Origin: Lachnospiraceae bacterium
GTDB lineage: Bacteria > Bacillota > Clostridia > Lachnospirales > Lachnospiraceae
Direction of reading: 5' to 3'
Length of the DNA stretch: 64,000 nt
Assembly: GCA_017518185.1 (NCBI GenBank)
Contig: JAFWWB010000037.1
Location: forward strand, 13,486 to 77,485
Numbering within the stretch: the stretch's first letter is position 1; every line of letters begins with the position of its first letter. The notes beneath the pieces are model-generated. The model ran no database searches, was not told the DNA's origin, and saw only the letters and a list, made by a program, of their open reading frames with translations. Positions 1 through 64,000 of the stretch are shown here, in pieces. Position numbers and translations under genes: made by a program.

Positions 1-188
1 CCCTTACCGAAGTACTCCATTGGCGTAAATACACTCTTTCCATACAGTAAACTATCACCCTCAACATTATTATCACAAAATCCAAGAACACTATCATCCA
101 TTCCGATATACTTCAAAAATAGTATGATTCTTTTAGCTTCTTCACCAGTACCAAAAATTATTATCTTTTCATTTATCTGTGTTTCCAT
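1..188 (-). CDS. Partial CDS running off the window edge; N-terminal Rossmann-like segment typical of glycosylation-locus transferases
   Basis: Manual translation METQINEKIIIFGTGEEAKRII...GFCDNN; GAGGGG RBS upstream of ATG at 188; not in the ORF track because it is truncated. Confidence 0.65.
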   Translation of the reverse strand, partial: METQINEKIIIFGTGEEAKRIILFLKYIGMDDSVLGFCDNNVEGDSLLYGKSVFTPMEYFGK

Positions 189-262
189 AACTATATCCCC
201 TCGTTTCTTAGAATAATATATTTAGCTACAATAATACTCGCTGTTTATCACAACAACATTTT

Positions 263-964
263 TTATCTTTTTATCAGAATACAACTCCCCTGAATAAAAG
301 AAACCATTTCAATATCCCTAGCTAGTTTTTCAACGTTAGGTATCAAACCCTTCATTCGAGGAGGAATATCCTTATCTCTCAAATGTTCCCCACTACTGAC
401 AACGGTTGCAATTGCTTGACAATAGTCATATCCGCTCACTTCAATATCATCATAACCATTTCCATCCCACATTGAAAACGACGTGACTATATCTTCCAAA
501 ACATATATTCCCCCAGCTTCTATATGCGGAAAAATCCGATCTAACGCCATAATTTGATGACTCCATCTATGTGATGCATCATCTAACACAAAACGCGGCT
601 TGATGGACACCAACTCGTCAAGAAATTTCTCTGTCCCCAAATCTCCAATTTTAATCGTCACCCCTTCTTGTTCAAATTTTTTACATGATTCACAAATATC
701 TATACCAAAAATACCAGCATTAGGGAAAAAATCCCTCCACATTGCTAAACTAGCGCCTTTATAAACACCAAGTTCAATCAAATTGAACACATCATTCCGC
801 CATCTATCAATGAAGAACTCGTATTTGTTTAAATAATTAAGTGATTCCGATGATTTATCCGTCCCCATCAATCGTCCAATTCTATCCAGCGTTTTCAACC
901 GTGAGAAATATCCATTTTTTACACTTTTATCAGTTACTTCCTTTCTATCAAATATATATCCCAT
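263..964 (-). CDS. Class I SAM-dependent methyltransferase-like protein, probably glycan-modifying
   Basis: LIELGVYKGASLAMW, GIDI, VLDDASH, GGIYVLEDI motifs. Confidence 0.75.
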   Translation of the reverse strand: MGYIFDRKEVTDKSVKNGYFSRLKTLDRIGRLMGTDKSSESLNYLNKYEFFIDRWRNDVFNLIELGVYKGASLAMWRDFFPNAGIFGIDICESCKKFEQEGVTIKIGDLGTEKFLDELVSIKPRFVLDDASHRWSHQIMALDRIFPHIEAGGIYVLEDIVTSFSMWDGNGYDDIEVSGYDYCQAIATVVSSGEHLRDKDIPPRMKGLIPNVEKLARDIEMVSFIQGSCILIKR

Positions 965-1018
965 TTCCTATATATCCTTTCTTATTCAAATTGTACCTAT
1001 TTTTGAAATCATTCGTCC

Positions 1019-1987
1019 TCAGTAGCCCAACACCTCGTTCGGGAAAAAAACCCTTATACACTTATATATGCTTTCAACAAACTCCTTTATACCTGTATCT
1101 AAAACAGCTATAATAATACACGCATCCAAAGTTTCGTGAATTTTCCTCCCAGTTTTTATGATTTTACAATTATCTACAATTCCACCTTTTTGATCTATCA
1201 CACTTAACCTAATATTGTTATTCATCTTTAGTTCGTTATACATTAGCTTTCCTATATCACCATAACCATATAAATATACTTCCTTTATACCTTCCTTAGA
1301 AAAAAATGAATTAAAACGTTCTGCTTTTTTATCCATAGTATACCAATTGAAAATAAAATAATATCTCCAAGCCCATTCATTCGCACTTCTAGTCCGTTTT
1401 TCATAATTCAACTTTGGAAATAATGACACATCTACCCATTCTGAATTTTTAGTCAGTATCATCATTGTATCATTAGTTCCTTCTTGATACCAATCTTCCT
1501 CCACTTCCATGTTAGGGACTCCCGATACAGTAATATTCACAATTTGGAAACCAGCCCACTTAGCTAAGGCAGCAAAACCATCTGAAAAATATCTGTAGCA
1601 ATCAACGGGATACCTATGCTCCACCATGGTACAAGGAGCCAAAACACATGCAAAGCCATTATTCTTGAGTTTCTGATACATCTGTTTAATTGTTAACCAA
1701 GGATATTCTATATGTTCAAACGCATTTCCAGAGATTATGAAGTCAAAGCTGTCATCTGATAATTCGTGCCAGCTATACGGATCCGTTGGAACATAATCAA
1801 CATTAGGTCCCTCCGCCATATCTAAGCCAACATACTCCACATTATTTAATGGGAACAAGCCACGATAGGATCCATTAACATCATAGCTCCCAACATCTAA
1901 TACTCTGACTTTTCTGTCATTTGGAACATAGTTTTTTATAAACCATTCCATTCTAAGCATAGCACTTTTATGCATAAATCCCTCCAC
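1019..1987 (-). CDS. SAM-dependent methyltransferase (type 11-like) with C-terminal Rossmann-like extension
   Basis: VLDVGSYDVNG motif I, YVGLDM, FDFIISGNAFEHIEYPW; C-terminal YLYGYGDIG. Confidence 0.8.
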   Translation of the reverse strand: MEGFMHKSAMLRMEWFIKNYVPNDRKVRVLDVGSYDVNGSYRGLFPLNNVEYVGLDMAEGPNVDYVPTDPYSWHELSDDSFDFIISGNAFEHIEYPWLTIKQMYQKLKNNGFACVLAPCTMVEHRYPVDCYRYFSDGFAALAKWAGFQIVNITVSGVPNMEVEEDWYQEGTNDTMMILTKNSEWVDVSLFPKLNYEKRTRSANEWAWRYYFIFNWYTMDKKAERFNSFFSKEGIKEVYLYGYGDIGKLMYNELKMNNNIRLSVIDQKGGIVDNCKIIKTGRKIHETLDACIIIAVLDTGIKEFVESIYKCIRVFFPNEVLGY

Positions 1988-2016
1988 TCTTTACTAATTA
2001 TAATAACTACATCTGA

Positions 2017-3135
2017 TTAACTGTTTGTTAGGCATGAAATAAACTCATCTAATCCGATTTCTCTTTCGTTAACAAAATACATTTTTCTATTTACATCTTC
2101 GCACCTGCTTTTCCAGCACTTTTGGAGAAAGTCATCATCCTCAAGAAAATATGTCTCTTTTTCCACAAGCTTTTGTTCCATATGAAAACTGTACCATTCT
2201 CGTGTTCTTTTTGTAACAAACTTTAATAAATTCTTTTCGTACTTAACTGTGGTCAGAAAATTCCCCGAATGTATTATGTTATTAATTCTATTGCTCTCCT
2301 CCCACTCTCCCCTATCTGCATCATAGAAAAAACTTTTGGTCCCTTCCGCAAAAAAGAATAATTTATTATTATTGCAAACAACCGGTGCTCTATACGAAAC
2401 ATTTATCGGTGCTTCTAAACTATCTATCTTTCTATTCTCGATATCGTATTTATATATACCTCCATTAACTCCTGTTAACCACATATTTGCGCCACACCGT
2501 GTTAATCCCCAGAAACCACCTTCTGTTTCTTTTATTTCTATTATCTCCCCCTTTCTTCTATTTAGATCAAATGAAAAAAGAGCACTCAAGCACCCCATTG
2601 GCAAATATACTCTCTCGTCAATTATCGCCCCCCCTTCATTAAAATATGAATTGGAAGGCTCAAATCCTTTTTTTCTAACAACCTCTTCAACCCATTCGTC
2701 AATGTAGTTAACGTTTAGAGTATCCATATTTATCTCGACTATCGCCGGATAAGTCCAACCAAACAGATACACATACCTGCCAAACCTAAAACTATTAAAG
2801 AACTTTCCATCTGAAGAATAATTTACCCCAGAAACAGCAAATTTTTTTTTCAACTTAATATATCTAACGTTTCTGCCAATCATATTACAAATGGCTATAT
2901 AATCCGCTGAAAACGGGCAAAAAACTACCTGATCATCAACAACCTGTATAGATCCACTCAAATTATGCTTCCCACATGCCGTATTAGGATATTGACTAAC
3001 TACTTCTGCTCTCCCACTTTTCTTACTTACTCTACAGATCGCATTCCCCCATGCCAAACACATCCATATGTATTCATCATTTTCATAATAATCATTTCCA
3101 GAAATCAACCCAAATGTATTATCATATTTTCTCAT
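2017..3135 (-). CDS. Hypothetical protein, probable beta-propeller, of the kind seen in clostridial glycosylation loci
   Basis: 372-aa ORF with repeated short beta-strand/aromatic patterns; GAGGG RBS. Confidence 0.6.
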   Translation of the reverse strand: MRKYDNTFGLISGNDYYENDEYIWMCLAWGNAICRVSKKSGRAEVVSQYPNTACGKHNLSGSIQVVDDQVVFCPFSADYIAICNMIGRNVRYIKLKKKFAVSGVNYSSDGKFFNSFRFGRYVYLFGWTYPAIVEINMDTLNVNYIDEWVEEVVRKKGFEPSNSYFNEGGAIIDERVYLPMGCLSALFSFDLNRRKGEIIEIKETEGGFWGLTRCGANMWLTGVNGGIYKYDIENRKIDSLEAPINVSYRAPVVCNNNKLFFFAEGTKSFFYDADRGEWEESNRINNIIHSGNFLTTVKYEKNLLKFVTKRTREWYSFHMEQKLVEKETYFLEDDDFLQKCWKSRCEDVNRKMYFVNEREIGLDEFISCLTNS

Positions 3136-3161
3136 ATATTATTCCAATTTCCCTCATCAAA

Positions 3162-3198
3162 AATATCTCTCGCCTGAACAAATCAAGCGAGAGATATT
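3162..3198 (-). terminator. Probable intrinsic terminator after the 356-aa secreted protein
   Basis: Inverted repeat AATATCTCTCGC...GCGAGAGATATT followed by a T run on the minus strand. Confidence 0.7.
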
Positions 3199-3218
3199 AA
3201 TAAACTTAGAACTACTCC

Positions 3219-4289
3219 TTACTTTGTGAACTTAAACGTCTGTGTATAAGCACCATCACCAGTTCCAAATGTTGCCGTAAACGTCACTCCACTCAGATCA
3301 GATGCGCTTGCGCTTCTTAAATAGGTAGCTATATCAGCACCTAACGTGATAGTCTTATTACTATAGGTAGCTCCGTAGCCATTTCCCATGGTCAACATGT
3401 CACCCGAATATGCAGAAACTTCCAACTTAGTCAAATTCTTGTTATCAGCACCAACAGTAACAGCCACTGTAATATCCCCCGTTTCGGGAACTGCCGTTGT
3501 AGCCGGCACAGATGACTTGGCCGGTACTGCTGCAGACTTGATATCCCATGTAAGCTCAACCTGAGGAGCAATGAGGCTATCGGTAACTTCACCCTTGGAA
3601 GCCTTACCGCTAAGATTAATGCTGACAGAAGACCAGGTTGCATTCTCGCTGGGAGTAAGCTTATATGAAATGGTCTCAGCGTTAGCGGCACTATTCAAGC
3701 TAACACCAAAGTTATCAGGCTGACCTGCTACTTCATACTCTGCAGAAGATCCTTCGTCAACAATGGCGTTGCTGCTGGTACCCACATTCAGTTTCAGCAA
3801 AAGAGAAGCCTTCTCAGCAGTTGTGTTAGCTGCAAGCTCATCAGCATCCTTAGCAAAAGGAATCCTGGTTGCAGTCGAATTTTTCAATGTAGCCTTTACA
3901 GTAACGTTAGCAGAGACATAGTTCTTGATGTTCATACTAACGCTGTTGCTGGTAGAATTGTAGCTTACTGCACCGTTCTCAGAAACCTTGAAGTATACAA
4001 GATCATCATTGTGATAATCCTTAGCCTCTGTTCCATCAGGAAGCTTGTCAGCCTTTGCAAGGATGTCCTCGGGATCTACCCAGAAATTAAAGGTTTCCGC
4101 AACAGAGCTAGACGTAGGCAGTGTCCACTGAACATAATCGGTATCCAGGTGATTGGTGCTCTTACCGGTACCGGTTGCTCCGTTAGCTGATGTGCTGTCG
4201 CCTTCTGCGAATGCAGTCATGCTGCTTCCCAGTGCCATGATGGTCATCATTGCAGTAGCTACGATTCTTTTGAACTTGTTCATCTTCAT
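3219..4289 (-). CDS. Secreted or surface protein, Ser/Thr/Ala-rich, unknown function
   Basis: Signal peptide MKMNKFKRIVATAMMTIMALGSSMTAFA; mature part beta-strand rich. Confidence 0.8.
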   Translation of the reverse strand: MKMNKFKRIVATAMMTIMALGSSMTAFAEGDSTSANGATGTGKSTNHLDTDYVQWTLPTSSSVAETFNFWVDPEDILAKADKLPDGTEAKDYHNDDLVYFKVSENGAVSYNSTSNSVSMNIKNYVSANVTVKATLKNSTATRIPFAKDADELAANTTAEKASLLLKLNVGTSSNAIVDEGSSAEYEVAGQPDNFGVSLNSAANAETISYKLTPSENATWSSVSINLSGKASKGEVTDSLIAPQVELTWDIKSAAVPAKSSVPATTAVPETGDITVAVTVGADNKNLTKLEVSAYSGDMLTMGNGYGATYSNKTITLGADIATYLRSASASDLSGVTFTATFGTGDGAYTQTFKFTK

Positions 4290-4345
4290 TCTTGATTCCT
4301 CCTTGATTTTTGTTTTATTTGCAAAGCGCTCCGCACTTTGTTTTC

Positions 4346-4951
4346 TTACTCACCTACTATGATAGGTACCATAACTCTCAGGCTGTCCACAGGATTCTGC
4401 TCTTCATCCACAAGGTGATAAATCATCAGGCAGTTATACTCACCCGGCTCGGGAACATCACTTAGCTCTATGCTGTCGAGCGAAGCTCCTCTGGGTATCA
4501 CCGGTGAACTATAGATCAGATGGTTCTCATCTTCGCCAAGGAAAAGATCAAAGTAAACATCATGACTGTTTGCTTCAATATTTTCAACAAAAGCATCCGG
4601 TGAGATTCCGGCTCCTCTGGGGAAATGCCATTCCCTGGCCATCTTCACCTCATACTGTCCAACCACCACCTGAGGTTCGGTTTCAGCGAACATATCCTGT
4701 ATATTATCTTCAGTAAGGATGTTTCCCTGAACAACTGCTCTCGTGGGTTGAGGTCTTTCGGCCTGGGGAGCAACCTGCTCTTTCCTTGTCAGCAGCAATA
4801 TGATCACCACTATCAGAGCCAGGATTATGATCACCCCTATCACGATCAATACTATGTTACTTTTTGAGGTTTTCTCTTTTCCTCCTTTCTCTTCTTTTTC
4901 TGCTTGACCCTGTACGTCTTTTTCTTCAGACATCAGAGGTCCCCCTTTCAA
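4346..4951 (-). CDS. Single-pass membrane protein with an extracellular Ig-like domain
   Basis: Basic N-terminus, TM helix IVLIVIGVIIILALIVVIILLL, C-terminal YSSPVIPRG...GEYNCLMIYHLVD. Confidence 0.8.
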   Translation of the reverse strand: MKGGPLMSEEKDVQGQAEKEEKGGKEKTSKSNIVLIVIGVIIILALIVVIILLLTRKEQVAPQAERPQPTRAVVQGNILTEDNIQDMFAETEPQVVVGQYEVKMAREWHFPRGAGISPDAFVENIEANSHDVYFDLFLGEDENHLIYSSPVIPRGASLDSIELSDVPEPGEYNCLMIYHLVDEEQNPVDSLRVMVPIIVGE

Positions 4952-5040
4952 ATTGCTTTGCTCCTTTCGGAGCTATATTCCAACCCGTTGCCGGGGCAGA
5001 ATCATAGTATATTCTCAGCTTCGTGTTTTGTATTTCGGAC

Positions 5041-5114
5041 ATAATACCACAATATTTAGTGCAAAACTGCCTTTTTGGTTCGAGCGGTCGTTATACACGT
5101 CCGAACGGTCGATA
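5041..5114 (-). promoter_or_regulatory. Putative activator-dependent promoter with a LytTR-type direct repeat
   Basis: Minus strand ACCGTTCGG-N12-ACCGCTCGA, then 33 nt, then TG-g-TATTAT extended -10; no good -35. Confidence 0.5.
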
Positions 5115-5266
5115 ATCTCTGTAAACTATTATGCGGAAGCATTATCTTTTGTCATACAACTCAGGTTTTCTCAAGTATATCGTTTATTTGAACAATTTGA
5201 AACAAAAGAAAAATAATGGAAATCCAGGGGGAGGCCCCAAGAAATAAGGATCATTTTCGAGCAACA

Positions 5267-6625
5267 TTATAAACAGAATGTCATATATGCCGGAATACAC
5301 ACTATACTTTCTTTTACGATTAGGTTCCTCGGATGAATAATATAACTCTCCCCTATTCTTGATCTATATTTTTCTATAAATCGGTTTAATGAAGTTATGG
5401 TGTATTTTTTCCCTGATTTAACCTCTATAGGATACATTTTGTATTTCATTTTACTATTATTTGAAATAATAAAATCAATTTCTATATCATTTCGATGTTT
5501 TTCAGTTGAATAATGCGTGTAAAAATATAATTTGTGCCCATTCGCAACAAGCATCTGCGCTATAGCATTCTCATAGAGCATTCCCTCATTAACAGAAAGC
5601 TTATCGTTAAGTATCTGCGAGTAAACCTCACTTTCCAACAATTCATTCTCATCAAAAGCATGACTGAGCAAGAGTCCTGTATCACCCAGATAGCATTTTA
5701 CATAAGTGCGCTCTTCGTTTATCGAAAGTCCGACATTAGGATCATTGCACAGAAAGCACTCATTTGAGATCATAGAGTCAGACAGCCAAAAAAACGTATC
5801 ACTGTATTGATCCGCATAGCTTCCTTCCTGTATATCTTTGAACACTACTCTCTTTTCATGTTGTGACAAAAGACCTGGAATCTGATCAAAAATCGCCAAA
5901 ACCTTACTACGATACTGTGCTTTGATCTTCATGATATCATTACGATACAGTTTCAGGATATCCCTCTTTTCAGCATCTACTAAACTGAATTTTTTTTCAT
6001 TTTCGATGTAAAGAGTAACCGGTTTAGGCATACCCCCAACCAGCATATACTGCTTAAAAAGCATCATTGCCTTATTATGCATCCCTCTTTCCAAAGGCTC
6101 TCTCTTTTCAAAACAATTCCTTATATAATTTGATAATTGTTCTTCTCCAAGCGCCCAGGCAAATTCCTCAAGATCAAGCGGATACATCATAATACTTCTC
6201 TCCTCTGATGGAATTACGATATCCTTTACATTTTCCTTGATCGATATCAACGATCCGGTTTCTATGTAATCGTATCTGCCATCTGCAACAAGATACTTTA
6301 TTGCAGCCCTGGCTTGCGGAAACATCTGCACTTCATCAAAGATCAGTACTGATTTTCTCGGAACAAGGTTAACACCATAATACGTACCAAGCAGCATGAA
6401 AAGATCATCCAACTTGTTAAGATATTGATTAAAGTATGCTTCTACAACCGCATCCTTCTTTGCAAAATCAATAAGGATATATGATTCATATTCTTGCCTG
6501 GCGAATTCCTCTACGATAGTGGACTTACCGATACGTCTGGCTCCCTCCACCATTACTGCTTTCGTTCCCAGGCATTCATTTTTCCACCCCAGCAATTTGG
6601 TATAGATTTTTCTTTTTAGGATCAT
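5267..6625 (-). CDS. AAA_14 / DUF4143-type ATP-binding protein
   Basis: Walker A GARRIGKS, Walker B LIFDEVQ, C-terminal EIDFII...IEVKSG PD-(D/E)xK-like motif. Confidence 0.9.
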   Translation of the reverse strand: MILKRKIYTKLLGWKNECLGTKAVMVEGARRIGKSTIVEEFARQEYESYILIDFAKKDAVVEAYFNQYLNKLDDLFMLLGTYYGVNLVPRKSVLIFDEVQMFPQARAAIKYLVADGRYDYIETGSLISIKENVKDIVIPSEERSIMMYPLDLEEFAWALGEEQLSNYIRNCFEKREPLERGMHNKAMMLFKQYMLVGGMPKPVTLYIENEKKFSLVDAEKRDILKLYRNDIMKIKAQYRSKVLAIFDQIPGLLSQHEKRVVFKDIQEGSYADQYSDTFFWLSDSMISNECFLCNDPNVGLSINEERTYVKCYLGDTGLLLSHAFDENELLESEVYSQILNDKLSVNEGMLYENAIAQMLVANGHKLYFYTHYSTEKHRNDIEIDFIISNNSKMKYKMYPIEVKSGKKYTITSLNRFIEKYRSRIGESYIIHPRNLIVKESIVCIPAYMTFCL

Positions 6626-6669
6626 GATTGTTCTCCTTTGTAGCCAAAATTGCGTTCTTCATCGCCTCT

Positions 6670-6779
6670 TTTGATTATGCGCACGTTTTGTGCTTGTATA
6701 ATCTTTGATTATGCGCACATTATAGCAAGTTTTTTGATTATGCGCAATATCTTTCAGCCGCATTTTTTGATTATGCGCA
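6670..6779. repeat. Four identical 14-bp direct repeats TTTGATTATGCGCA with unique 15-20 nt spacers
   Basis: Copies start at 6670, 6704, 6733 and 6766. Confidence 0.95.
6719..6747 (-). promoter_or_regulatory. Sigma-70 promoter of the DUF4143 ATPase gene, embedded in the repeat array
   Basis: TTGCGC-17 nt-TATAAT with extended TG; the -35 lies inside repeat 3. Confidence 0.7.
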
Positions 6780-6850
6780 TGTTTACGCGCATCTCACTGT
6801 AGCAGTCAAGGAAAGTGAACTGTAGCATCTGTATACCGGTTCCGTATAAT

Positions 6851-6877
6851 AGAAAAACCCCGGATTCCGGGGTTCCT
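6851..6877 (-). terminator. Intrinsic terminator after the XRE-nucleotidyltransferase gene
   Basis: AACCCCGGA-A-TCCGGGGTT hairpin followed by TTT on the minus strand. Confidence 0.8.
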
Positions 6878-6897
6878 GCGATATTTTCAGCGCAGCA

Positions 6898-7491
6898 TCA
6901 ATTTTCCAGTTCTGCAAAAACATCATCAACGTCATAGGAATCATCCTCTTTTGCCTGTTTAAGCCCTACCGCCATTATCTCATCAAATTGAGCTTTTGTC
7001 ATTTCATCTCTCACCGGCTGTTTATATATCCTGATCCCGTCCTTTAGAATTTCATCCGTCAGCTCAAGATTGACTCTAAGCTGCTCAAGACTCAGCACAT
7101 CTACCTTCTTATGGAGCGCAGTCCGTAGTTTTTCAACCATTCCATAAAACTTAAGCCCCTTAACATCTGATGAGACCAGCAGATCCACATCACTGGTTTC
7201 CATAGCTTTCCCTTTAGCATAAGATCCGAATAAGACACAATAGTGAACGGGATACTCCGAAAAAACACTGCCGCACTTTGCTTTTATAATATCCAGTTCC
7301 AGAATACCGTGTTCTTCGTCTAACGGGTTAATTGCGTTAAGCTTATCAAGAATGTAGTTATATTTTAATGTACCAACCTTATCCTCATCATTCTCATAAG
7401 ATTTATATGATCTTAAAGAAATACCCAGCATTTGTGCCACCTGCTGCTGGGTCAGTTTTTTTTCTGTTCTCAATTCTTTGATAGCGCCCAT
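6898..7491 (-). CDS. XRE-HTH plus minimal nucleotidyltransferase (MNT antitoxin-like) with a RelB/DinJ-like C-terminal tail
   Basis: HTH KELRTEKKLTQQQVAQMLGIS; MNT motif LFGSYAKG...SDVDLLV; tail DEMTKAQFDEIMAVGLKQAK; start reassigned to 7491 (GGGGG RBS, promoter upstream). Confidence 0.8.
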   Translation of the reverse strand: MGAIKELRTEKKLTQQQVAQMLGISLRSYKSYENDEDKVGTLKYNYILDKLNAINPLDEEHGILELDIIKAKCGSVFSEYPVHYCVLFGSYAKGKAMETSDVDLLVSSDVKGLKFYGMVEKLRTALHKKVDVLSLEQLRVNLELTDEILKDGIRIYKQPVRDEMTKAQFDEIMAVGLKQAKEDDSYDVDDVFAELEN

Positions 7492-7514
7492 ATTGCCCCC
7501 CATCACAGATAGTA

Positions 7515-7559
7515 TGCAATATTTGCACCTTAACGTCAAGTGTAGGTGCAATTTTTGCA
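7515..7559 (-). promoter_or_regulatory. Promoter and inverted-repeat operator of the XRE-MNT gene
   Basis: TTGACG-17-CATACT overlapped by the 16-bp inverted repeat TGCAATATTTGCACCT / AGGTGCAATTTTTGCA (14 of 16 match). Confidence 0.7.
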
Positions 7560-7694
7560 CTTTGTACCCAAGCTAAGATGCTCTATCAGGACGAATTTCC
7601 CTCTTTTTCATCATTTCTAATCCCCAAATATGTAGAATTCTACACTTTTGTCGATTAGTATCTTATTTTTTCTTTTACCATTGGGATCGTATCC

Positions 7695-8180
7695 TTACCT
7701 CCCCCCCTTACTTATACTGCTCAGTTTCTGCTGGATATTGCGGACGTAGCGCCTGGCGACCCAGGTCTCGCTCCCGTCCTCGAAGATTATGCGGATGGTG
7801 CCGGAGACGCTCATGTCCAGACTGGACACACGGCGGAGATTTACGATCTCGAAACGGCTGATGCGGACAAAATCATCGTCGTCCAGGGCGTTCTCGAATT
7901 CGCTCAAAGGACGTCTGGATCTGTAGATACCGGAAACGGTGCAGATGACCAGCTTACGGTTTTCGATGTAAACATGGATTATATCCGCAGGATCAAGCAG
8001 CACCGTGTGGTCGTCATCACAGACCGGGATGCGTTTCTGTTCCCCCATGAGACATTGTTCTATGCTCCTCACCATGTCGGCGATCATCTCATCTTCCTTA
8101 TCGGTCCTGATGATCACCTGAGGTTCATCGTATGAAGAGTTTATCTCCACCTTTACGCTGATCTTCCTGTCCATTCCCAT
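7695..8180 (-). CDS. Stand-alone LytTR-family transcriptional regulator
   Basis: FVRISRFEIVNL, VARRYV LytTR motifs; no receiver domain; start reassigned to 8180 after the GGGGG RBS. Confidence 0.85.
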   Translation of the reverse strand: MGMDRKISVKVEINSSYDEPQVIIRTDKEDEMIADMVRSIEQCLMGEQKRIPVCDDDHTVLLDPADIIHVYIENRKLVICTVSGIYRSRRPLSEFENALDDDDFVRISRFEIVNLRRVSSLDMSVSGTIRIIFEDGSETWVARRYVRNIQQKLSSISKGGR

Positions 8181-8193
8181 CTGCCCCCCTCGG

Positions 8194-8631
8194 TTACTGT
8201 TTCTTAAACTGATCCAGTCCGTCATTCATCCTCCTTATCTGTCTGCGGTAGGACAGATACTGCGACAACCAGATACAGATATATACGGCAATGAAAGCGG
8301 CCGTCATGATCCAGAAAAGCAGGTCTCCCAAAACAAGCCAGCCCTGTATCATTCCCATGGCATAAAAGCCGGCCAGGGTAAAGGCAAAATGCGTGATAGT
8401 TGCCTTTGCGATGCTCCAGCTTTCTATATCGTAGACTACCGTGAGGCCCATACTGATCATGCCGTATATGCCGCCCACCAGAAGTTCGAACAGGCTTAAG
8501 CCCGCAAAAGCCGCCGCCCTATCCTCGGCCCCGTACACATCGGAGCAGATGAAGAACGTAAGACCTATGAGTATGCCGCATACAAAACCTATGCTGCCGA
8601 GTATAAGGGCACTTTTAACCGATCTTTTCAT
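8194..8631 (-). CDS. DUF3021-like membrane protein (LytTR regulatory system partner)
   Basis: Four hydrophobic helices, WSIAKATITHF motif, YICIWL...IRRMN; start 8631 overlaps the upstream stop. Confidence 0.8.
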   Translation of the reverse strand: MKRSVKSALILGSIGFVCGILIGLTFFICSDVYGAEDRAAAFAGLSLFELLVGGIYGMISMGLTVVYDIESWSIAKATITHFAFTLAGFYAMGMIQGWLVLGDLLFWIMTAAFIAVYICIWLSQYLSYRRQIRRMNDGLDQFKKQ

Positions 8632-9119
8632 TCTTCCTTCCTCCTGCCCGTCACGCCGAGTCTTTCCTGTATAGCCTTCACACATCTTCTTGCCACCCAG
8701 GTCCTGCTGCCGTCCTCAAGCGTGATGCCTATGGTCCCGGCTATATCCAGATCAAAACCTGAGACCTTCTTCAGATTTACTATCTCAGAACGGCTGATGC
8801 GGACAAACAGCTTTTCGTCCAGCAGCTCCTCCAGTTCCTTTAATGCGAGTCTGGATTCATATCTCCCCGTGGCCGTGCACACAAAAAGCCTGCGGTTCTC
8901 CATATAAGCCCGCAGGATATCCTTCTGGTCCAGTAATGTCAGCAGGTCCCCGTCATACACCACCACTCTGGAAGGGTCGCGGCGCATGCATTCCCGGACC
9001 GCTTTTACAACGGCCTCCACAAGTTCGTCCCTCTTATCGGTTTTGATGATGATCTGAGGCGTATCGCACTCCGGGTCTATCTCCACCCGGACATTCAGCC
9101 TGCTGTCGCTGGGTTCCAT
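8628..9119 (-). CDS. Stand-alone LytTR-family transcriptional regulator, paralog of 7695-8180
   Basis: FVRISRSEIVNL, VARRCV; colinear with the neighbouring LytTR. Confidence 0.85.
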   Translation of the reverse strand: MEPSDSRLNVRVEIDPECDTPQIIIKTDKRDELVEAVVKAVRECMRRDPSRVVVYDGDLLTLLDQKDILRAYMENRRLFVCTATGRYESRLALKELEELLDEKLFVRISRSEIVNLKKVSGFDLDIAGTIGITLEDGSRTWVARRCVKAIQERLGVTGRRKEE

Positions 9120-9123
9120 AAAC

Positions 9124-9735
9124 TTACTTCTTCTCCTTACTCTGCACCATGAAGCCTGCGACGGAGAGCGCCGCTTTGGCCAGGTACCATACGTAGCCGG
9201 GTATAGTGTCCATAAAAGAGGTATCCGTGGGTAACATGGGTATCAGTTGCCGGAAGAGACTTATCACTGCAAAGCCCCCGGCTGCTGCCGTGAGTCCCAT
9301 GATGATCACCTTCTCACTTTTTGCCGTAAGCCTGGCTATGATGAGAGCTATCGCCACTCCTGCAGCCACGGAAAAGAGCGGCCAACACCAATCAGGGATC
9401 TCCACATGCTCCGCGATGAGCGCCACCAGTACCGGCGAGATCTCTTTTCTTACTATATGATATGCGGCGATAAAAATGCCGGTGCGCACAGCGCTCCAGG
9501 CAAGGCCGGCGCAGATAAGCCCCGCTGCCACCTGAAGAAGAGGAAAGATCCCTTCTCCTATTTCAATATGAAAGAACTCCAGTATATTCTGAAGCTGGGT
9601 ATAGCCTGCCGCAAAGCCTATAAGAGCCAGGGCTATCCTGCATATCTTATAGCCCTTGAAGCAGATGCCTGCCGCCGCAAAGGCCAGCACGGCCAGTACC
9701 AGCGTGTAGATAGTATTTATGTCTTCGGGGTTCAT
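9124..9735 (-). CDS. Polytopic membrane protein (DUF4203/TMEM198-like)
   Basis: About 7 hydrophobic segments; CFKGYK...ALIGFAAG pattern. Confidence 0.7.
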   Translation of the reverse strand: MNPEDINTIYTLVLAVLAFAAAGICFKGYKICRIALALIGFAAGYTQLQNILEFFHIEIGEGIFPLLQVAAGLICAGLAWSAVRTGIFIAAYHIVRKEISPVLVALIAEHVEIPDWCWPLFSVAAGVAIALIIARLTAKSEKVIIMGLTAAAGGFAVISLFRQLIPMLPTDTSFMDTIPGYVWYLAKAALSVAGFMVQSKEKK

Positions 9736-10757
9736 ATCATCTCCTTAACCGGTTCCCCTCTTCTGTAAGTCCTTCCTGAGGGGCGTCCCAGCAGTCCCGG
9801 GTAAAACTTCGGCTGCATGCCATAGCCCGGCCGGATGATCCTTATGTTCTCTTCGGTAAAGACCTCCCCCTCGGCGATATCCTTTACGGCAAATATGCTC
9901 CTTCTGAACTTAAGAGAATCCTTTTCCCCCTCAGTAAGCTCGTAAAGCTTTCCTCCCACAGCCTGAGCTGCATGCCGCACATCCCTGACCATGGAGGTAA
10001 AATCTTCCATATTCATGGAGAAGGCGCTGTCAGCGCTTTCAACGCCTTCCAGCTTCACGTGCTTTTCTATGACCTTCGCTCCCAGGGCCACTGCGGCAAC
10101 TGCGGCAGCACTTCCCGGAGAATGATCGGAAAAACCCACTTCTACTCCCAGCTTTTCCTTCATATCGGGTATATCCTTCAAATGCATATCCCCCCAGCGG
10201 GCGGGATACTCGCTGCAGCACTTGAGCAGCACGATCTTATCATTGCCCTGCCTGCGGCAGGCCTCCACGGCATCCCTCATTTCCTCCGGGCTTCCCATCC
10301 CGCAGGAGATGATCATGGTCTTTCCCTTCTTTGCGGCATATTCGATAAGGGGTATGTGGTTCAGTTCAAAGCTGGCGATCTTATAAGCCTCTGCTCCCAG
10401 CTCATCAAGGAAATCCACTGCCGCCTCATCAAAAGGGGTGGAGAGGAAATCCACTCCGCAGCTTTCGCATTCTTCTTTTATACGGGCATGCCATTCATAG
10501 GGCGTGCCGGCCTCCGTATATAACTCATAAAGACTGCTGCCGTCCCATAGCCCGCCCTTTATGCGGAAATACTCATTGTCGCAGTCGATGGTCAGGGAAT
10601 CTGCCGTATAAGTCTGTATCTTCACACAGTCGGCTCCCGCCTCCGCCGCACGGCGCACTATTTCCAGCGCGGAGGAAAGATCCCCGCCGTGGTTCGCGCT
10701 CATTTCGGCGATGACGTAGATGCCGTTGTTTTTAATTTTTTCGGATAGTGTAAACAT
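9732..10757 (-). CDS. pseI: Pseudaminic acid synthase (NeuB/PseI family)
   Basis: VIAEMSANHGG, KIQTYTADSLTIDC, GFSDHS, C-terminal SAF domain RRSIFAVKDI; start reassigned to 10757. Confidence 0.85.
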   Translation of the reverse strand: MFTLSEKIKNNGIYVIAEMSANHGGDLSSALEIVRRAAEAGADCVKIQTYTADSLTIDCDNEYFRIKGGLWDGSSLYELYTEAGTPYEWHARIKEECESCGVDFLSTPFDEAAVDFLDELGAEAYKIASFELNHIPLIEYAAKKGKTMIISCGMGSPEEMRDAVEACRRQGNDKIVLLKCCSEYPARWGDMHLKDIPDMKEKLGVEVGFSDHSPGSAAAVAAVALGAKVIEKHVKLEGVESADSAFSMNMEDFTSMVRDVRHAAQAVGGKLYELTEGEKDSLKFRRSIFAVKDIAEGEVFTEENIRIIRPGYGMQPKFYPGLLGRPSGRTYRRGEPVKEMI

Positions 10758-10761
10758 TTTT

Positions 10762-10884
10762 AGATTCCTCGACTCCACTCACTTCGTTCGTTCCGCTCGG
10801 AATGACATATTGGTGATCACTTCGTTCGTTCCGCTCAGAATGACATATTGGTGATCACTTCGTTCGTTCCGCTCGGAATGACAT
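10762..10884. repeat. REP-like palindrome plus about 2.8 tandem copies of a 38-bp unit
   Basis: Head AGATTCCTCGAC at 10762; unit TCACTTCGTTCGTTCCGCTCGGAATGACATATTGGTGA starts at 10779, 10817, 10855. Confidence 0.9.
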
Positions 10885-11538
10885 GATCCCTAATACCAGT
10901 ATCGCAGACGATCTTCCGTTATTGTATCCGAAGACGGCTTCCGGCAGTCCCTTTGCCTTGCGGCAGCCGCCGTGATCGTTATGTACACAGAACCTTTCCC
11001 TCTCTTCCTTTGTAACACACATGGTATGCACCATGGAAAAAGGGTTGTGTCCCCTGTTGAAGGAACTGAAGATGAAGCAGTCATATTCAGCTGCCAGCTT
11101 CCGGAGGCGCTCTTCCGTAAGCTTCTTTCCTTTAAGCATTTCACAGCCGAAGCCCCTTCGCCCGAAAAATCTTCTTACGGCTCCGGGATCCGTACCGAAC
11201 ACACCACGGGCACAGATGCCGTTTCCTGCAAATTCCCGAAGCAGCTCCGGAAAGCCTTCAGGCTTTCCCATGGAAAGCAGCGCATTGTAGGCGGCTATGA
11301 CCTCGCAGGCATTTTCCGCCGCCGTCAGTTCCCTGCCCTTAAAAAAGAGGATCCGGGACAGCTTCCCCGCACGGCCGTAGCTGAAGGCCGTGAGCGCTGC
11401 CTGATCCTCGATATATTTTCCTTCACGCCCGGGCCATGCCGCGCTGTTCGTCCTGAACTGCTCACCGGCAGTCTTTTCAGACAGCCGGCCTCCGAGAACG
11501 CTAAACACCGCCAGCGTGATATCGTCCATCACTGCCAT
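10855..11538 (-). CDS. Hypothetical protein with papain-like (C39-like) catalytic motifs
   Basis: NACEVIAAYNAL (Cys), GTDP, VHTMCV (His), HN; C-terminus and stop encoded by the REP array. Confidence 0.6.
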   Translation of the reverse strand: MAVMDDITLAVFSVLGGRLSEKTAGEQFRTNSAAWPGREGKYIEDQAALTAFSYGRAGKLSRILFFKGRELTAAENACEVIAAYNALLSMGKPEGFPELLREFAGNGICARGVFGTDPGAVRRFFGRRGFGCEMLKGKKLTEERLRKLAAEYDCFIFSSFNRGHNPFSMVHTMCVTKEERERFCVHNDHGGCRKAKGLPEAVFGYNNGRSSAILVLGIMSFRAERTK

Positions 11539-11586
11539 CTTTCCGAGACCACTCCCCGGAAGATTGTAACATAAATCCGCCGCTTA

Positions 11587-12252
11587 TCAAACAGTTTTTT
11601 CCTTTTCCTCGTTTTCCAGCTTCTTAAAGACCGGCTTCGCCATGGCGCATATGGTGCAGGTGATGAGCGCAGGCCCCATCAGCAGTCCGGCAAAAAGCGT
11701 GGTGTAATTCCAGCAGATCGCCGCCGCCTCGATAGCCACGAATAATACCGTGAGCACACTCCTGAAGAAAAACTTCATCGATATGCGGAAGGAATTCCTC
11801 AGGATCTTCGGTAAGCTGTTATAATACCTGGCTGTGAGCGCCGGTGCATAAAGAAAGCTGAAAAGGAACACAAAGGCCGTGACGCAGCCCGTTACTATGA
11901 GCAGCACCGAGCCCTTTTCGGAGGCCCGGACGAATTCAAAATCAAGATATACTATATAGCTGCAGACAGCCATGATGATACCCAGAGGTATCCCCTGCCT
12001 GAGATTCGCCTTGTACGCCCGGAAGAACTGCCTGGCAATGTAGCCCTCCTCCTCATCGGCCATCTTCAGCGCCACGTCCGAAGCAGCCACGCAGGAAACT
12101 CCTATGGTGACCAGAGGAAGGCTCCCTATGAGCCAGCACAGGTTCAGGACAAATATATCCCTGATCTTTGTAAGCCCCCTATACAGGGGGGAATCTATAC
12201 TGAATATCTTCATAATTGTATGAGCATGGGAAACGGCCCTCCCCGTCCTCAT
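11587..12252 (-). CDS. YesL/DUF624-family membrane protein
   Basis: LNLCWLIGSLPLVTIG and FFRAYKANLRQG motifs; start could be 12213. Confidence 0.85.
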   Translation of the reverse strand: MRTGRAVSHAHTIMKIFSIDSPLYRGLTKIRDIFVLNLCWLIGSLPLVTIGVSCVAASDVALKMADEEEGYIARQFFRAYKANLRQGIPLGIIMAVCSYIVYLDFEFVRASEKGSVLLIVTGCVTAFVFLFSFLYAPALTARYYNSLPKILRNSFRISMKFFFRSVLTVLFVAIEAAAICWNYTTLFAGLLMGPALITCTICAMAKPVFKKLENEEKEKTV

Positions 12253-12304
12253 TTAATGAGAGCAAAAAGGACCGTCCGCTTTCTTTACTCTGTACTTACC
12301 GGTA

Positions 12305-14020
12305 TCAGTTGGTCTTTACCGCATCCTCGGCAGCTTTTCTGAGGGCTGCCTCCTCGATCGACCACTCCACGCACTGCTGATAGCCGTACTCGTTCGCAAG
12401 GCTTATCATCTCGTCCACTATCTTGTCATACTCGGCATCATCCTTTGCATACATAGCCTTCCAGGTGTACTCGACTATGCACTTGGTGACCTGGTCCCAG
12501 GTGGTCTGGAACTCGTTGTCCTTCTCCCTTGCCACATAAGCCGAGCCGGGGGAAACCTTGTAATTGCCGCTTAACATGTACTCATCTACGCTTGAGCATC
12601 CGGTATACTCTCTCCAGTCAGCCTCGGTATCGCAGCGGGGCTCGCCCTGCTCGCTCTTCCAGAATTTCCAGTTGTACTTCTCGGGGCTTTCCGGATTGCT
12701 GTCGGGATTGAAAGCATCTATGGACCAGGTAGTATTGTTAATCTGCAGCATACCGTCATGGAAGGAGCCCTTGTAAGGCTCGGGCATCTGGGTGCCGTCC
12801 TGATCGTTATATGCTGTACGTCCGAAATCGGTAAAGAAGATGTTCCTATTTTCATCATAGTCCCAGCAGAGACCCTGGGGGCCGTACTCCATGGTCATGC
12901 GTCCCTGAGGGGTGCAGAGGTAATTGATGACCTCCATTGCGATGTCGGGATACTTCGAATTGGCTCCTATGCACCAGTAACGGTTGCCGCCCAGAGCGCT
13001 CTGTCCGTATACTATGGGAGAAGCGTTCTTCGGGGTGAGGGAAAGCATCATCTTGTTCTCGGCTATGTGGTTCTCGGTGTTGTAAAGTGAGGAACCCGCA
13101 TAGTTGAATATGGAGAAGAACACGCCTCCGTTCTGCACCTTCGCAGACATGGTCTCATAGGTGGTTGTCATGGAGTCGGGGCAGAGCAGGTCGTTCTGGT
13201 AAAGCTGGTTGTAGAACTTCAGGGCTCTCAGATAAGGAGAGTTGTCATCCAGCGCACCGTAGAAGCTGCCGTCGTCGGGATCATAGAGTCCTATCTCAAA
13301 CTCATCATAACCGTAGAAGGAAGTGGCTGTAGACTTCACATACATGACCATGTTGCCGTCCCAGTCAGGCCAGGAATATACAGCATAGGTGGGTTTCCCG
13401 GTCTCATCTGTGGGGCATATCTCCTTCATGTCCTTGAATACCTGGATAAGATCCTCCAGCTCGTTCACTTCGGGATAACCCAGCTCCTTATAGAGATCCC
13501 AGCGTATATCCCAGGTGTAGAAGAAGGCATCGAAGGTGTCTCCGTTGGCAACGTTGTGTCCGAAGCCGTAGGTCTTTCCGTCACCGGCGATGTCTCTGGT
13601 CTTCTGAAGAGCCACGGGCATATGTTCTTTAATATATGCGCCGTGCTCGTCCAGCATGTTATAATCCTCCCATGCAAAGAGCATTCCGTTGTTAAGGGCT
13701 CTCTGGAAGGTGTTGTCGCTGCCCAGTACCACGATGTCGCCCAGATCACCGGCCTCCATACGGGTATCGAAAGCTCCGCTCTGGTCATTGACGATGTTCA
13801 GGATAACGGGTACGCTTATTCCTGTCTGCTCGGGATCCAGAAGTATATCCGCACTCCACCCATGCTGCTCGCCGGAGTAGTTGGCAAGCTGTGAAAACAC
13901 GGTGAGTGTCACGGGTTCCGAGGATGCTGCTTTTCCGCCGCCTCCTCCGCAGGCTGCAAGACTTCCCGCCAGCATTGCGCCGCCGATCCCGGCAGCCAGC
14001 AGTTTTTTCCAATTCTTCAT
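12305..14020 (-). CDS. Carbohydrate ABC transporter solute-binding lipoprotein
   Basis: Lipobox SLAACGGG; LplA-like binding-protein size and composition. Confidence 0.9.
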   Translation of the reverse strand: MKNWKKLLAAGIGGAMLAGSLAACGGGGGKAASSEPVTLTVFSQLANYSGEQHGWSADILLDPEQTGISVPVILNIVNDQSGAFDTRMEAGDLGDIVVLGSDNTFQRALNNGMLFAWEDYNMLDEHGAYIKEHMPVALQKTRDIAGDGKTYGFGHNVANGDTFDAFFYTWDIRWDLYKELGYPEVNELEDLIQVFKDMKEICPTDETGKPTYAVYSWPDWDGNMVMYVKSTATSFYGYDEFEIGLYDPDDGSFYGALDDNSPYLRALKFYNQLYQNDLLCPDSMTTTYETMSAKVQNGGVFFSIFNYAGSSLYNTENHIAENKMMLSLTPKNASPIVYGQSALGGNRYWCIGANSKYPDIAMEVINYLCTPQGRMTMEYGPQGLCWDYDENRNIFFTDFGRTAYNDQDGTQMPEPYKGSFHDGMLQINNTTWSIDAFNPDSNPESPEKYNWKFWKSEQGEPRCDTEADWREYTGCSSVDEYMLSGNYKVSPGSAYVAREKDNEFQTTWDQVTKCIVEYTWKAMYAKDDAEYDKIVDEMISLANEYGYQQCVEWSIEEAALRKAAEDAVKTN

Positions 14021-14059
14021 TCCGGTTATTACCTCCTCTGAAAATATGTAGATTGTTTA

Positions 14060-15139
14060 TTAACCCTTCACCGCGCCCAGCATGATACCCTCTTCGAAAT
14101 ACTGCTGCATGAAAGGATATACGCAGAGTATGGGGATTATGGATACCATGGAGATCGTGTATTTTATGGTCTTCGCAGCGGCCACGCTCCTGGCAGCAGC
14201 ATCACCCGCGCCGGTTCCCGTGACACTGGTCACATCCGACGCCTGGTTCATGTAAACATAGAGCACATGCTGAAGAGTCCTCAGCTTCGGTTCATTGCTC
14301 ATCAAAAGCAGTGAATCCTGGAAGGAGTTCCAGTTTCCCACGGCGCCGAATATGGCGATCGTAGCCAGTATGGGCTTCGACAGAGGCCATATGATCTTCC
14401 AGAAAACAGTCATATGGCTGGCCCCGTCCATATAGGCGCTCTCCTGCAGCTCTCCCGGTATACCCTCTATATAGGTCTTCACCAGGATTATGTTATAAGG
14501 CGCCACGATACCGGGGATGATATATGCCACAAAGTGATTGGTGAGGCCCAGCATCTGCATGTTCATGTACCAGGGGATCAGGCCTGCGTTAAAATACATG
14601 GTTATCACCAGGAACCTGTAGAAGAACTTCCTGTGCCACATCTCCTCCTTGGTCACAAGGTATCCCACAAAACCGGAGGCCACCACCATGGTCGCTGTAC
14701 CCAGTATGGTACGGAGTATCGATACGATGACCGACTGCCACATGTCGCTTACCGCGAACATCTTCTGGTAGTTTGAGAGGGTAAAGCCCTTTGGTATGAA
14801 GTTCACCGCTCCCCTCGACACCATGTCGGGATCCGAGATGGTGTTTATGAAGAGATAGTAGAACGGGAAAATGCACAGTATGGTAAACAGCGCGAAGAAT
14901 GCATAATCCAGTATATAGAAGATCACATCTCCGGGCTGGCGGCGGAACTTTGCTTTCTTACGCATATCCACCACGGTCTCATTCCCCTCGGCATCAACTA
15001 TGGTGACCTTCCTGGGGTTGAACGCCTTCTCCTTCTGTGACTGTTCTATACGCTCAAGCTCGGCCTGCTCCTCCCGCTCTGCTCTCGACATAACGGAAGT
15101 ACTCTGCTCCTCAGCGTTTGTTATTCTCTCATCATCCAT
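14060..15139 (-). CDS. Carbohydrate ABC transporter permease (LplC-type)
   Basis: EAA-like loop ELQESAYMDGAS; C-terminal GIMLGAVKG. Confidence 0.9.
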   Translation of the reverse strand: MDDERITNAEEQSTSVMSRAEREEQAELERIEQSQKEKAFNPRKVTIVDAEGNETVVDMRKKAKFRRQPGDVIFYILDYAFFALFTILCIFPFYYLFINTISDPDMVSRGAVNFIPKGFTLSNYQKMFAVSDMWQSVIVSILRTILGTATMVVASGFVGYLVTKEEMWHRKFFYRFLVITMYFNAGLIPWYMNMQMLGLTNHFVAYIIPGIVAPYNIILVKTYIEGIPGELQESAYMDGASHMTVFWKIIWPLSKPILATIAIFGAVGNWNSFQDSLLLMSNEPKLRTLQHVLYVYMNQASDVTSVTGTGAGDAAARSVAAAKTIKYTISMVSIIPILCVYPFMQQYFEEGIMLGAVKG

Positions 15140-15169
15140 TAAAGAATGCCTCCTTACAAATACTGCGCC

Positions 15170-16726
15170 TTATACTATGCTCTCCCCGCGCACCAGCTTT
15201 GAAATGGTGTTGGCCATGAAGAACAGCACGATACTGACTATGGACTTCGTCATACCCACCACGGTTGACAGGGGTATGTTGCCCTTGGAACCTATACCTA
15301 TGTTGTAAACATAAAGATCGAGCACTTCCATATGCGCCATGTTGGCCTGGTTTGAGAATACCAGGTACTGGTCCAGACCGTTGGAAAGGGCTCCTGCCAC
15401 AGCCAGCAGCAGCATTACCATGAAAGTGGGCATAAGGCCCGGAATGGTAACGTGCCAGATCTTCTGGAAACGTCCCGCGCCGTCCACGGTGGCCGCCTCA
15501 TACAGCTGCTGGTCGATGCCGGAAATGCCGGCGATATAGATGATGGCGCTCCAGCCGGTACCCTTCCACATTCCCCAGGCCAGCATCTTAAGCCAGGTGT
15601 GGGAATCGCTCATAAGGTAGTTGGTGCCGGGTTTGATCCAGCCAAGCTGGGATCCGAAAAAGTTGCTTATGAAACCTTCGGTGGAGAAGATGGTAAAAGC
15701 TATGGTGTACACCAGCACCCAGCTTATAAAATTGGGGATGGTGGTAAAGGTCTGAACAAAACGCTTGAAGGTCTTATTGCCGATCTCAGCCAGCAGTATG
15801 GCGAAAGCCAGCGGGACCCAGCTCGTGATGATCCCCAGCGCAGACATTGCCAGTGTATTTCCCAGCACCCTGACTATGTCCCTTCTGGTAGCGGAGTTCT
15901 GCAGGAGCTGTACGAAATAGGTGCTGCCTGCCCACTTGTCCATGCTGAGCACCTCACCGGGCTTGTAGTGGAAGAAGGCGTATCTCCAGCCCCAGAGAGG
16001 CAGATAAGCGAAAACGAAGGTCAGCAGCGCAAAGGGAAGGAACATGAGAAAGAGCTGGTACTTCGTATGCATCTCAAAGTCTTCCGCAGGATCCGCCTTG
16101 GGAACCACCAAAAGGGTTATGACACCAAGCACCAGTATAACGCCCATCAATATGGCGTAGGCAGGAAGCCCGACGGGTATCATGGCTCCGATCTCCTTTA
16201 CCGCCGAGGCCTGTACGTAGCTGAAATATATCAGGGTAAGACCCACCAGCGAAGCCAGGGATCCGGGGATCGTGACCATAAAGGACACATGCTTCACCCT
16301 GTTATTGCCCAGGGACATGCAGATGCCCACTCCCGCTGCGATGATACCCAGAACAGTGACTATGGCTCCCGCATAGAGCAGATAGAAAATGCCTGCATCT
16401 ATGAAGCCGCGCTCCAGCTGGAATGAGAAGTTTGTCACTATACTTGAATAAGACACTGCAGAAGTAAAAAGTGAAATGCTGTTCCTGATATTCTCGCTGA
16501 TCCTTGCCGGGTTAAAAGACGGGATGAAGATAAAAAAGAATGCAAGCAGCGCCAGGATCCTCTGGCAGGCAAAGAGATAAGCGGCAGGTTCTTTATTTGT
16601 TCCCTCGCCTGTATATCTCACCTTCATCTTTTCGGACTTCTTCTTTTCGGGAGTGTTCTTTTCTCCGGGATCAGTCTTCTCCCCGGGAACCGGCTCCCTG
16701 TCGGGGAGTTTTGTTTCTTCGGACAT
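15170..16726 (-). CDS. Carbohydrate ABC transporter permease (LplB-type) with an extra N-terminal membrane domain
   Basis: LYEAATVDGAGRFQKIWHVT EAA motif; about 200 extra N-terminal residues with about 4 TM helices. Confidence 0.9.
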   Translation of the reverse strand: MSEETKLPDREPVPGEKTDPGEKNTPEKKKSEKMKVRYTGEGTNKEPAAYLFACQRILALLAFFFIFIPSFNPARISENIRNSISLFTSAVSYSSIVTNFSFQLERGFIDAGIFYLLYAGAIVTVLGIIAAGVGICMSLGNNRVKHVSFMVTIPGSLASLVGLTLIYFSYVQASAVKEIGAMIPVGLPAYAILMGVILVLGVITLLVVPKADPAEDFEMHTKYQLFLMFLPFALLTFVFAYLPLWGWRYAFFHYKPGEVLSMDKWAGSTYFVQLLQNSATRRDIVRVLGNTLAMSALGIITSWVPLAFAILLAEIGNKTFKRFVQTFTTIPNFISWVLVYTIAFTIFSTEGFISNFFGSQLGWIKPGTNYLMSDSHTWLKMLAWGMWKGTGWSAIIYIAGISGIDQQLYEAATVDGAGRFQKIWHVTIPGLMPTFMVMLLLAVAGALSNGLDQYLVFSNQANMAHMEVLDLYVYNIGIGSKGNIPLSTVVGMTKSIVSIVLFFMANTISKLVRGESIV

Positions 16727-16883
16727 ATTCCCTGCCTCCTTTCGCTCCGCTCTTGTGTATATGACACAAAAAACACGGCGCCATGTCTTGTAGATTATAC
16801 AAAAAAAAGACCTGAAATTATACAGGTAAAATTCCCAAAAATGTCAGGGTGTTTTTGTAAGCACTTTCAATCCCCGGCAGAGC

Positions 16884-16910
16884 AAAAGCCCCGGGCAGAA
16901 AGCCCGGGGC
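16884..16910 (-). terminator. Intrinsic terminator after the anchored surface protein
   Basis: GCCCCGGGC-TTTCT-GCCCGGGGC then TTTT on the minus strand. Confidence 0.85.
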
Positions 16911-16938
16911 CGTCGATCATCAGCTTAAGATCCTGAGT

Positions 16939-18765
16939 TTATTTATCTTTCTTTCTGGTAGCAAGGAAAGCAGCGCCTCCGCCGACTGCCACGACACATG
17001 CAACGATGCCTGCGATCGCACCGCCGCTGAGGCCGCCCTTCTCCTCATCTGCCTTAGGCTCTTCCCTGCCGGTAGCGGGGGTATCCTCTTCTGCAGCAGG
17101 AGCGCTCTCGGTAGTCTCAGTGGTCTCTTCTGCCACTGCTGCGGTATTGTCATGATCAAAACCGCTTATGGTGAAGGTGATCTCGATATCGGTCACGGGT
17201 GTTCCGTAATATCCTATGTTCTCGATCTCCTTGTTCCAGATGTTCTGAAGCTGTACGGAAATGTACTCCGCTCCGTCATCCGCAAGAGTGGGACGGTAAA
17301 ATCCGTTGGGAGTCTTCTCTCCGCCGCCGCCGAGATCCACATTGCTGCCGTTGACCTTCAGCTTCACATCACTGATCTGGATGTCATCGCTGTTGGGAAT
17401 ATCGGTGGAGAAGAAGATCAGGTTCATATGATCCTGGCTCCAGTCATCAAACTGGAAATCAAGACCTGTTGCTGCCACGGTATAGGTACCGTTGCCGTCG
17501 ATGACCGCGTCATGGAACTCGCCGGGAAGCGCAACGGCATTGTTATCCGCATCCCAGCCGGTAACCTGTCCGAAATACTTGCCGCCCTCGGCATTTGCAC
17601 CGTAGGAAGGCTCAGCCCACTCGTTACGGAAGCTGTAGGTAGGGCTCTGGAAACCGATGTATGCGTTGTACTTTGCGCTCTTGTCAAGCTCGACAGCAGC
17701 GGGAGCAGCCTCTTCCTCTGCCTCGATGCCTGCCTTAAGGCTGTTCAGGGTAATGGTATATTCAACCTTGGTAAAGCCTGCGGGCTCCTCGATATACTTA
17801 GCGCCCCACTCATTGAAACCGCCGTAAAGACGTATAGGCTGGTTGCCGTTGGCCGCGGTGAGATCACCGGTATCCTCTGCCCACCATGCATCGCCTGCGG
17901 ACTTGTCTATGGCAACCTCTTCGCCGTCGATCTTAAGAGTGATGTCAGCATCGACCTCTGCTATGTCGGTAGCAAGGTAAAGGACGGGAGCCATATACCA
18001 CACGTTCACAACGGGCTCGGGGAACTCAAGACCTATGGTCACGGTCTCGCCTGCTCCGATGTAGGAGGTGGTGGCTACTATATCCTCGCTGTTGCCGGCG
18101 TTGTCGGGATCGTTGTAGGCATAGCCCCAGTCATTCTCCTCCGCCCTGTCGCCGCCGAAAGCAACATACACAGCGGCATCGCCTTCATAATCCACCAGCT
18201 GTACCTCGGATCCGTCGCTTACCTTTGCGCCGTTGAAGGTCACTGTGTACTCCACCTTGGTGAAGCCTGCGGGCTCTGCGATGTACTGGGCCGCCCACTC
18301 ATTGAAACCGCCGTAAAGACGGATAGCTTCCTTGTCACTGAAATCGCCGGTGCCCTCATACCACCAGAGGTCGCCTGCTTCATTGTCGATCTCCACATCC
18401 GCTCCGTCGATCTTGAGGGATACGGTGCAGTCCATCTCGCCGATGCCGTCGCCCGCCACGAGTACGGGTGCCATCCACCAGGTGTTTACTACGGGTGATT
18501 CGAATTCAAGGGATACGGTCTTGGTCTCGCCGGGCTTTATGGTCTCGGTAACCGCCGTGATGCCCTCGGTGTTGCCCTCGTTGTCAGGGCTGTTGAACTG
18601 GTAGCCCCAGTCATTCTCCTCGGCCTTGTCCCCGCCAAAGCCGATGTACAGCTGGGCCTCACCGTCAAACTCGGTGTAGCCTGCATGTGCGGGAAGCTTT
18701 GCGCTGCCCAGTACAAGCACTGCCGAAAGTGCTGCGGAGAGTACTCTCCTCCATTTGTTCTTCAT
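16939..18765 (-). CDS. Secreted, C-terminally membrane-anchored protein with duplicated Trp-rich domains (putative glycan-binding)
   Basis: Signal peptide; two about 145-aa repeats (FGGD.AEENDWGY...IRLYGGFNEW...EPAGFTKVEYT); acidic linker; TM helix plus RKKDK tail. Confidence 0.85.
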   Translation of the reverse strand: MKNKWRRVLSAALSAVLVLGSAKLPAHAGYTEFDGEAQLYIGFGGDKAEENDWGYQFNSPDNEGNTEGITAVTETIKPGETKTVSLEFESPVVNTWWMAPVLVAGDGIGEMDCTVSLKIDGADVEIDNEAGDLWWYEGTGDFSDKEAIRLYGGFNEWAAQYIAEPAGFTKVEYTVTFNGAKVSDGSEVQLVDYEGDAAVYVAFGGDRAEENDWGYAYNDPDNAGNSEDIVATTSYIGAGETVTIGLEFPEPVVNVWYMAPVLYLATDIAEVDADITLKIDGEEVAIDKSAGDAWWAEDTGDLTAANGNQPIRLYGGFNEWGAKYIEEPAGFTKVEYTITLNSLKAGIEAEEEAAPAAVELDKSAKYNAYIGFQSPTYSFRNEWAEPSYGANAEGGKYFGQVTGWDADNNAVALPGEFHDAVIDGNGTYTVAATGLDFQFDDWSQDHMNLIFFSTDIPNSDDIQISDVKLKVNGSNVDLGGGGEKTPNGFYRPTLADDGAEYISVQLQNIWNKEIENIGYYGTPVTDIEITFTISGFDHDNTAAVAEETTETTESAPAAEEDTPATGREEPKADEEKGGLSGGAIAGIVACVVAVGGGAAFLATRKKDK

Positions 18766-19009
18766 ATCTTTTACCTCCGTTTGATGGGCATCGGGACTCC
18801 GTTTCCCGGAGGAGTCCTCATGCCGGTCTCCTTTTGCCCCGGGCGAAAAACCGGGATAGATTGCATATTAGCACACAAAAAAACGTTTGTACATAATAAG
18901 TTAAAATTCTGTTCACATTTTCACACAAAAAACACTTTTCCTGCTTCTTGCGCTACCGGCGCCATTTCTGCTATCATTGAGCTGATACGATACCGAAAGG
19001 AGCACAGCC

Positions 19010-20485
19010 ATGTACGATCTGATAAAAGAAATGGCACGTATAGACAGTGTAAATGCCTCCGGCCCCTTCAGTCCCGACTGGGAAAGCCTGCAGCGCTGGC
19101 GCCAGCCTGACTGGATGAAGGAGAGAAAGCTGGGGATCTTCATGCACTGGGGACTTTACTCCGTGCCTGAGAATTCAAACAAATGGTACTCCAGGAACAT
19201 GTATATAAAGGGAATGCCGGCCTACCGTCACCACAGACGCACCTACGGTCCCCAGAAGGATTTCGGCTACAAGGATTTCATTCCCCTGTTCACGGCAGAG
19301 AAGTTTGATGCCGACGCCTGGATCAGCATCTTTAAAGATGCAGGTGCCGGCTATATCTGTCCCGTTGCTGAACACCACGACGGTTTTCAGATGTATAAGA
19401 GCGCCATCTCCCGCTGGAACGCTTATGAGATGGGACCGAAGCGCGACCTTATGGGAGAGCTTAAGACAGCCGCGGAAGGAGCAGGACTCAAATTCTGTTG
19501 TTCCAGCCACCGCGCAGAGCACTGGTGGTTCATGAGCCACGGCCGTGAATTCGATTCGGATGTTAAGGATCCCATGGAAAGAGGGGACTTTTACTGGCCC
19601 GCCATGCCGGAGCCGGATCCCGAGGATCTTTTCAGCGATCCATATCCTTCGGAGGAATACCTTCAGGACTGGCTGGCCCGCTGCGTGGAGATAGTGGACA
19701 GCTACCGTCCCGCTTTTCTCTATTTCGACTGGTGGATACAGCATGAAGCCTTCAAGCCTTATCTCAGGAAGCTGGCCGCCTACTACTACAACAGGGCCGC
19801 AGCCTGGGGATACCCCGTAGCCATCTGCTACAAGCATGATGCCATGGCCTTCGGGAGCGGCGTAGTTGAGATCGAGAGAGGCGCTTTTGCGGAGGCAAAG
19901 CCCTGGCCCTGGCAGACCGATACCGCCGTTGCCAGGAATTCCTGGTGCTATACAAAACAGAATGATTATAAATCTCCGGGAGAGGTGATAAGGACCCTGG
20001 TGGATGTGGTGAGCAAAGGCGGAAACCTTCTGCTCAACATAGGCCCCAAGGCGGACGGCACCATTCCCAAAGGGGATATGCACATACTTAAGGAGCTGGG
20101 GCGCTGGATGGCCGTGAATGCAGAGGGCATAAACGGCGCAAAGCCCTGGCGTGTAACGAAAGAAGGCCCCACAAAGGACATCGAGGGCCAGTTCTCCGAC
20201 GGAAGCGAAAAGCTCTATACTCCTAAGGATTTCCGCTTCACCACAGCAAACGGCTGCATTTACGCCTTCGCGATGCAGTATCCCGGTGACCGGAAGCTCT
20301 GCATAAAGTCACTGCGCTCCGGCACCGACCAGAACCGTCCCGAGTTCCACGGGATAATAAAACGCGTATCCGTTCCCGGCTGCGATGAAGAGATAAGCTG
20401 GAAACAGACTAAGCGCGGTCTTGAGCTGATGCTGCCGGTTGATGAAACACCCTACCCGGTGGCCATAAAGATAGAGACAGAGTAA
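19010..20485 (+). CDS. Alpha-L-fucosidase, GH29
   Basis: KLGIFMHWGLYSVP, PVAEHHDGF, LYFDWW nucleophile region, DVVSKGGNLLLNIGPKADG. Confidence 0.9.
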   Translation: MYDLIKEMARIDSVNASGPFSPDWESLQRWRQPDWMKERKLGIFMHWGLYSVPENSNKWYSRNMYIKGMPAYRHHRRTYGPQKDFGYKDFIPLFTAEKFDADAWISIFKDAGAGYICPVAEHHDGFQMYKSAISRWNAYEMGPKRDLMGELKTAAEGAGLKFCCSSHRAEHWWFMSHGREFDSDVKDPMERGDFYWPAMPEPDPEDLFSDPYPSEEYLQDWLARCVEIVDSYRPAFLYFDWWIQHEAFKPYLRKLAAYYYNRAAAWGYPVAICYKHDAMAFGSGVVEIERGAFAEAKPWPWQTDTAVARNSWCYTKQNDYKSPGEVIRTLVDVVSKGGNLLLNIGPKADGTIPKGDMHILKELGRWMAVNAEGINGAKPWRVTKEGPTKDIEGQFSDGSEKLYTPKDFRFTTANGCIYAFAMQYPGDRKLCIKSLRSGTDQNRPEFHGIIKRVSVPGCDEEISWKQTKRGLELMLPVDETPYPVAIKIETE

Positions 20486-20533
20486 AACGGAAAGGGGGGA
20501 TGAGCCCCCCTTCCCGCAGCACTCCCCGTGCGT

Positions 20534-20572
20534 AAAAAGAAGCCGGTCCATGCCTGCATGAACCGGCTTCTT
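20534..20572 (-). terminator. Terminator between the convergent GH29 and GH3 genes
   Basis: AAGAAGCCGGT...ACCGGCTTCTT inverted repeat with an A run on its left. Confidence 0.75.
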
Positions 20573-20588
20573 AAGCATCCTTTCAGGA

Positions 20589-22829
20589 TCAGATATTTAC
20601 ATCCTTCCTGCACCTCACATCCGCGCTGGATGCGGCTGCATAGAAGCTGACAGCGCCGCTTAACTTAACCCAGCCGCCTGCAGCTTCATCATAGTGTGCC
20701 AGGCTCTTCTTCGGCACCGTAAAGCGCACGGTCTTTGTCTGGCCGGGCTTCAGTTCCACCTTGGAGAAGGCCTTCAGTTCCTTGACGGGATTCCCCTCAG
20801 AGGGTGTCTTCTCACCCACGTAGAGCTGTACCGTTTCCTTTGCCGTGGCTATCCCGCAGTTCTTCACCTTAAGCGTGACCTCCACAGCTCTTTCCGTAGT
20901 CTTTACCGTCATCCCGCTGTATTTGAAATCCACGTATGAAAGCCCGTGTCCGAAGGGGAACTGAACGGGCACCTTATATTTTTCGTAATAGCGGTAGCCC
21001 ACGAATACGCCTTCTTTGTAGGTTTCGGTATATTCGCAGGCCTTCATGCGCTTCTTCTCGGCCGCATTGATCTTTCTGCCGGGATAATCCCCGAAAGCAG
21101 CCACCGGCGTCTTCTCAAAGCATTCGGGTATGGTCTCCGCCAGCTTACCGGAAGGACAGATCTGTCCGCTAATGACCTCCGCCAGAGCCGTACCGCCTTC
21201 CATACCGTTGTAGCTCATCCAGAGTATGGCCCTTGCCCTGTCCTTAAAGGAGCGCATATCCACGGGACTTCCGGCTATCATGACCACCACCGCATCGGGA
21301 TTCACATCCAGCACTGCGTTTATGAGCTCGTCCTGTCCGTAAGGCAGCTTCATGTCCTTTCTGTCCATGCCCTCGGTATCAAAATCATGATCGAGGCCTC
21401 CGATTATGATGACCTGGTCATACTCCTTTGCAAGAGCGACCGCCTCATCCCGGAGTTCCTTTGCTTTCTTCTTTTCCTCCGCCTTCAGCTTCCGCTCCCT
21501 GTCCTCGGGAGCGGTGAAGATCTCCATTATGCTGGTCTCCTGCCAGTTGACCTCTTCCACCTTCTTCTTCGGGACGTAATATCCCTTTGCGTAACGTATC
21601 TCCGTATTCCCGCCGTATTCCCTTGCAAGTCCCAGCAGAGGAGTTATCTCGTAAAGGGCCTTTATCTCGGCGCTGCCGCCGCCGTTGGAATGCTGTCTGT
21701 CGGCATCATCGCCTATCACCAGTATGCGCTTTGTCTCCGAAGGCTTTATGGGCAGGCGCTTCCTGTCATTCTTAAGGAGCACCACAGCCTCCCTTGCAGC
21801 CTCCAGGGCATAATGATGCATGATATGCCCGTTGTAGTAACCGGGATCCCTGTCTTCCACGGGTACCGCTTTAGCCCTGACCTTTCCGTTCTTCTGCTCC
21901 TTAAGCTCTATTTCTATCATCCTGACCCTCAGCATGAGTCTCAGGATGTTCCTCACCTTTTTGTCGACCTCTGCCTCGTCTATCTCGCCCTTCTTCACGG
22001 CTTCGATAAGCGGGTTGGCCAGATAGTATTTATCGAAATCAGCATTGATGCCCATTTCCAGATCCAGGCCGCTCTCTCCTGCATCCACGGTATCATGGTT
22101 TGCGCCCCAGTCACTAACGGCCACGCCGTCATACTTCCACTCTTTTCTGAGTATGTCTGTCAGAAGCTTCCTGCTCTCGCTGCCGTGCTCTCCCCTGAAA
22201 AGGTTGTAGGAGCCCATGATGGCATAGCTCTTTCCCTTCTTCACCGCAGCCTCAAAGGCGGGAAGATATATCTCCCTGAAGCTCCTCTCGTCTATCTCAA
22301 CGTTTACCGTATGCCTTGCCCATTCCTGGTTATTGCATACGAAATGCTTCACGCAGGCGGAGACATCGTTCTCCTGTATACCCTGTATGATCTCTACCGC
22401 CATGGCCGAGATGAGATACGGATCCTCGCTGAGATATTCGAAATTCCTTCCGCAGAGGGGATTCCGCTTAACGTTGATGCCTGGCGCCAGTATCATGTCT
22501 TTTCCCCGGCCCCTGGCTTCACGTCCCAGCACGCTTCCCGCAGTATGGGCCAGTTCCGTATTCCAGGTTGCTGCCAGCGCGGAATTGCTCGGAAGGTAGC
22601 TTACATAGTCGGCGCTGGTACCCTTAACATACCACCTGTCGGGATAGAAATCATTCCTTACTCCCATGGGGCCGTCGGAGGTCATTATACCCGGTATCCC
22701 CAGTCTCTCCACGCCGCCGCTCTTAAAGAATTCGGCCCCGTGGATCAGCTTTGACTTTTCCTCCAGAGTAAGCTCTGCGAGGAGTGCATCTATCTTCTTT
22801 TCCATATCGCCTGATTTTTTCATTTCCAC
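20589..22829 (-). CDS. GH3 beta-glucosidase/xylosidase family glycoside hydrolase
   Basis: SDGPMGVR, GRNFEYLSEDP, VKHF, VSDWG nucleophile, FN3-like tail ELKAFSKV. Confidence 0.92.
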   Translation of the reverse strand: MEMKKSGDMEKKIDALLAELTLEEKSKLIHGAEFFKSGGVERLGIPGIMTSDGPMGVRNDFYPDRWYVKGTSADYVSYLPSNSALAATWNTELAHTAGSVLGREARGRGKDMILAPGINVKRNPLCGRNFEYLSEDPYLISAMAVEIIQGIQENDVSACVKHFVCNNQEWARHTVNVEIDERSFREIYLPAFEAAVKKGKSYAIMGSYNLFRGEHGSESRKLLTDILRKEWKYDGVAVSDWGANHDTVDAGESGLDLEMGINADFDKYYLANPLIEAVKKGEIDEAEVDKKVRNILRLMLRVRMIEIELKEQKNGKVRAKAVPVEDRDPGYYNGHIMHHYALEAAREAVVLLKNDRKRLPIKPSETKRILVIGDDADRQHSNGGGSAEIKALYEITPLLGLAREYGGNTEIRYAKGYYVPKKKVEEVNWQETSIMEIFTAPEDRERKLKAEEKKKAKELRDEAVALAKEYDQVIIIGGLDHDFDTEGMDRKDMKLPYGQDELINAVLDVNPDAVVVMIAGSPVDMRSFKDRARAILWMSYNGMEGGTALAEVISGQICPSGKLAETIPECFEKTPVAAFGDYPGRKINAAEKKRMKACEYTETYKEGVFVGYRYYEKYKVPVQFPFGHGLSYVDFKYSGMTVKTTERAVEVTLKVKNCGIATAKETVQLYVGEKTPSEGNPVKELKAFSKVELKPGQTKTVRFTVPKKSLAHYDEAAGGWVKLSGAVSFYAAASSADVRCRKDVNI

Positions 22830-22974
22830 CTCCGGAGTTTTTAGTCTGTCAATCGCTCGGAACGCCCTGTTCTTCCTGACAGTTGTGTCTATTCTACCCT
22901 ATAAAGGCCCTCTTTTCAACAAGGATTATCGGCGCATTTGACAAAGACTGTTCCCGGGGCTAAACTTAAATGCC

Positions 22975-23904
22975 ATGGAGAAGAACATTCTGGAGGATTA
23001 TTTCGAGCATACCAGTGCCGATTTCCCGGTGGAGGTCTACTATGTAGACTTAAGCGGCATGTTCATGAAGCACGTGCGGCATCACTGGCACAAGGAGATG
23101 GAGATAGACCTTGTGCGTGAAGGCCGTGCCCTGGTATCCGCAGGCGGCAGGGAGTTTGAGCTTTCCGAAGGCTTCGGTATCTGGATCAACCAGGACCGCA
23201 TCCACTCCATCCGCCCGGCCGCTGATGAAAAGACCGTGGTCCTCTCCATACAGTTCGATCCTTCCTATCTTTTCGAGAAGGACTCCTTCCTGACGGCAAA
23301 ATATTTTGCACCTCTTGCCGGGACCGAAGGCACCTCCGCCCTGAAGCTGGATCCCTCAGACGGATACGGAAAGCAGGCTCTCGTCTACGTTGAAGAGATC
23401 CTTTCCGCCAATCTGAGCAAGGACTACGGCTATGAACTCCGTACGAAGGCCATGCTCTGCTCCTTCTGGCTGGAGCTCCTTAAACGGCGCAGCGACGATC
23501 CCGCGGATGCCCGCTATCTTTCCGATGAAGGCAGGGTAAAAGAAGCCTCCGCCTACATCAGGGAGCATTTCGCCGACGCCATCACCCTTGATGACATAGC
23601 CGCCAGCATACATGTGAGCCGCAGCGAATGCTGCCGCTGCTTCAAGCGTGTGACCTCAGCCCCGCCCTTCGAACACCTGATGATACAGCGTATCTTCGAA
23701 TCCGCCAGGCGCATGCAGCGCAGCGACCCTGCCCAGCTCTCCATAGCCGGCCTGGCCTCTGCCTGCGGCTTCAACAACGCCAGTTACTACAACCGTATAT
23801 TCAGGAAGTATATGGGTATGACTCCCGCGGAATACAGGAAGATCATAAGAAAAAGCCACAGGGATGCTCTGAATCCCCATGGCATATCATTAGCAAGACT
23901 CTGA
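22975..23904 (+). CDS. AraC-family transcriptional regulator
   Basis: Cupin N-terminus HWHKEMEI; C-terminal HTH CGFNNASYYNRIFRKYMGMTPAEYR. Confidence 0.92.
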   Translation: MEKNILEDYFEHTSADFPVEVYYVDLSGMFMKHVRHHWHKEMEIDLVREGRALVSAGGREFELSEGFGIWINQDRIHSIRPAADEKTVVLSIQFDPSYLFEKDSFLTAKYFAPLAGTEGTSALKLDPSDGYGKQALVYVEEILSANLSKDYGYELRTKAMLCSFWLELLKRRSDDPADARYLSDEGRVKEASAYIREHFADAITLDDIAASIHVSRSECCRCFKRVTSAPPFEHLMIQRIFESARRMQRSDPAQLSIAGLASACGFNNASYYNRIFRKYMGMTPAEYRKIIRKSHRDALNPHGISLARL

Positions 23905-23916
23905 TAAACTTATCTT

Positions 23917-24990
23917 TCAGTTCTCATCCAGCTTCAAAAGCTTTGCGGTCTGGTCGGCTGCGGTGCAGGCGTCCAGTATCTCCTGAAGGTCTCCGTCCAT
24001 CACCTTGTCTATCTTATAAAGCGTTAGACCTATCCTGTGATCCGTCACCCTTCCCTGTGGGAAGTTATAGGTCCTGATCTTTTCGGAGCGGTCTCCGGTG
24101 CCTATCTGGCTGCGTCTGAGATCCGCCTCCGCGTTATGGGCCTTCTGGCACTCCAGATCGTAAAGCTTTGCCCGCAGGAGGGCAAAAGCCTTGGCCTTGT
24201 TCTGTATCTGTGATTTCTCCGTCTGGGAATAGATGACTATACCCGTGGGGTAGTGTGTGAGACGCACCGCGGAATCCGTGGTGTTGACGCACTGTCCGCC
24301 GTTACCGGATGCCCGCATGACATCGATGCGTATATCCTTTTCGTCTATCTCCACCTCTACCTCTTCGGCCTCCGGCATGACTGCCACGGTAGCCGTTGAG
24401 GTGTGGATCCTTCCGCCGCTCTCGGTCTCAGGCACCCTCTGGACACGGTGCACTCCGCTCTCGTATTTCAGTGCGGAATAGGCTCCGGTCCCGTTCACCA
24501 TAAACTCCACTTCCTTCATTCCGCCTATGCCCGTCTCATCGGCGTTTACAAGCTCCAGCCTCCAGCGTCTGCTCTCGGCATAGTGGGCATACATGCGGTA
24601 AAGCTCCGCCGCAAAAAGAGCTGCCTCATCCCCGCCTGCTCCGGCACGGATCTCCACGATCACGTTCTTGTCGTCGTTAGGATCTTTGGGCAGCAGCAGG
24701 AGCTTTAGCTTTGTCTCCAGATCCTCCCTCTTATCCTTTGCCGCGGAAAGCTCCTCCTTCAGCATCTCCCTCATCTCGGGATCCTTCTCGCTCTCCAGCA
24801 TCATTACAGCATCTTCCGCATCCTGTATGCACTTTTTATACTGCTTATAGGTATCCGCCAGCGGTGTTATCTCGCTGATCTCCTTCATAAGGGCCGCAAA
24901 CCTGCGGCTGTCGGATGCTGTGGAAGGCTCCGATATCTCAAGCTGTATCTCATCCAGACGTCTTACCACGTCCTCAAGCTGTTCAAACAT
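23917..24990 (-). CDS. prfA: Peptide chain release factor 1
   Basis: GGQ motif, PET anticodon-recognition loop (VPETE), [15 protein letters not shown]; start reassigned to 24990. Confidence 0.97.
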
Positions 24991-25840
24991 TTCTCCACCT
25001 CGCACTGACCACACGGTCAAGTCCCGCATAGTCCTTTATAACTCTTATATCCTCAAAACCCGCCTCTGCAAGTATGGCAGAGACCTGCTCTCCCTGCTCA
25101 CAGCCGGTTTCAAGGAATATTCTTCCTCCGGAAACCAGCCTGCTGCCGGCCCCGGCGGCTATCCTTCTGTAAAACGAAAGCCCGTCCGCACCGCCGTCCA
25201 GCGCCATCAGCGGATCGTGATCCCGCACCTCCGGCATCAGCGTCCCTATCACAGCACTTTCTATATAAGGCGGATTGGAGACTATCACGTCAAATGCTTC
25301 TTCCTCCGCAGGCAGGGCCTCGTACAGATCCCCCCGGTAAAAGCTTATCTCAGCGGAGTTGAGCAAAGCGTTTTCCTTTGCAAGCGTAAGCGCCTCCTCT
25401 GAGAGATCCGTAGCTGCGGTATATCCGCAGCCTCCTGCTTTTTTAAGGCTTACCGCTATGCAGCCGCTGCCGGTGCAGAGATCCAGTACCCGCTTTCCCT
25501 TTATGCCGGAAGCCGCTGCTGCTTCCACAAGTATCTCCGTATCCGCTCTCGGTATCAGTGCCCGGCCGTCACAGATAAAGCGCAGTCCGTAAAAATACTG
25601 CTCGCCGCAGATATGCTGGAGGGGGATACGCTTTTCCCTTTCCGCGAGCATGCTTTCATACAGGGTCACAGCTTCTTTTCCGGGCTTTCTGTCAGGGAAT
25701 GCCCTGAACGCGGCCCGGTTCATTTCCGCCGCCTTTTCCAGCAGCAGTTCCGCATCCAGCGCCGCCTCTTCTATGCCCGCCGCCTCCAGCCGCTTTGTGC
25801 CTTCCGCCAGGAGTTCCCTGACCGTGGCATCCTCATTCAC
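24983..25840 (-). CDS. prmC: Release factor glutamine methyltransferase
   Basis: [24 protein letters not shown]; adjacent to prfA. Confidence 0.95.
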
Positions 25841-26858
25841 GGTTCTCCTCCGCTTCCATTGCCTCTATCTCAGCGGCCGCCGCCGTCATATCCACGGTCT
25901 CCGCAAGCTCGGATCTTTCGAAATGCTTCTCCCTGAAGGCCCGCCAGTCAAACACTGCTTCCACCGAGGCTATAGCCACTTCCACCATTTCCTCGTCCGG
26001 CTCCCTGGTGGTGATGCGCTGCATCCAGAGCCCCGGTGCAGAAATGATGCTCAGAATGATGCTGTCCCTCTTTCCGGCCAGCTGCAGGAGCTCATAGGAT
26101 ATACCCGCTATGACCGGGATCAGAGCCAGTCTGATCACCACCCTCATCCACAGTATCTCCGTGCGTATGAAGAAACAGAGTATCACTCCCAGCAGCACCA
26201 CAAACAGCATGAAGCTGGTGCCGCAGCGCTTGTGGAAACGGGATGACCTCATAACATTCCTTACCGTAAGGGCCCTGCCCTGCTCCACGCAGTTTATGCA
26301 TTTATGCTCGGCTCCGTGATACATATAAAGTCTGCGTATATCCTTCATAAGCGCGATGGAGGCCACATAGATGATGAATACCGCTATCCTTATGCCGCCC
26401 TCCGTAAGCAATATCAGGGATTCGCTGCTTACACGCTTTCTCAAAAGCTCCGATACCCCCCAGGGCAGCAGCATGAACAGCGCCACCGCGAATATGATGG
26501 AAATGAACACCGTCAGTCCCATGACCACATCCTCGGCCTTGTCACCGAAGAGCTTTTCAAGCAGGGATTTCTTCCCGTTCTCTTCCTCTTCCTCATCATC
26601 ATAGAATTCCGCCGACCAGGAAAGGGTGTTCATCCCCAGCTTCAGCGAGTCGATGAAGGCCACGATCCCCCTTACAAAGGGTATGCGCCTTATAAGGCTT
26701 TTGGGATCGTAATCCAGGGTGCTAACGTTGACCTGTATGTCCCCGTCCGGTCTGCGCACGGCAGTGGCATACTCTCCCCTGTTCTTCATCATGACGCCCT
26801 CCAGCACGGCCTGTCCGCCTATACCGGAGTATACGGTCCTTCTTTTCTTTTTTGCCAT
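25833..26858 (-). CDS. DUF1385 membrane protein
   Basis: IGGQAVLEGVMM, YHGAEHK, HKRCGTSF; conserved rpmE-DUF1385-prmC-prfA order. Confidence 0.9.
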   Translation of the reverse strand: MAKKKRRTVYSGIGGQAVLEGVMMKNRGEYATAVRRPDGDIQVNVSTLDYDPKSLIRRIPFVRGIVAFIDSLKLGMNTLSWSAEFYDDEEEEENGKKSLLEKLFGDKAEDVVMGLTVFISIIFAVALFMLLPWGVSELLRKRVSSESLILLTEGGIRIAVFIIYVASIALMKDIRRLYMYHGAEHKCINCVEQGRALTVRNVMRSSRFHKRCGTSFMLFVVLLGVILCFFIRTEILWMRVVIRLALIPVIAGISYELLQLAGKRDSIILSIISAPGLWMQRITTREPDEEMVEVAIASVEAVFDWRAFREKHFERSELAETVDMTAAAAEIEAMEAEENRE

Positions 26859-26953
26859 TTTATTTTTTCCTCAATTTAGAAAAAGATAAAAAACAACAGG
26901 GCTGGAGCAGCAAAAACCGCTTCAACCCTGTCGCGTTGTTTTCCCGTATTATC

Positions 26954-27169
26954 CTACTTGGATGCAGATGCGTTGACGCCGTACTTCTTGTTGAACTTGT
27001 CAACACGGCCCCTGGCCTGGGTAGCCTTCTGCTGGCCGGTATAGAAAGGATGGCACTTGGAACAGATCTCCACGTGGATCTCTTTCTTTGTAGAACCTGT
27101 GACAAAAGTATTGCCGCAGTTGCAGGTAACGGTTGCCTGATAGTACTCGGGATGTATTCCCTCTCTCAT
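26954..27169 (-). CDS. rpmE: 50S ribosomal protein L31 (Zn-binding type A)
   Basis: [30 protein letters not shown]. Confidence 0.97.
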
Positions 27170-27258
27170 TTTTCTCTCCTTACTCCCCGCCTCACAAAAG
27201 CATAAGGTCAGTTCCGGCTGTTGTGTGCGGAGTACTGCTTGTTTACAAATGCCTGTAT

Positions 27259-27287
27259 ACTATACCACAGCCCCGGATCTAATGCAA
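27259..27287 (-). promoter_or_regulatory. Sigma-70 promoter of the rpmE operon
   Basis: TTGCAT-17-TATAGT with extended TG. Confidence 0.7.
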
Positions 27288-27294
27288 GACTTTT

Positions 27295-28212
27295 TTAGTC
27301 CAGATCACTCACCTTTCCGAATGAGCTGTCAAAGCTTCCCGTCTGCTGAGGAGCGGCCGGCTGCTGGGCAGGTGCAGAAGCCTGCTGCACGGGCTGCTGG
27401 CCGTATGCCTGCTGGGGCATTCCGTATCCGCCCTGGGGTGCGCCGTAGCCGTACTGCTGTGCGTACTGCTGCTGGGCCATATACTGCTGCTGAACCTGCT
27501 GCTGGGCCGCAAGCTTCTTTGCTTTAGTCTCTTTACCTGTGATGATCCCGTAAAATATTGTAGCTGCTATCGCGGTCACCGGCGCAAGGATAAGGCCGAG
27601 ACCGGGAGTCAACAGTATATCTTCCAGGGATTCGTCATATCCCAGATCAAAAAGCAGCACCATAGCTCCTCCGCCCAGGAATACCAGTATGCTGTATACG
27701 AGATACGGCACCATTGCCGCCTTCTTATCAAAGATGACGAGCAGTACCGAGATAAGCGCAAAGAAGACTGTCACACCTATGGCCACATTAAAGACTGTAT
27801 TGATCGCATTAAAGACCATTATAGTCTCCTCATCAAAGGTGTCAAACATATAAATGCCTGCGTCCTCAAGTTTTTCTTCCCACTTTGAAAACTCGATGAG
27901 CTCTTTTATTATCCCCTTCATGCTGAATATGCTGTAGGAAGGACCGGCGATAAGATCCCTGATGTTCTTTGTCTGCTTCAGCAGCTCCTTCACGTCCTTT
28001 TCGGTTATGCCGCCCTCCTCTTCGATCATTTCCCAGTCATCTTCATCAGCTTCGTCAAGGATATACTCTCCCTCCTCGATGGAATCGTCGAGACTGTCCG
28101 TCAGTTCCTCGATCTCATCGGTTGCCACCACCTTGAACAGCGGTCCCGCCACCAGGCAGAACACCGATGCTGCCAGCAGGATGATCGTTACGATCTTCTT
28201 TACAATATTCAT
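27295..28212 (-). CDS. Membrane protein with an acidic loop and a Gln/Pro/Tyr-rich cytoplasmic tail
   Basis: About 4 hydrophobic helices; tail QQQVQQQYMAQQQYAQQYGYGAPQGG. Confidence 0.75.
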   Translation of the reverse strand: MNIVKKIVTIILLAASVFCLVAGPLFKVVATDEIEELTDSLDDSIEEGEYILDEADEDDWEMIEEEGGITEKDVKELLKQTKNIRDLIAGPSYSIFSMKGIIKELIEFSKWEEKLEDAGIYMFDTFDEETIMVFNAINTVFNVAIGVTVFFALISVLLVIFDKKAAMVPYLVYSILVFLGGGAMVLLFDLGYDESLEDILLTPGLGLILAPVTAIAATIFYGIITGKETKAKKLAAQQQVQQQYMAQQQYAQQYGYGAPQGGYGMPQQAYGQQPVQQASAPAQQPAAPQQTGSFDSSFGKVSDLD

Positions 28213-28247
28213 TATCTTCCTCCAAAAATTTTTGCCCCTGGCATCAA

Positions 28248-28276
28248 ATTATATAACCCATGATAAGGCGTGTCAA
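28248..28276 (-). promoter_or_regulatory. Consensus sigma-70 promoter for 27295-28212
   Basis: TTGACA-17-TATAAT, perfect consensus. Confidence 0.85.
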
Positions 28277-28282
28277 CCACAC

Positions 28283-28342
28283 AAAAAAACCAGGCAGCTT
28301 GTTCGACCGACCTTTAAGAGACGCAAGCTCCTGGTTTTTTTT
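28283..28342. terminator. Long hairpin flanked by A and T runs (bidirectional terminator-like)
   Basis: AAAAAAACCAGG(C)AGCTTG...CAAGCTCCTGGTTTTTTT. Confidence 0.7.
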
Positions 28343-28490
28343 GCATGTGACGGACTCGCAACGAAGGGTGCGGTGAAAAGAATGGGCGAACAGCCCCCGC
28401 TGCATGTGGATATCCCCGATCTAACCCTGTTATTGCCTTATCAGCATGCAGGAAATACTATACTCTTTCCTGCCTTCCGTACACGTAAAT

Positions 28491-28520
28491 GTAACTTTTT
28501 GCTACTTTGTCGTAACTTTT
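28491..28520 (-). promoter_or_regulatory. LytTR-type direct repeat (AAAAGTTAC twice, 21-bp period) upstream of a TATAGT -10
   Basis: GTAACTTTT at 28491 and 28512, with a partial GCTACTTT at 28501. Confidence 0.5.
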
Positions 28521-29227
28521 TGCAGCAATCCCTCGTAATAGCTCATGACCCTTCTGTTGTACGGCCTGCCCAGAGGCAGGTCCCTTCCGTCCTTAAGCCA
28601 GATATGACGGCTGTCAACAGCCTCCACAAAACGGGGATTGACGAGATAGGAATTGTGTATCCTGATAAAGCTGATATCACCGTCTGAAAGCTTAAGCTCC
28701 GCATCATCCATGCGCATATAGGTCTCGTAATCCCTGTTGCCTGTGCAGAAGATATAGAGTTTTCTGTCGAGATGATAAAGATAGATGATATCCTCCGTTG
28801 AAACGGAGATGAACCTGTGACCGCTGCGGAAGATGAACCTTCCGAGATCGCGGCAGTTAACGGTATGATCGAGAAAAAACTGGATCTCCGGGATCTTCAG
28901 AGGACGGACCAGACAGCCGGCCGGATGTGCCGTCACTATCCTTACGTCCGCCATCCTTCCCGGAGATATGAATACTATATCGGTTGTGTCATCAAAGCTT
29001 TTGATACTGAGGGCGGCATCTATCCCGTCCATACATCCCTCAGGCTGCATGTCCATAAAGACAAGATCCAGATGGCCCTTTAATTCCTGCTCAGCCAGCA
29101 GCTCCTGAGGATCACAGCAGAAGATGAATTCAAGCTCTAAGAACCGGCGCCGTTCCCAGCATTCTGCGGCGGAGCCGATCTCCTCCAGTAGTGCAGGCAT
29201 ACCCGCGCAGGCACCTATCCTTATCAT
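28502..29227 (-). CDS. LytTR response regulator with a degenerate receiver domain
   Basis: DLVFMDM, DGIDAA, C-terminal FIRIHNSYLVN; start reassigned to 29227. Confidence 0.85.
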   Translation of the reverse strand: MIRIGACAGMPALLEEIGSAAECWERRRFLELEFIFCCDPQELLAEQELKGHLDLVFMDMQPEGCMDGIDAALSIKSFDDTTDIVFISPGRMADVRIVTAHPAGCLVRPLKIPEIQFFLDHTVNCRDLGRFIFRSGHRFISVSTEDIIYLYHLDRKLYIFCTGNRDYETYMRMDDAELKLSDGDISFIRIHNSYLVNPRFVEAVDSRHIWLKDGRDLPLGRPYNRRVMSYYEGLLQKVTTK

Positions 29228-29290
29228 TCCCCTCCCCCAACAGAGCAATGAATACAGAGTGCCGGTTATCGGTATGCAGGAGAATCGGAA

Positions 29291-29629
29291 TCAGGATCTT
29301 CGAAGCTTTTTAAACATCAGGATATAGTCAAGAAATACCTTTTTTTCTTTTTCATCGCTTTCTTTCAGTATCTCCATTACCGCCAGGGGGATTTCCCCCT
29401 CCGGTGCGGTTTCCTTTCCGAACACGATAAAATCAAGGCCGGCATCGAGTACCCGGGACAGTTCCACCAGCTTTTCCAGTGATATCCCCGTGATCCCTCT
29501 CTCGATCTCGCCAACATGCTTAACACTGACATCAAGCTCCTCTGCAAGTTTTTCCTGGGTGATATTGCGCAAATTCCGGAGCTGTGAGATCCGCAGCCCC
29601 ATGTCGGTATAAAAATCCGCTGTCATCAT
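29291..29629 (-). CDS. XRE-family HTH regulator
   Basis: LRNLRNITQEKLAEELDVSVKHVGEIERG. Confidence 0.9.
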   Translation of the reverse strand: MMTADFYTDMGLRISQLRNLRNITQEKLAEELDVSVKHVGEIERGITGISLEKLVELSRVLDAGLDFIVFGKETAPEGEIPLAVMEILKESDEKEKKVFLDYILMFKKLRRS

Positions 29630-29744
29630 TTCCGATAAATCCCCTGTAGAATCTCAGATCATTACGAAAATGATTATAAACGCCTGTACCAACGGGGATA
29701 CAGAACCCCATAAGTGGTATGTAAACCACCTCCGGGGTTGGGTC

Positions 29745-31073
29745 CTACTCTCCGTTCTTTATTTTTTTGAAATGCTCCTTTATCTTCTTCTCATAGCCCA
29801 TATCCGAGGGGCGGTAGAACTGCTCGCCCTCCAGCTCATCGGGAAGATACTGCTGCCTGACATAGTGGTTGGGAAAATCGTGAGCATATTTATACCCTGT
29901 GCCGTAGCCCAGTGCCTTTGCCCCCTTATAATGGGCATCGCAGAGATGGGGAGGAACGTTCAGGTTACCGGTCTTTTTTACAGCATCCGTAGCTTCGAAA
30001 ATGGCATTTACCGCCGAATTGCTCTTGGGCGCGCAGGCCACATAGCTGGCTGCCTGTGAGAGTATTATCTGTGCCTCCGGCATGCCTACCCGATCCACGG
30101 CCTCCGCCGCGCTCACGGCCACGATAAGTGCCTGGGGATCCGCATTTCCCACATCCTCGGCGGCGCAGATCATTATCCTTCTTGCTATGAAGCTGACGCT
30201 CTCCCCTGAATACAGCATGCGTGCCAGATAATAGACAGCCGCATCGGGATCCGACCCCCTCATGCTCTTTATGAAGGCCGAGATAACGTTATAGTGGTTA
30301 TCCCCGTCCTTGTCAAAACGCATGACCCTGCGCTGTATGCAGTCCTGCATGACCTCAAGGGTAAGATGTATTTTTCCGTCCTCTCCGGCAGCGGTAGTGA
30401 GCACAGCCAGTTCTATCGCGTTAAGGGCCCTTCTGGCATCACCGTCGGCCTGCTCCGCCAGGAATCCTGCCGCTTCCTCATCTATGACGGCCCCGTAGGA
30501 ACCCATGCCTCTTTCCTTATCGTAGACCGCTCTTTCTATGAGTGCCAGTATATCCTCCTTTGAAAGGGGCTCCAGCCTGAAGATGCTCGAACGTGATACG
30601 AGCGCTCCGTTCACCTCGAAATAGGGGTTCTCCGTGGTAGCTCCGATGAGCACTATGGTCCCGTCCTCCACATAGGGCAGCAGATAGTCCTGCTGGGCTT
30701 TGTTAAAGCGGTGGATCTCGTCGATGAAGAGTATGGTCCGGCGGTCATACATCGCCTTCTCTTTCTTCGCATTCTCCACCACCTCCTCCATATCCTTTTT
30801 GCCGGAGACCGTAGCGTTGATCTGCCTGAAGGCTGCGCTGGTGGTATTGGCTATGACCCTGGCCAGGGTTGTCTTTCCCGTTCCCGGAGGCCCGTAAAAT
30901 ATCAGCGAACCAAGCCTGTCAGCCTTGATAGCCCGGTAGAGCAGCTTGTCCTTCCCTATGATATGCGACTGTCCGACTACCTCATCTATGGTCTTCGGCC
31001 GCATCCTCGCCGCCAGCGGCGATTCATCACCGGCCTTCTCCTGCATAAATGAGAATATATCCATGTTATCCAA
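29745..31073 (-). CDS. rarA: Replication-associated recombination protein A (RarA/MgsA)
   Basis: PLAARMRP, GPPGTGKT, FIDEIHRFNKAQQD, FIKSMRGSDPDAA. Confidence 0.95.
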   Translation of the reverse strand: MDNMDIFSFMQEKAGDESPLAARMRPKTIDEVVGQSHIIGKDKLLYRAIKADRLGSLIFYGPPGTGKTTLARVIANTTSAAFRQINATVSGKKDMEEVVENAKKEKAMYDRRTILFIDEIHRFNKAQQDYLLPYVEDGTIVLIGATTENPYFEVNGALVSRSSIFRLEPLSKEDILALIERAVYDKERGMGSYGAVIDEEAAGFLAEQADGDARRALNAIELAVLTTAAGEDGKIHLTLEVMQDCIQRRVMRFDKDGDNHYNVISAFIKSMRGSDPDAAVYYLARMLYSGESVSFIARRIMICAAEDVGNADPQALIVAVSAAEAVDRVGMPEAQIILSQAASYVACAPKSNSAVNAIFEATDAVKKTGNLNVPPHLCDAHYKGAKALGYGTGYKYAHDFPNHYVRQQYLPDELEGEQFYRPSDMGYEKKIKEHFKKIKNGE

Positions 31074-31085
31074 AACCGATCCTCC

Positions 31086-33443
31086 TCAGCTTTCGTAGAA
31101 GGAAATACATTCTTCTATCACCCTGGGCAGACCACCCTTTTCTTTCCGTATCCTGTCATATTTCATATGCGCCAGCTTCTTTTTCCTGGCCGCAAGGTTT
31201 TCATGCCGCCTTACCAGATCAGCGTACATCGGATTGCACTCAAGCCTTTTTCTGATCTCTGCCGAAAAAGGACAGTAGGTAAAGAGTATGCGCTTTGCCA
31301 CCTTGTTGAGTCTGGGCGACCCCTGGGCTTCGGAACGTATCCACTGTACATAATCCAGAACGAACACGTTCTCATAACTGTTCTTGCAGGCCAGAAGCTC
31401 CGACTTCAGCTTCTCCCTGGCCTCCGGTGAAAGATCCCGGTTCTTTTTGTAAAACTGTATGTAATCCCAGTACTCCGAGGTGAGTGAAGGATCCGAGACA
31501 TCGTTCCATCTTGCTCCCTGCACCCTTCTGCAGATCTGCCAGCGGAACTGTCCCGCCATGCGCAGCTGCTGCACCGCCACATCCTCCGAAGAAAAGATGG
31601 GGAGGAACATGCGTCCGGGCGTATCCCTTCTGAGTCCGGATATCTCCTGCCAGAGTCCGCCCCTGCTGCCTATCATGGGAAGCAGTATCACCTCCGGCAT
31701 CACCTCCATGAGCACCGTCTCTTTGGGGATCCCGTACTCGCTGTTTGAATACAGTGCTTCCCTGAAGAAGAGTGAAAAGTCCGTCTTTTTAATGGTCTCC
31801 CAGTTGCACATTACCATCGATGGCGTAACGAAGGTCTGCTCAAGGGAACGGATGATATTATGCTCCGAGAGCACGGGGCAGAATACCGCCGGCCTGCCGG
31901 ATGCTATGCGCATGCTCAGGTGGAAGAAATTGTCCAGCTCAAAGCGCATCCGCTCTCTGGGGGAGTTCAGATATCTCTGCTCCTGCTCCTCAGTGATATC
32001 CCCGGTCAGCCTCCTGGATTTGAGCCACGCGGGATAATCCTGCTCAAACTCGTTCCTGGAGGGCTCAGTCTCTCCGTTATATACCGCGGCCAGCCACTCA
32101 TCGATGAGCATGACATGCCGCTTTTCTCCCTTTTTACGGTTTTCCCTGTCGCTGTCTATACGTTCCAGGAGATGTAACAGCTGGAGCGCGTTTTCCCTGC
32201 CCACCAGCTCCTCATCCATATATCCGAAATAAAGGAAAAGCCGCACCGGCACAGGCGGTGTGTTCCACTCCTCCATCGAGGCAATGGCCGCGCTCTCATA
32301 CAGGTCAAAAAAGCCCTTGGTGATGTCCTTGCGCAGTTTTCTCGTCTCATCGTCGGAGGCATTCCTGTCGTTGACCTGCTTATAACGGCTTATCAGCTCC
32401 CTGAAGCGTTCCTCCTCACCCTCATCCAGTTCCGTATAGGCCAGGATACGGTCAAGGGAGCCTCTGAGCACCTCCAGGGGATCCTTCTCTGCGGCTTCCG
32501 CTGCGGGACTGACCGGATTGTCAAGCTCCGCAGTGCTGTTCTCCTCCCCCTCCGGAAGCGTTTCCTCTATCTGCTTCTTTGTTGCCGCCGGTGCCGAAGA
32601 TGCGGCATTCTCGTAGCGCTGCCTTCTCTCTTCTATAAGCTCCTTCGGCAGGAGTTCCAGTTTGGAAACAGCCGCTTCGTATTCCTCCACGGCCTTATCC
32701 GTTTCGGCAGCCAGCTTTCCTCCCGTGTCGTCACGAAGCCTCAAGTTCAGGTAAAGATCGAACAGGTCTGCAGAGCTTCCGTAAGCCTCAGTCACTTCAA
32801 AGATATAGGCGCCAAGCTCGTCAAAGAGCTGCTTTATGAGCTGTATATGGCCCACGGCCTCCAGCAGGGCCGCTGTGGTAAGGCTGGTATGGGTGGAATA
32901 AAAAGCCTTCCTCACGTCGCCCGGCATGATCCCCAGCTGGTCGTAGTAGTCTCCCAGCCAGTCCGGCAGTTCCCGCTCGGGCTGATAGGGCTCCAGCTCT
33001 TCAGCCAGACGCCAGGGCTGTATCTGCAGACCGTTCTCACTGCAGAGGCTCCTGTAATCGGCATAGCCCTTTTTTATGAGCCTGACCAGGGTATCCGCCC
33101 TGCGCCGCCTTCTCTTGTAATGTCCGAGAACGGAAAGAGCCAGGGCTGCGTTCGCCGCCACCAGCACATCACATTCATCAGCCCTGTCCCTGACGATGGG
33201 ATCCACATCCGATTTTCTCCTGAAGGGATAGCTTTCAGTGGTGCAGGTCTCCCTTGCGATATATGTATAGCTGTAGTTTTCTCCGGGATACTCAAAAAGT
33301 CCCAGTATGCTCCCCCGGCCCGCCGTTATATGGTAATCCTTCGAGATTATCTCCACCTTGCCTGAGGTGACAAGCTCCAGCATCTCTACCCGGTCGGCTT
33401 CTGTATGTATCACCGTGCCTGTATTATGAACGACCGCTTCCAT
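31086..33443 (-). CDS. Conserved hypothetical protein with a possible N-terminal cyclic-nucleotide-binding-like domain
   Basis: N-terminal LELVTSGKVEI...GSILGLFE...YTYIARE resembles a cNMP beta-roll; the rest is helical. Confidence 0.65.
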   Translation of the reverse strand: MEAVVHNTGTVIHTEADRVEMLELVTSGKVEIISKDYHITAGRGSILGLFEYPGENYSYTYIARETCTTESYPFRRKSDVDPIVRDRADECDVLVAANAALALSVLGHYKRRRRRADTLVRLIKKGYADYRSLCSENGLQIQPWRLAEELEPYQPERELPDWLGDYYDQLGIMPGDVRKAFYSTHTSLTTAALLEAVGHIQLIKQLFDELGAYIFEVTEAYGSSADLFDLYLNLRLRDDTGGKLAAETDKAVEEYEAAVSKLELLPKELIEERRQRYENAASSAPAATKKQIEETLPEGEENSTAELDNPVSPAAEAAEKDPLEVLRGSLDRILAYTELDEGEEERFRELISRYKQVNDRNASDDETRKLRKDITKGFFDLYESAAIASMEEWNTPPVPVRLFLYFGYMDEELVGRENALQLLHLLERIDSDRENRKKGEKRHVMLIDEWLAAVYNGETEPSRNEFEQDYPAWLKSRRLTGDITEEQEQRYLNSPRERMRFELDNFFHLSMRIASGRPAVFCPVLSEHNIIRSLEQTFVTPSMVMCNWETIKKTDFSLFFREALYSNSEYGIPKETVLMEVMPEVILLPMIGSRGGLWQEISGLRRDTPGRMFLPIFSSEDVAVQQLRMAGQFRWQICRRVQGARWNDVSDPSLTSEYWDYIQFYKKNRDLSPEAREKLKSELLACKNSYENVFVLDYVQWIRSEAQGSPRLNKVAKRILFTYCPFSAEIRKRLECNPMYADLVRRHENLAARKKKLAHMKYDRIRKEKGGLPRVIEECISFYES

Positions 33444-33458
33444 AAGTCCCCTCCGATA

Positions 33459-34424
33459 TCATCCCACCGGGAAATACAGTTTTCCCTGATATGATCCTCT
33501 TGCATCCATGCGCGCATGCAGCATGTTGAGCACCCGCTTCTTGTCCCTGCTCCACATAGGCGCGATCATTAAGTCCGCCGGTCCGTCACCGGTGACCCTG
33601 TGGATCACCACCTCGGGATCTATGCGCTCCAGGCAGCCTATGACCAGCTCCACGTATTCCTCAAGCGTGAGCACATCAAAGTTTCTTGCTTCATAGTCCG
33701 CAGCCAGATCGGTGCCCCTGAGCACGTGCAGCAGCTGCAGCTTTATCCCGAACACCCGGAAAGTGTTCAGGTATTCTATTGTTGAATACATAAGCTCCGC
33801 CGTCTCTCCCGGCAGTCCCAGTATCACGTGGACTATCACCGGGATCTGGAGGTCCGAAAGCTTGTGCACCGCGTCCTCAAATACGGAGGTCTCGTAGCCC
33901 CTCCTTATGTACTTTACCGTTTTTCTGTGTATGGTCTGAAGCCCTAGTTCTACCCAGAGCAGCTTCTCGGGATATGCAGCCTTCAGATCCTTCAGCACCC
34001 TCATGATCTCATCCGGGAGGCAGTCCGGCCTGGTAGCGATGGACAGTCCCGCAACCCGCTCGTCCGAGAGCAGGGAATGATAGAGCCTTTCGAGCCTCTC
34101 CGTATCCCCGTAGGTATTGGAATAAGGCTGCAGATAGGCTATGCAGTGGCTGCCGTTATACTTGTCCGCGATGAGTTTGAGCCCTGCCTCCAGCTGCGCT
34201 TCCACATCGGGACTTCCGTCCTCCTTTAACGCAAAGGAAGCCGCAAACTCCCCGCTCCCTCCTTCGGAGCAGAAGATGCAGCCTCTTGTGTCCAGCGTCC
34301 CGTCCCTTACGGGACAGGTGCAGCCGGCGTTCAGCGCGACCTTGTAGATCTTTCGGCCGAACATGCTCTTAAGATAATGATCCAGCGAGTAATAGGGCTT
34401 ATCGCCCCAGCGGCGTTGTTCCAT
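33459..34424 (-). CDS. TIGR01212-family radical SAM protein (YhcC/YtqA-like)
   Basis: CPVRDG...GCIFCS, IATRPDC, VELGLQT, HRVTGD. Confidence 0.92.
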   Translation of the reverse strand: MEQRRWGDKPYYSLDHYLKSMFGRKIYKVALNAGCTCPVRDGTLDTRGCIFCSEGGSGEFAASFALKEDGSPDVEAQLEAGLKLIADKYNGSHCIAYLQPYSNTYGDTERLERLYHSLLSDERVAGLSIATRPDCLPDEIMRVLKDLKAAYPEKLLWVELGLQTIHRKTVKYIRRGYETSVFEDAVHKLSDLQIPVIVHVILGLPGETAELMYSTIEYLNTFRVFGIKLQLLHVLRGTDLAADYEARNFDVLTLEEYVELVIGCLERIDPEVVIHRVTGDGPADLMIAPMWSRDKKRVLNMLHARMDARGSYQGKLYFPVG

Positions 34425-34427
34425 GCT

Positions 34428-35891
34428 TTAATAGAATCGTGTCTTCTGTACCATGTTTACAAATTCCCTGTTGTTGCTGGTGCGGGTGAACATATCTATG
34501 ATCTTATCCACCGAATCATCGGGCCTTACGCCGTTAATGGCCTTACGTATGGTGCTCATGGCTTCCTGCTCCTCGGGTGTGAGCAGCAGATCCTCACGTC
34601 TTGTACTGGATTTGGGTATGTCGATCGCAGGGAAGATCCTGCGCTCGGAAAGCTTGCGGTCGAGCACCAGCTCCATATTGCCGGTACCCTTGAACTCCTC
34701 GTATACCACGTCGTCCATCTTGCTTCCCGTATCCACCAGCGCAGTAGCCAGTATGGTCAGGCTGCCGCCTTCACGCATGTTTCTCGCGGCGCCGAAGAAC
34801 CTCTTGGGAGGATGCATAGCCGCCGGATCAAGACCGCCGGAAAGCGTTCTTCCGCTGGGGGGGACCACCTGGTTGTAGGCTCTGGTGAGCCTTGTTATGG
34901 AATCCAGCAGGATGATAACGTCCTTCTTATATTCCACCAGTCTCCTGGCGCGCTCCACCACCATCTCGGCTACGCGCTTGTGATGCTCGGGAGTCTCATC
35001 GAAGGTGGAATAAATGATCTCCACTCCGTTTCCTCCGACCTCTTCCTTCATGTCCGTTACTTCCTCGGGGCGCTCGTCGATGAGCAGTATGATCATATGC
35101 ATCTCGGGATGGTTGAGCTTTATGGACTTTGCCACATCCTTGAGCAGTGTCGTCTTACCTGCCTTGGGCTGGGAGACGATCATACCTCTCTGTCCCTTTC
35201 CGATAGGGCTTATAAGATCCATGATGCGCATGGAGACCGGAGCCCCGGGCCTCTCAAGATGTATCTTGGAATTGGGGAAGACCGGTGTCATCTGCTCGAA
35301 ATTGTATCTCTTTAAGGTATCCTCCGGTGAATGACCGTTCACGGAAGTAAGATATAAAAGAGCTGCGAATTTTTCTTTTTCAGTCTTTATCCTGGTATGG
35401 CCCTCAAGTATATCGCCTGTCTTCAGATTGAAACGGCGGATCTGTGTGGGAGCCACATAGATGTCTGCGTTGCCGGGAAGATAATTGCCGCTGCGGATAA
35501 ATCCGAAACCGTCCTGCATTACCTCCAGTATGCCGCTGACCACCTGGCCGCTGTCCAGCTCCTTGATGGCCTCTTCATCAAGCTGCTCCGGCTCTATACG
35601 CTTCTTCTCGCCGTTCTCTTCGCCGGGCTTTTTGAATATAGGCGCTGTGGCATAAGGTATCTTCTTTGAGGGATCCGAAGGAGCTGCTGCCGCTTTGTGG
35701 CTCTCATTCTTTTCGGGCTCCTCGGGCTTTTCTGCGGGAGCTGCTGCGCTCTCCTCTTCATCCTTCCGGACCATGGCCTCCACCAGGTCGGCCTTTTTCA
35801 TCGCGGACACACCTTTAATGCCCCTGAATTTAGCCATTTCCTTAAGATCGACCAGGGAAATAGTCTCATAACGTTCACGCATATTTGCCAT
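34428..35891 (-). CDS. rho: Transcription termination factor Rho
   Basis: DGFGFIR, PIGKGQR, PKAGKT, LIDERPEEVTD, FFGAARN; start 35891 follows AGGAGG. Confidence 0.97.
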   Translation of the reverse strand: MANMRERYETISLVDLKEMAKFRGIKGVSAMKKADLVEAMVRKDEEESAAAPAEKPEEPEKNESHKAAAAPSDPSKKIPYATAPIFKKPGEENGEKKRIEPEQLDEEAIKELDSGQVVSGILEVMQDGFGFIRSGNYLPGNADIYVAPTQIRRFNLKTGDILEGHTRIKTEKEKFAALLYLTSVNGHSPEDTLKRYNFEQMTPVFPNSKIHLERPGAPVSMRIMDLISPIGKGQRGMIVSQPKAGKTTLLKDVAKSIKLNHPEMHMIILLIDERPEEVTDMKEEVGGNGVEIIYSTFDETPEHHKRVAEMVVERARRLVEYKKDVIILLDSITRLTRAYNQVVPPSGRTLSGGLDPAAMHPPKRFFGAARNMREGGSLTILATALVDTGSKMDDVVYEEFKGTGNMELVLDRKLSERRIFPAIDIPKSSTRREDLLLTPEEQEAMSTIRKAINGVRPDDSVDKIIDMFTRTSNNREFVNMVQKTRFY

Positions 35892-36073
35892 GCTCATTCC
35901 TCCTTACGCATGTATGAAACGATTATATATGTACGGGGTTAGATCGGACGCTACATCAAGAATTTTTTCTGATACAATGTCTTTACACCTGCAAGGCGAT
36001 TATACTACAGGATAATTTGATTTGTAAAGAGAAAAAAATGAGGACAGGTTATGATCCTGTCCTCAGAAAAAAC

Positions 36074-36406
36074 AAGAGGGACTGTAAGCCGGGTTCTGTC
36101 TCGGATGATCATCTATCTATGCCCTGCGTTGCCGCAGGGCTAAAGCGGCCTACCCGGGAGCCCGCCGGGCCAACGCATCGCTCCCGTATTTGGCCTTGCT
36201 TCGGATGGGGTTTACATGTGCCTCCCGCATCACTGCGGAAGCGGTGGTCTCTTACACCGCCATTTCACCCTTACCTCTTTCGAGGCGGTATCATTTCTGC
36301 TGCACTTTCCTTGGAGTCGCCTCCACCGGACGTTATCCGGCATCCTGCCCTGTGAAGCCCGGACTTTCCTCGTGCGCCGAAGCGCCCGCGATCATCTGTC
36401 CCTCTT
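36074..36406 (-). ncRNA. rnpB: RNase P RNA (type A)
   Basis: Minus strand contains GAGGAAAGTCCGGGC near the 5' end and ACAGAACCCGGCTTA near the 3' end; P1 pairing GAGGGAC/GTCCCTC. Confidence 0.95.
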
Positions 36407-36439
36407 GAATATTAAACTATAGCGCTTTCCCTTTGCGCC

Positions 36440-38092
36440 TTACACGTTGAAACAGGATCCCCCTACAAACTCCCTTACAATGGAATTGTTCGGAAGGTTT
36501 TCGCTGCTCACTCCCAGGAAGTACTCCATGAACTTAAGCAGACGGTTTGCCTCATAATACTCCGGCTCTCCCGGCTTTACCGAGAAGAGCAGGGGCTCCG
36601 CAAACTGTTTCAGCACCGCCAGCTCATATATGAGTGCCGAATTGAAAGCTTCATCCACGTTTTCCTGGAAGGGGAATATGTTCTCCTCCTCGCCGCGCCG
36701 CACTGAAGGCCACATGGAGATGGTCCTCTGGGCGCTGGCTCCCCTGGTCCTTGCATCACGGACCAGACGGCGTATCAGTCTTCCGTCGGTGGTGGTGATG
36801 CGGTTATGCTCATCAACGTTAAGGCTGGTGAGTGCGGAGATATAGATCCTGAACTTGCTCTCCGCCGGGAGTGCGTGGCTCATCTTGTCGTTCAGGCCGT
36901 GTATGCCCTCGATCACCAGTATATCGTCTTTTCCGAGAGTCTTGAAGTTGCCCTTGTATTCCCGCTTTCCGGTCTTGAAATTGAAGGTGGGCAGCTCCAC
37001 GGTCTCGCCGTTCAGCAGCTTTACGCAGTCATTATTGAAGAGCTCCACGTCTATGGCTTCCAGACACTCGAAGTTATAGTTGCCGTCCTCGTCAAGGGGA
37101 GTGTCCTCCCTGTTCTTGAAATAGTCATCTACTGCTATGGGATGGGGCTTTAAGCCGTAGGACGCAAGCTGTACCGAAAGCCTGTGGGAGAAGGTGGTCT
37201 TTCCCGAAGAGGAAGGGCCTGCGATCATGACGAACTTCACGCCGCCTCTCTCAACTATCTTATGTGCTATCTCCGCGATACGGCGCTCATGGAGAGCCTC
37301 CTGGAGCAGCACTATATCCGTAAGGTCACCGTTGCATATCCTCTCGTTCAGGTCACCGACACAGTCGATGCCAAGCTTGTTTCCCCAATCCTCAGCCTGT
37401 TTAAGGGCCGAGAAAAGCCTGGGCTTGGGTACGAAAGGATCCAGGGTCTCCGGAGTCTTTGCATCCGGCAGGACCAGCATAAATCCGTCTTCATACTTTA
37501 TGAGGTCGAAAGCCTTGATATAGCCGCAGTCCGGCAGCATGAATCCGTAATAGTAGTCCCGGTAAGTCCCCAGTGAATAAACGTTTACGGTGGAGCTTCT
37601 GCGGAAATGGAAGAGCTTGTCCTTATCCTCCATGCCTGCTGCCGCAAAGATCTTTCTGGCATCCTCTGTGGGGAAGGCCCTCTTATGTATGGGTGCAGCT
37701 TCCTTCACCATCTCGAGCATATGCTCCTTCACGCCTGCCACCAGCTCCTCAGTCACCTCAAAGCCGTGGGGGCTGACGTAATAGCCGTTGCCGACGGAAA
37801 ATTCCACCTTTACCTGTTTTGTCCTGTCGTGTTCAAGAACATCGTCCAGAGCCTTCACCAGCAGCAGTATGGCCGTACGCACATAAGCCTTGTGGCCGCT
37901 CTGACGTTTCATGGTGATGAGCTTTACTTCTGCTCCGTCCTTGATGTCATGGAACAGCTCCCTGATCTTGCCGTTCTCCAGCACCAGGGCAATGTCGGCA
38001 TCGTATTCGCTGCGCTTCGCCCGGGCCAGATCCTCATAGGTGCTTCCGTCCCCGAACTCCTCTTCCTTCCCGTTGTAGATAACCTTTAACAT
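36440..38092 (-). CDS. Nucleoside/uridine kinase with a ThrRS-like N-terminal region
   Basis: GPSSSGKT, VDDYF, IEGIHGLN, RLIRRLVRD. Confidence 0.9.
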   Translation of the reverse strand: MLKVIYNGKEEEFGDGSTYEDLARAKRSEYDADIALVLENGKIRELFHDIKDGAEVKLITMKRQSGHKAYVRTAILLLVKALDDVLEHDRTKQVKVEFSVGNGYYVSPHGFEVTEELVAGVKEHMLEMVKEAAPIHKRAFPTEDARKIFAAAGMEDKDKLFHFRRSSTVNVYSLGTYRDYYYGFMLPDCGYIKAFDLIKYEDGFMLVLPDAKTPETLDPFVPKPRLFSALKQAEDWGNKLGIDCVGDLNERICNGDLTDIVLLQEALHERRIAEIAHKIVERGGVKFVMIAGPSSSGKTTFSHRLSVQLASYGLKPHPIAVDDYFKNREDTPLDEDGNYNFECLEAIDVELFNNDCVKLLNGETVELPTFNFKTGKREYKGNFKTLGKDDILVIEGIHGLNDKMSHALPAESKFRIYISALTSLNVDEHNRITTTDGRLIRRLVRDARTRGASAQRTISMWPSVRRGEEENIFPFQENVDEAFNSALIYELAVLKQFAEPLLFSVKPGEPEYYEANRLLKFMEYFLGVSSENLPNNSIVREFVGGSCFNV

Positions 38093-38108
38093 GTGTAACC
38101 CCCTTATC

Positions 38109-38891
38109 TTATAGTGTAATGAACGGGTCTCCCTGGGAAGCGGCCGTCACACGCAGCTGCGGCAGCTGCCTCTTCAGGAAATCCCTCATGTAGCTCACAA
38201 AGATCTTCTCTATACCGTAGTGGCCGGCATCTATGACACACAGCCCCGCCGCCACCGCATCCAGTCCGTCATGGTGGCCTATGTCTCCGGTGATAAGCAG
38301 CTGCATTCCGGCCTTAAGTGCATCCTTTATCATGCTCTTTCCAGAGCCCGGGACCACTGCCGCCCGTCTTATGCGTCTGTCCGGATCCCCGTAGATCCGC
38401 ACGCTGTCTATTAAGAAAGCCTCTTTGACAAGATCTGCGCAATCCTTCAGGGACAGTTCCCTGGGAAGCCTGCCTGTGCGGCCTATGCCTTCCTTTGAGA
38501 TGCTGTCCTCATAAGTAACGCACAGCACTTCCCGGTCAAGCAGTCCCAGACGGTCCGCAGCCTCATCTCCCATGCCCATCACATCAAAATTAGTGTGCAT
38601 GGAGTAGCAGGCCACATCCGCCCCTATGAGCTTTAAGAGCTTTCTTCCGGTGATGTCATCACTGCTTATATGGGATACCGAAGGAAAGATCAGGGGATGA
38701 TGGCTTATGATCACATCCGTACCGGAGATCACTGCCTCCTCCACCACATCATCGGTAACATCCACGGTGAGCAGCACCTGCTCTATCTCCTTATCCCGCC
38801 TTCCGCACATAAGGCCGGAATTATCCCAGGCCTCCGCAAAGGATGGCGGTGAAAGCTGCTCAAGTTCCTCGATAAGCTCATTCAGGATCAT
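38109..38891 (-). CDS. Nif3-like dinuclear metal centre protein
   Basis: WDNSGL, SHHPLIF, HTNFD, DAGHYGIE. Confidence 0.92.
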   Translation of the reverse strand: MILNELIEELEQLSPPSFAEAWDNSGLMCGRRDKEIEQVLLTVDVTDDVVEEAVISGTDVIISHHPLIFPSVSHISSDDITGRKLLKLIGADVACYSMHTNFDVMGMGDEAADRLGLLDREVLCVTYEDSISKEGIGRTGRLPRELSLKDCADLVKEAFLIDSVRIYGDPDRRIRRAAVVPGSGKSMIKDALKAGMQLLITGDIGHHDGLDAVAAGLCVIDAGHYGIEKIFVSYMRDFLKRQLPQLRVTAASQGDPFITL

Positions 38892-38965
38892 ATTTTATCC
38901 TCCATGGGCATGAGGTGGCTCCGAAGGAGCCGGAGCCCTGATGCCGGTTATATGTATAATGTGCT

Positions 38966-39646
38966 TCACTCCATTAGCTTTAGCGCCGCTTCTATGGGCT
39001 TTAGTTCCTCCTGAACTTCCAGGCGCCTGTCTTCAGCCCCTTCCGGCAGTCCTCCGAGTATAACCGTATATCTGTTCTTTTCCTTCAGGAGGTACTCCTT
39101 AAGCACTCCGCTGCCGCTCTCCAGAAGTTTCCTTCCGAAACTGAGGTATGGCTCTTCCGTCTCTGTCCTGCCTCCGTATACCGCGCGGATCACCGGATAG
39201 AACTTGCCCTCTTCCTTTACCATGAGCTCATCCGTAACGGCATAGCCTTCTTCCGAAAGAAAACGCCTGAAGGCTCTGAGCTCCGACTGGGGTTCCAGCA
39301 CCAGCGCCGCTGCCCGGGCCTTTTCCGGACAGGACATGAGTATGCGGGACATGAGCTCCCCGCCCATTCCCGCGATGATAACGGTGTCCGCTTCACCCGC
39401 TTCAAGGGCGGTCAGTCCGTCCGACAGCCTCAGCTCTATCCTGTCAGAAAGGCCTTCTGTGCTTATATTCTCCCTTGCAGCGGAAAGCGGTCCCTCGTTG
39501 ATATCCATGGCTATGACACGTTCAAACCTTCCCCTGCTTACAAGAGCCATGGAAACAAGACCGTGGTCACAGCCTACATCCGCCGCACAGATACCCTTTC
39601 CGGCAAGCTCCGTGACAGCCTCCATGCGGCGGGAAAGACTTATCAT
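38966..39646 (-). CDS. trmK: tRNA (adenine22-N1) methyltransferase
   Basis: [20 protein letters not shown]; conserved position downstream of rpoD. Confidence 0.9.
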
Positions 39647-41505
39647 TCCAGGAAATCCCTGATTATCTTGGAGCGGCTGGGATGGCGGAGCTTTCTGAGC
39701 GCCTTGGCCTCTATCTGCCTTATACGCTCACGGGTAACGGAAAACTCCTTGCCCACCTCTTCCAGCGTGCGTCCTCTTCCGTCTATGAGTCCGAAGCGCA
39801 GTGTCAGCACCTTGCGTTCTCTCTCCGTCAGGGTTCCCAGTATCTTGTCAAGCTGCTCCCTCAGCAGGGTAAAAGCAGCAGCATCTGCGGGAACGGGCAC
39901 ATTGTCATCCTGGATGAAATCACCGAGATGGCTGTCCTCCTCCTCGCCTATGGGGGTCTCAAGGGATACGGGCTCCTGTGATATCTTCAGTATCTCACGC
40001 ACCCTTTCCTCGGGCATATCCATGCGCTCGGCTATCTCCGAGGGTGAAGGCTCCCTGCCAAGCTCCTGCAGCAGCTGTCTGTTTATACGTATTATCTTGT
40101 TGATGGTCTCCACCATATGCACTGGTATACGTATGGTCCTGGCCTGATCTGCTATGGCCCTGGTTATAGCCTGCCTGATCCACCAGGTAGCGTAGGTGGA
40201 GAACTTGTAACCCTTGCGGTAATCGAACTTTTCCACCGCTTTTATAAGGCCCAGGTTGCCTTCCTGTATAAGATCCAGGAAGAGCATGCCCCTGCCCACA
40301 TATCTCTTTGCGATGCTGACCACCAGACGCAGGTTTGCCTGGGACAGATCCCGGCCGGCGCTCTTGCCCTCCGCGATCTTTGCCTCGTTGTCGTCTATCT
40401 TCTTCTGGAGTTCAGCTTTTTTCTTTGTGTAATCGAAATTCTTCCTGGGCTTGTTCTCTTCCTCGTACTCAAGGGTGTAGAGCTTGTCCAGCAGATCCTC
40501 GTTCTTCGTCTCCGCTTCCATGCCGGCCTCCATCTTCTTGGCCAGCCTTATCTCTTCGTCAGCGGTGAGCAGGGGTACCCTGCCTATCTCCTTTAAGTAC
40601 ATGCGCACGGGATCCTCGATATTTGCGCCGTCGGCCAGTCCCGCCTCCAGCGACTCTATATCCAGATCCAGCTCCGCGCTCTCCTCCAGAGCCAGCTCCT
40701 CTTCGGGTATCTCATCATCGTCAAGCTGCTCTATACGGAGCACGATGCGGTTCTTGTCCAGAGCATCCCATATCTTGTCGAACTGATCCTCGTCCAGGTT
40801 CAGCTCGGAAAAGGTATCGATGACCTCCTGGTATTCAACGAAGCCCGTCTTTCTGGCCCCGTTCAGGAGCTGTGTCAGCTTTTCGTCAAAGCTTTTAGCC
40901 GCCTGTTCTGCATCGTCAGCAGCCTCGGCCTCCTGCTTCTTTTTAGTGCTGTCTGCCTTTTTGGAGCCCTCTTCCTTCTTTGAGTTTTCCTTTTGGGCAG
41001 TTTCCGTCTTCTTTGCAGGCTCGGCCTTTTTTGTGTTTTTGTCTTCCTTAGCAGACTCCGCCTTCTTTGCGTTCTTTTCTTCCTTCGCAGGCTCTGCCTT
41101 CTTTGCAGGCTCTGCTTTCTTCGCAGTCTCCGTCTTCTTTGCAGCTTCTGCCTTCTTTGCAGGCTCCGCTTTCTTTGCGGGTTCAGCCTTCTTTGCAGGC
41201 TCGGTCTTCTTTGCAGCTTCTGCCTTCTTTGCAGCTTCAGCCTTCTTCGCCGGCTCTGCTTTCTTTGCAGCTTCAGCCTTCTTCGCCGGCTCTGCTTTCT
41301 TTGCGGCTTCGGCCTTCTTTGCGGGCTCCGCCTTCTTCGCAGCTTCTTTCTTCACGGGCTCTGCCTTTTTGGAACTCTCCGCCTTCTTCGGTGCCTCCTT
41401 AACGCTCGCGGTCCCGGATGCTTTCTTTCCCGCCGCAGTTCCTGCAGCGGCCTTCTTCACGTCCTTTTTGACTTCCTTTTTTTCTTCCGTCTTCTTTACG
41501 GCCAT
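39643..41505 (-). CDS. rpoD: Primary sigma factor RpoD/SigA with a long Lys/Ala-rich N-terminal extension
   Basis: [54 protein letters not shown]; start reassigned to 41505 after AAGGAG. Confidence 0.97.
41090..41345 (-). repeat. In-frame 18-bp tandem repeat encoding KK(A/T)E(P/A/T)A, 14 contiguous units plus scattered copies
   Basis: Read directly from the RpoD translation; boundaries approximate. Confidence 0.92.
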
Positions 41506-41521
41506 CCTTCCGCTCTCCTTT

Positions 41522-43288
41522 TCATAGTCTTTCCATGGAACGCAGCTGCTCAAGCAGCTTTTTGTCCTTCACCAGCTTATCCAGCGCTTCCGCCCCTCCG
41601 GACATCACCGCGTGGTCTGTGGCCTCCTGCTTGATCCGTATCACTATATCACGGAACGCTTCTTCCTTCCTGCCATCTTCCACGGGCACATCCAGTCTGG
41701 TATGAAACACTTCGCTGGCTATCCTCTGCTCCTCGGGATCCTCGAACATGTCCAAAGCTGACGCAGGATTAAAGCTTCCCTTCTCCAGCTCCGAGAACAT
41801 TTTTTCCGCCACCTTTTCATACAGCGGGTCCGTGAAATCCCCGGGACAGATATAGTCACGTATCCGGGCATAACGCTCCTGTTCCTCGGACAGCCAGGTC
41901 AGCAGAAGTCTCTGGGCATACTTTGAGTGATCCTCCGATCTGCGGCCGGGTGAAGGGGCAGGGCTTTCCGTTACAGCAGTCCGCTCCCTGACAAACCCGC
42001 CTTTCTTTGCCTCATCGATCATCCGCTTCCTGAGCGCATCCACCGGAATCGAGTACTGCCCGGCTACGGCCTCAAGATAATTCTCCCGCTCCATCTCCTC
42101 TTCAAATACCAGAAGCTTTCTCGCGGTCGCGTTGAAGAACTTTGTCTTCTGATCCGGATCATCCAGTGAATAATCCTTCCTGAGCTGCCGGATCTCATAC
42201 ATAAAGGCATTTTCAGCCTCTTCTATCCTCTTTTCGAACTCCTCGCGCCCTTCACCCCTGATGAACTCATCGGGATCCTTATAGGGCTGCATATTTATGA
42301 CCTTTGCGCTTATCCCCGTCTCCCGCAGTATGCTTATGGCCCTGAGCGCCGCTGCCGTTCCGGCTCCGTCGCTGTCGTAAGCCAGATACACATCCTTGTC
42401 AAGGCGCTTGAGCATCATGGCCTGCTCCGGGGTAAAGGAAGTCCCCAGAGACGCCATTGCCTGGGTAAAGCCCGCCTGGTGCATGGCGATCACATCCATG
42501 TAGCCCTCGCAGAGTATGAACTGTTTTGCCCTGCTGGACCTGGCCATGTGGAAAGCGTAAAGGTTCTTTCTCTTTTCAAAGATCCCTGTTTCGGGGGAAT
42601 TCAGATACTTGGGCTTTGCATCCCCCAGCACCCTTCCTCCGAAAGCGATGATCTTTCCGCTGCCGTTCATGATGGGAAAGATCACCCGGTTTATGAAGCT
42701 GTCGTACATTCCGTACTTTTCGCTGAACTTTCCGAGCCCGGAATCCCTGATCAGTTCATCATCGAAGCCCTCTTTCCTGAGATATGCCACAAGGGCCCCG
42801 CTCTTCTGTCCCGCATATCCCAGGCCGAAGCGCTGGCTTACCTCGGGACTTACGCCCCTCTTCTCGAGATAATCCTGTCCCAGCTTTCCGGCTTCGGAAC
42901 GAAGCAGGTGATAATAGTACTTCCCCGCCGCGTAGTTTATGTCATAGAGTCTGGCGTTTCTGCTGCGCCTGGCCTTCTCTTCCGGCCCTGCATCCTCCTG
43001 CGGAAGCTCCACGCCTCCCTTTTCCGCCAGTACCGCTACCGCTTCGGGAAAGGAGATGTTATCATATTTCTGAAGGAAGGTGAAAACATTTCCTCCGGCA
43101 TGACAGCCGAAGCAGAAATACATCTGCTTCTGCGGAGATACCGAAAAAGAAGGGGATTTCTCATTGTGGAAGGGGCACAGCCCCACATAGTTGCTGCCCG
43201 TCCTCTTCAGCTGCACGTAAGGCCGTATGATATCCACTATATCGTTCTGTTCCCTGATACGCTGTATCAGCTCTTCTGAATAATACAT
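41522..43288 (-). CDS. dnaG: DNA primase
   Basis: [11 protein letters not shown] zinc finger, [29 protein letters not shown]. Confidence 0.97.
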
Positions 43289-43297
43289 CTTCCCGCC

Positions 43298-44302
43298 TCA
43301 TCCGTGCCATGACTTCGGTATATAGATATTCTCGTATACTGAGATCGCATAGTGGTCCGTCATTGAAGCCACATAATCGCAGCATACCCGCTCGATGCAG
43401 TCTCCCTTAGCGAGCAGCTTCTGATACTCGTAAGGCAGCTCATCCTTATGCCCTATGTAGTACGCATAGAGTGTTTTGATAAGGGTCTCTGCCTTGGTCT
43501 CCTCACTCTTTACTATGGGATTCTGATAGACTCTTTCAAACATGAAGGAGCGCATATCCACCATGGCCCGTTCCGTCACCTCATCCATGCGTATGTCGGC
43601 GCTGCCGGCACTGCAGGAGATGATGCTGTGGATCATGGTATCCAGTCTTTCCTTTGTTGTGTAGCCCAGCACTTCCCCTATGGCTGCCGGAACATCCCTG
43701 TCCGTAAGGACTCTGGCCCTGATGGCATCGTCCATGTCGTGATGGATATAGGCCAGCTTATCCGAGAGCCTCACTATCCTGCCCTCCGGCGTGGCAGGAT
43801 TGCTGCTCATCTTATGCTTCTCCATGCCATCCCGGACTTCCATGGTAAGGTTCAGGCCTTCTCCGTCCCGCTCCAGCACATCCACCACCCTGACGCTCTG
43901 TTCGTTGTGGCGGAAGCCCAGGGGACAGACTTCGTTAAGAGCCCTCTCCCCGGCATGGCCGAAGGGGGTATGGCCCAGGTCGTGGCCCAGTGCTATGGCT
44001 TCGACCAGTTCTTCATTCATCTTCAGCGCCCTTGCTATGGTCCTGGCTATCTGGGCCACCTCAAGGGTGTGGGTAAGCCTGGTGCGGTAATGATCCCCTT
44101 CGGGATTCAGGAATACCTGGGTCTTGTCCTTCAGCCTTCTGAAGGCCTTGGAGTGGACTATCCTGTCCCTGTCCCTTGAGAATACGGGACGGATGTCGCA
44201 GGGTTCCTCCTCCTTCATCCTCCCCTTCGAGTTCACGCTCAGGGTGGCATAGGGACTCAGTCTTTCCTTTTCCGCATTTTCCAGCTCTTCCCTTATCAGC
44301 AT
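43298..44302 (-). CDS. dgt: dGTP triphosphohydrolase-like HD protein
   Basis: RRLKDKTQV, RTRLTHTLEV, GHDLGHTPFGHAGE. Confidence 0.92.
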   Translation of the reverse strand: MLIREELENAEKERLSPYATLSVNSKGRMKEEEPCDIRPVFSRDRDRIVHSKAFRRLKDKTQVFLNPEGDHYRTRLTHTLEVAQIARTIARALKMNEELVEAIALGHDLGHTPFGHAGERALNEVCPLGFRHNEQSVRVVDVLERDGEGLNLTMEVRDGMEKHKMSSNPATPEGRIVRLSDKLAYIHHDMDDAIRARVLTDRDVPAAIGEVLGYTTKERLDTMIHSIISCSAGSADIRMDEVTERAMVDMRSFMFERVYQNPIVKSEETKAETLIKTLYAYYIGHKDELPYEYQKLLAKGDCIERVCCDYVASMTDHYAISVYENIYIPKSWHG

Positions 44303-47300
44303 GTGAAATATCTCACTCCGGATTCAAATATCTTCATATCCTGCTCGCCGTAGATATTTATGGCAACTCCATTGTCACGGCGCTCGCTGTGGCACATCTT
44401 GCCCAGCACCCTGCCGTCGGGAGATGTGATGCCTTCCACGGCGCCCATGGAGCCGTTCAGGTTCCAGAGGCTGTCCATGGTCACATTTCCTTCGGTATCG
44501 CAGTAGCGTGTCGCTATGCGTCCGCTCTCCTCCAGTTCCTTCATCACCTCCGGAGGACATACGAAACGTCCTTCACCATGGGATGCGGGTACACAGAACA
44601 CATCCCCGTTCTTTATGCCCGAGAACCAGGGACTTAAATTGGAGACCACCTTTGTGTAGGCCATCCTTGAGATATGTCTGTTTATGGTATTGAAGGTAAG
44701 GGTAGGACTCTGTTCGTTCTGTCCGACGATATGGCCCTCCGGCACCAGTCCAAGCTTGATGAGAGCCTGGAAGCCGTTGCAGATACCCAGCACAAGACCG
44801 TCACGCTCGTTCAGCAGCTTCTCCACCTCTTCCTTGAGTTTCGCATTTCTGAATGCAGTGGCAAAGAACTTTGCGCTGCCGTCGGGCTCGTCGCCTGCCG
44901 AGAAACCGCCGGGGAACATGATCATCTGGGCCCCTGCTATCTCCTTTGCAAAGAGTTCCGTTGCCTCCCTTATATCCTCAGCGCTCCGGTTTTTGAATAC
45001 CCTGACCACGGCCTTTGCTCCGGCCCTCTCAAAGGCCCTCGCGCTGTCGTACTCGCAGTTGCTGCCGGGGAATACAGGAATGAACACCGTGGGCTTTGCC
45101 ACCCTGTTCTTGCATACATATATATTCTTAGCATCATAAAGGCTGTATTCAACCTTTTCGGCCTCTCTGTCCGCTGTCTCGGGGAATACGCCGGAAAGGG
45201 TTCCCGTCCAGCTCTTCAGGGCTTCTTCAGCTCCCAGAACGGTCTCTCCGTGCTTAAAGCCGCTCTTTGTCACGCTTCCGACGCAGCTCACATATTCCTT
45301 AAGCTCCGAGAAGCGTTCGTCGCTCTCCAGCTTCTCCCATGCCTCCGGACTCATCTCAGCCACGATATCCCCCATTCTCGGCATGAAAAGCTCTTCCTTC
45401 GAAAGCTCTTCCGATATCTCCGCTCCGAGACCGTTTCCGAAGCACATCTGGGGAATGGCGGATGCCAGGCCGTAGCAGTCAAGTGAATAAGCGGAAACGA
45501 TGCCGCCCTCATGTATAAGGGCAGATACCATCTCGAATACATCCTCGCAGTCACGGTATACGGGCACGCCGAACTCATCTCTCGGAAGGGTGAACATCAC
45601 CAGCTTATCCCCGGCCTTCTTGGCTTCGGGAGTGATGACCTCGCCTTCATGGGCCGTATCCACCGCAAAGCTCACCAGCGTGGGCGGTACGTCGATATGG
45701 CCGAAGGTCCCGGACATGGAATCCTTGCCGCCTATGGAAGCAAGGCCGAAGCCCAGCTGTGCATCGTAAGCACCCAGCAATGCCGCAAAAGGCTGACTCC
45801 AGCGGGAAGGCTCTTCGCTCATCCTGCGGAAATACTCCTGGAAGGTGAAGTGTATCTTCTTATGGTCACCGCCTGCAGCCACGATCTTGGAGATCGAAGA
45901 GAGCACTGCGTAAATAGCTCCGTGATAGGGGCTCCAGGATGAGAGATACGGGTCGAAGCCGTAGCTCATCATGGTTATGGTATCGCTCTGGTCCGTCCCC
46001 TCCATGGGAAGCTTTGCAGCCATCACCTGGGTAGGGGTCAGCTGCTTCTCGCCGCCAAAGGGCATGAACACGCTGGCAGCGCCGATGGAAGCATCAAACA
46101 TCTCCACCAGGCCTCTCTGCGAACAGACGTTAAGATCGCCCAGGAGCTTCAGCCATGCCGTTTTTTCGTCACCGGACTCAAGCGCCTCTGCTGCCGCAGC
46201 GCAGCTTATCTTTTCAAAAGGAGCTTCCTCCTCTTTGGGTATATCCACTTCGACCGAGCATTCCTGATGGGCCCCGTTGGTATCCAGGAAGGCCCTGGAG
46301 AGATTTACTATATCCTTTCCTCTCCACTTGAGCTTAAGCCTGGGTTCTTTGGTGACCACGGCCACCTTCGTAGCCTCAAGGTTTTCCTCGGCTGCATATT
46401 CCATGAAACGCTCCGCATCCTCAGGCGCCACCACAACGGCCATACGCTCCTGGGATTCGGATATGGCAAGCTCCGTGCCGTCAAGGCCGGCATACTTTCT
46501 GGGAACGAGGTTCAGATCCACCTCCAGGCCCTCTGCCAGCTCGCCTATGGCCACCGAAACACCGCCTGCGCCGAAATCGTTGCAGCGCTTTATCAGGAGG
46601 CTTACCTCTCTTCGTCTGAACAGCCTCTGGAGCTTTCTCTCCGTAGGCGCGTTACCCTTCTGCACCTCTGCGCCGCAGCTGTCTATGGACTTCTCGGTAT
46701 GCGCCTTGGAGGAACCGGTAGCTCCGCCGCAGCCGTCCCTTCCCGTTCTTCCGCCCAGGAGTATGATCACGTCTCCGGGCTCGGGACGGAGCCTCTTCAC
46801 GTTCTTTCTGGGAGCCGCGCCCATTACGGCGCCTATCTCCATACGCTTTGCCACATAGTTGGGATGGTATATCTCCTTTACAAGGCCCGTAGCAAGACCT
46901 ATCTGGTTTCCGTAGGAGGAATAGCCTGCCGCAGCTCCGCGGACCAGTTTCAGCTGCGGAAGCTTGCCCTTGAGGGTCTTCTCAACGCCCACAGTGGGGT
47001 CCGCCGCTCCCGTGACTCTCATCGCCTGGTATACATAGGTTCGTCCCGAAAGGGGATCCCTTATCGCGCCTCCGAGGCAGGTTGCAGCGCCGCCGAAGGG
47101 CTCTATCTCCGTGGGATGGTTGTGTGTCTCGTTCTTGAAGCTTACCAGCCATTCCTCGGTATAGGGATCCGTGCCGTCCCCCGGAGTGATCTCCACGGGA
47201 ACCACTATGGAGCAGGCATTGATCTCCTCGCTCTCCTCCATATCGTTAAGCCTGCCCTCCGCCCTCAGTTTCTTCATGGCGATAAGGGCCAGATCCATAA

Positions 47301-48117
47301 GGCAGACGTACTTGTCTTCTCTTCCCTCATAAAGCTCCTGTCTCGTATCCAGATAGCTCATGTAGCTTGTCTCAAGGGGCGTCCTGTAATAGCCTTCCCC
47401 GAAGCTGACCTCCTTAAGCTCCGTGGCGAAGGTGGTATGACGGCAGTGATCCGACCAGTAGGTATCCAGCACCCGGATCTCCGTCATGGAGGGATCGCGC
47501 TTCTCGCTGTCCCTGAAATAATTCTGTATATGCTTGAAATCCGCCAGGGTCATGGCCAGGCCAAGGCTGTCGTAAAGGCTCTTCAGCGCCTTTTCGTCCA
47601 GCTCCCTGAAGCCGTCAAAGATCTTTATATCCGCAGGCTCCTCGTAGTTGACGATGAGCGTGTCCGGCTTTTCAAAGGAAGCCTCCCTTGAATCCACCGG
47701 ATTGATGCAGTATGCCTTGATGCGCTCAAGCTCGGCATCGCTCACCGCTCCCCTTACGGCGTAGATCGTGGCGCTCCGGATCACCGGCTCCTCATCTTCC
47801 TTCAGGAACCTGACGCACTGCTCGGCGGAATCCGCCCTCTGGTCATACTGTCCCGGAAGGTACTCGGCCGCAAAGATCTTAGCATCCTTCTCCGGCAGCT
47901 CCTCCCTGTAGAGCACATCCACGGGAGGCTCGGAGAACACGCTCCTGCAGGCCGCTTCGAATATCTCATCCGAGATATTCTCAACGTCATAGCGTATGTA
48001 GATACCCACGCTCTCAAGGGCGCTTATGCCGAGGCAGGTCCTTATCTCGCCCTCCAGCTCCCTTTCCTTTACGGCATACTCACGTTTCTTGGCTACATAA
48101 ACACGTTTTACGCTCAT
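44296..48117 (-). CDS. purL: Phosphoribosylformylglycinamidine synthase, large fused form
   Basis: WSDHCRH, ETHNHPTEIEPFGGA, LSESQERM, GICNGFQ, HSER; start reassigned to 48117. Confidence 0.97.
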   Translation of the reverse strand: MSVKRVYVAKKREYAVKERELEGEIRTCLGISALESVGIYIRYDVENISDEIFEAACRSVFSEPPVDVLYREELPEKDAKIFAAEYLPGQYDQRADSAEQCVRFLKEDEEPVIRSATIYAVRGAVSDAELERIKAYCINPVDSREASFEKPDTLIVNYEEPADIKIFDGFRELDEKALKSLYDSLGLAMTLADFKHIQNYFRDSEKRDPSMTEIRVLDTYWSDHCRHTTFATELKEVSFGEGYYRTPLETSYMSYLDTRQELYEGREDKYVCLMDLALIAMKKLRAEGRLNDMEESEEINACSIVVPVEITPGDGTDPYTEEWLVSFKNETHNHPTEIEPFGGAATCLGGAIRDPLSGRTYVYQAMRVTGAADPTVGVEKTLKGKLPQLKLVRGAAAGYSSYGNQIGLATGLVKEIYHPNYVAKRMEIGAVMGAAPRKNVKRLRPEPGDVIILLGGRTGRDGCGGATGSSKAHTEKSIDSCGAEVQKGNAPTERKLQRLFRRREVSLLIKRCNDFGAGGVSVAIGELAEGLEVDLNLVPRKYAGLDGTELAISESQERMAVVVAPEDAERFMEYAAEENLEATKVAVVTKEPRLKLKWRGKDIVNLSRAFLDTNGAHQECSVEVDIPKEEEAPFEKISCAAAAEALESGDEKTAWLKLLGDLNVCSQRGLVEMFDASIGAASVFMPFGGEKQLTPTQVMAAKLPMEGTDQSDTITMMSYGFDPYLSSWSPYHGAIYAVLSSISKIVAAGGDHKKIHFTFQEYFRRMSEEPSRWSQPFAALLGAYDAQLGFGLASIGGKDSMSGTFGHIDVPPTLVSFAVDTAHEGEVITPEAKKAGDKLVMFTLPRDEFGVPVYRDCEDVFEMVSALIHEGGIVSAYSLDCYGLASAIPQMCFGNGLGAEISEELSKEELFMPRMGDIVAEMSPEAWEKLESDERFSELKEYVSCVGSVTKSGFKHGETVLGAEEALKSWTGTLSGVFPETADREAEKVEYSLYDAKNIYVCKNRVAKPTVFIPVFPGSNCEYDSARAFERAGAKAVVRVFKNRSAEDIREATELFAKEIAGAQMIMFPGGFSAGDEPDGSAKFFATAFRNAKLKEEVEKLLNERDGLVLGICNGFQALIKLGLVPEGHIVGQNEQSPTLTFNTINRHISRMAYTKVVSNLSPWFSGIKNGDVFCVPASHGEGRFVCPPEVMKELEESGRIATRYCDTEGNVTMDSLWNLNGSMGAVEGITSPDGRVLGKMCHSERRDNGVAINIYGEQDMKIFESGVRYFTC

Positions 48118-48149
48118 TTCGTCCCCTTTTTTAATGTTTTTAAAGACGC

Positions 48150-48178
48150 AAAAAAACCCGGACAATCCTTCCTGCCCG
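48150..48178 (-). terminator. Terminator-like hairpin immediately upstream of purL
   Basis: CGGGCAG-GAAGGA-TTGTCCG followed by GG and T7 on the minus strand. Confidence 0.55.
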
Positions 48179-48280
48179 CAGCGTCATCTTCCCTTTGTTT
48201 TGTGTCTGAACAGACATCCATCTTTTCGTATATCGTACCGCCCCGGATAAAACTTTACACTCCGGGGAAAAAAATTTCGC

Positions 48281-48739
48281 TTAAGGAACCGTCCAGAAAT
48301 CGATAAGCTCCTTCATGCGGCTCAGGGCATGCCAGTACACGCCGTTGGTCACCCCCTGGTTCCACACATAGCCCCTGGTGTTGCCTTTTATCACATAGTT
48401 GGAGAGCACTGCTCCCAGCTTGCCTATATCCACGATCTGTATGCTGTCAATGAATCTGTGCTCATCCTCAACGGAACGTATCCTGTACTGCCTGTAGACA
48501 TACATGTAATTCCTGTCCAGGAACTTTGTCTTCTTTACCGCCTTCACAAAGCCCAGCAGAGTGGAATCATATACCGGGAAGCTGATGGTGGTCTTCTCCC
48601 CGTCTCCGGGTTGGTAATTGTTCGTAAGGTCTTCTCCCTTTTTACTCTCCAGCCAGCCCAGATACCGGCACAGCAGCTCCACGTCCCCGCGGTACTGCTC
48701 TATGGTACGGCTGATGCTCTCTTTTGTATCCTGAACCAT
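48281..48739 (-). CDS. Hypothetical protein
   Basis: 152-aa ORF with an AGGAGG RBS, directly after the hybrid kinase. Confidence 0.75.
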   Translation of the reverse strand: MVQDTKESISRTIEQYRGDVELLCRYLGWLESKKGEDLTNNYQPGDGEKTTISFPVYDSTLLGFVKAVKKTKFLDRNYMYVYRQYRIRSVEDEHRFIDSIQIVDIGKLGAVLSNYVIKGNTRGYVWNQGVTNGVYWHALSRMKELIDFWTVP

Positions 48740-48749
48740 AGTACCTCCT

Positions 48750-50972
48750 TTAGTAAAGCGCTCTTACCAGCTCCAGTGCGTCGTCGTATTCAAAATCCTC
48801 CACCGCCCTTTTTGCCTCCAGCAGCTGCCTTCTTATGGCCGCGCCCAGAGGATAGGTCAGCAGGTTGTCTATCTTCCTTGCCGCCTCGGACTGTTCCAAA
48901 AGCTCAAGGCTTCCCATAAGCTCGTGGAGCATATAGGAGAATTCCTCCGCGGAAAGCTTCTCCTCCCTTATCTGGATTATCTCCTCACGGAGCATTCCGG
49001 CATCGTTCAGAGTACTCTTTATGTTATCCAGCATTTTCTCATACATGCTGACGAGGAATGAACCCTCGCTCTTTATGACCTGTACCTTACCGTCCCTGCC
49101 GGCGTATTCCTGGAGCCTGGCCAGCTCCGCCAGCTGTGTGGCGCCTATGCCTGCCATAAGCCCCTTCAGTGCGTGGACCTCAAATATGTAGCGGCTGTAG
49201 TTTTCCGTATCCAGGCAGTCCTTGATGCGCTGCACATGGGAGGAGCCGTCGTCATAAATGTATTTGAGGATCTGCAGATACCTGCCCTTGTTCCCGCCGT
49301 AGTTCTTAAGTCCGGCTTCAACATCAACGTTGGGTATCTCTATCACCACATCGCTGTAGTCCATCTCCTCCTCGGAGCGGTCCACATGGTGGATTATCTC
49401 CGGAGGCAGGAATTCCAGGAGCACCGCCTCCATGCTGCTTATGGAGATGGGTTTGGAGATATACTCCTGAAAACCGTGCTGCATGAACATCTCCCTGGTG
49501 CCGTTTATGGCGTTGGCCGTAACCGCTATCACCGGGATGTTCCTGATACCGTGCTCTTTATGGTTCCTTATGAGCTCCGTGGTCTCTATACCGTCCATAT
49601 CCGGCATCATCTGGTCCATCAGCACCATATGGTAGTTGTTCTTTTCCAGCTTTTCCAGGCACTCCTTGCCGCTTAAGGCCGTATCCACGCGCACCTGGTA
49701 CATGTTCAGTATGCCCTGGGCCACCTTTATGTTGGTGATATTATCATCCACCACCAGTATCTTTCCGAGGGGTGCTATGAAGCTTCCCTTCTCAGCCTCG
49801 GCGGGAGCGGTAGCCTTGAGATAATCGTAATTGCCTATGGGGGATGCATCCGCAACCTTCTGGTAGTAATGGAAGGAGAACACGCTGCCTATGCCGTAAA
49901 TGCTCTTGACGGATATCTTGCCTCCCATGCCTTCCACCAGCCGCTTGACTATGGCCAGTCCCAGTCCGGTGCCCTCTATGGTACGGTTCTTGATCATGTC
50001 CGCACGCTGGAAGCTGTCGAAAAGCGTGGGTATGCTCTCTTCCTTGATGCCGCTGCCGGTGTCCTCGATGGAGACCTTGATCAGCGCCATATCCGCATGG
50101 GGTTCCCAGTCCACGTTAAGTCTTATATAACCGCGGCTGGTATATTTTGCCGCATTGGTAAGTATATTGGTATAGATCTGCCGTATCTGGGTCTCATCCC
50201 CGGTGAAGACCGAGGGCATGCTCTCCTTCACATGCACGATGAGCTCCACGTTCTTGCCCTTCAGCCTCAGGACTATCATGTTGCTTATGTCCTTGATCAG
50301 CAGGCCCAGATTGTAATCCGTCTCCTGGCTCTCCAGCCGTCCCGTCTCTATCTTGGAGAAATCCAGTATACCGTTTATTATGGACAGCAGCGTGTTCCCG
50401 GCACTGCGGATGTTCCTCGCATTCTCCTCCACGTTGCTGTTTATGTTATCGCTGAGTATGAGCTCCGACATGCCTATGATCGCATTCATGGGAGTACGGA
50501 TCTCGTGGCTCATATTTGCCAGGAAGAGCGTCTTGGCCCTGTTGGCCTCCTCGGCCTCCTCCTTCAGCTCTATAAGGCTCCTTGTGGCCTCATGCTCATC
50601 GGTCTTGTCGGTGATCCTGATGGTCACACCCATGTAGGTCTGCTTTTCATAGAAGGGGATAACGCTTATCTCCTGCTGCCGGCCTTCGATCTCCAGTTCT
50701 TTTCCGTCATTATCCTTAAGCATCTCCAGGACTTCCGGACGTTTTCCGTCATCCGAAAGATCCGGGAACACCTGTCTCGCCTTTTCGTTGGCATATATCA
50801 GTTCTCCCCGCTCGTCCGTAACGATAAGACCGTCCCTTATGGTCTCGACTATACCGGACAGGGGAAGTCTGGAACGCCGCTTTATCACGGCCGCTGTGCC
50901 CGTGATCAGCGCAGTGAGTATGACGCCCGCTGCGAAAGCTATGACAGCTGTGATCAACATATCTGCTCCCAT
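48750..50972 (-). CDS. Hybrid sensor histidine kinase (TM-PAS-HisKA-HATPase-REC-Hpt)
   Basis: FLANMSHEIRTPMNAI, DTGSGI, GTGLGL, LVVDDN...LMDQMMP...ISKP, EVHALKG. Confidence 0.93.
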   Translation of the reverse strand: MGADMLITAVIAFAAGVILTALITGTAAVIKRRSRLPLSGIVETIRDGLIVTDERGELIYANEKARQVFPDLSDDGKRPEVLEMLKDNDGKELEIEGRQQEISVIPFYEKQTYMGVTIRITDKTDEHEATRSLIELKEEAEEANRAKTLFLANMSHEIRTPMNAIIGMSELILSDNINSNVEENARNIRSAGNTLLSIINGILDFSKIETGRLESQETDYNLGLLIKDISNMIVLRLKGKNVELIVHVKESMPSVFTGDETQIRQIYTNILTNAAKYTSRGYIRLNVDWEPHADMALIKVSIEDTGSGIKEESIPTLFDSFQRADMIKNRTIEGTGLGLAIVKRLVEGMGGKISVKSIYGIGSVFSFHYYQKVADASPIGNYDYLKATAPAEAEKGSFIAPLGKILVVDDNITNIKVAQGILNMYQVRVDTALSGKECLEKLEKNNYHMVLMDQMMPDMDGIETTELIRNHKEHGIRNIPVIAVTANAINGTREMFMQHGFQEYISKPISISSMEAVLLEFLPPEIIHHVDRSEEEMDYSDVVIEIPNVDVEAGLKNYGGNKGRYLQILKYIYDDGSSHVQRIKDCLDTENYSRYIFEVHALKGLMAGIGATQLAELARLQEYAGRDGKVQVIKSEGSFLVSMYEKMLDNIKSTLNDAGMLREEIIQIREEKLSAEEFSYMLHELMGSLELLEQSEAARKIDNLLTYPLGAAIRRQLLEAKRAVEDFEYDDALELVRALY

Positions 50973-51013
50973 AACTCTTAATTATATCCCAAAAGCCCTT
51001 AAAAGTACAGTCA

Positions 51014-51042
51014 TTGCAAAAAAGGGAAAAACAGGGTATAAT
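51014..51042 (+). promoter_or_regulatory. Sigma-70 promoter of the 6S-like RNA
   Basis: TTGCAA-17-TATAAT. Confidence 0.8.
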
Positions 51043-51049
51043 AAGGCAT

Positions 51050-51221
51050 ACGGATGTCATACAAGGTCTCTGTTTTTTGAGCCTACAGTACTTTAAACGG
51101 GATTCCTATATCGTCATGCGGATGTCAGGCCACAGCAAGTTTCGGTGGAAGGCAGAAGCATCGGCTGCGGTCGCCCACCTGGCGTAATGTCAGGAGTCAA
51201 TCTGCAGGGGCTGACATCCGT
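51050..51221 (+). ncRNA. ssrS: Probable 6S RNA
   Basis: 172-nt rod closed by ACGGATGTCA/TGACATCCGT; further arm pairing TCTCTG/CAGGGG and TTGA/TCAA; central bubble; own promoter and a trailing T run. Confidence 0.62.
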
Positions 51222-51231
51222 TTTTTACATT

Positions 51232-52128
51232 ATGATCAAAAAAGCTTACAGACAGATAAGTGATTTTCTTGAAACCATGCGGGACAACAACACCTCGACC
51301 TTCGCGGCTGGTGCCGCTTTTTTTGTGTTCCTGTCCATAATCCCCGTGATGATAATAGTCATCAGCATACTGCCCTATACCCGCATAAGCGGAGAGCTGC
51401 TCACCTCAGTATCCGCAGCCCTTCTGCCCTCCAGCGTGGCAGGCTTTCTGGCGGATATGCTCACTGAGTTCGAATCAAAGTCCGTTGCCGTCATCTCCCT
51501 TTCGGCCCTCACGGCCCTATGGATATCGGGAAAAGGAGTTTTTGCCCTCATAAACGGACTTAATGCGGTAAACCATGTGAAAGAGAGGAGACCCTGGGTG
51601 ATTCTGCGGCTCAGGGCAAGCGGGATGACCGTGATGCTGCTGGCACTGATGCTGGTCTCCCTTATAATACTGGTCCTTGGGAACATCCTTAACCGGCTGC
51701 TGACCCGTTTCATACCGGATTTTGCACTGGTCCTCCAGCTGCTCCTGCATTTCCGTTTTCTTTTTGTCTGGGCCTTCTTTACCTTTTTCTTCCAGCTTAT
51801 CTACTTTGTTCTGCCCAGCAAGCACATGATCTTTAAAGAACAGTTCCCCGGAGCCCTTTTCTCGGGCGTAGGCTGGTCGGTGTTCTCCTGGGGCTTTTCC
51901 CTCTATCTGGAATACTTTAACGCTTATTCCCTTTACGGCTCCCTGGCCACTGTTATCGTCGGCCTCATCTGGCTTTACTTCTGCATGTACATCCTTCTGA
52001 CCGGAGCCCAGATAAATATCTATTTCCAGCCCATGTTCAAGGCTATAGCCGAAGCCCGCCGGAAAAAGAGGGAATTGAAAAAGAACGGGAAAACTCCTTC
52101 CCTGGGAGAAAAGCAGGAAAGCGTCTGA
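51232..52128 (+). CDS. YihY/BrkB-family membrane protein
   Basis: AGAAFFVFLSIIP, ISGKGVFALINGLN, YGSLATVIVGLIWLY; start reassigned to 51232. Confidence 0.88.
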   Translation: MIKKAYRQISDFLETMRDNNTSTFAAGAAFFVFLSIIPVMIIVISILPYTRISGELLTSVSAALLPSSVAGFLADMLTEFESKSVAVISLSALTALWISGKGVFALINGLNAVNHVKERRPWVILRLRASGMTVMLLALMLVSLIILVLGNILNRLLTRFIPDFALVLQLLLHFRFLFVWAFFTFFFQLIYFVLPSKHMIFKEQFPGALFSGVGWSVFSWGFSLYLEYFNAYSLYGSLATVIVGLIWLYFCMYILLTGAQINIYFQPMFKAIAEARRKKRELKKNGKTPSLGEKQESV

Positions 52129-52137
52129 GCATCTTTC

Positions 52138-52488
52138 TCAGTTGAATCTGAATACCAGGAAATCCCCCAGGGCATCAGCCGCCCCGTTCAGCTCTCCTGC
52201 GGCCCTCTCCATCTCGTCAGCCAGATTATTCAGCTCCTCTGCGCTGCCTCCGCGTATGGAGGTCTGTGAGAAGTCCAGATCATCATACAGATCCTTCAGG
52301 GACCAGCCCGAAGCCCTGAGCTCGTCCTGAAGAGCCATGACCGCGTTCTTCAGTTCCTCTACACGGCGCACCGCAGCGGCTGCTTTTTCCTTACCTTCCC
52401 CGATGGCCGCCCTTATCTCACTCTCATCATGTCTGATACCCTGCTTCTCCTCATCCTTAAGAAGCTCATCGATCACTGCCTTATCCAT
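52138..52488 (-). CDS. Hypothetical acidic helical protein
   Basis: 116-aa ORF with a GGAGG RBS, downstream of larC. Confidence 0.6.
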   Translation of the reverse strand: MDKAVIDELLKDEEKQGIRHDESEIRAAIGEGKEKAAAAVRRVEELKNAVMALQDELRASGWSLKDLYDDLDFSQTSIRGGSAEELNNLADEMERAAGELNGAADALGDFLVFRFN

Positions 52489-52571
52489 TTATCTCTCCTC
52501 CGGATCATAATTTAATGCCGGTCTTCCGGACGCTTGTCCATACGACCGGCCTGTTTCCATATCTTCTGCAC

Positions 52572-53969
52572 TTATACGGAGCATCTTTCGGCAGCCGCTT
52601 TGACCGCTGCTGCGTATACTTCTCCGAAGCCGGCCCCCTTCTCTTGCGCCAAAGCCGCCACGCTTTCGTATTCAGGGTAGCATCTCTCCACACCGAAGCC
52701 GCTGCAGCGCTTGACCTTTATGCTGCCAAACTCAGTCTCCACAGAGTCTTCTCTTCTCTCAAGGACGCTCCGTTCCATCCTCTGTTTCCTTAATCCTATT
52801 GTCGTGGTCTCTCTGAAGATGATCCTCTCGATCTCATCCAGATGCCCGTCATCCGTTATCACGCTGAGCATTATTCCCGGCCTGTTCTTTTTCATATATA
52901 CCGGTGTATGGAACACATCCCTTGCCCCGGCTTCCATAAGCCGCTCCATTGCGTACGCCGCCTGCTCACCGCTGCAGTCATCTATATTGCATTCAAGCTT
53001 CCATATCGTATCGGAGTTTTTTTCTTCCTCAGTTTCGAAGAGCACGGCCCTGACTATGCTCGGGATCTCATAATTACGCTTTCCGGCGCCCATCCCCGTA
53101 CCCAGCACACTCATTGTTTCCGGCAGGATCTCAGAAGTCATTACCGCTGCCGCAAGGGCAGCTCCTGTAGGAGTTACCAGCTCTCCCTTCCTGGTACTTA
53201 CGGAAAGAGGCAGCCTGTGTGCCTCCGCTATGTTAAGCACCGCCGGCACCGGTACCGGCAGTATACCATGGGCACAGCGCACACTGCCGCAGCCTTCGCG
53301 TATGGATGGGATCACGACCCTGTCAACGTCAAGATCGTCAAAGCATACCGCTGCGGCGACTATATCCACTATTGAATCGATCGCCCCCACCTCATGGAAA
53401 TGAACGGTCTCCGGCGTAGCTCCGTGGGCCTTTGCCTCTGCCTCCGCCAGTATCCGGAAGGTCTTCAGCGCCAGGGCTCTTGCGCCCTCGGTCATGTCCA
53501 GCTTCTCTATTATGGCCGTGACCTCTTCCAGCCCCCTGTGCTCATGGTGGTGGTGATGTTCATGCCCGTGTTCATGCTCATGGTCATGCTCATGTTCGTG
53601 ATGATGATCATGCTCATGATGATGCTCATGCCCATTCTCTGTCATCCCGAGCGCAGTCGAGGGATCTTTCTCATGCCCGTCTTCATGCTCATGATGATGC
53701 TCATGGTCATGTATCTCCATCCGCTCATGACCATAAAGATATTCCATGTCATGATCGTGGTTCTCATGCTCTTTATCCGTGATCACATTGAAGTCGCAAC
53801 AGTCCAGCCCGCTCTTTTTAACCCTTGTTATCTCTACGGAAAAAGCCTTGTCCTCTATCCCGGCCAGCGCTCTTTCAAGCTTTTTCCTGTCGGCGCCAAG
53901 GTCCAGAAGTGCCGCCACGGTCATATCTCCGCTTATACCGCTCTCACACTGCAGATAGAGTCCTCTCAT
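52572..53969 (-). CDS. larC: Nickel-pincer cofactor biosynthesis nickel-insertion protein LarC
   Basis: SGISGDM, HFHEVGAIDSIVDI, GELVTPTGAA, ETTTIGLR, PEYES; His-rich linker. Confidence 0.95.
   Translation of the reverse strand: MRGLYLQCESGISGDMTVAALLDLGADRKKLERALAGIEDKAFSVEITRVKKSGLDCCDFNVITDKEHENHDHDMEYLYGHERMEIHDHEHHHEHEDGHEKDPSTALGMTENGHEHHHEHDHHHEHEHDHEHEHGHEHHHHHEHRGLEEVTAIIEKLDMTEGARALALKTFRILAEAEAKAHGATPETVHFHEVGAIDSIVDIVAAAVCFDDLDVDRVVIPSIREGCGSVRCAHGILPVPVPAVLNIAEAHRLPLSVSTRKGELVTPTGAALAAAVMTSEILPETMSVLGTGMGAGKRNYEIPSIVRAVLFETEEEKNSDTIWKLECNIDDCSGEQAAYAMERLMEAGARDVFHTPVYMKKNRPGIMLSVITDDGHLDEIERIIFRETTTIGLRKQRMERSVLERREDSVETEFGSIKVKRCSGFGVERCYPEYESVAALAQEKGAGFGEVYAAAVKAAAERCSV
53640..53667. 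repeat. 28-bp REP-like palindrome inserted inside larC
   Basis: TGTCATCCCGAGCGCAGTCGAGGGATCT matches the reverse complement of 62907-62934 at 27 of 28 positions; flanked by TTCTC on both sides. Confidence 0.9.
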
Positions 53970-54040
53970 AGCTTTCCTCCTTTTATGCTCCCCTGTTTTT
54001 TACTTACTTCTGTGCTTTTTTACTGAATTCATTTTTGCCT

Positions 54041-54355
54041 TCATGATGCCAGCCAGTAGCTGTCGTGGGCACATCTCCCATTCCCTGCCCGTATCATGGC
54101 CTCGTACTCCGCCGGGATCCCGTATGCCTTCAGGCTTTCATCCAGGCCCTGTCTGGAAAGCGGAGTTGCCCTGTAATAAAAGAAATTTTCTATCGTACGC
54201 TGACACACTTCATCCAGCATATCAAAGGGCAGCAGAGCCGGATCTATAACCTCCTTATAACACAGAACCCCGTTACTGAAAGCAAATTTCAATACAGGCC
54301 TGTCTTTTTTCATAAGAGTCCCGGCAAGATCCCCCAGTTCAAATCTTCCTTTCAT
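54041..54355 (-). CDS. Small protein resembling the N-terminal domain of clostridial HipA-like kinases
   Basis: LMKKDRPVLKF...FFYYRATPLSRQGL...GRCAHDSYWL; start reassigned to 54355 after GGAGG, overlapping the kinase stop. Confidence 0.65.
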   Translation of the reverse strand: MKGRFELGDLAGTLMKKDRPVLKFAFSNGVLCYKEVIDPALLPFDMLDEVCQRTIENFFYYRATPLSRQGLDESLKAYGIPAEYEAMIRAGNGRCAHDSYWLAS

Positions 54356-55145
54356 AAATCCTCCCCAGCTTTTCCGCGATATATCTGTACCATTCATACC
54401 CGTTCTCATTCGGAAAGAGCTTCCTGTCAAGATCCTTCCGTATCCCCGATACCACATATGCGATATCCTCTCTGCAGCCGATATCAGCCATCAGCTCCAG
54501 AGCCTTTAATCCGGTCACTCCCAGGGGCCTGAGCCTTATTGTTTCCGGATCTATCTCCTGAAGGCTCTTATCCTCATATATCCTTCCATGCTCAAAGAGC
54601 CCTAAGCCGAAGTCAAAAAGCGGCGCTGCGGAGTAGCTTCCGTCCTCATTGAAAGGTATCCCGAAATTATTATAATGCCTGTCCTCATTCAAAAGGAGCA
54701 GATCCGCCACAAACATCACCGTAAGATACGCAGTCAGGTCAATGCCGCAATGCTCCTCCGCGGTATTGATGATCTGCCATAGCCTCTCCTCCCCGTCTTT
54801 TGCATCCTCTGCGTAGATCCCGAAGCGCTCATATATCCTTGCCATGGAAAGCCACAGCTCATCATCGTGGCAGAAGTCATCGGAACGCACGGCATAAAGA
54901 TCCTTATCGGTCATCACGATCTCCTGATCCACGATCTTTACCCCGAGGGTATAGTCTTCCCGGAAGATCCTGCCGGACAGATGCTCTACCATGTAGTCCT
55001 TCCAGTATTTCCCCTCATAATAAAACGGTAGCTTTATGTAAGCCCGCTTTTCGTCGTCATAATACTTTTCCTGCTCGCCTTTCGAGCTTCCGTTTATATC
55101 CAGCCTCCGAAGCTCTCTTAAGCTTATGACCTTTTTATCTTCCAT
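54339..55145 (-). CDS. HipA/CtkA-like Ser/Thr kinase, C-terminal domain only
   Basis: SSKGEQEK, YIKL, VEHL, DLLLLNEDRHYNNFG, APLFDFGLGLF. Confidence 0.85.
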   Translation of the reverse strand: MEDKKVISLRELRRLDINGSSKGEQEKYYDDEKRAYIKLPFYYEGKYWKDYMVEHLSGRIFREDYTLGVKIVDQEIVMTDKDLYAVRSDDFCHDDELWLSMARIYERFGIYAEDAKDGEERLWQIINTAEEHCGIDLTAYLTVMFVADLLLLNEDRHYNNFGIPFNEDGSYSAAPLFDFGLGLFEHGRIYEDKSLQEIDPETIRLRPLGVTGLKALELMADIGCREDIAYVVSGIRKDLDRKLFPNENGYEWYRYIAEKLGRIYERKI

Positions 55146-55188
55146 GCCACGTATTCTATCAGATTAAACCTGGAACTTCAAGGCGACA

Positions 55189-55220
55189 GAAAAACCCGCC
55201 CGCATTTCTGCGGACGGGTC
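55189..55220 (-). terminator. Intrinsic terminator after the large surface protein
   Basis: ACCCGTCCGCA-GAAA-TGCGGGCGGGT then TTTT on the minus strand. Confidence 0.85.
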
Positions 55221-55249
55221 TTTGATTACAAGGGATTCTGTTGCGGATC

Positions 55250-58200
55250 TTACTTAGCCGCAGTCACCACCACATTGATGGTCACGGTCTTGCCGTTTAT
55301 CTTTGCTGTAAGCTTTGTCTTTCCTGCTGCCTTTGCTATAAGGGTGCCGTCCTCATCCACAAAAGCGAAATCGGGTTTGCTGCTCTTGAACACCACTGCC
55401 TGATCGACAGACGCAAACTGAAGCTCAAGAGTGCTGCCTGTCGTGATCTCTGCAGTGTACTTATTGGCGCCCCTTGCTGCCTTAAGCACATCGCCTGTCT
55501 CCAGAGAGATGTCCTCTGCGATGAGCTCTACGGTCTGAACCTCTGCTCCGTTCTCGGAAGCGGTGAGCTTTACGGTTCCGGCTTTCTTCGCGGTGACCTT
55601 GTTCTTTATGCAGGGTGCCGCCGTATCATCCTCGCTGCTCCATACCGCCCTCTTTGCGCCGGTAACGCTCAGCTTCTTATGTCCATCAAGGTTCAGGTGC
55701 AGGGTGCGCTCCTTCGGTGCCACCTTTTCCTTTACGGTAACGGTACAGGTATAAGCCTTGCCGTTGATGTAGCAGCTTATCTTTGCCTTACCCTTTGCCA
55801 CTGCGGTCACGTTACCATCCTGGTCTACCGTAGCCACATCGGGTGAAGCACTGTACCAGTACCTGCTCGCAAGACCGGCATCTATTGTGCGCACTATCTC
55901 ATGTGTCGGCATAGTATCCGCGTTCTCAATGGTCAAAGTCCACTTCTTTTCAACCGCAGGTGTGCTCACATGCACCTTAAGCTGGCGTTCACCGAGGTAT
56001 ATTATAGCCTCGCCGTTCTTCTTGGCCTTGAAAACACCCTTCTTGCTGATGCTGACGATCTTTTTGCTTTCCTTGTCGGTACTCTTGACTGTCCAGCCGT
56101 CAGCTATAATGAACTTCTGTCCCTTAACTAACCAGATCTCCTCAGTATCATCATCGATCTCCGGCGTATTGTTAAGTGCAGATCCGGCTGTAACCGGTCC
56201 GGCTTTCTTCACCCACTTTGCAAAGATCGTCACATCACCGGTCACGGGGGTGTCGAAGTCATATACCGATGTGCCTTCCGCATCCACATACCATCCTGCG
56301 AACTCAAAGCCTGCCTTCACGGGATCGTTTGCGGGTCTGGTTACCTTGCTTCCGTCAGGAATATGGTAATCGGTAGGGATGTCTCCGGTACCGCCCTGAA
56401 GGTCAAAGCTGACCAGGCTTCCGGCACCTGCCGCCGACCATCTGGCATATATCACCGTATCGGCAGTGATAGGCGCATCAAAATCAAATTCCACATCACC
56501 TGCTGCGGTAGTGCACCATGCGATGAATTCAACACCGGCTGCGGTGGGATCGGTAGCAGGCCTTGTTGCCTTCTGTCCTTCGGCAACTGACTGTTCCTTG
56601 GGCACTGTTGCAGGATCTGCGGTCACGGTGCCAAGGTTAAACGAAACTGTGAATGTTGCAGCATCTTTCCATCCGGCATACAGAGTAAGATCCTTTGTTA
56701 CAGCTGTTGTGAACACATATTCATTCTCACAGCTCTCCTCGGTATACCAGCCTGTAAATACCAGGCCCTCCTTAGTGGGATCGGCAGGCTTTTCGACAGT
56801 GCTTCCTTTTTCTACCTTCGCTGAAGCGGGAACAGGCGTACCGCCCATTGCATTATAGCTGACCGTAAAGTATTCCTTTGCTGTCTCGCTTCCGATCTTT
56901 ACATGCTTAACGTTCTGATCGTTGCTGTCGGAAATATAAGTATAATGATATACTCCCTTCTGTACGCTTTTCATTTTTCCGTCTGCGGGTTCCAGGATAC
57001 TCATTCCTGTTGCCAGAACGATATCACCTTTAGCGCAGAGCACCGTACCTGTCGTAGTGTTCACTTCCAGCGTACCGCTGTTGACAGAGATGGAGCCGTT
57101 CGACCGGCATACAGTCGTCGTATCACTCAAACCGGTATTCTCATTTTCAATACTGATATCTCCGTCGGATATTATCACGCTCGCTTCTATGCCGCCGGTG
57201 GTCCCGGTGCTTATCTGCAGGCTGCCCTTCAGAGTGAGTTTACCGTTCTGAACAAAGATGTAATGATCAGCACCCGACCCTCCGTCGGTAAATGCTGTTC
57301 CGCTTCCGCCGTCGATGGTCAGATCACCCTTTGCGTAGATGACAGCGCTTCCCCAGGTATCATCCGTATGAATACCGCTAAAGCTCAGGGCAGGAGGTGT
57401 AAAGCTCAGGGTCTTTGTAGCAGGATCATAAGCGACGCCATAATCCCCGATATTTCCCTTATTCGCCTCGGTAACAGGTACACCGCCTACCCAGAGATCA
57501 TAGGCTTTGGCAGTAGTCTCTTCTATTGTAACAGCCGTGGCAGGCTTTCCGCTTCCGTTAAGCACGGTCGTGTACCCGGCGGATGTCCCGATCTCTCCTT
57601 CCGTGCTGCCGTCGATCTGCGTTATTGAGCTTAAGCTGTCTTCAGGAAACACTATAGCTTTCCGCGCCTGCACAGCCTCATAACTGCCCGAAAGATCAGC
57701 TTTACCCGCATGGAACACTATCTCGCCTGCCGAAAGGCCAATACCGTATTTACCGTCACCAATAAGTGAAAGAGTACCGCCATAGACATATACATTGCCT
57801 AATGTGGACAGACCCTTTCCGTTGTCGCTAAAAGCTGTTGCTGCTATGCTGCCCCCGTAAAGATCAACATCCTTATCACAGACGATGCCGCTGTAGCTAT
57901 TTTCTGACTTGTCAGTACTGGATGCCGATATCTTAGCCGTCGTTGCGGGCTCTTCCTCGGAAATCTCCTCTGATCCGACCTCTAGAGCCCCCGAAAGCTG
58001 GATAGCATGCTTCTGGGCAGTCACATAAACCTCAGTTCCCCCATCTGCTTTGAGACCTGCGGCGATAATGCCCATATTCGTGCAGTCCGTTATATTGATC
58101 TCACCGCCGTGAACTTCGATATTTCCGCTTTTGATACCGTAATCCACACCGGTTACGCTGAATTTTGCCTTCTCAAAGAAAAGCTCCGTATCCTTATCAT

Positions 58201-59962
58201 CCTCATCACTGTGAGCCACGATAGCGTATCCGGCACTCCCGCCGTCTATATTTACCTTACCGGTGATGGAAAGACCCGCGATGCCGGAATGGATCAGCAC
58301 GGTTTTTCCGTTATATGTCGTGGTTCCGCTGATCGCAGTCACATTATCGAAGTCGAGCGTCTGTGTCTCTGGATCATAATATGCACTGCCCTTTCCCGAA
58401 GGGATCGAATCAATATTATCGCGGTTGAGATCAGTGACCTGCTTACCACCGACATACAGATCATATTTCTTACCGAAGGCAGCAGTCAGGCTGGGCCCTG
58501 TGCTGCCCTTGCCCCCCACTATCCTATCATAACCCTCAGTTCTGATCTCACAATTATCAGACAGAAGTTCAATTCCATCATCGCTTTTGAGATTGATCTT
58601 ACCGTATGTGACCTTAACAGCTCCCAATCCACCCATGAGGTTCACAAGCCCTTTATTAATGGTCAGATCATGTGCATTCCATACATAGACACCGTAATGC
58701 GCTTTGCTGGTTGTTTTAAAGTTACCGTCAAAGGTAAGATCTGCAATAGCTCCATATGTGTAATCCGAAACCACGCTGCAGTCATACAGTGTTCTCAGCG
58801 TCAGATCCGTCCTGGTAAAAATCCCGAAATTATAACCACCAACAGTACTCTCGTATCCCTTACCTATCGTTGTGTTGCCTGAAAAAGTAAGAACCTTACC
58901 TTTTTCATCATATTTAACCTTTCCGTTTCCGAGTACATCAGACTTATTGGCTGGTGTTACAGCCGTTTCACCAACCCATACACCATACGCTTCTTCGATC
59001 ACAACATGCTTTAAGGGATCGGATCCGGTCTTCTCTGTGAAGGCAGTGTAATGATCATTCTTATCTTTTTCCATGTTAACAAATGTTGCAGGACTGGTGA
59101 CATAGATACCGTCGCCAAGCTCAGGCTTTTCGGTACCTGAAGTATAGAGTGCTCCAATACATAAATCGAGTGCAAAATCTCCCGTGGACGTTCCGGAATT
59201 TGAGGTAAGATCCGCCCTTCCTCCTTCAAAGATCAGCTTTGCTCCCTCTACATATACGGCTGTTCTCTCAGCGGAGAGAGTCAGATTACCGCTAATTGTG
59301 AGAGTTCCCTCTTTGGAATATACGCCGTATGTATTACCTGCTGTTGTCAGACTGCCGGTTATCTTAAGATCATCTTCCGTATAGATTGCCGCATTCACAC
59401 TACCATAACCCGTGCTCCAGCTATGCGAACCATCTACCTTTGCATCCCCTTCAAAATTCAGGGTCTTTGTAGCAGGGTTATACGTAGCGCTGCCGGACTT
59501 CATGTGGATGTTGTCCTTATTGACAGAAGTGACCTGTTCGCCGCCGACCCAGAGCTTGTATTCAGTAGCGCCTTCAGGATCCGCAATTTCCGTCTCTTCG
59601 GGCTCATCGGCATCGCTCTGCTCAACCTCCGCCTCAACTTCAGCTTCCTCTTTCTCGGCTTCTACAGCTTCCTCAGCCTCTTCCTCTGCTGTCTCCTCAA
59701 AAGCCTCAGCCTCATCAGCTGCTTCAGCCTCTTCGGTATCGGCATCCTCTGCCTCTGCCGTTACGTCATCTTCAGCATCAGCCGTCTCTTCCTCAGCCAC
59801 AGCATCCTCTGTGTCATCAGCTTCTTCCGCATCAAACACAGCCTCTTCATCCGCATCTTCTGCGGCAAGTACGGTAAGCCCAAGATCAGGCACCATGGTA
59901 AAGATAAGCATGAAGCTCATGATCAGGCTCAGCAAACGTCTCTTTAAAACTTTTGCTTTCAT
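55250..59962 (-). CDS. Large secreted surface protein (about 1570 aa): acidic linker, repeated beta-rich modules, three InlB-B/Flg_new-type repeats, C-terminal Ig-like domains
   Basis: Signal peptide MKAKVLKRRLLSLIMSFMLIFTMVP; four Yx(L/V)(W/Y)VGxxxVTxxN motifs; three xxVS(Y/F)...F..W...W repeats; start reassigned to 59962 after AAGGAGG. Confidence 0.88.
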   Translation of the reverse strand: MKAKVLKRRLLSLIMSFMLIFTMVPDLGLTVLAAEDADEEAVFDAEEADDTEDAVAEEETADAEDDVTAEAEDADTEEAEAADEAEAFEETAEEEAEEAVEAEKEEAEVEAEVEQSDADEPEETEIADPEGATEYKLWVGGEQVTSVNKDNIHMKSGSATYNPATKTLNFEGDAKVDGSHSWSTGYGSVNAAIYTEDDLKITGSLTTAGNTYGVYSKEGTLTISGNLTLSAERTAVYVEGAKLIFEGGRADLTSNSGTSTGDFALDLCIGALYTSGTEKPELGDGIYVTSPATFVNMEKDKNDHYTAFTEKTGSDPLKHVVIEEAYGVWVGETAVTPANKSDVLGNGKVKYDEKGKVLTFSGNTTIGKGYESTVGGYNFGIFTRTDLTLRTLYDCSVVSDYTYGAIADLTFDGNFKTTSKAHYGVYVWNAHDLTINKGLVNLMGGLGAVKVTYGKINLKSDDGIELLSDNCEIRTEGYDRIVGGKGSTGPSLTAAFGKKYDLYVGGKQVTDLNRDNIDSIPSGKGSAYYDPETQTLDFDNVTAISGTTTYNGKTVLIHSGIAGLSITGKVNIDGGSAGYAIVAHSDEDDKDTELFFEKAKFSVTGVDYGIKSGNIEVHGGEINITDCTNMGIIAAGLKADGGTEVYVTAQKHAIQLSGALEVGSEEISEEEPATTAKISASSTDKSENSYSGIVCDKDVDLYGGSIAATAFSDNGKGLSTLGNVYVYGGTLSLIGDGKYGIGLSAGEIVFHAGKADLSGSYEAVQARKAIVFPEDSLSSITQIDGSTEGEIGTSAGYTTVLNGSGKPATAVTIEETTAKAYDLWVGGVPVTEANKGNIGDYGVAYDPATKTLSFTPPALSFSGIHTDDTWGSAVIYAKGDLTIDGGSGTAFTDGGSGADHYIFVQNGKLTLKGSLQISTGTTGGIEASVIISDGDISIENENTGLSDTTTVCRSNGSISVNSGTLEVNTTTGTVLCAKGDIVLATGMSILEPADGKMKSVQKGVYHYTYISDSNDQNVKHVKIGSETAKEYFTVSYNAMGGTPVPASAKVEKGSTVEKPADPTKEGLVFTGWYTEESCENEYVFTTAVTKDLTLYAGWKDAATFTVSFNLGTVTADPATVPKEQSVAEGQKATRPATDPTAAGVEFIAWCTTAAGDVEFDFDAPITADTVIYARWSAAGAGSLVSFDLQGGTGDIPTDYHIPDGSKVTRPANDPVKAGFEFAGWYVDAEGTSVYDFDTPVTGDVTIFAKWVKKAGPVTAGSALNNTPEIDDDTEEIWLVKGQKFIIADGWTVKSTDKESKKIVSISKKGVFKAKKNGEAIIYLGERQLKVHVSTPAVEKKWTLTIENADTMPTHEIVRTIDAGLASRYWYSASPDVATVDQDGNVTAVAKGKAKISCYINGKAYTCTVTVKEKVAPKERTLHLNLDGHKKLSVTGAKRAVWSSEDDTAAPCIKNKVTAKKAGTVKLTASENGAEVQTVELIAEDISLETGDVLKAARGANKYTAEITTGSTLELQFASVDQAVVFKSSKPDFAFVDEDGTLIAKAAGKTKLTAKINGKTVTINVVVTAAK

Positions 59963-60089
59963 CTCGTCCTCCTTATGCATGATTTTTGCTGTCGTATGGT
60001 ATACCCATACAGAGTAGAAGATATCACAAAAGAAGCGGTTTTTCAACCGCCCCCGGGGAGTCTTCTAACGGGATCAACCGAAAGAAATG

Positions 60090-61127
60090 TCAACGATAAC
60101 TCTTTATCACTTCATAAAGGCGTGGAAGTGCAAATGAAACATATCCGTAATCCGGAGAACTGATTATACCTTTTTGGATAAGGTTATCTCTGTAACGCGA
60201 AAAAGTACCACTACTCATGGACAATCTTTTACAAACTTCTCCTGTTCTGACATCTTTTTCGGGGAGTGCACGTAAGACCTCCTTTTCTTTTCTGGATAAT
60301 GAAGACCAGATCTTCTTATAGACAAAATCATCCAGCAGCACATCAAATTCATTCAGAACTGCCTCTTTACTTTTCGATCTGTTGTTCCAATATGCCACCC
60401 CCAAAGCCTGAAAAGCAAAGGCATAACCTTTTGTCAGATCAGCCAACCCGGCCGCTTCTTCTTCGGGTATATCAAATATGTCTCTGTACTGTCTGGTGAT
60501 CTGAAGAATACTTAAGGGTCCTGTAATAATTTTGGGAGTCCTGAGCAGAAAAGTCAGTGCAGGATCATTCTGAATGGCGCTGATGTTCTCATATAAGCCT
60601 GTCATTATCAGATAGACCGGGTAATCCTGCCTTACAAAGATCTGAAACTGACTGGCAAACACTTTCATATTATCATCATGCATCACCTCGTCTATGGTGA
60701 TCAATACCTTTTTCTTCTTCCTGACAATACTCTTAAAACATTTGTCTATCATTCCGACATAGTCATTTGTCTGCGCCTCTGCATTTATCCCTATGCCAAA
60801 CCCTGCAGCCGATAAATTAATGCCCTTGCTTACTATATCATGTGAGGGATCACTTGCCTTGGAAAGCCTTACGGCGAAATTTGCCAGAAGCTCCATCGCC
60901 GGATTAAGATCGACCACGATCCAATCCTTTTCCTGTTTCAGGATATTGGCCACTGTCGTCATAAGAACTGTTTTCCCGCTGCCCCTTATCCCTTCGATCA
61001 TATAAGCCTGACTTACTGCATTGTCAGCTTTAAAGGCACTGATGATACTGTCCGTGTCCTCAATTCTTGAGATCAGCTTATTGGGTTGTTTTCCGAAAGT
61101 TATTGTAAAAGGATTCCCGGCGTTCAT
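60090..61127 (-). CDS. Solo AAA+/P-loop ATPase (AAA_16-like) with a C-terminal winged HTH
   Basis: NPFTITFG, Walker A GIRGSGKT, Walker B ITIDEV, tail LSMSSGTFSRYRDNLIQKGII. Confidence 0.88.
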   Translation of the reverse strand: MNAGNPFTITFGKQPNKLISRIEDTDSIISAFKADNAVSQAYMIEGIRGSGKTVLMTTVANILKQEKDWIVVDLNPAMELLANFAVRLSKASDPSHDIVSKGINLSAAGFGIGINAEAQTNDYVGMIDKCFKSIVRKKKKVLITIDEVMHDDNMKVFASQFQIFVRQDYPVYLIMTGLYENISAIQNDPALTFLLRTPKIITGPLSILQITRQYRDIFDIPEEEAAGLADLTKGYAFAFQALGVAYWNNRSKSKEAVLNEFDVLLDDFVYKKIWSSLSRKEKEVLRALPEKDVRTGEVCKRLSMSSGTFSRYRDNLIQKGIISSPDYGYVSFALPRLYEVIKSYR

Positions 61128-61152
61128 GACATATGCTCCTCTCTTTTTGAGA

Positions 61153-61181
61153 ATCTTACCATAACTTTCTTAAAAATGCAA
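61153..61181 (-). promoter_or_regulatory. Sigma-70 promoter of the second ATPase
   Basis: TTGCAT-17-TAAGAT with extended TG; one GTTATG box lies in the spacer. Confidence 0.65.
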
Positions 61182-61263
61182 TTCTATACATAACTTTTCA
61201 TAACCAGACATAACCCCACCATTTCAGAGAAACTAAACATAACTCAACATAACTTATCACAAC
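61160..61263. repeat. Phased CATAAC direct-repeat array
   Basis: CATAAC at 61160, 61189, 61199, 61209, 61238, 61248 and CACAAC at 61258. Confidence 0.88.
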
Positions 61264-61301
61264 TCACCATTAGCTCCCCTGTTCATGTTCGGGCGGGTCC
61301 C

Positions 61302-61348
61302 AAACTCAGAAAGCGTTACATGCAAGCATGACCGCTTTCTGAGCTTTT
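61302..61348 (-). terminator. Hairpin terminator after larB
   Basis: CTCAGAAAGCG...CGCTTTCTGAG 11-bp stem with an inner CATGC/GCATG stem. Confidence 0.7.
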
Positions 61349-61367
61349 GACCCTGGCATCATTTTAT

Positions 61368-62039
61368 TCATTTCGTCGCAAGCCTGTTTATCTGCACTGC
61401 CATATAACCGGCGCCGTAGCCGTTGTCTATGTTCACGACGGCGACACCGTTGGCGCAGGAATTGACCATGGTCAGCAGCGCGGACAGGCCTCCAAATGAG
61501 GCTCCGTAGCCCACAGAGGTAGGCACCGCGATGACAGGGTTCTTTACCAGTCCCCCGATGACGCTTGCCAGGGCTCCCTCCATTCCCGCGACCGCTATAA
61601 CGCAGTTGGCTTCCCGGATCTCGTCCACCCTCGAGAGCAGCCTGTGGAGCCCGCTCACACCGGCGTCATACACACGCAGTACCCTGCTGCCAAAATATTC
61701 CGCGGTTGCCGCCGCTTCTTCGGCTACGGGTATATCCGCAGTCCCCGCGCAGCACACGGCGATCAGCCCCTTCTGCTCCGCAGGATGCGGTTCGATCTTC
61801 AATATGCGGGAAACCGGATCGTAGACCGCTTCCGGAAACTCCGCCTTTACCAGCTCATACTGATGTTCACTGGCTCTGGTCCCAAAGGCGCAGCCGCAGC
61901 TCTCGTACATGCTCTTATATATCGCTGTGAGATGATCGTCCTTCTTGCCCTGGCAGAAGATCACCTCGGCAAAGCCGGTACGCTCCTCACGCTCCATGTC
62001 GAGCTTCGCAAAGCCCAGATCCTTTACCCGTTCATCCAT
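61368..62039 (-). CDS. larB: Nickel-pincer cofactor biosynthesis protein LarB
   Basis: AEVIFCQGK, AGTADIPVAEEA, DAGVSGLHRL, VAGMEGAL, IAVPTSVGYG; start reassigned to 62039. Confidence 0.95.
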   Translation of the reverse strand: MDERVKDLGFAKLDMEREERTGFAEVIFCQGKKDDHLTAIYKSMYESCGCAFGTRASEHQYELVKAEFPEAVYDPVSRILKIEPHPAEQKGLIAVCCAGTADIPVAEEAAATAEYFGSRVLRVYDAGVSGLHRLLSRVDEIREANCVIAVAGMEGALASVIGGLVKNPVIAVPTSVGYGASFGGLSALLTMVNSCANGVAVVNIDNGYGAGYMAVQINRLATK

Positions 62040-62044
62040 AAGCA

Positions 62045-62890
62045 TCACCAGATGGTCCTGCCGCCGTCCAGCACCACCGTAGCACCGGTCATATAGGTTG
62101 CGGCATCGGATATCATATAGAGTATGGTACACACATATTCGTCAGGATCGCTCATCCTGCCAAGGGGGATAAGCTTGCCTATCTTCTCCTGGAATTCGGG
62201 ATCCTGCCCGTTCTCCAGGCTGGCCGGGCAGAGGGTATTCACCCTTATCCCCTTTCCGGCCCAGTATACGGCGAGGTATTTGGTGAGTCCCATGAGTGCG
62301 TGCTTCACCACGCTGTAGGAGACCGGCTTTACGGTCTGCTCCTCCTCCGGGATCCCTTCCTTTCTGTATATGCGCTGGTCAGGGGCTATGATGCCGTAGT
62401 CCGATGAGATGTTCAGCACTACGCCGCTGTTCTGCTTTTCCATGGTCTCCCCGAAGACCTGCGCGCAGAGCATGGCGCCGGTAAGGCCTACAGCTATATC
62501 CTGGTTCCACATATCCAGCGGGAAGTTGCAGAAACGTATCGCTCCCAGGTTCTTCGAGCCGCCCTCCACCTTGGGATTGTTGGCGGCGTTGTTGATGAGC
62601 ACGTCTATATGGCCGTATTTCTCCAGCAGCTTTTCACGCACCCCTTCCAGAGCCTCACGGCTGGTGATGTCACATACCATGCATTCCACTTTGCAGTCTC
62701 CGCCGTACTCTTCTTCAAGCTTCTGCTTTACACGCTCCATACCGCCCGGCGCTATATCAAGGAGTACCGCGACTCCGCCGCCTTCGGTTATGGCTTCCGC
62801 ATGCTTCATTCCAAGCAGGCCGCCGCCGCCGGTGACTATGCATACCTTTCCGCTGATATCAAATCGTTCGGTGTAGATCTTCTTTGACAT
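62045..62890 (-). CDS. SDR oxidoreductase of the kind found in nonulosonic-acid/flagellin-glycan loci (PtmA-like)
   Basis: VTGGGGLLG, LINNAA, YSVVK catalytic motif, VLDGGRT; start 62890 after AAGGAGG. Confidence 0.88.
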   Translation of the reverse strand: MSKKIYTERFDISGKVCIVTGGGGLLGMKHAEAITEGGGVAVLLDIAPGGMERVKQKLEEEYGGDCKVECMVCDITSREALEGVREKLLEKYGHIDVLINNAANNPKVEGGSKNLGAIRFCNFPLDMWNQDIAVGLTGAMLCAQVFGETMEKQNSGVVLNISSDYGIIAPDQRIYRKEGIPEEEQTVKPVSYSVVKHALMGLTKYLAVYWAGKGIRVNTLCPASLENGQDPEFQEKIGKLIPLGRMSDPDEYVCTILYMISDAATYMTGATVVLDGGRTIW

Positions 62891-62906
62891 AGTATCCTCC
62901 TTATTA

Positions 62907-63092
62907 AGATCCCTCGACTTCGCTCGGGATGACATCGTGGTTGTCACTGCGTTCCTTCCGCTCGGGATGACATCTTGGTTGTCACTGCGTTCCTTCCGCT
63001 CGGGATGACATCGTGGTTGTCACTGCGTTCCTTCCGCTCGGGATGACATCCGTATTTGTCATTCCGAGCGAGCAAAGCGAGTCGAGGAATCT
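62907..63092. repeat. REP-like composite: forward REP, about 3.4 tandem 38-bp units, inverted REP
   Basis: CGCTCGGGATGACATC starts at 62921, 62959, 62997, 63035; inverted TGTCATTCCGAGCG...GTCGAGGAATCT at 63057-63092. Confidence 0.92.
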
Positions 63093-63146
63093 TTTCTTCG
63101 TCTCTCTGCCCCATATGACACTTTGCCGGCGTTTCGTTCCTTCCGT

Positions 63147-64000
63147 TTACAGCTCCACCGGTGCTCCGCTTTCGTGCGAGTGCTTTATTGCGAGCCCCAT
63201 CTTAAGTGCCAATATCCCGTCTTCTATCCCTATGACGGGTTCCTTATCATTTTCTATGCAGTCGATAAAATCCTTCAGCTCCGCAATGAACATATCATTC
63301 CTGACAAACTGTTCAAACTCCGTGAGCTTCCCGTTCTCGCCGCCGTCGTATACTATTACCTTTGCGGTATTGAAGTTGGCCTCAATACGCCCCTTATCCC
63401 CGACGATCTTTATATGATGAAAGGGAGGATACTGGAGAAAGTCCGTATGTGCTGACACATTCACCCCGCCTTCGAATTCAAACAGCGCATCAGCCCTTTC
63501 CTCCACGTCTATAGACAGGCCGCTGTCAAAACCGAGCCTGCCGAATACGCTCACGGGCTTTCCCAGAAGATAAGCCAGCATATCAAGGTCATGCATCATC
63601 AGGTTCATGACCGGGCCGCCTCCCATATCCTTCCGCGCCATATAGGTCCCGCGGTAATCCTCATAGCGGTGCATGGTGGTGAGACGTTCCGAGAATTCAA
63701 TTCTCGCAGATCCGATCTTTCCCAGTGCGCCGCTTTCGATATATTCCTTGAGCAAAGCAACGCAGGGATGATAGCGGTTCTGGAAGCCGGTAAAGAATTT
63801 CAGTCCCTTTTCCCGTACTGTCCTTCTAAGCTCCTCCACTCCTTCAAAGCTGTCCGAGAGGGGTTTTTCCATAAATATGTGGCAGCCTGCTCTCGCGCAG
63901 CGCAGCGCCGTCTCCATATGCTTTGCGGTTATGTTTGTGATAAATGCCGCATCGGGCTTTTCCGAAAGAGCCTCATCCAGATCGGTAAACGAACGTATGG
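63147..64000 (-). CDS. Gfo/Idh/MocA-family oxidoreductase, 5' end outside the window
   Basis: HIFMEKPLS, GFQNRYHP, HDLDML; the frame stays open to the window edge (IRSFTDLDEALSEKPDAAFITN). Confidence 0.9.
   Translation of the reverse strand, partial: IRSFTDLDEALSEKPDAAFITNITAKHMETALRCARAGCHIFMEKPLSDSFEGVEELRRTVREKGLKFFTGFQNRYHPCVALLKEYIESGALGKIGSARIEFSERLTTMHRYEDYRGTYMARKDMGGGPVMNLMMHDLDMLAYLLGKPVSVFGRLGFDSGLSIDVEERADALFEFEGGVNVSAHTDFLQYPPFHHIKIVGDKGRIEANFNTAKVIVYDGGENGKLTEFEQFVRNDMFIAELKDFIDCIENDKEPVIGIEDGILALKMGLAIKHSHESGAPVEL

Follow-up and report, generated by a model that had tools for sequence, protein, structure and literature searches.

Several classes of short bacterial hairpin repeats have been described that resemble the element analysed here. 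CGTC-tagged REPs fall into families CGTC-1 to CGTC-4 and include dRS3 of Neisseria as well as RPE-4 and RPE-6 of Rickettsia conorii (Di Nocera, De Gregorio and Rocco, 2013, PMC3733652). Their tag is 'changed to TGTC in many repeats', a dedicated transposase was not found for them, and many REPs were argued to be transcribed; one of the intragenic REPs on record lies within the R. conorii gene for DnaE (PMC3733652). Rickettsia palindromic elements (RPEs) have been called 'selfish DNA in protein-coding genes' (Ogata et al., as cited in PMC3733652). More recently, NTS repeats and other Ssn-related motifs (SRM) have been described together with the SsnA GIY-YIG single-stranded-DNA nucleases (Chenal et al., 2025, PMC11893778). 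The positions that matter most for cutting and binding by SsnA are three conserved bases on the 5′ side of the palindrome and the C next to it on the 3′ side, and the substrate of the Neisseria enzyme is single-stranded DNA, not RNA (PMC11893778). Cutting in this system is strand-specific and falls a few nucleotides 5′ of the motif.

The window analysed here, a stretch of 64,000 nucleotides from a Lachnospiraceae bacterium, carries a repeat of this kind inside larC. The relevant features, in window coordinates, are:

52572-53969, minus strand: larC, coding for the nickel-pincer cofactor nickel-insertion protein, 465 aa (PF01969, E = 2e-136; also identified by homologues and solved LarC structures)
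53544-53768, minus strand: His/Asp/Glu-rich linker of LarC (residues 68-142) with the insertion at residues 100-110; its length is highly variable among 20 homologues
53640-53668, plus strand: repeat copy within larC, consisting of T, the 26-nt core GTCATCCCGAGCGCAGTCGAGGGATC (53641-53666) and a TT tail
53635-53639: left TTCTC, taken by an earlier sequence-only reading as a target duplication; it codes for part of E111-N112 on the gene strand
53668-53672: right TTCTC, of which the initial T, at 53668, doubles as the second T of the YT tail in the element consensus

The letters of 53640-53667 are TGTCATCCCGAGCGCAGTCGAGGGATCT, and the strand with the GTCAT tag runs antisense to larC. The sequence-only reading had described a 28-bp element with 27 of 28 positions identical at 62907, flanked on both sides by TTCTC and making up 33 nt with one flank, and each of these statements is correct. 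These 33 nt (53640-53672) code for E100-KDPSTALGMT-110. In the solved LarC 12bi, whose alignment covers residues 3-67 and 143-459, nothing corresponds to the linker, and the KDPSTALGMT peptide is absent from all 19 aligned homologues. The copy on the minus strand at 62907-62934 differs from the larC copy at one of 28 positions, a match for which the expectation in shuffled sequence is zero, and the cores of two further copies (C49:19862 and C60:13261 of genome G000) are identical to the 26-nt core in larC. The extra 33-36 nt in larC are one copy of a small, non-autonomous, hairpin-forming repeat. No empty-site allele of larC was found: the closest LarC among 5.8 billion proteins is only about 60% identical, and species-representative genomes yielded nothing closer than these relatives of about 60%. 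Two further ENA assemblies with an identical LarC protein both carry the insertion, and two JGI metagenome scans, which returned neither a filled nor an empty allele, are uninformative on the empty site.

About 121 complete copies of the repeat are present in the genome, with conserved ends and a covarying stem. They measure 29-49 nt and follow the consensus T-GTCATYCCGAGCG-[0-20 nt]-GTCGAGGRATC-YT. Position -1 is T in 119 of 121 copies and GTC is essentially invariant, giving a TGTC tag; the C after ..GRAT is likewise invariant or nearly so. The palindrome of the sequence-only reading is weak in Watson-Crick terms: in the larC element five outer pairs are followed by a tandem G.A step, then by two further pairs and a triloop of GNA type. 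In the family the inner two pairs contain a bulged T, and the loop takes one of two forms, a GNA triloop or an 8-20 nt nested hairpin. The stem opens with the pairs A7-T46 and T8-A45, which all 46 copies of the 44-nt class share without change; double changes occur in 10 of 13 pairs, and paired cells make up 91%, a share that drops to 24-41% once the partner columns are slid. Under DNA parameters the predicted folding energy is no better than that of shuffled sequences; support for the hairpin comes from covariation of the pairing among copies. As a rule, the element can be read through in five of its six frames without meeting a stop. Rfam, searched at gathering thresholds, holds no family for the repeats, and literature searches returned nothing relevant for the literal repeat sequence and no paper on such repeats in Lachnospiraceae.

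The other copies in the window illustrate how the repeats are arranged:

62906-62934, minus strand: intergenic copy with core 62908-62933 (26 nt), immediately upstream of where the following minus-strand gene has its ribosome-binding site
62934-63047, minus strand: 'head stutter' array of three 38-bp units, each composed of a left arm GTCATCCCGAGCG and a further 25 nt; the array adjoins the complete copy on its 5′ side
63058-63091, plus strand: copy with a 34-nt core (GTCATTCCGAGCGAGCAAAGCGAGTCGAGGAATC), forming a head-to-head pair with the copy at 62908 and its array
10763-10882, minus strand: copy with a 44-nt core (10763-10806) and two 38-bp head-stutter units (10807-10882), corresponding to C15:24248-24367

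Left-arm units 5′ of a complete copy recur at dozens of copies genome-wide. Left arms outnumber right arms (189 versus 94), with 102 left arms but 9 right arms being orphans, and close pairs of copies are head-to-head in 20 cases and tail-to-tail in 2 (p = 1e-4). The repeat variant and its expansion are species-specific, with sister species having zero copies or a different variant. The repeat may be recently mobile, as the sequence-only reading proposed.

On sequence grounds, the repeat fits the CGTC/TGTC-tagged REPs, also described as Ssn-related motifs, which is the class of Neisseria dRS3/NTS and Rickettsia RPE-4/6. It shares with the CGTC REPs an unpaired tag at one end (CGTC with TGTC or CCTC variants accepted there, TGTC here), A-T pairs that open the stem, a short unpaired tail after the stem, a preponderance of head-to-head dimers, a location close downstream of ORFs, the lack of a RAYT, and the presence of some intragenic, in-frame copies, including one in DnaE. 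The CGTC REPs have a stem of 8-9 bp and a loop of 4-5 nt, and the element departs from both: unlike in families 1-4, its stem is broken by the tandem G.A step and the bulged T, and its loop is the GNA triloop or a nested second hairpin. Its tail is C-TT rather than CCA, its host belongs to the Lachnospiraceae (Bacillota), at least 20% of its copies lie within genes, and head-stutter arrays are widespread.

The likeness to NTS/SRM extends to the GTCAT head, the AT..AT stem and the invariant C that follows. The three conserved bases 5′ of the palindrome and the C 3′ of it are both found here (GTC, and C after ..GRAT), and in both systems copies number in the hundreds in some species but are lacking from their sister species. 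The SRM pattern HGTCWYN(0-2)YYVSBRHN(0-5)WNVSBRGN(0-2)RNCYNB is matched by 0 of 121 copies; its head (HGTCWY) and tail (RNCYNB) fit, and its stem fails at the G.A step. NTS rarely lie within genes (2% in N. meningitidis), whereas intragenic copies are common here. That feature is shared with the Rickettsia RPEs, which, as summarised in PMC3733652, occur in frame in many unrelated genes, essential ones included, and are read as extra peptide in tolerant regions; the present copies likewise lie in unrelated ORFs, keep the frame and occupy regions absent from homologues. According to the same summary, RPE-1 is about 100-150 bp long, against 29-49 nt here, and its host is an obligate intracellular alphaproteobacterium, against a free-living one of gut or rumen here. 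GTAG REPs and REPINs are also short tagged hairpins in inverted doublets without target duplication; the TGTC tag and the absence of a RAYT gene set the present repeat apart from them.

At least 24 copies are in frame in 12 real genes, at sites that are disordered linkers or surface loops. Besides LarC, the genes code for DnaE, MoaA, FtsK, a GH5 cellulase, a GNAT protein and six secreted or surface proteins; Pfam confirms as real the genes for GH5, FtsK, GNAT, S8 and C1 peptidases and a DUF285 protein. The copy-bearing region comprises 45 residues in DnaE and 117 in MoaA, compared with 4 and 42 in the respective solved homologues. Long frames spanning copies at C46, C50, C69 and C85 were rejected as spurious antisense ORFs, and the hit at C77:9119, in an FtsX-type permease, was discarded as a match with two mismatches that is due to chance. 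The addition of foreign peptide in frame to the His-rich linker of LarC, as originally proposed, is thus one instance of a general habit. The sequence-only reading had regarded insertion of palindromic repeats into coding sequence as mainly known from Rickettsia; however, intragenic CGTC and GTAG REPs have been catalogued in several species (PMC3733652). In LarC itself, the insertion is probably a neutral addition of 11-12 residues to a disordered metal-binding linker.

A search for a linked GIY-YIG gene, one of the follow-ups suggested by the sequence-only reading, was positive. A single-domain GIY-YIG ORF of 93 aa lies at C60:28475-28753 in G000 (PF01541 at 64.8 bits), and repeat copies are situated directly downstream of it, 45-680 bp away (C60:28406, 28259 and 27796). 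In size and in its proximity to copies the gene resembles those for Ssn proteins (about 94 aa, cd10448). In a sample of 400 genomes from the phylum, close homologues of the 93-aa protein are present in nine, all of which carry the repeat, compared with 28 of 400 overall (Fisher p = 1e-11). Repeats lie 20-400 bp from the GIY-YIG gene in eight of these nine genomes, and on both sides of it in three. As with Ssn, the motif variant shifts together with the protein variant: genome G001, of the same genus, has a GIY-YIG homologue and 284 copies of a different repeat variant. Among genomes that have several copies of the repeat, about half are without a close homologue, and none was detected in G020, which has 67 copies. 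NCBIfam holds no family for the 93-aa protein, and its best PDB relatives are UPF0213 proteins with weak E-values. A second small GIY-YIG gene (C75:16082-16315), which is UPF0213-like, has no copies nearby. In place of the unidentified helper enzyme first postulated there is now a candidate Ssn-like nuclease, though not one known as a transposase. Ssn enzymes are not known to move or copy their motifs.

How the copy came to lie in larC can be read in several ways. That DPSTALGMT is native LarC linker sequence with an accidental likeness to the repeat would suit the high variability of the linker, but the 27/28 match where none is expected, the two identical cores elsewhere in the genome and the absence of the peptide from 19 homologues refute this, on sequence comparison, for practical purposes. 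The sequence-only reading had instead proposed a miniature transposon whose staggered double-strand cut, by a DDE-type or similar enzyme, duplicates 5 bp (TTCTC). The TTCTC on both sides of the LarC copy, the same flanks at the copy C82:1674 and a slight excess of flank repeats of at least 4 bp at the proposed boundaries (5 versus 1.5 in the control) speak in its favour. Yet a 5-bp repeat is present at these boundaries in only 2 of 121 copies; genome-wide, flanking repeats show no excess over a control in which flanks are mixed between copies, the best-offset analysis equals the control, and most copies are not bounded by a direct repeat of constant length, as a MITE with a fixed target-site duplication would be. 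The two positive cases moreover bear one identical flank sequence, which points to context or a longer copied unit and not to duplication of arbitrary targets. At C82:1674, element plus duplication would come to 43 nt, a length not divisible by three, and still the gene stays in frame. Core lengths of intragenic copies also run opposite to the model: they favour multiples of three (12 of 24 intragenic copies versus 17 of 97 others, p = 0.0017), and the 3n+2 lengths needed by a 28-nt element with a 5-bp duplication are if anything depleted. Finally, the TT of TTCTC is part of the element, since of 121 copies 96 have T as the first base after GATC (+1) and 113 have T as the second (+2), and the larC flanks consist of repetitive His/Glu codons in which GGGCATGAG also occurs on both sides, so that several different 'duplications' can be drawn. 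The TTCTC repeat at larC does not demonstrably exceed chance; we infer that it combines the T-rich tail of the element with a pyrimidine-rich, low-complexity context and is no target duplication of fixed length. A staggered-cut origin is accordingly very unlikely, and the LarC insertion is a fresh example of a known phenomenon, not a pointer to a new transposon of this type. The flanks ATTCTC-T...T-TTCTC common to the LarC and C82:1674 copies (2 seen versus about 0.05 expected) are nevertheless unlikely to have arisen by chance and lie outside the reach of the explanation preferred below.

Movement as a classical REP or REPIN by a RAYT (an HUH tyrosine transposase of IS200/IS605 type) would agree with hairpin repeats in inverted pairs, downstream of genes and lacking a target duplication. 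We consider it extremely improbable: PF01797 had no match in the genome, which is 99.8% complete, whereas control genomes did match, the tag is TGTC and not GTAG, and Di Nocera et al. found no dedicated transposase for CGTC REPs (PMC3733652). The repeats could also be RNA elements, such as 3′-end stabilisers or terminator-like hairpins, kept under transcript selection, with the intragenic copies incidental and the GIY-YIG link indirect. The covarying pairing is consistent with this, as are the argued transcription of many REPs (PMC3733652) and the position of 57 of 121 copies within 40 nt downstream of open frames, crudely called at 100 codons or more. However, the copies downstream of genes are found in both orientations (40 versus 17 by the same calls), where an RNA hairpin with an asymmetric tag should favour one; no stability is predicted from G.A steps and GNA triloops, Neisseria SsnA does not act on RNA, and the spread of copies is left unexplained. 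A role primarily in RNA thus seems quite unlikely, although it would be compatible with the preferred explanation and not exclusive of it.

As a whole, the observations are probably best explained by a copy of a CGTC/TGTC-REP or Ssn-related motif, with copying at hairpins followed by selection. New copies, and the frequent tandem duplications of the left arm plus its 5′ flank, would arise during repair or replication at hairpins, and selection would then purge intragenic copies except those that preserve the frame in tolerant segments such as the His-rich linker of LarC. It is conceivable, but doubtful, that the hairpin and an Ssn-like nuclease together form an active mutational device, in which single-stranded DNA is cut just 5′ of the GTCAT head and slipped or templated repair seeds copies, makes left-arm arrays and writes new peptide into genes; the ATTCTC/TTCTC flanks of the LarC and C82:1674 copies would then be its footprint.

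These results extend the concept of selfish hairpin repeats translated inside genes to a free-living member of the Lachnospiraceae from the gut or rumen, and link it to the Ssn family of single-stranded-DNA nucleases, described only recently. For the question of how CGTC/SRM-type repeats spread, the genome is a compact natural data set, with about 121 copies, at least 24 of them intragenic, half-element arrays and contrasting sister species, and the 93-aa GIY-YIG protein, as a candidate, and the repeat provide a concrete enzyme/motif pair for biochemistry. Were the mutational device real, low-complexity peptide would be continually written into the linkers of surface proteins and into loops of DnaE, MoaA, FtsK and LarC.

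The larC copy belongs to a large repeat family. The window corresponds to C15:13486-77485 of a 3.33-Mb assembly (92 contigs), which the relatives of its LarC assign to Lachnospiraceae. Pattern searches of this assembly recover 96 copies under a strict and 121 under a permissive definition, an independent genome-wide search recovers 88, and reversed-pattern controls yield none. The consensus is T-GTCATYCCGAGCG-[variable]-(A)GTCGAGGRATC-YT, with a T preceding GTCAT (the head of the element) in 119/121 copies; after GATC, the +1 position is T in 96/121 (C in 21) and the +2 position is T in 113/121. Core lengths include 26 nt (15 copies), 34 (14), 36 (17), 40 (6), 44 (46), 45 (11) and 46 (6), and the variable middle is usually a separate hairpin. 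In the 44-nt class (46 copies), a two-helix model (outer plus inner) pairs 91% of cells, and sliding the 3′ partners lowers this to 24-41%. Double-sided changes occur in 10 of its 13 pairs (e.g. ATCCC/GGGAT, ATTCC/GGAAT and ATCCT/AGGAT), and the observed covariation was reached by none of 500 shuffles. Unpaired stem positions are recurrent 5′-GA-3′/5′-GA-3′ steps and the loops are GNA; since standard DNA parameters credit neither, predicted folding energies are unremarkable. The predicted hairpin is thus backed by comparative evidence and not by thermodynamics. The repeat is a structured, tagged hairpin that has undergone lineage-specific expansion.

Within the window, exactly two sites match the 28-bp element with up to three mismatches, where shuffled sequences lead one to expect none:

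53640-53667 (+), element in larC
62907-62934 (-), element with 1 mismatch
52572-53969 (-), 465-aa open frame containing the larC copy; full-length PF01969 nickel-insertion protein LarC (E = 2e-136)
36069-36407 (-), bacterial RNase P RNA class A (RF00010, 320 bits), an ordinary feature

The stretch 53635-53672 reads catgcccaTTCTC-TGTCATCCCGAGCGCAGTCGAGGGATCT-TTCTCatgcccg. The gene strand of 53640-53672, GAG AAA GAT CCC TCG ACT GCG CTC GGG ATG ACA, encodes E100-K-D-P-S-T-A-L-G-M-T110 in the middle of a His/Asp/Glu linker. The sequence-only reading had described this copy accurately in its positions, TTCTC flanks, 27/28 match and in-frame peptide. Linker length is highly variable across the 19 best homologues (54-63% identity), none of which contains the peptide. 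Solved LarC 12bi aligns with residues 3-67 and 143-459, outside the linker, so the fold can do without the entire linker. The insertion recurs in two further metagenome assemblies (99.95-100% identity across 4 kb) and is thus not an assembly artefact; with both of these loci filled, no empty larC site was found.

The TTCTC on either side had been taken for a 5-bp target duplication left by a mobile element using a staggered cut, an interpretation that the family as a whole does not support. At the boundaries it assumes, a 5-bp flanking repeat is present in 2/121 copies and most have 0-1 bp; the spread of lengths is the same in a control with 5′ flanks matched to 3′ flanks from different copies, and no excess appears at boundary offsets of 0 to 4. 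The TT that opens the right-hand TTCTC belongs to the element consensus. On the GTCAT strand, both flanks are rich in pyrimidines, in intergenic and genic copies alike, which makes short chance matches likelier. Reading frame provides another test, as a 28-nt-type element with a constant 5-bp duplication predicts genic core lengths of 3n+2. This class is if anything depleted in genes (9/24 genic versus 55/97 other copies), whereas 3n cores are enriched (12/24 versus 17/97; Fisher p = 0.0017), the opposite of the prediction. There is no general target duplication in the family.

In larC itself, the surroundings are repetitive, GGGCATGAG too being present on either side of the element, and the sole Lys and Asn of the linker coincide with the two junctions. 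The insert could therefore be read just as neatly as 36 nt placed between two GHE codon triplets, and larC sequence alone cannot fix the boundaries. One observation is explained neither by chance nor by the hairpin-repeat model favoured here: the larC copy (26-nt core) and a copy in an unrelated gene on another contig (C82:1674-1709, 36-nt core) share the same hexamers on both sides, ATTCTC-T...T-TTCTC, with about 0.05 such copies expected and two seen. For the latter, element plus ‘duplication’ would make a 43-nt insertion, which is no multiple of three.

In-frame insertion that adds peptide to a protein, as proposed for LarC, is habitual in this genome. A scan for open frames spanning copies, followed by candidate-by-candidate checking, places at least 24 copies within 12 genuine genes:

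LarC: one in-frame copy
MoaA: four copies; 117 residues between two blocks, against 42 in solved MoaA
DnaE: 45 residues, against 4 at the corresponding place in the solved polymerase III alpha subunit
FtsK: copies immediately before the alpha domain
GH5 cellulase lipoprotein: copies in the N-terminal linker
GNAT domain fused to an acyltransferase: insert within the GNAT domain
S8 peptidase, C1 peptidase, DUF285/LRR protein and three giant secreted proteins (contigs C42, C82 and C87): copies in Glu/Asp/Ser-rich N-terminal linkers

These copies occur in both orientations and use five reading frames (VIPSE.., xSxRAxRS.., CHPERS.., DPST..LGMT/..ARDD and RSLD..), each stop-free in 65-99% of copies, while the sixth always contains TGA (A-TGA-CA). 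The intragenic survivors are frame-preserving copies in tolerant regions only.

Two known repeat classes invite comparison. CGTC-tagged REPs have a tag that is often TGTC, A-T pairs opening the stem and a short tail; they are mostly head-to-head dimers close downstream of ORFs, include in-frame intragenic copies in several species, and have no dedicated transposase that could be found (Di Nocera et al., 2013, PMC3733652). The present element shares the tag and the A-T start of the stem, as well as the arrangement: close pairs are head-to-head in 20 cases and tail-to-tail in 2, and 57/121 copies follow a long open frame at a distance of no more than 40 nt. Its stem and loop geometry differs from CGTC families 1-4. 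The second class comprises the Neisseria NTS (CGTCATTCCCGCG..GCGGGAATC) and the SRM motifs akin to it. SsnA, a GIY-YIG protein of 94 aa with no other domain, binds these motifs in single-stranded DNA and cleaves on their 5′ side, a few nucleotides away; the three bases before the palindrome and a C after it are critical, and ssnA genes typically have their own motif on the flanks (Chenal et al., 2025, PMC11893778). The published degenerate SRM pattern matches 0/121 copies owing to the G.A step in the stem, but the critical bases, GTC and C, are invariant or nearly so.

The sequence-only reading left the helper enzyme open and suggested looking for linked GIY-YIG or RAYT genes. The genome has no RAYT (PF01797) gene and three PF01541 genes. 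One is UvrC and another, UPF0213-like, has no repeats in its vicinity; the third, a 93-aa ORF (C60:28475-28753, outside the window), has three copies within 680 bp on its 3′ side, two of them in nested composites. The glycosyltransferase gene upstream, part of a polysaccharide-synthesis cluster, has a stop codon that overlaps the ATG of this ORF; markedly AT-richer than its neighbours, the ORF looks like a recent acquisition. In 400 genomes sampled across the phylum, homologues of the 93-aa protein fall into nine close ones (53-67% identity, E ≤ 2e-27) and a weak, UPF0213-like remainder (∼35% identity). The repeat family is present in 9/9 genomes with a close homologue versus 28/400 overall (Fisher p = 1e-11), and in 8/9 repeats lie 20-400 bp from the gene, on both sides in three and with 16 copies in 1.4 kb in one. 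This is the signature described for Ssn/SRM pairs. Since several repeat-rich genomes carry no close homologue, we only infer membership of the 93-aa protein in the Ssn family, and its activity.

Within the genus, 22/24 species have 0-1 copies. The other two (G001 and G020) represent independent expansions of a different variant, GTCATCCTGAGCGAAGCGAAGGATC, with 284 copies and a 63%-identical GIY-YIG homologue in G001, and 67 copies but no homologue detected in G020 (83% complete). The variant of the present genome, with its bulged T (..AGTCGAGGGATC), is also carried by five IMG/VR viral contigs (L095-L099) at 2-4 copies per contig. Their examined stretches contain no Ssn-like gene; the contigs may be vehicles for spread, or host fragments that were misclassified.

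The two ends of the element behave differently. Exact 13-nt left (5′) arms outnumber exact right arms by 189 to 94, and orphan left arms outnumber orphan right arms by 102 to 9. The orphan left arms make up head stutters directly upstream of complete copies: 1-4 tandem units (periods 19-47 bp) in which the 5′ part of the element is joined to the flank on its own 5′ side, with arrays in the window for example at:

62934-63047, head-stutter array
10807-10882, head-stutter array

This architecture yields the repeated peptides VIPSEGSAAAST, CHPERSAEALT and VIPTxANADASS in GH5, DnaE and FtsK. In DnaE (C60:42144-45812, outside the window), two head-stutter units and one copy make up an insert of ∼40 residues in the loop preceding the helix-hairpin-helix region of the replicative polymerase; R. 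conorii dnaE has also been reported to contain a REP (Di Nocera et al., 2013, PMC3733652). G001 too has head stutter, e.g. GTCATCCTGAGCG followed by 10 nt and a complete copy. Each nested composite (C60:27770-27850 and C60:28380-28470, outside the window) lies just past the stop codon of a gene and has, in the loop of a 36-nt-type copy, a 26-nt copy in the opposite orientation with a perfect 7-bp inverted repeat (ATCCCGT/ACGGGAT) on its flanks.

The left-arm excess is suggestive of activity at the head. We found no account in the literature of how CGTC/SRM repeats move. An Ssn-like nuclease may recognise the repeat as a single-stranded DNA hairpin, and the repeat would then spread at a single-strand stage; under this hypothesis, a cut-and-slip process where SsnA cleaves would give rise to duplications that begin a few bases to the 5′ side of the head, as the observed ones do.

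REP/RPE-type repeats translated inside genes, and the CGTC/SRM class itself, were already known. What is new is the Lachnospiraceae host lineage, a distinct stem design missed by the published SRM search pattern, an unusually high intragenic share of copies, and the head-stutter arrays.

Follow-up and report, generated by a model that had tools for sequence, protein, structure and literature searches.

The window analysed here, a stretch of 64,000 nucleotides from a Lachnospiraceae bacterium, carries on its minus strand (60090–61127) a gene specifying a 345-amino acid P-loop ATPase with a C-terminal winged helix-turn-helix (wHTH), which is present in a single copy in the genome. A ribosome-binding site (GAGGAG, 61136–61141) is located 8 nt before the ATG at 61127, and an intrinsic terminator-like hairpin with a 10-bp stem and a T-tract (60031–60054) lies 36 bp past the stop codon. 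Upstream of the gene the sequence reads as a promoter with a -35 hexamer TTGCAT (61176–61181) placed 17 bp from the -10 hexamer TAAGAT (61153–61158), the latter preceded by TGG in the manner of an extended -10. This promoter fell below the threshold of a simple consensus scan, which did not list it, since TTGCAT fits TTGACA at only three of six positions. The same TTGCnn-17-TAAGAT arrangement is repeated in four close homolog loci (L002, L004, L008 and L014), which also share TGGTAAGAT around the -10.

The region over and upstream of the promoter contains a series of short direct repeats. Exact copies of CATAAC occur on the plus strand at 61160, 61189, 61199, 61209, 61238 and 61248, and a seventh box at 61258 (CACAAC, or GTTGTG on the gene strand) has one mismatch; the spacings are 29, 10, 10, 29, 10 and 10 bp. 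On the gene (minus) strand the GTTATG orientation is common to all boxes, which are thus arranged head-to-tail. The single proximal copy (box 1, 61160–61165) is situated in the -35/-10 spacer, where it supplies the TG of the extended -10 (61161–61160). A middle triplet with 10-bp spacing (61189–61214) comes directly upstream of the -35, and a distal triplet, likewise spaced by 10 bp and reported by TRF with a period of 10, occupies 61238–61263; six of the seven boxes are therefore upstream of the -35. A previous sequence-only reading had given the same seven boxes and spacings and had placed the single copy in the -35/-10 spacer; the boxes were confirmed on the sequence and by pattern search, and the spacer position on the sequence. 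Its further proposal, that all of the boxes fall on about the same helical face, holds within each triplet but not between the groups: with 10.5 bp to a turn, a step of 29 bp does not come out at full turns and leaves the three groups rotated by roughly 120 degrees from one another, and their offsets follow a conserved 10n-1 rule instead.

The hexamer GTTATG occurs 1547 times in the 3.325 Mb genome when both strands are counted (2.3e-4 per position and strand), corresponding to an expectation of ~0.02 copies per 100 bp, and the Poisson probability of finding six exact copies in 94 bp of one strand is ~1e-13 for an interval of that size. Only four GTTATG-N4-GTTATG pairs exist in the whole genome, three of them in the array. 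Scans of the 3.3-Mb genome for in-phase chains of boxes, both exact and with one mismatch, revealed no second GTTATG array, and a classical multi-target regulator was rejected on this basis. Box pairs in three other genomes are similarly confined to the region upstream of the cognate gene.

A survey of the regions upstream of homologs, which had been named beforehand as a test capable of refuting the idea, revealed that such arrays are near-universal in this family. About 100 relatives share the layout, each with its own box sequence, and head-to-tail arrays of 4–16 boxes of 6–7 bp are present in nearly all of 80 homolog loci. The 6-mers shared within the family upstream regions peak at shifts of 10, 19, 29 and 39, whereas 414 control upstream regions give a far flatter profile with slight rises only at 10, 29, 30 and 39. 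A score based upon 6-mers recurring at 10/20/30 exceeded the threshold in 62 of 79 family loci as against 9 of the 414 controls, and most of the low-scoring family loci still possess repeats, at other spacings. When the set was reduced to 58 proteins sharing less than 85% identity, a simple rule emerged, with 10 bp (165 instances) within groups of two or three boxes and 10n-1, that is 19 or 29 bp, between groups. Spacings of 19 bp were counted 64 times, compared with 19 for 18 bp and 5 for 20 bp (64 of 88 within this range; p=6e-14); at the longer distance 29 bp was found 20 times, 28 bp three times and 30 bp four times.

The box sequence varies with protein clade, and clades having different boxes also differ in the first residues of the recognition helix; no base-to-residue recognition code could be derived from these data, in which the link between box and clade is confounded by phylogeny. 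Paralogs within one genome also carry different boxes (for example in genomes G173, G140 and G075). Given these differences and the clade-specific boxes, the binder cannot be one host factor common to all arrays. The layout is retained in plasmid homologs of Pseudobutyrivibrio, Arthrobacter and Citricoccus which are only 25–37% identical. It is not a general property of ATPase_2 genes, an idea that was rejected since none of the three bona fide members of that family encoded here is accompanied by a 10-bp array; one of them has inverted repeats instead.

In 76 of 80 loci the boxes overlap or sit downstream of the best promoter-like site, the promoter positions across loci being consensus predictions. 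Cognate repeats that overlap the gene's own predicted promoter and are kept in relatives would be expected of an autoregulated direct-repeat operator, and the locus conforms to this description. Certain clades have the entire array on one side of the predicted promoter, either upstream or downstream, so that simple occlusion may not operate throughout the family.

The protein contains a Walker A motif (GIRGSGKT, residues 46–53; 60969–60992) and a Walker B motif (ITIDE, residues 143–147, within LITIDE, 142–147; 60687–60701), which conform to the GxxxxGK[ST] and hhhhDE patterns of AAA+ / P-loop NTPases. Among 21 homologs G46, G49, S50, G51, K52 and T53 of the former, and T144, I145, D146 and E147 of the latter are invariant, as is R196 among homologs, a candidate arginine finger. 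An NPF...FG motif precedes the P-loop near the N-terminus, a feature in common with the ATPase_2 family. The C-terminal wHTH (about residues 276–335; 60123–60302) gave weak matches to HTH_24, MarR_2 and GerE, and in the AF2 model comprises helices 279–287, 295–302 and 306–318 followed by a wing strand, with SSGTFSRYRDNLIQKG as the putative recognition helix. The Walker motifs and C-terminal wHTH of the sequence-only reading are thus present. The AF2 model is of moderate confidence (pLDDT 74), with the conserved N-terminal peptide (1–20) and a Gly-rich loop (96–120) unmodelled; the ATPase, lid and wHTH together account for all 345 residues.

A Foldseek search placed 2qby_A/B, 1fnn and 2v1u at ranks 1–3 and 5, aligning about 390 columns with E-values from 5e-13 to 8e-11. 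These are DNA-bound archaeal Orc1/Cdc6 proteins, and the model matches them over its full length, with E=5e-13 for 2qby. Apaf-1 and NRC1 appeared only among lower-ranking matches, and the best TM-score (0.62) was to SSO1545 (2fna). The model thus has the overall fold of Orc1/Cdc6, with an AAA+ base, a lid and a C-terminal winged helix, and an earlier analogy to these initiators is, at the level of a predicted structure, borne out. The sequence does not place the protein in that family. Cdc6/ORC models are absent among 22 Pfam and 27 NCBIfam weak matches, and a profile search of the PDB found no significant similarity to Orc1/Cdc6 (E>0.1; ORC4, E=0.29). A β2-β3 insertion (helices 80–102 plus the conserved Gly-rich loop, 103–120) is present, but modelled at pLDDT <50. 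The lid carries TKGYAFAFQALG in place of the Orc1 sensor-2 motif (GDAR), and an arginine appears to be lacking where the sensor-2 residue of Orc1 would be expected.

All Pfam matches (ATPase_2, AAA_14, nSTAND_NTPase5) were sub-threshold. The score to ATPase_2 (PF01637) was 26.4 bits against a cut-off of 33.2, and several homologs carry a precomputed match to this family, which is thus a remote relative at best. The STAND models also scored below their cut-offs (nSTAND_NTPase5, 19.8 versus 34; NACHT, 15.9 versus 26.7). No family of PADLOC-DB matched the protein (best E ~5e-4, to the wHTH part only), no homologs were found in 50,697 phage records by tblastn, and a PADLOC scan of 107 immediate neighbours showed no defence enrichment, since few neighbours matched defence models and most of the families listed could be traced to one protein each, for instance a reverse transcriptase. 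Since PADLOC, PHROGs and the phage tblastn were all negative or insignificant, membership of a defence system was rejected. The family is large (~2,500 matches in a search of 90% clusters; 2,667 clusters at 50% identity), most of its members having no name or bearing just the label 'ATP-binding protein', and a full-text literature search found no description of the family or its arrays.

Several characterized systems resemble parts of this arrangement. ATPase_2 proteins such as SSO1545 give the best TM-score and the best, though sub-threshold, Pfam match, but are longer (about 460–490 amino acids versus 345) and possess a DUF234-type C-terminal extension which is lacking here. MalT and the AfsR/SARP-NB-ARC regulators are P-loop NTPases in which nucleotide-dependent self-association leads to cooperative binding to asymmetric direct-repeat promoter boxes. 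These STAND factors are two to three times larger, have sensor domains and LuxR- or SARP-type DNA-binding domains, and activate regulons, whereas the present protein has no sensor domain and, by the genome box scans, one target locus only. The winged helices of OmpR/PhoB and SARP proteins bind head-to-tail to 6–7 bp cores every ~10–11 bp, overlapping the -35; unlike the protein described here, they dimerise via a phosphorylated receiver domain, usually on two repeats, and do not follow a 10n-1 rule. Lastly, in plasmid R1 ParR-parC, iteron Rep and DnaA systems arrays of direct repeats flank or cover the binder's own promoter and the binder represses itself; the specificity for sites is of a private or incompatibility-like kind, and the sites are located on accessory replicons. 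Those systems have either a small RHH or double-WH binder with a separate NTPase (ParM/ParA), or a defined origin. In the present case both functions reside in a single polypeptide, and there is no conserved partner gene.

From the array and its uniqueness in the genome, its conservation, the clade-specific boxes, the rule for the spacings, the overlap with the promoter and the fold, all of them products of sequence analysis and comparison, we propose that the locus forms a monocistronic unit, complete in itself, whose ATPase oligomerises on a private operator over its own promoter and thereby represses its own gene; we consider this probable, at roughly 0.7. The suggestion that an ATPase-wHTH protein may oligomerise on phased repeats over its own promoter was already part of the sequence-only reading, and is strongly supported by the homolog comparison. 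The winged helix would bind head-to-tail to the GTTATG array, the 10-bp spacing allowing neighbouring protomers to pack in tandem as in PhoB/OmpR or SARP winged helices. Contacts between ATPase domains, probably nucleotide-dependent, could join the 10n-1-offset groups into one cooperative nucleoprotein complex of perhaps ~6–7 protomers over roughly 105 bp, the -35/-10 spacer included. ATP would drive the assembly, and the complex would shut off its own promoter, giving negative feedback. As self-repression would be biologically senseless as the only role, the main function of the protein is still missing from this scheme.

If the protein binds as proposed, its job might instead be the regulation of downstream genes, as an operon leader or local regulator, the target in the window being the co-oriented next gene, which encodes a 1598-amino acid surface protein. 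A same-strand gene starts less than 60 bp after the stop codon in 14 of 72 loci, and on plasmid pNP95 a glycosyltransferase operon begins 23 bp downstream. Against this, the gene in the window is followed by the 10-bp-stem terminator, the downstream genes are unrelated between loci and often convergent, and in nearly identical cassettes the homology stops 22 bp past the stop codon, beyond which the genes differ. Clustering of ~570 neighbouring ORFs from the 80 loci revealed no conserved partner gene, and the 107 immediate neighbours match 118 different Pfam families without enrichment. By terminator and context the gene is, on this analysis, monocistronic, and we regard a downstream target as unlikely.

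The mobile unit appears as a cassette of 1.1–1.4 kb made up of array plus gene. Its distribution is patchy, with 1–5 copies per genome, scattered among housekeeping genes. A search for within-genus insertion boundaries by synteny yielded none, the flanks being non-syntenic and the same-genus homology ending at the gene ends. Distant homologs are found on 83 plasmid records. The private sites, the differing boxes of paralogs, the lateral, cassette-like spread and the presence of relatives on plasmids suggest an accessory module that acts autonomously, which might be of the conflict/sentinel or maintenance type, rather than to a regulon-controlling transcription factor.

Such a module could also be an initiator-plus-origin or centromere-like unit derived from an extrachromosomal element, with the iteron-like array as the origin or the segregation/loading site and autoregulation a side effect. 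Archaeal chromosomes with several origins are organised as initiator genes with adjacent private sites. The Orc1/Cdc6 gene adjoins the repeats (ORB/mini-ORB) bound by its product, which acts as a monomer on polar repeats, and several initiator-site pairs occur per genome. The best structural matches are to these origin-bound proteins, which share the domain order of the protein (AAA+ base, lid, C-terminal winged helix); here too a private array adjoins the gene, same-genome paralogs differ in their boxes, the distribution is patchy and lateral, and one of the plasmid-borne homologs (Citricoccus) is located 2.7 kb from parA. Yet no plasmid or replication genes are conserved nearby, up to five copies lie scattered among housekeeping genes, the pNP95 copy is in a glycosyltransferase cluster and not at a rep/par locus, and the Arthrobacter plasmid with a homolog has its own typed replicon. 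Furthermore, the boxes lie on a promoter and do not flank an unwinding element, and the hosts are bacteria without MCM. We judge an origin or centromere quite improbable. The boxes also differ from ORB elements in size, being of 6–7 bp in 10-bp tandem as against 20–35 bp for elements that flank an unwinding region. A Rep candidate on an 11.5-kb Xanthomonas plasmid was dropped, the homolog there being split into two ORFs and probably a pseudogene.

A broader and frankly speculative form of the comparison would make the cassettes bacterial counterparts of the archaeal Orc1/Cdc6-origin pairs, that is, autonomous initiator-plus-site modules with private specificities and ATP-driven helical assembly on a 10n-1-phased array. 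The complex might then open DNA or load something, in an origin-, centromere- or clamp-loading-like role, and lateral transfer would have distributed the modules over bacteria of the gut and rumen and plasmids of actinobacteria. We think this improbable.

A further reading, in which the adjacent protein does not bind the array and the repeats either serve a host factor or arose neutrally through replication slippage or promoter duplication, is very improbable. Tandem units of 10 and 29 bp could come from slippage, a -35-17-10 promoter measures 29 bp, and -35- or -10-like hexamers occur in some of the gaps. Nevertheless, arrays with differing boxes persist down to 25% protein identity and across phyla, the 10n-1 rule is kept though the sequences are not, paralogs of one genome have different boxes, and in four genomes the boxes are lacking outside the cognate locus.

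Action of the repeats in RNA, as a structured RNA like Clostridiales-1 or a 5' leader element, is the least probable reading, since the near-threshold RF01699 match (gene strand, 61211–61361; 46.8 bits versus a gathering score of 48) stems from an independent hairpin (61283–61362) outside the array, aligns over the boxes with low posterior probability and broken pairs, and recurs in none of 16 homolog loci, and six of the seven boxes in this locus are upstream of the -35, even if certain clades have the array placed after the predicted promoter and before the ribosome-binding site. Membership of Clostridiales-1 was rejected on the score and because only the first hairpin aligns well, the motif adjoining the array.

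Should the self-contained autorepressing unit be borne out, a large uncharacterised family would acquire a definite DNA target, together with a rule for its binding that can be stated in numbers (10-bp groups, 10n-1 offsets). A bacterial Orc1/Cdc6-shaped ATPase would then be wired to a private array beside its own gene, with different boxes for paralogs in the same genome. To our knowledge the layout of a gene with a private repeat array is otherwise typical of archaeal initiator-origin pairs and plasmid Rep/partition systems, and the question would arise as to what so minimal a module does on bacterial chromosomes. The many natural protein-box pairs could also serve as small repressor/operator parts, probably without cross-reaction between them, and as material from which to work out the recognition code of winged helices.

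The hairpin beside the array belongs to a separate repeat, which recurs on contigs C46, C51 and C72 and stops short of the array.

On the sequence evidence, the promoter of the ATPase gene of the window carries a private, polar and phased array of GTTATG boxes, and array and gene form a conserved unit whose boxes are clade-specific; the protein is an ATPase with a C-terminal winged helix and a predicted Orc1/Cdc6 fold. The gene (345 amino acids; 60090-61127, minus strand) is preceded by an upstream region of about 240 bp which, read on the gene strand, begins at the stop codon of the preceding gene (61368). There follow an 80-bp hairpin element (61283-61362), the distal triplet GTTGTG-N4-GTTATG-N4-GTTATG (61263-61238), a gap of 23 bp, the middle triplet GTTATG-N4-GTTATG-N4-GTTATG (61214-61189), the sequence TATAGAA, a predicted -35 element TTGCAT (61181-61176), a 17-bp spacer, a predicted -10 element TAAGAT (61158-61153), and GAGGAG (61141-61136) before the ATG at 61127, all on the minus strand. 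The sequence-only reading had reported seven boxes with spacings of 29, 10, 10, 29, 10 and 10 bp; these positions and spacings are exact by sequence inspection, pattern search and repeat search, six of the boxes matching exactly and the most distal carrying one mismatch (GTTGTG). The single copy (61165-61160) does lie inside the promoter, where GTTATG plus one G closes the 17-bp spacer. The gene looks monocistronic, since a predicted terminator-like hairpin and T-tract (60054-60031, minus) lie 36 bp past its stop codon.

Two neighbouring features deserve mention. Directly 3' of the terminator is a 1598-amino acid ORF (55250-60046, minus) with a signal-peptide-like start (MKAKVLKRRLLSLIM...), a long acidic N-terminal stretch rich in Glu, Asp and Ala, and repeated beta-rich and Ig-like modules at the C-terminus; its product is probably a giant cell-surface protein. 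The 80-bp hairpin, which separates the box array from the stop codon of the upstream gene, gives a near-threshold match to the Rfam Clostridiales-1 RNA (RF01699; 46.8 bits versus 48; E=1e-8; alignment 61211-61361). Copies with 86–88 % identity are found on contigs C46, C51 and C72, and related ones in genomes of the same genus. Its behaviour is that of a REP-like dispersed repeat or a terminator, and it lies outside the ATPase module.

Counted over both strands, the 3.325-Mb assembly contains 1547 copies of GTTATG. The expectation is about 0.02 copies per 100 bp and strand, against six exact copies observed on one strand within 94 bp, and the whole genome has four GTTATG-N4-GTTATG pairs, three of them in this array. 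A genome scan for in-phase chains, tolerating one mismatch per box, revealed no second array. The longer chains were solely a GTTCTG coding repeat, a false positive with a 9-bp period ((G/A)TTCTG(G/A)CC; contig C31, approximately 48566-48920, minus) whose product is probably a repeat protein, either collagen-like or rich in Gly, Gln and Asn. The GTTATG array is real, and in its genome it is peculiar to the promoter of the ATPase gene.

The protein belongs to a fairly large, uncharacterised family (2510 matches in a 90 %-cluster database; 2667 clusters at 50 % identity), nearly all members being 340–365 amino acids long. They are found chiefly in Lachnospiraceae (Butyrivibrio, Pseudobutyrivibrio, Oribacterium, Eubacterium), with further carriers among rumen and gut Treponema and MAG contigs labelled Prevotella and Selenomonadales; MAG loci such as those labelled Treponema or Prevotella may be taxonomically mis-binned. 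A full-text literature search, incomplete in coverage and hence yielding absence of evidence only, turned up no account of either the family or its arrays. When 200–250 nt 5' of each start codon were read at 80 homolog loci, nearly all carried head-to-tail direct-repeat arrays in constant orientation to the gene. Shared 6-mers in these regions show sharp maxima at shifts of 10, 19, 29 and 39 nt (633, 360, 883 and 716 counts, respectively), most other shifts giving single- or double-digit counts; 414 upstream regions taken from these loci as controls have a much flatter profile, with slight rises only at 10, 29, 30 and 39. A score for 6-mers at 10, 20 and 30 nt exceeded threshold in 62 of 79 family regions versus 9 of the 414 controls, and repeats at other spacings are still visible in most of the low-scoring family loci. 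The layout is preserved even in very distant plasmid-borne relatives. Plasmid pNP95 (Pseudobutyrivibrio) encodes a 37 %-identical homolog behind seven ATACTAAAG boxes arranged 2+2+3, spaced 10 bp inside and 29 bp across groups, while Arthrobacter and Citricoccus plasmid homologs (26–28 % identity) have four ACTCACA or GT(A/T)CAC boxes spaced 10, 9 and 10 immediately before the start codon.

Arrays have a median of six boxes. Consecutive boxes lie 10 bp apart inside groups of two or three, and groups are separated by 19 (or 18, 29 or 9) bp, 20 or 30 being almost absent. Among 58 proteins dereplicated to below 85 % identity the counts are 165 for 10 bp, 19 for 18, 64 for 19, 5 for 20, 3 for 28, 20 for 29 and 4 for 30; a spacing of 19 accounts for 64 of the 88 in the 18–20 range (p=6e-14). 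The 3+3+1 array of the window, with its 29-bp gaps, is one case of this 10n-1 rule. Because the between-group spacing follows the rule, the groups do not share the single helical face proposed from the sequence: with a turn of 10.5 bp, arithmetic would put the three groups about 120 degrees apart. Were the complexed DNA to have 10.0 bp per turn, each group boundary would add -36 degrees for any n.

The box varies with the protein clade (GTTATG(G/A)T, ATTATGAA, TTTATGAA, ATTATGATA, (C/G)TTGTGATAA, GTTATCC, (T/A)TTGGAA and ATATGAT), and the first residues of the predicted recognition helix vary alongside (SSGTF, TSSVF, SNTSFP, KNESF, KGTTF, KKSS, KPNSF), a correlation which is by itself confounded by phylogeny. 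Paralogs settle the question: judged from these sequences, the box belongs to the adjacent protein. A shared host factor cannot explain the boxes, since paralogs within one genome carry different ones: ATATAAA, AC(G/T/A)ATAAA, (G/A)TTGTGAAAG and GTATAAAA in genome G173; TTTGGAA, TTTTAGTAA/TTTTATAAA and CAGTAAAA in G140; AGTAAA, GTTATAACC and ATTATATAG in G075; and ATTATGAT and ATTATATAG in G201. Boxes likewise differ within the locus pairs L009/L067, L010/L072 and L061/L077; the only exception is G284, with two copies having similar boxes. In three further genomes all genomic copies of the box pair sit 5' of the cognate gene, and G262 has four box pairs at exact 29-bp intervals. In some genomes two family members lie side by side (tandem loci L045 and L054) or about 10 kb apart (G336, contig C153), and these might be recent duplicates diverging in specificity.

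When the best sigma-70-like promoter was predicted, from consensus only, 76 of 80 loci had one or more boxes that overlap it or fall between it and the start codon. In the Butyrivibrio clade one box pair exactly fills the predicted TTGAAT-18-TATAAT spacer and a second covers the predicted transcription start and RBS region. In the clade of the window TTGCnn-17-TAAGAT recurs, the box providing the TG of an extended -10; in other clades a near-consensus promoter lies 5' of the entire array. The common denominator would be a nucleoprotein complex over or just 3' of a fairly strong predicted promoter, which fits negative autoregulation.

The Walker A (GSGKT) and Walker B (TIDE) motifs of the ATPase are, as first noticed, present, and they are invariant in an alignment of 21 homologs, as are the block MTGL...QNDPALTFLLRTPK, which includes R196, and an N-terminal NPFT-TFG peptide. 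All Pfam matches to the ATPase domain are sub-threshold (ATPase_2, PF01637, 26.4 bits versus a cut-off of 33.2; AAA_14, 25.7 versus 27; nSTAND_NTPase5). Searches of NCBIfam, PADLOC and PHROGs, and a sequence-profile search of the PDB, gave no significant match. A moderate-quality AlphaFold2 model (pLDDT 74) has a P-loop core of five strands, a helical lid and, at the C-terminus, a winged helix, the last agreeing with weak matches to HTH_24, MarR_2 and GerE at residues 275–325. Foldseek ranks DNA-bound archaeal Orc1/Cdc6 structures first in the PDB (2qby_A [E=5e-13], 1fnn, 2qby_B and 2v1u), with eukaryotic ORC/Cdc6 subunits and Apaf-1 lower; the best TM-score, 0.62, is to SSO1545 (2fna), an uncharacterised archaeal AAA+ ATPase. 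The ATPase is predicted to be Orc1/Cdc6-shaped and a remote relative of ATPase_2, and its sequence assigns it to neither, nor to the STAND families or the PADLOC defence models.

The gene is accessory: of 301 Lachnospiraceae genomes sampled, 38 carry it, as do 20 of the 45 species in the genus of the window; carriers have 1–5 copies (one here) and the occasional pseudogene. No neighbour is conserved (370 neighbour clusters across the 80 loci); the adjacent genes have ordinary roles in metabolism, transport and regulation, recombinases turn up only occasionally, and there is no defence-island signal. Copies from the same genus resemble one another only over the gene and a portion of its promoter. 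Five species-level Butyrivibrio genomes (L015, L023, L025, L026, L028) and an Oribacterium (L027) share a segment of approximately 1.28–1.42 kb at 96.5–98.7 % identity, and a Butyrivibrio MAG (L031) has about 1.13 kb of it. The segment consists of array and gene; its left edge varies and its right edge is sharp (...GGTCTCCTAAACAAG, 22 bp past the stop codon). Since near-identical segments occur in different species between unrelated flanks, the sequences indicate that the unit moves laterally as a cassette and did so recently; no recombinase is linked to these seven segments. Distant homologs occur on 83 plasmid records, mostly actinobacterial, and on none of the phage records searched. One, near the end of the Rhodococcus opacus linear plasmid pLP414 (3296-4468), adjoins genes annotated 'beta family protein', 'sce7726 family protein' and 'Abi family protein'; such a hint of a conflict or defence neighbourhood is seen in few contexts.

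In the mechanism we propose, one winged helix would read one 6–7-bp core and neighbouring protomers would stack head-to-tail every 10 bp, like the tandem winged helices of PhoB/OmpR or SARP proteins on direct repeats. The ATPase domains, in which P-loop and Walker B motif are intact and R196 is a candidate arginine finger, may tie protomer to protomer and group to group, giving a cooperative complex of about 6–7 subunits that probably depends on nucleotide. Occupation of the spacer and extended -10 would repress transcription and hold the level of free protein constant. This resembles known kinds of system: MalT and other STAND regulators in NTP-driven oligomerisation on direct-repeat boxes; ParR-parC, iteron Rep proteins and DnaA in self-repressing repeat arrays of private specificity; and archaeal Orc1/Cdc6-ORB in fold, gene adjoining site and private specificity. 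The sequence-only reading, of an ATPase with a winged helix that loads on phased boxes over its own promoter, is largely supported by this wholly computational analysis, its ATP-dependent filament and sensor role staying hypothetical; the private array, the paralogs with different boxes, the cassette and the Orc1/Cdc6-like fold are added to it, and the 10n-1 spacing corrects its claim on phase. As to role, an autonomous conflict or sentinel-type module is the leading candidate, followed in rough order of belief by a local regulator of downstream genes and, last, an initiator/loading-site module like archaeal orc1-oriC pairs.

The genome of the window also encodes a canonical ATPase_2-type protein of 477 amino acids (contig C75; match 26849-27469, minus). 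Several copies of the inverted repeats TTTTATCTTTAA / TTAAAGATAAAA lie upstream of its start, at a site about 240 bp upstream of the ATPase_2 match, which suggests that the ATPase_2 family too has self-operators, palindromic rather than 10-bp tandem arrays.
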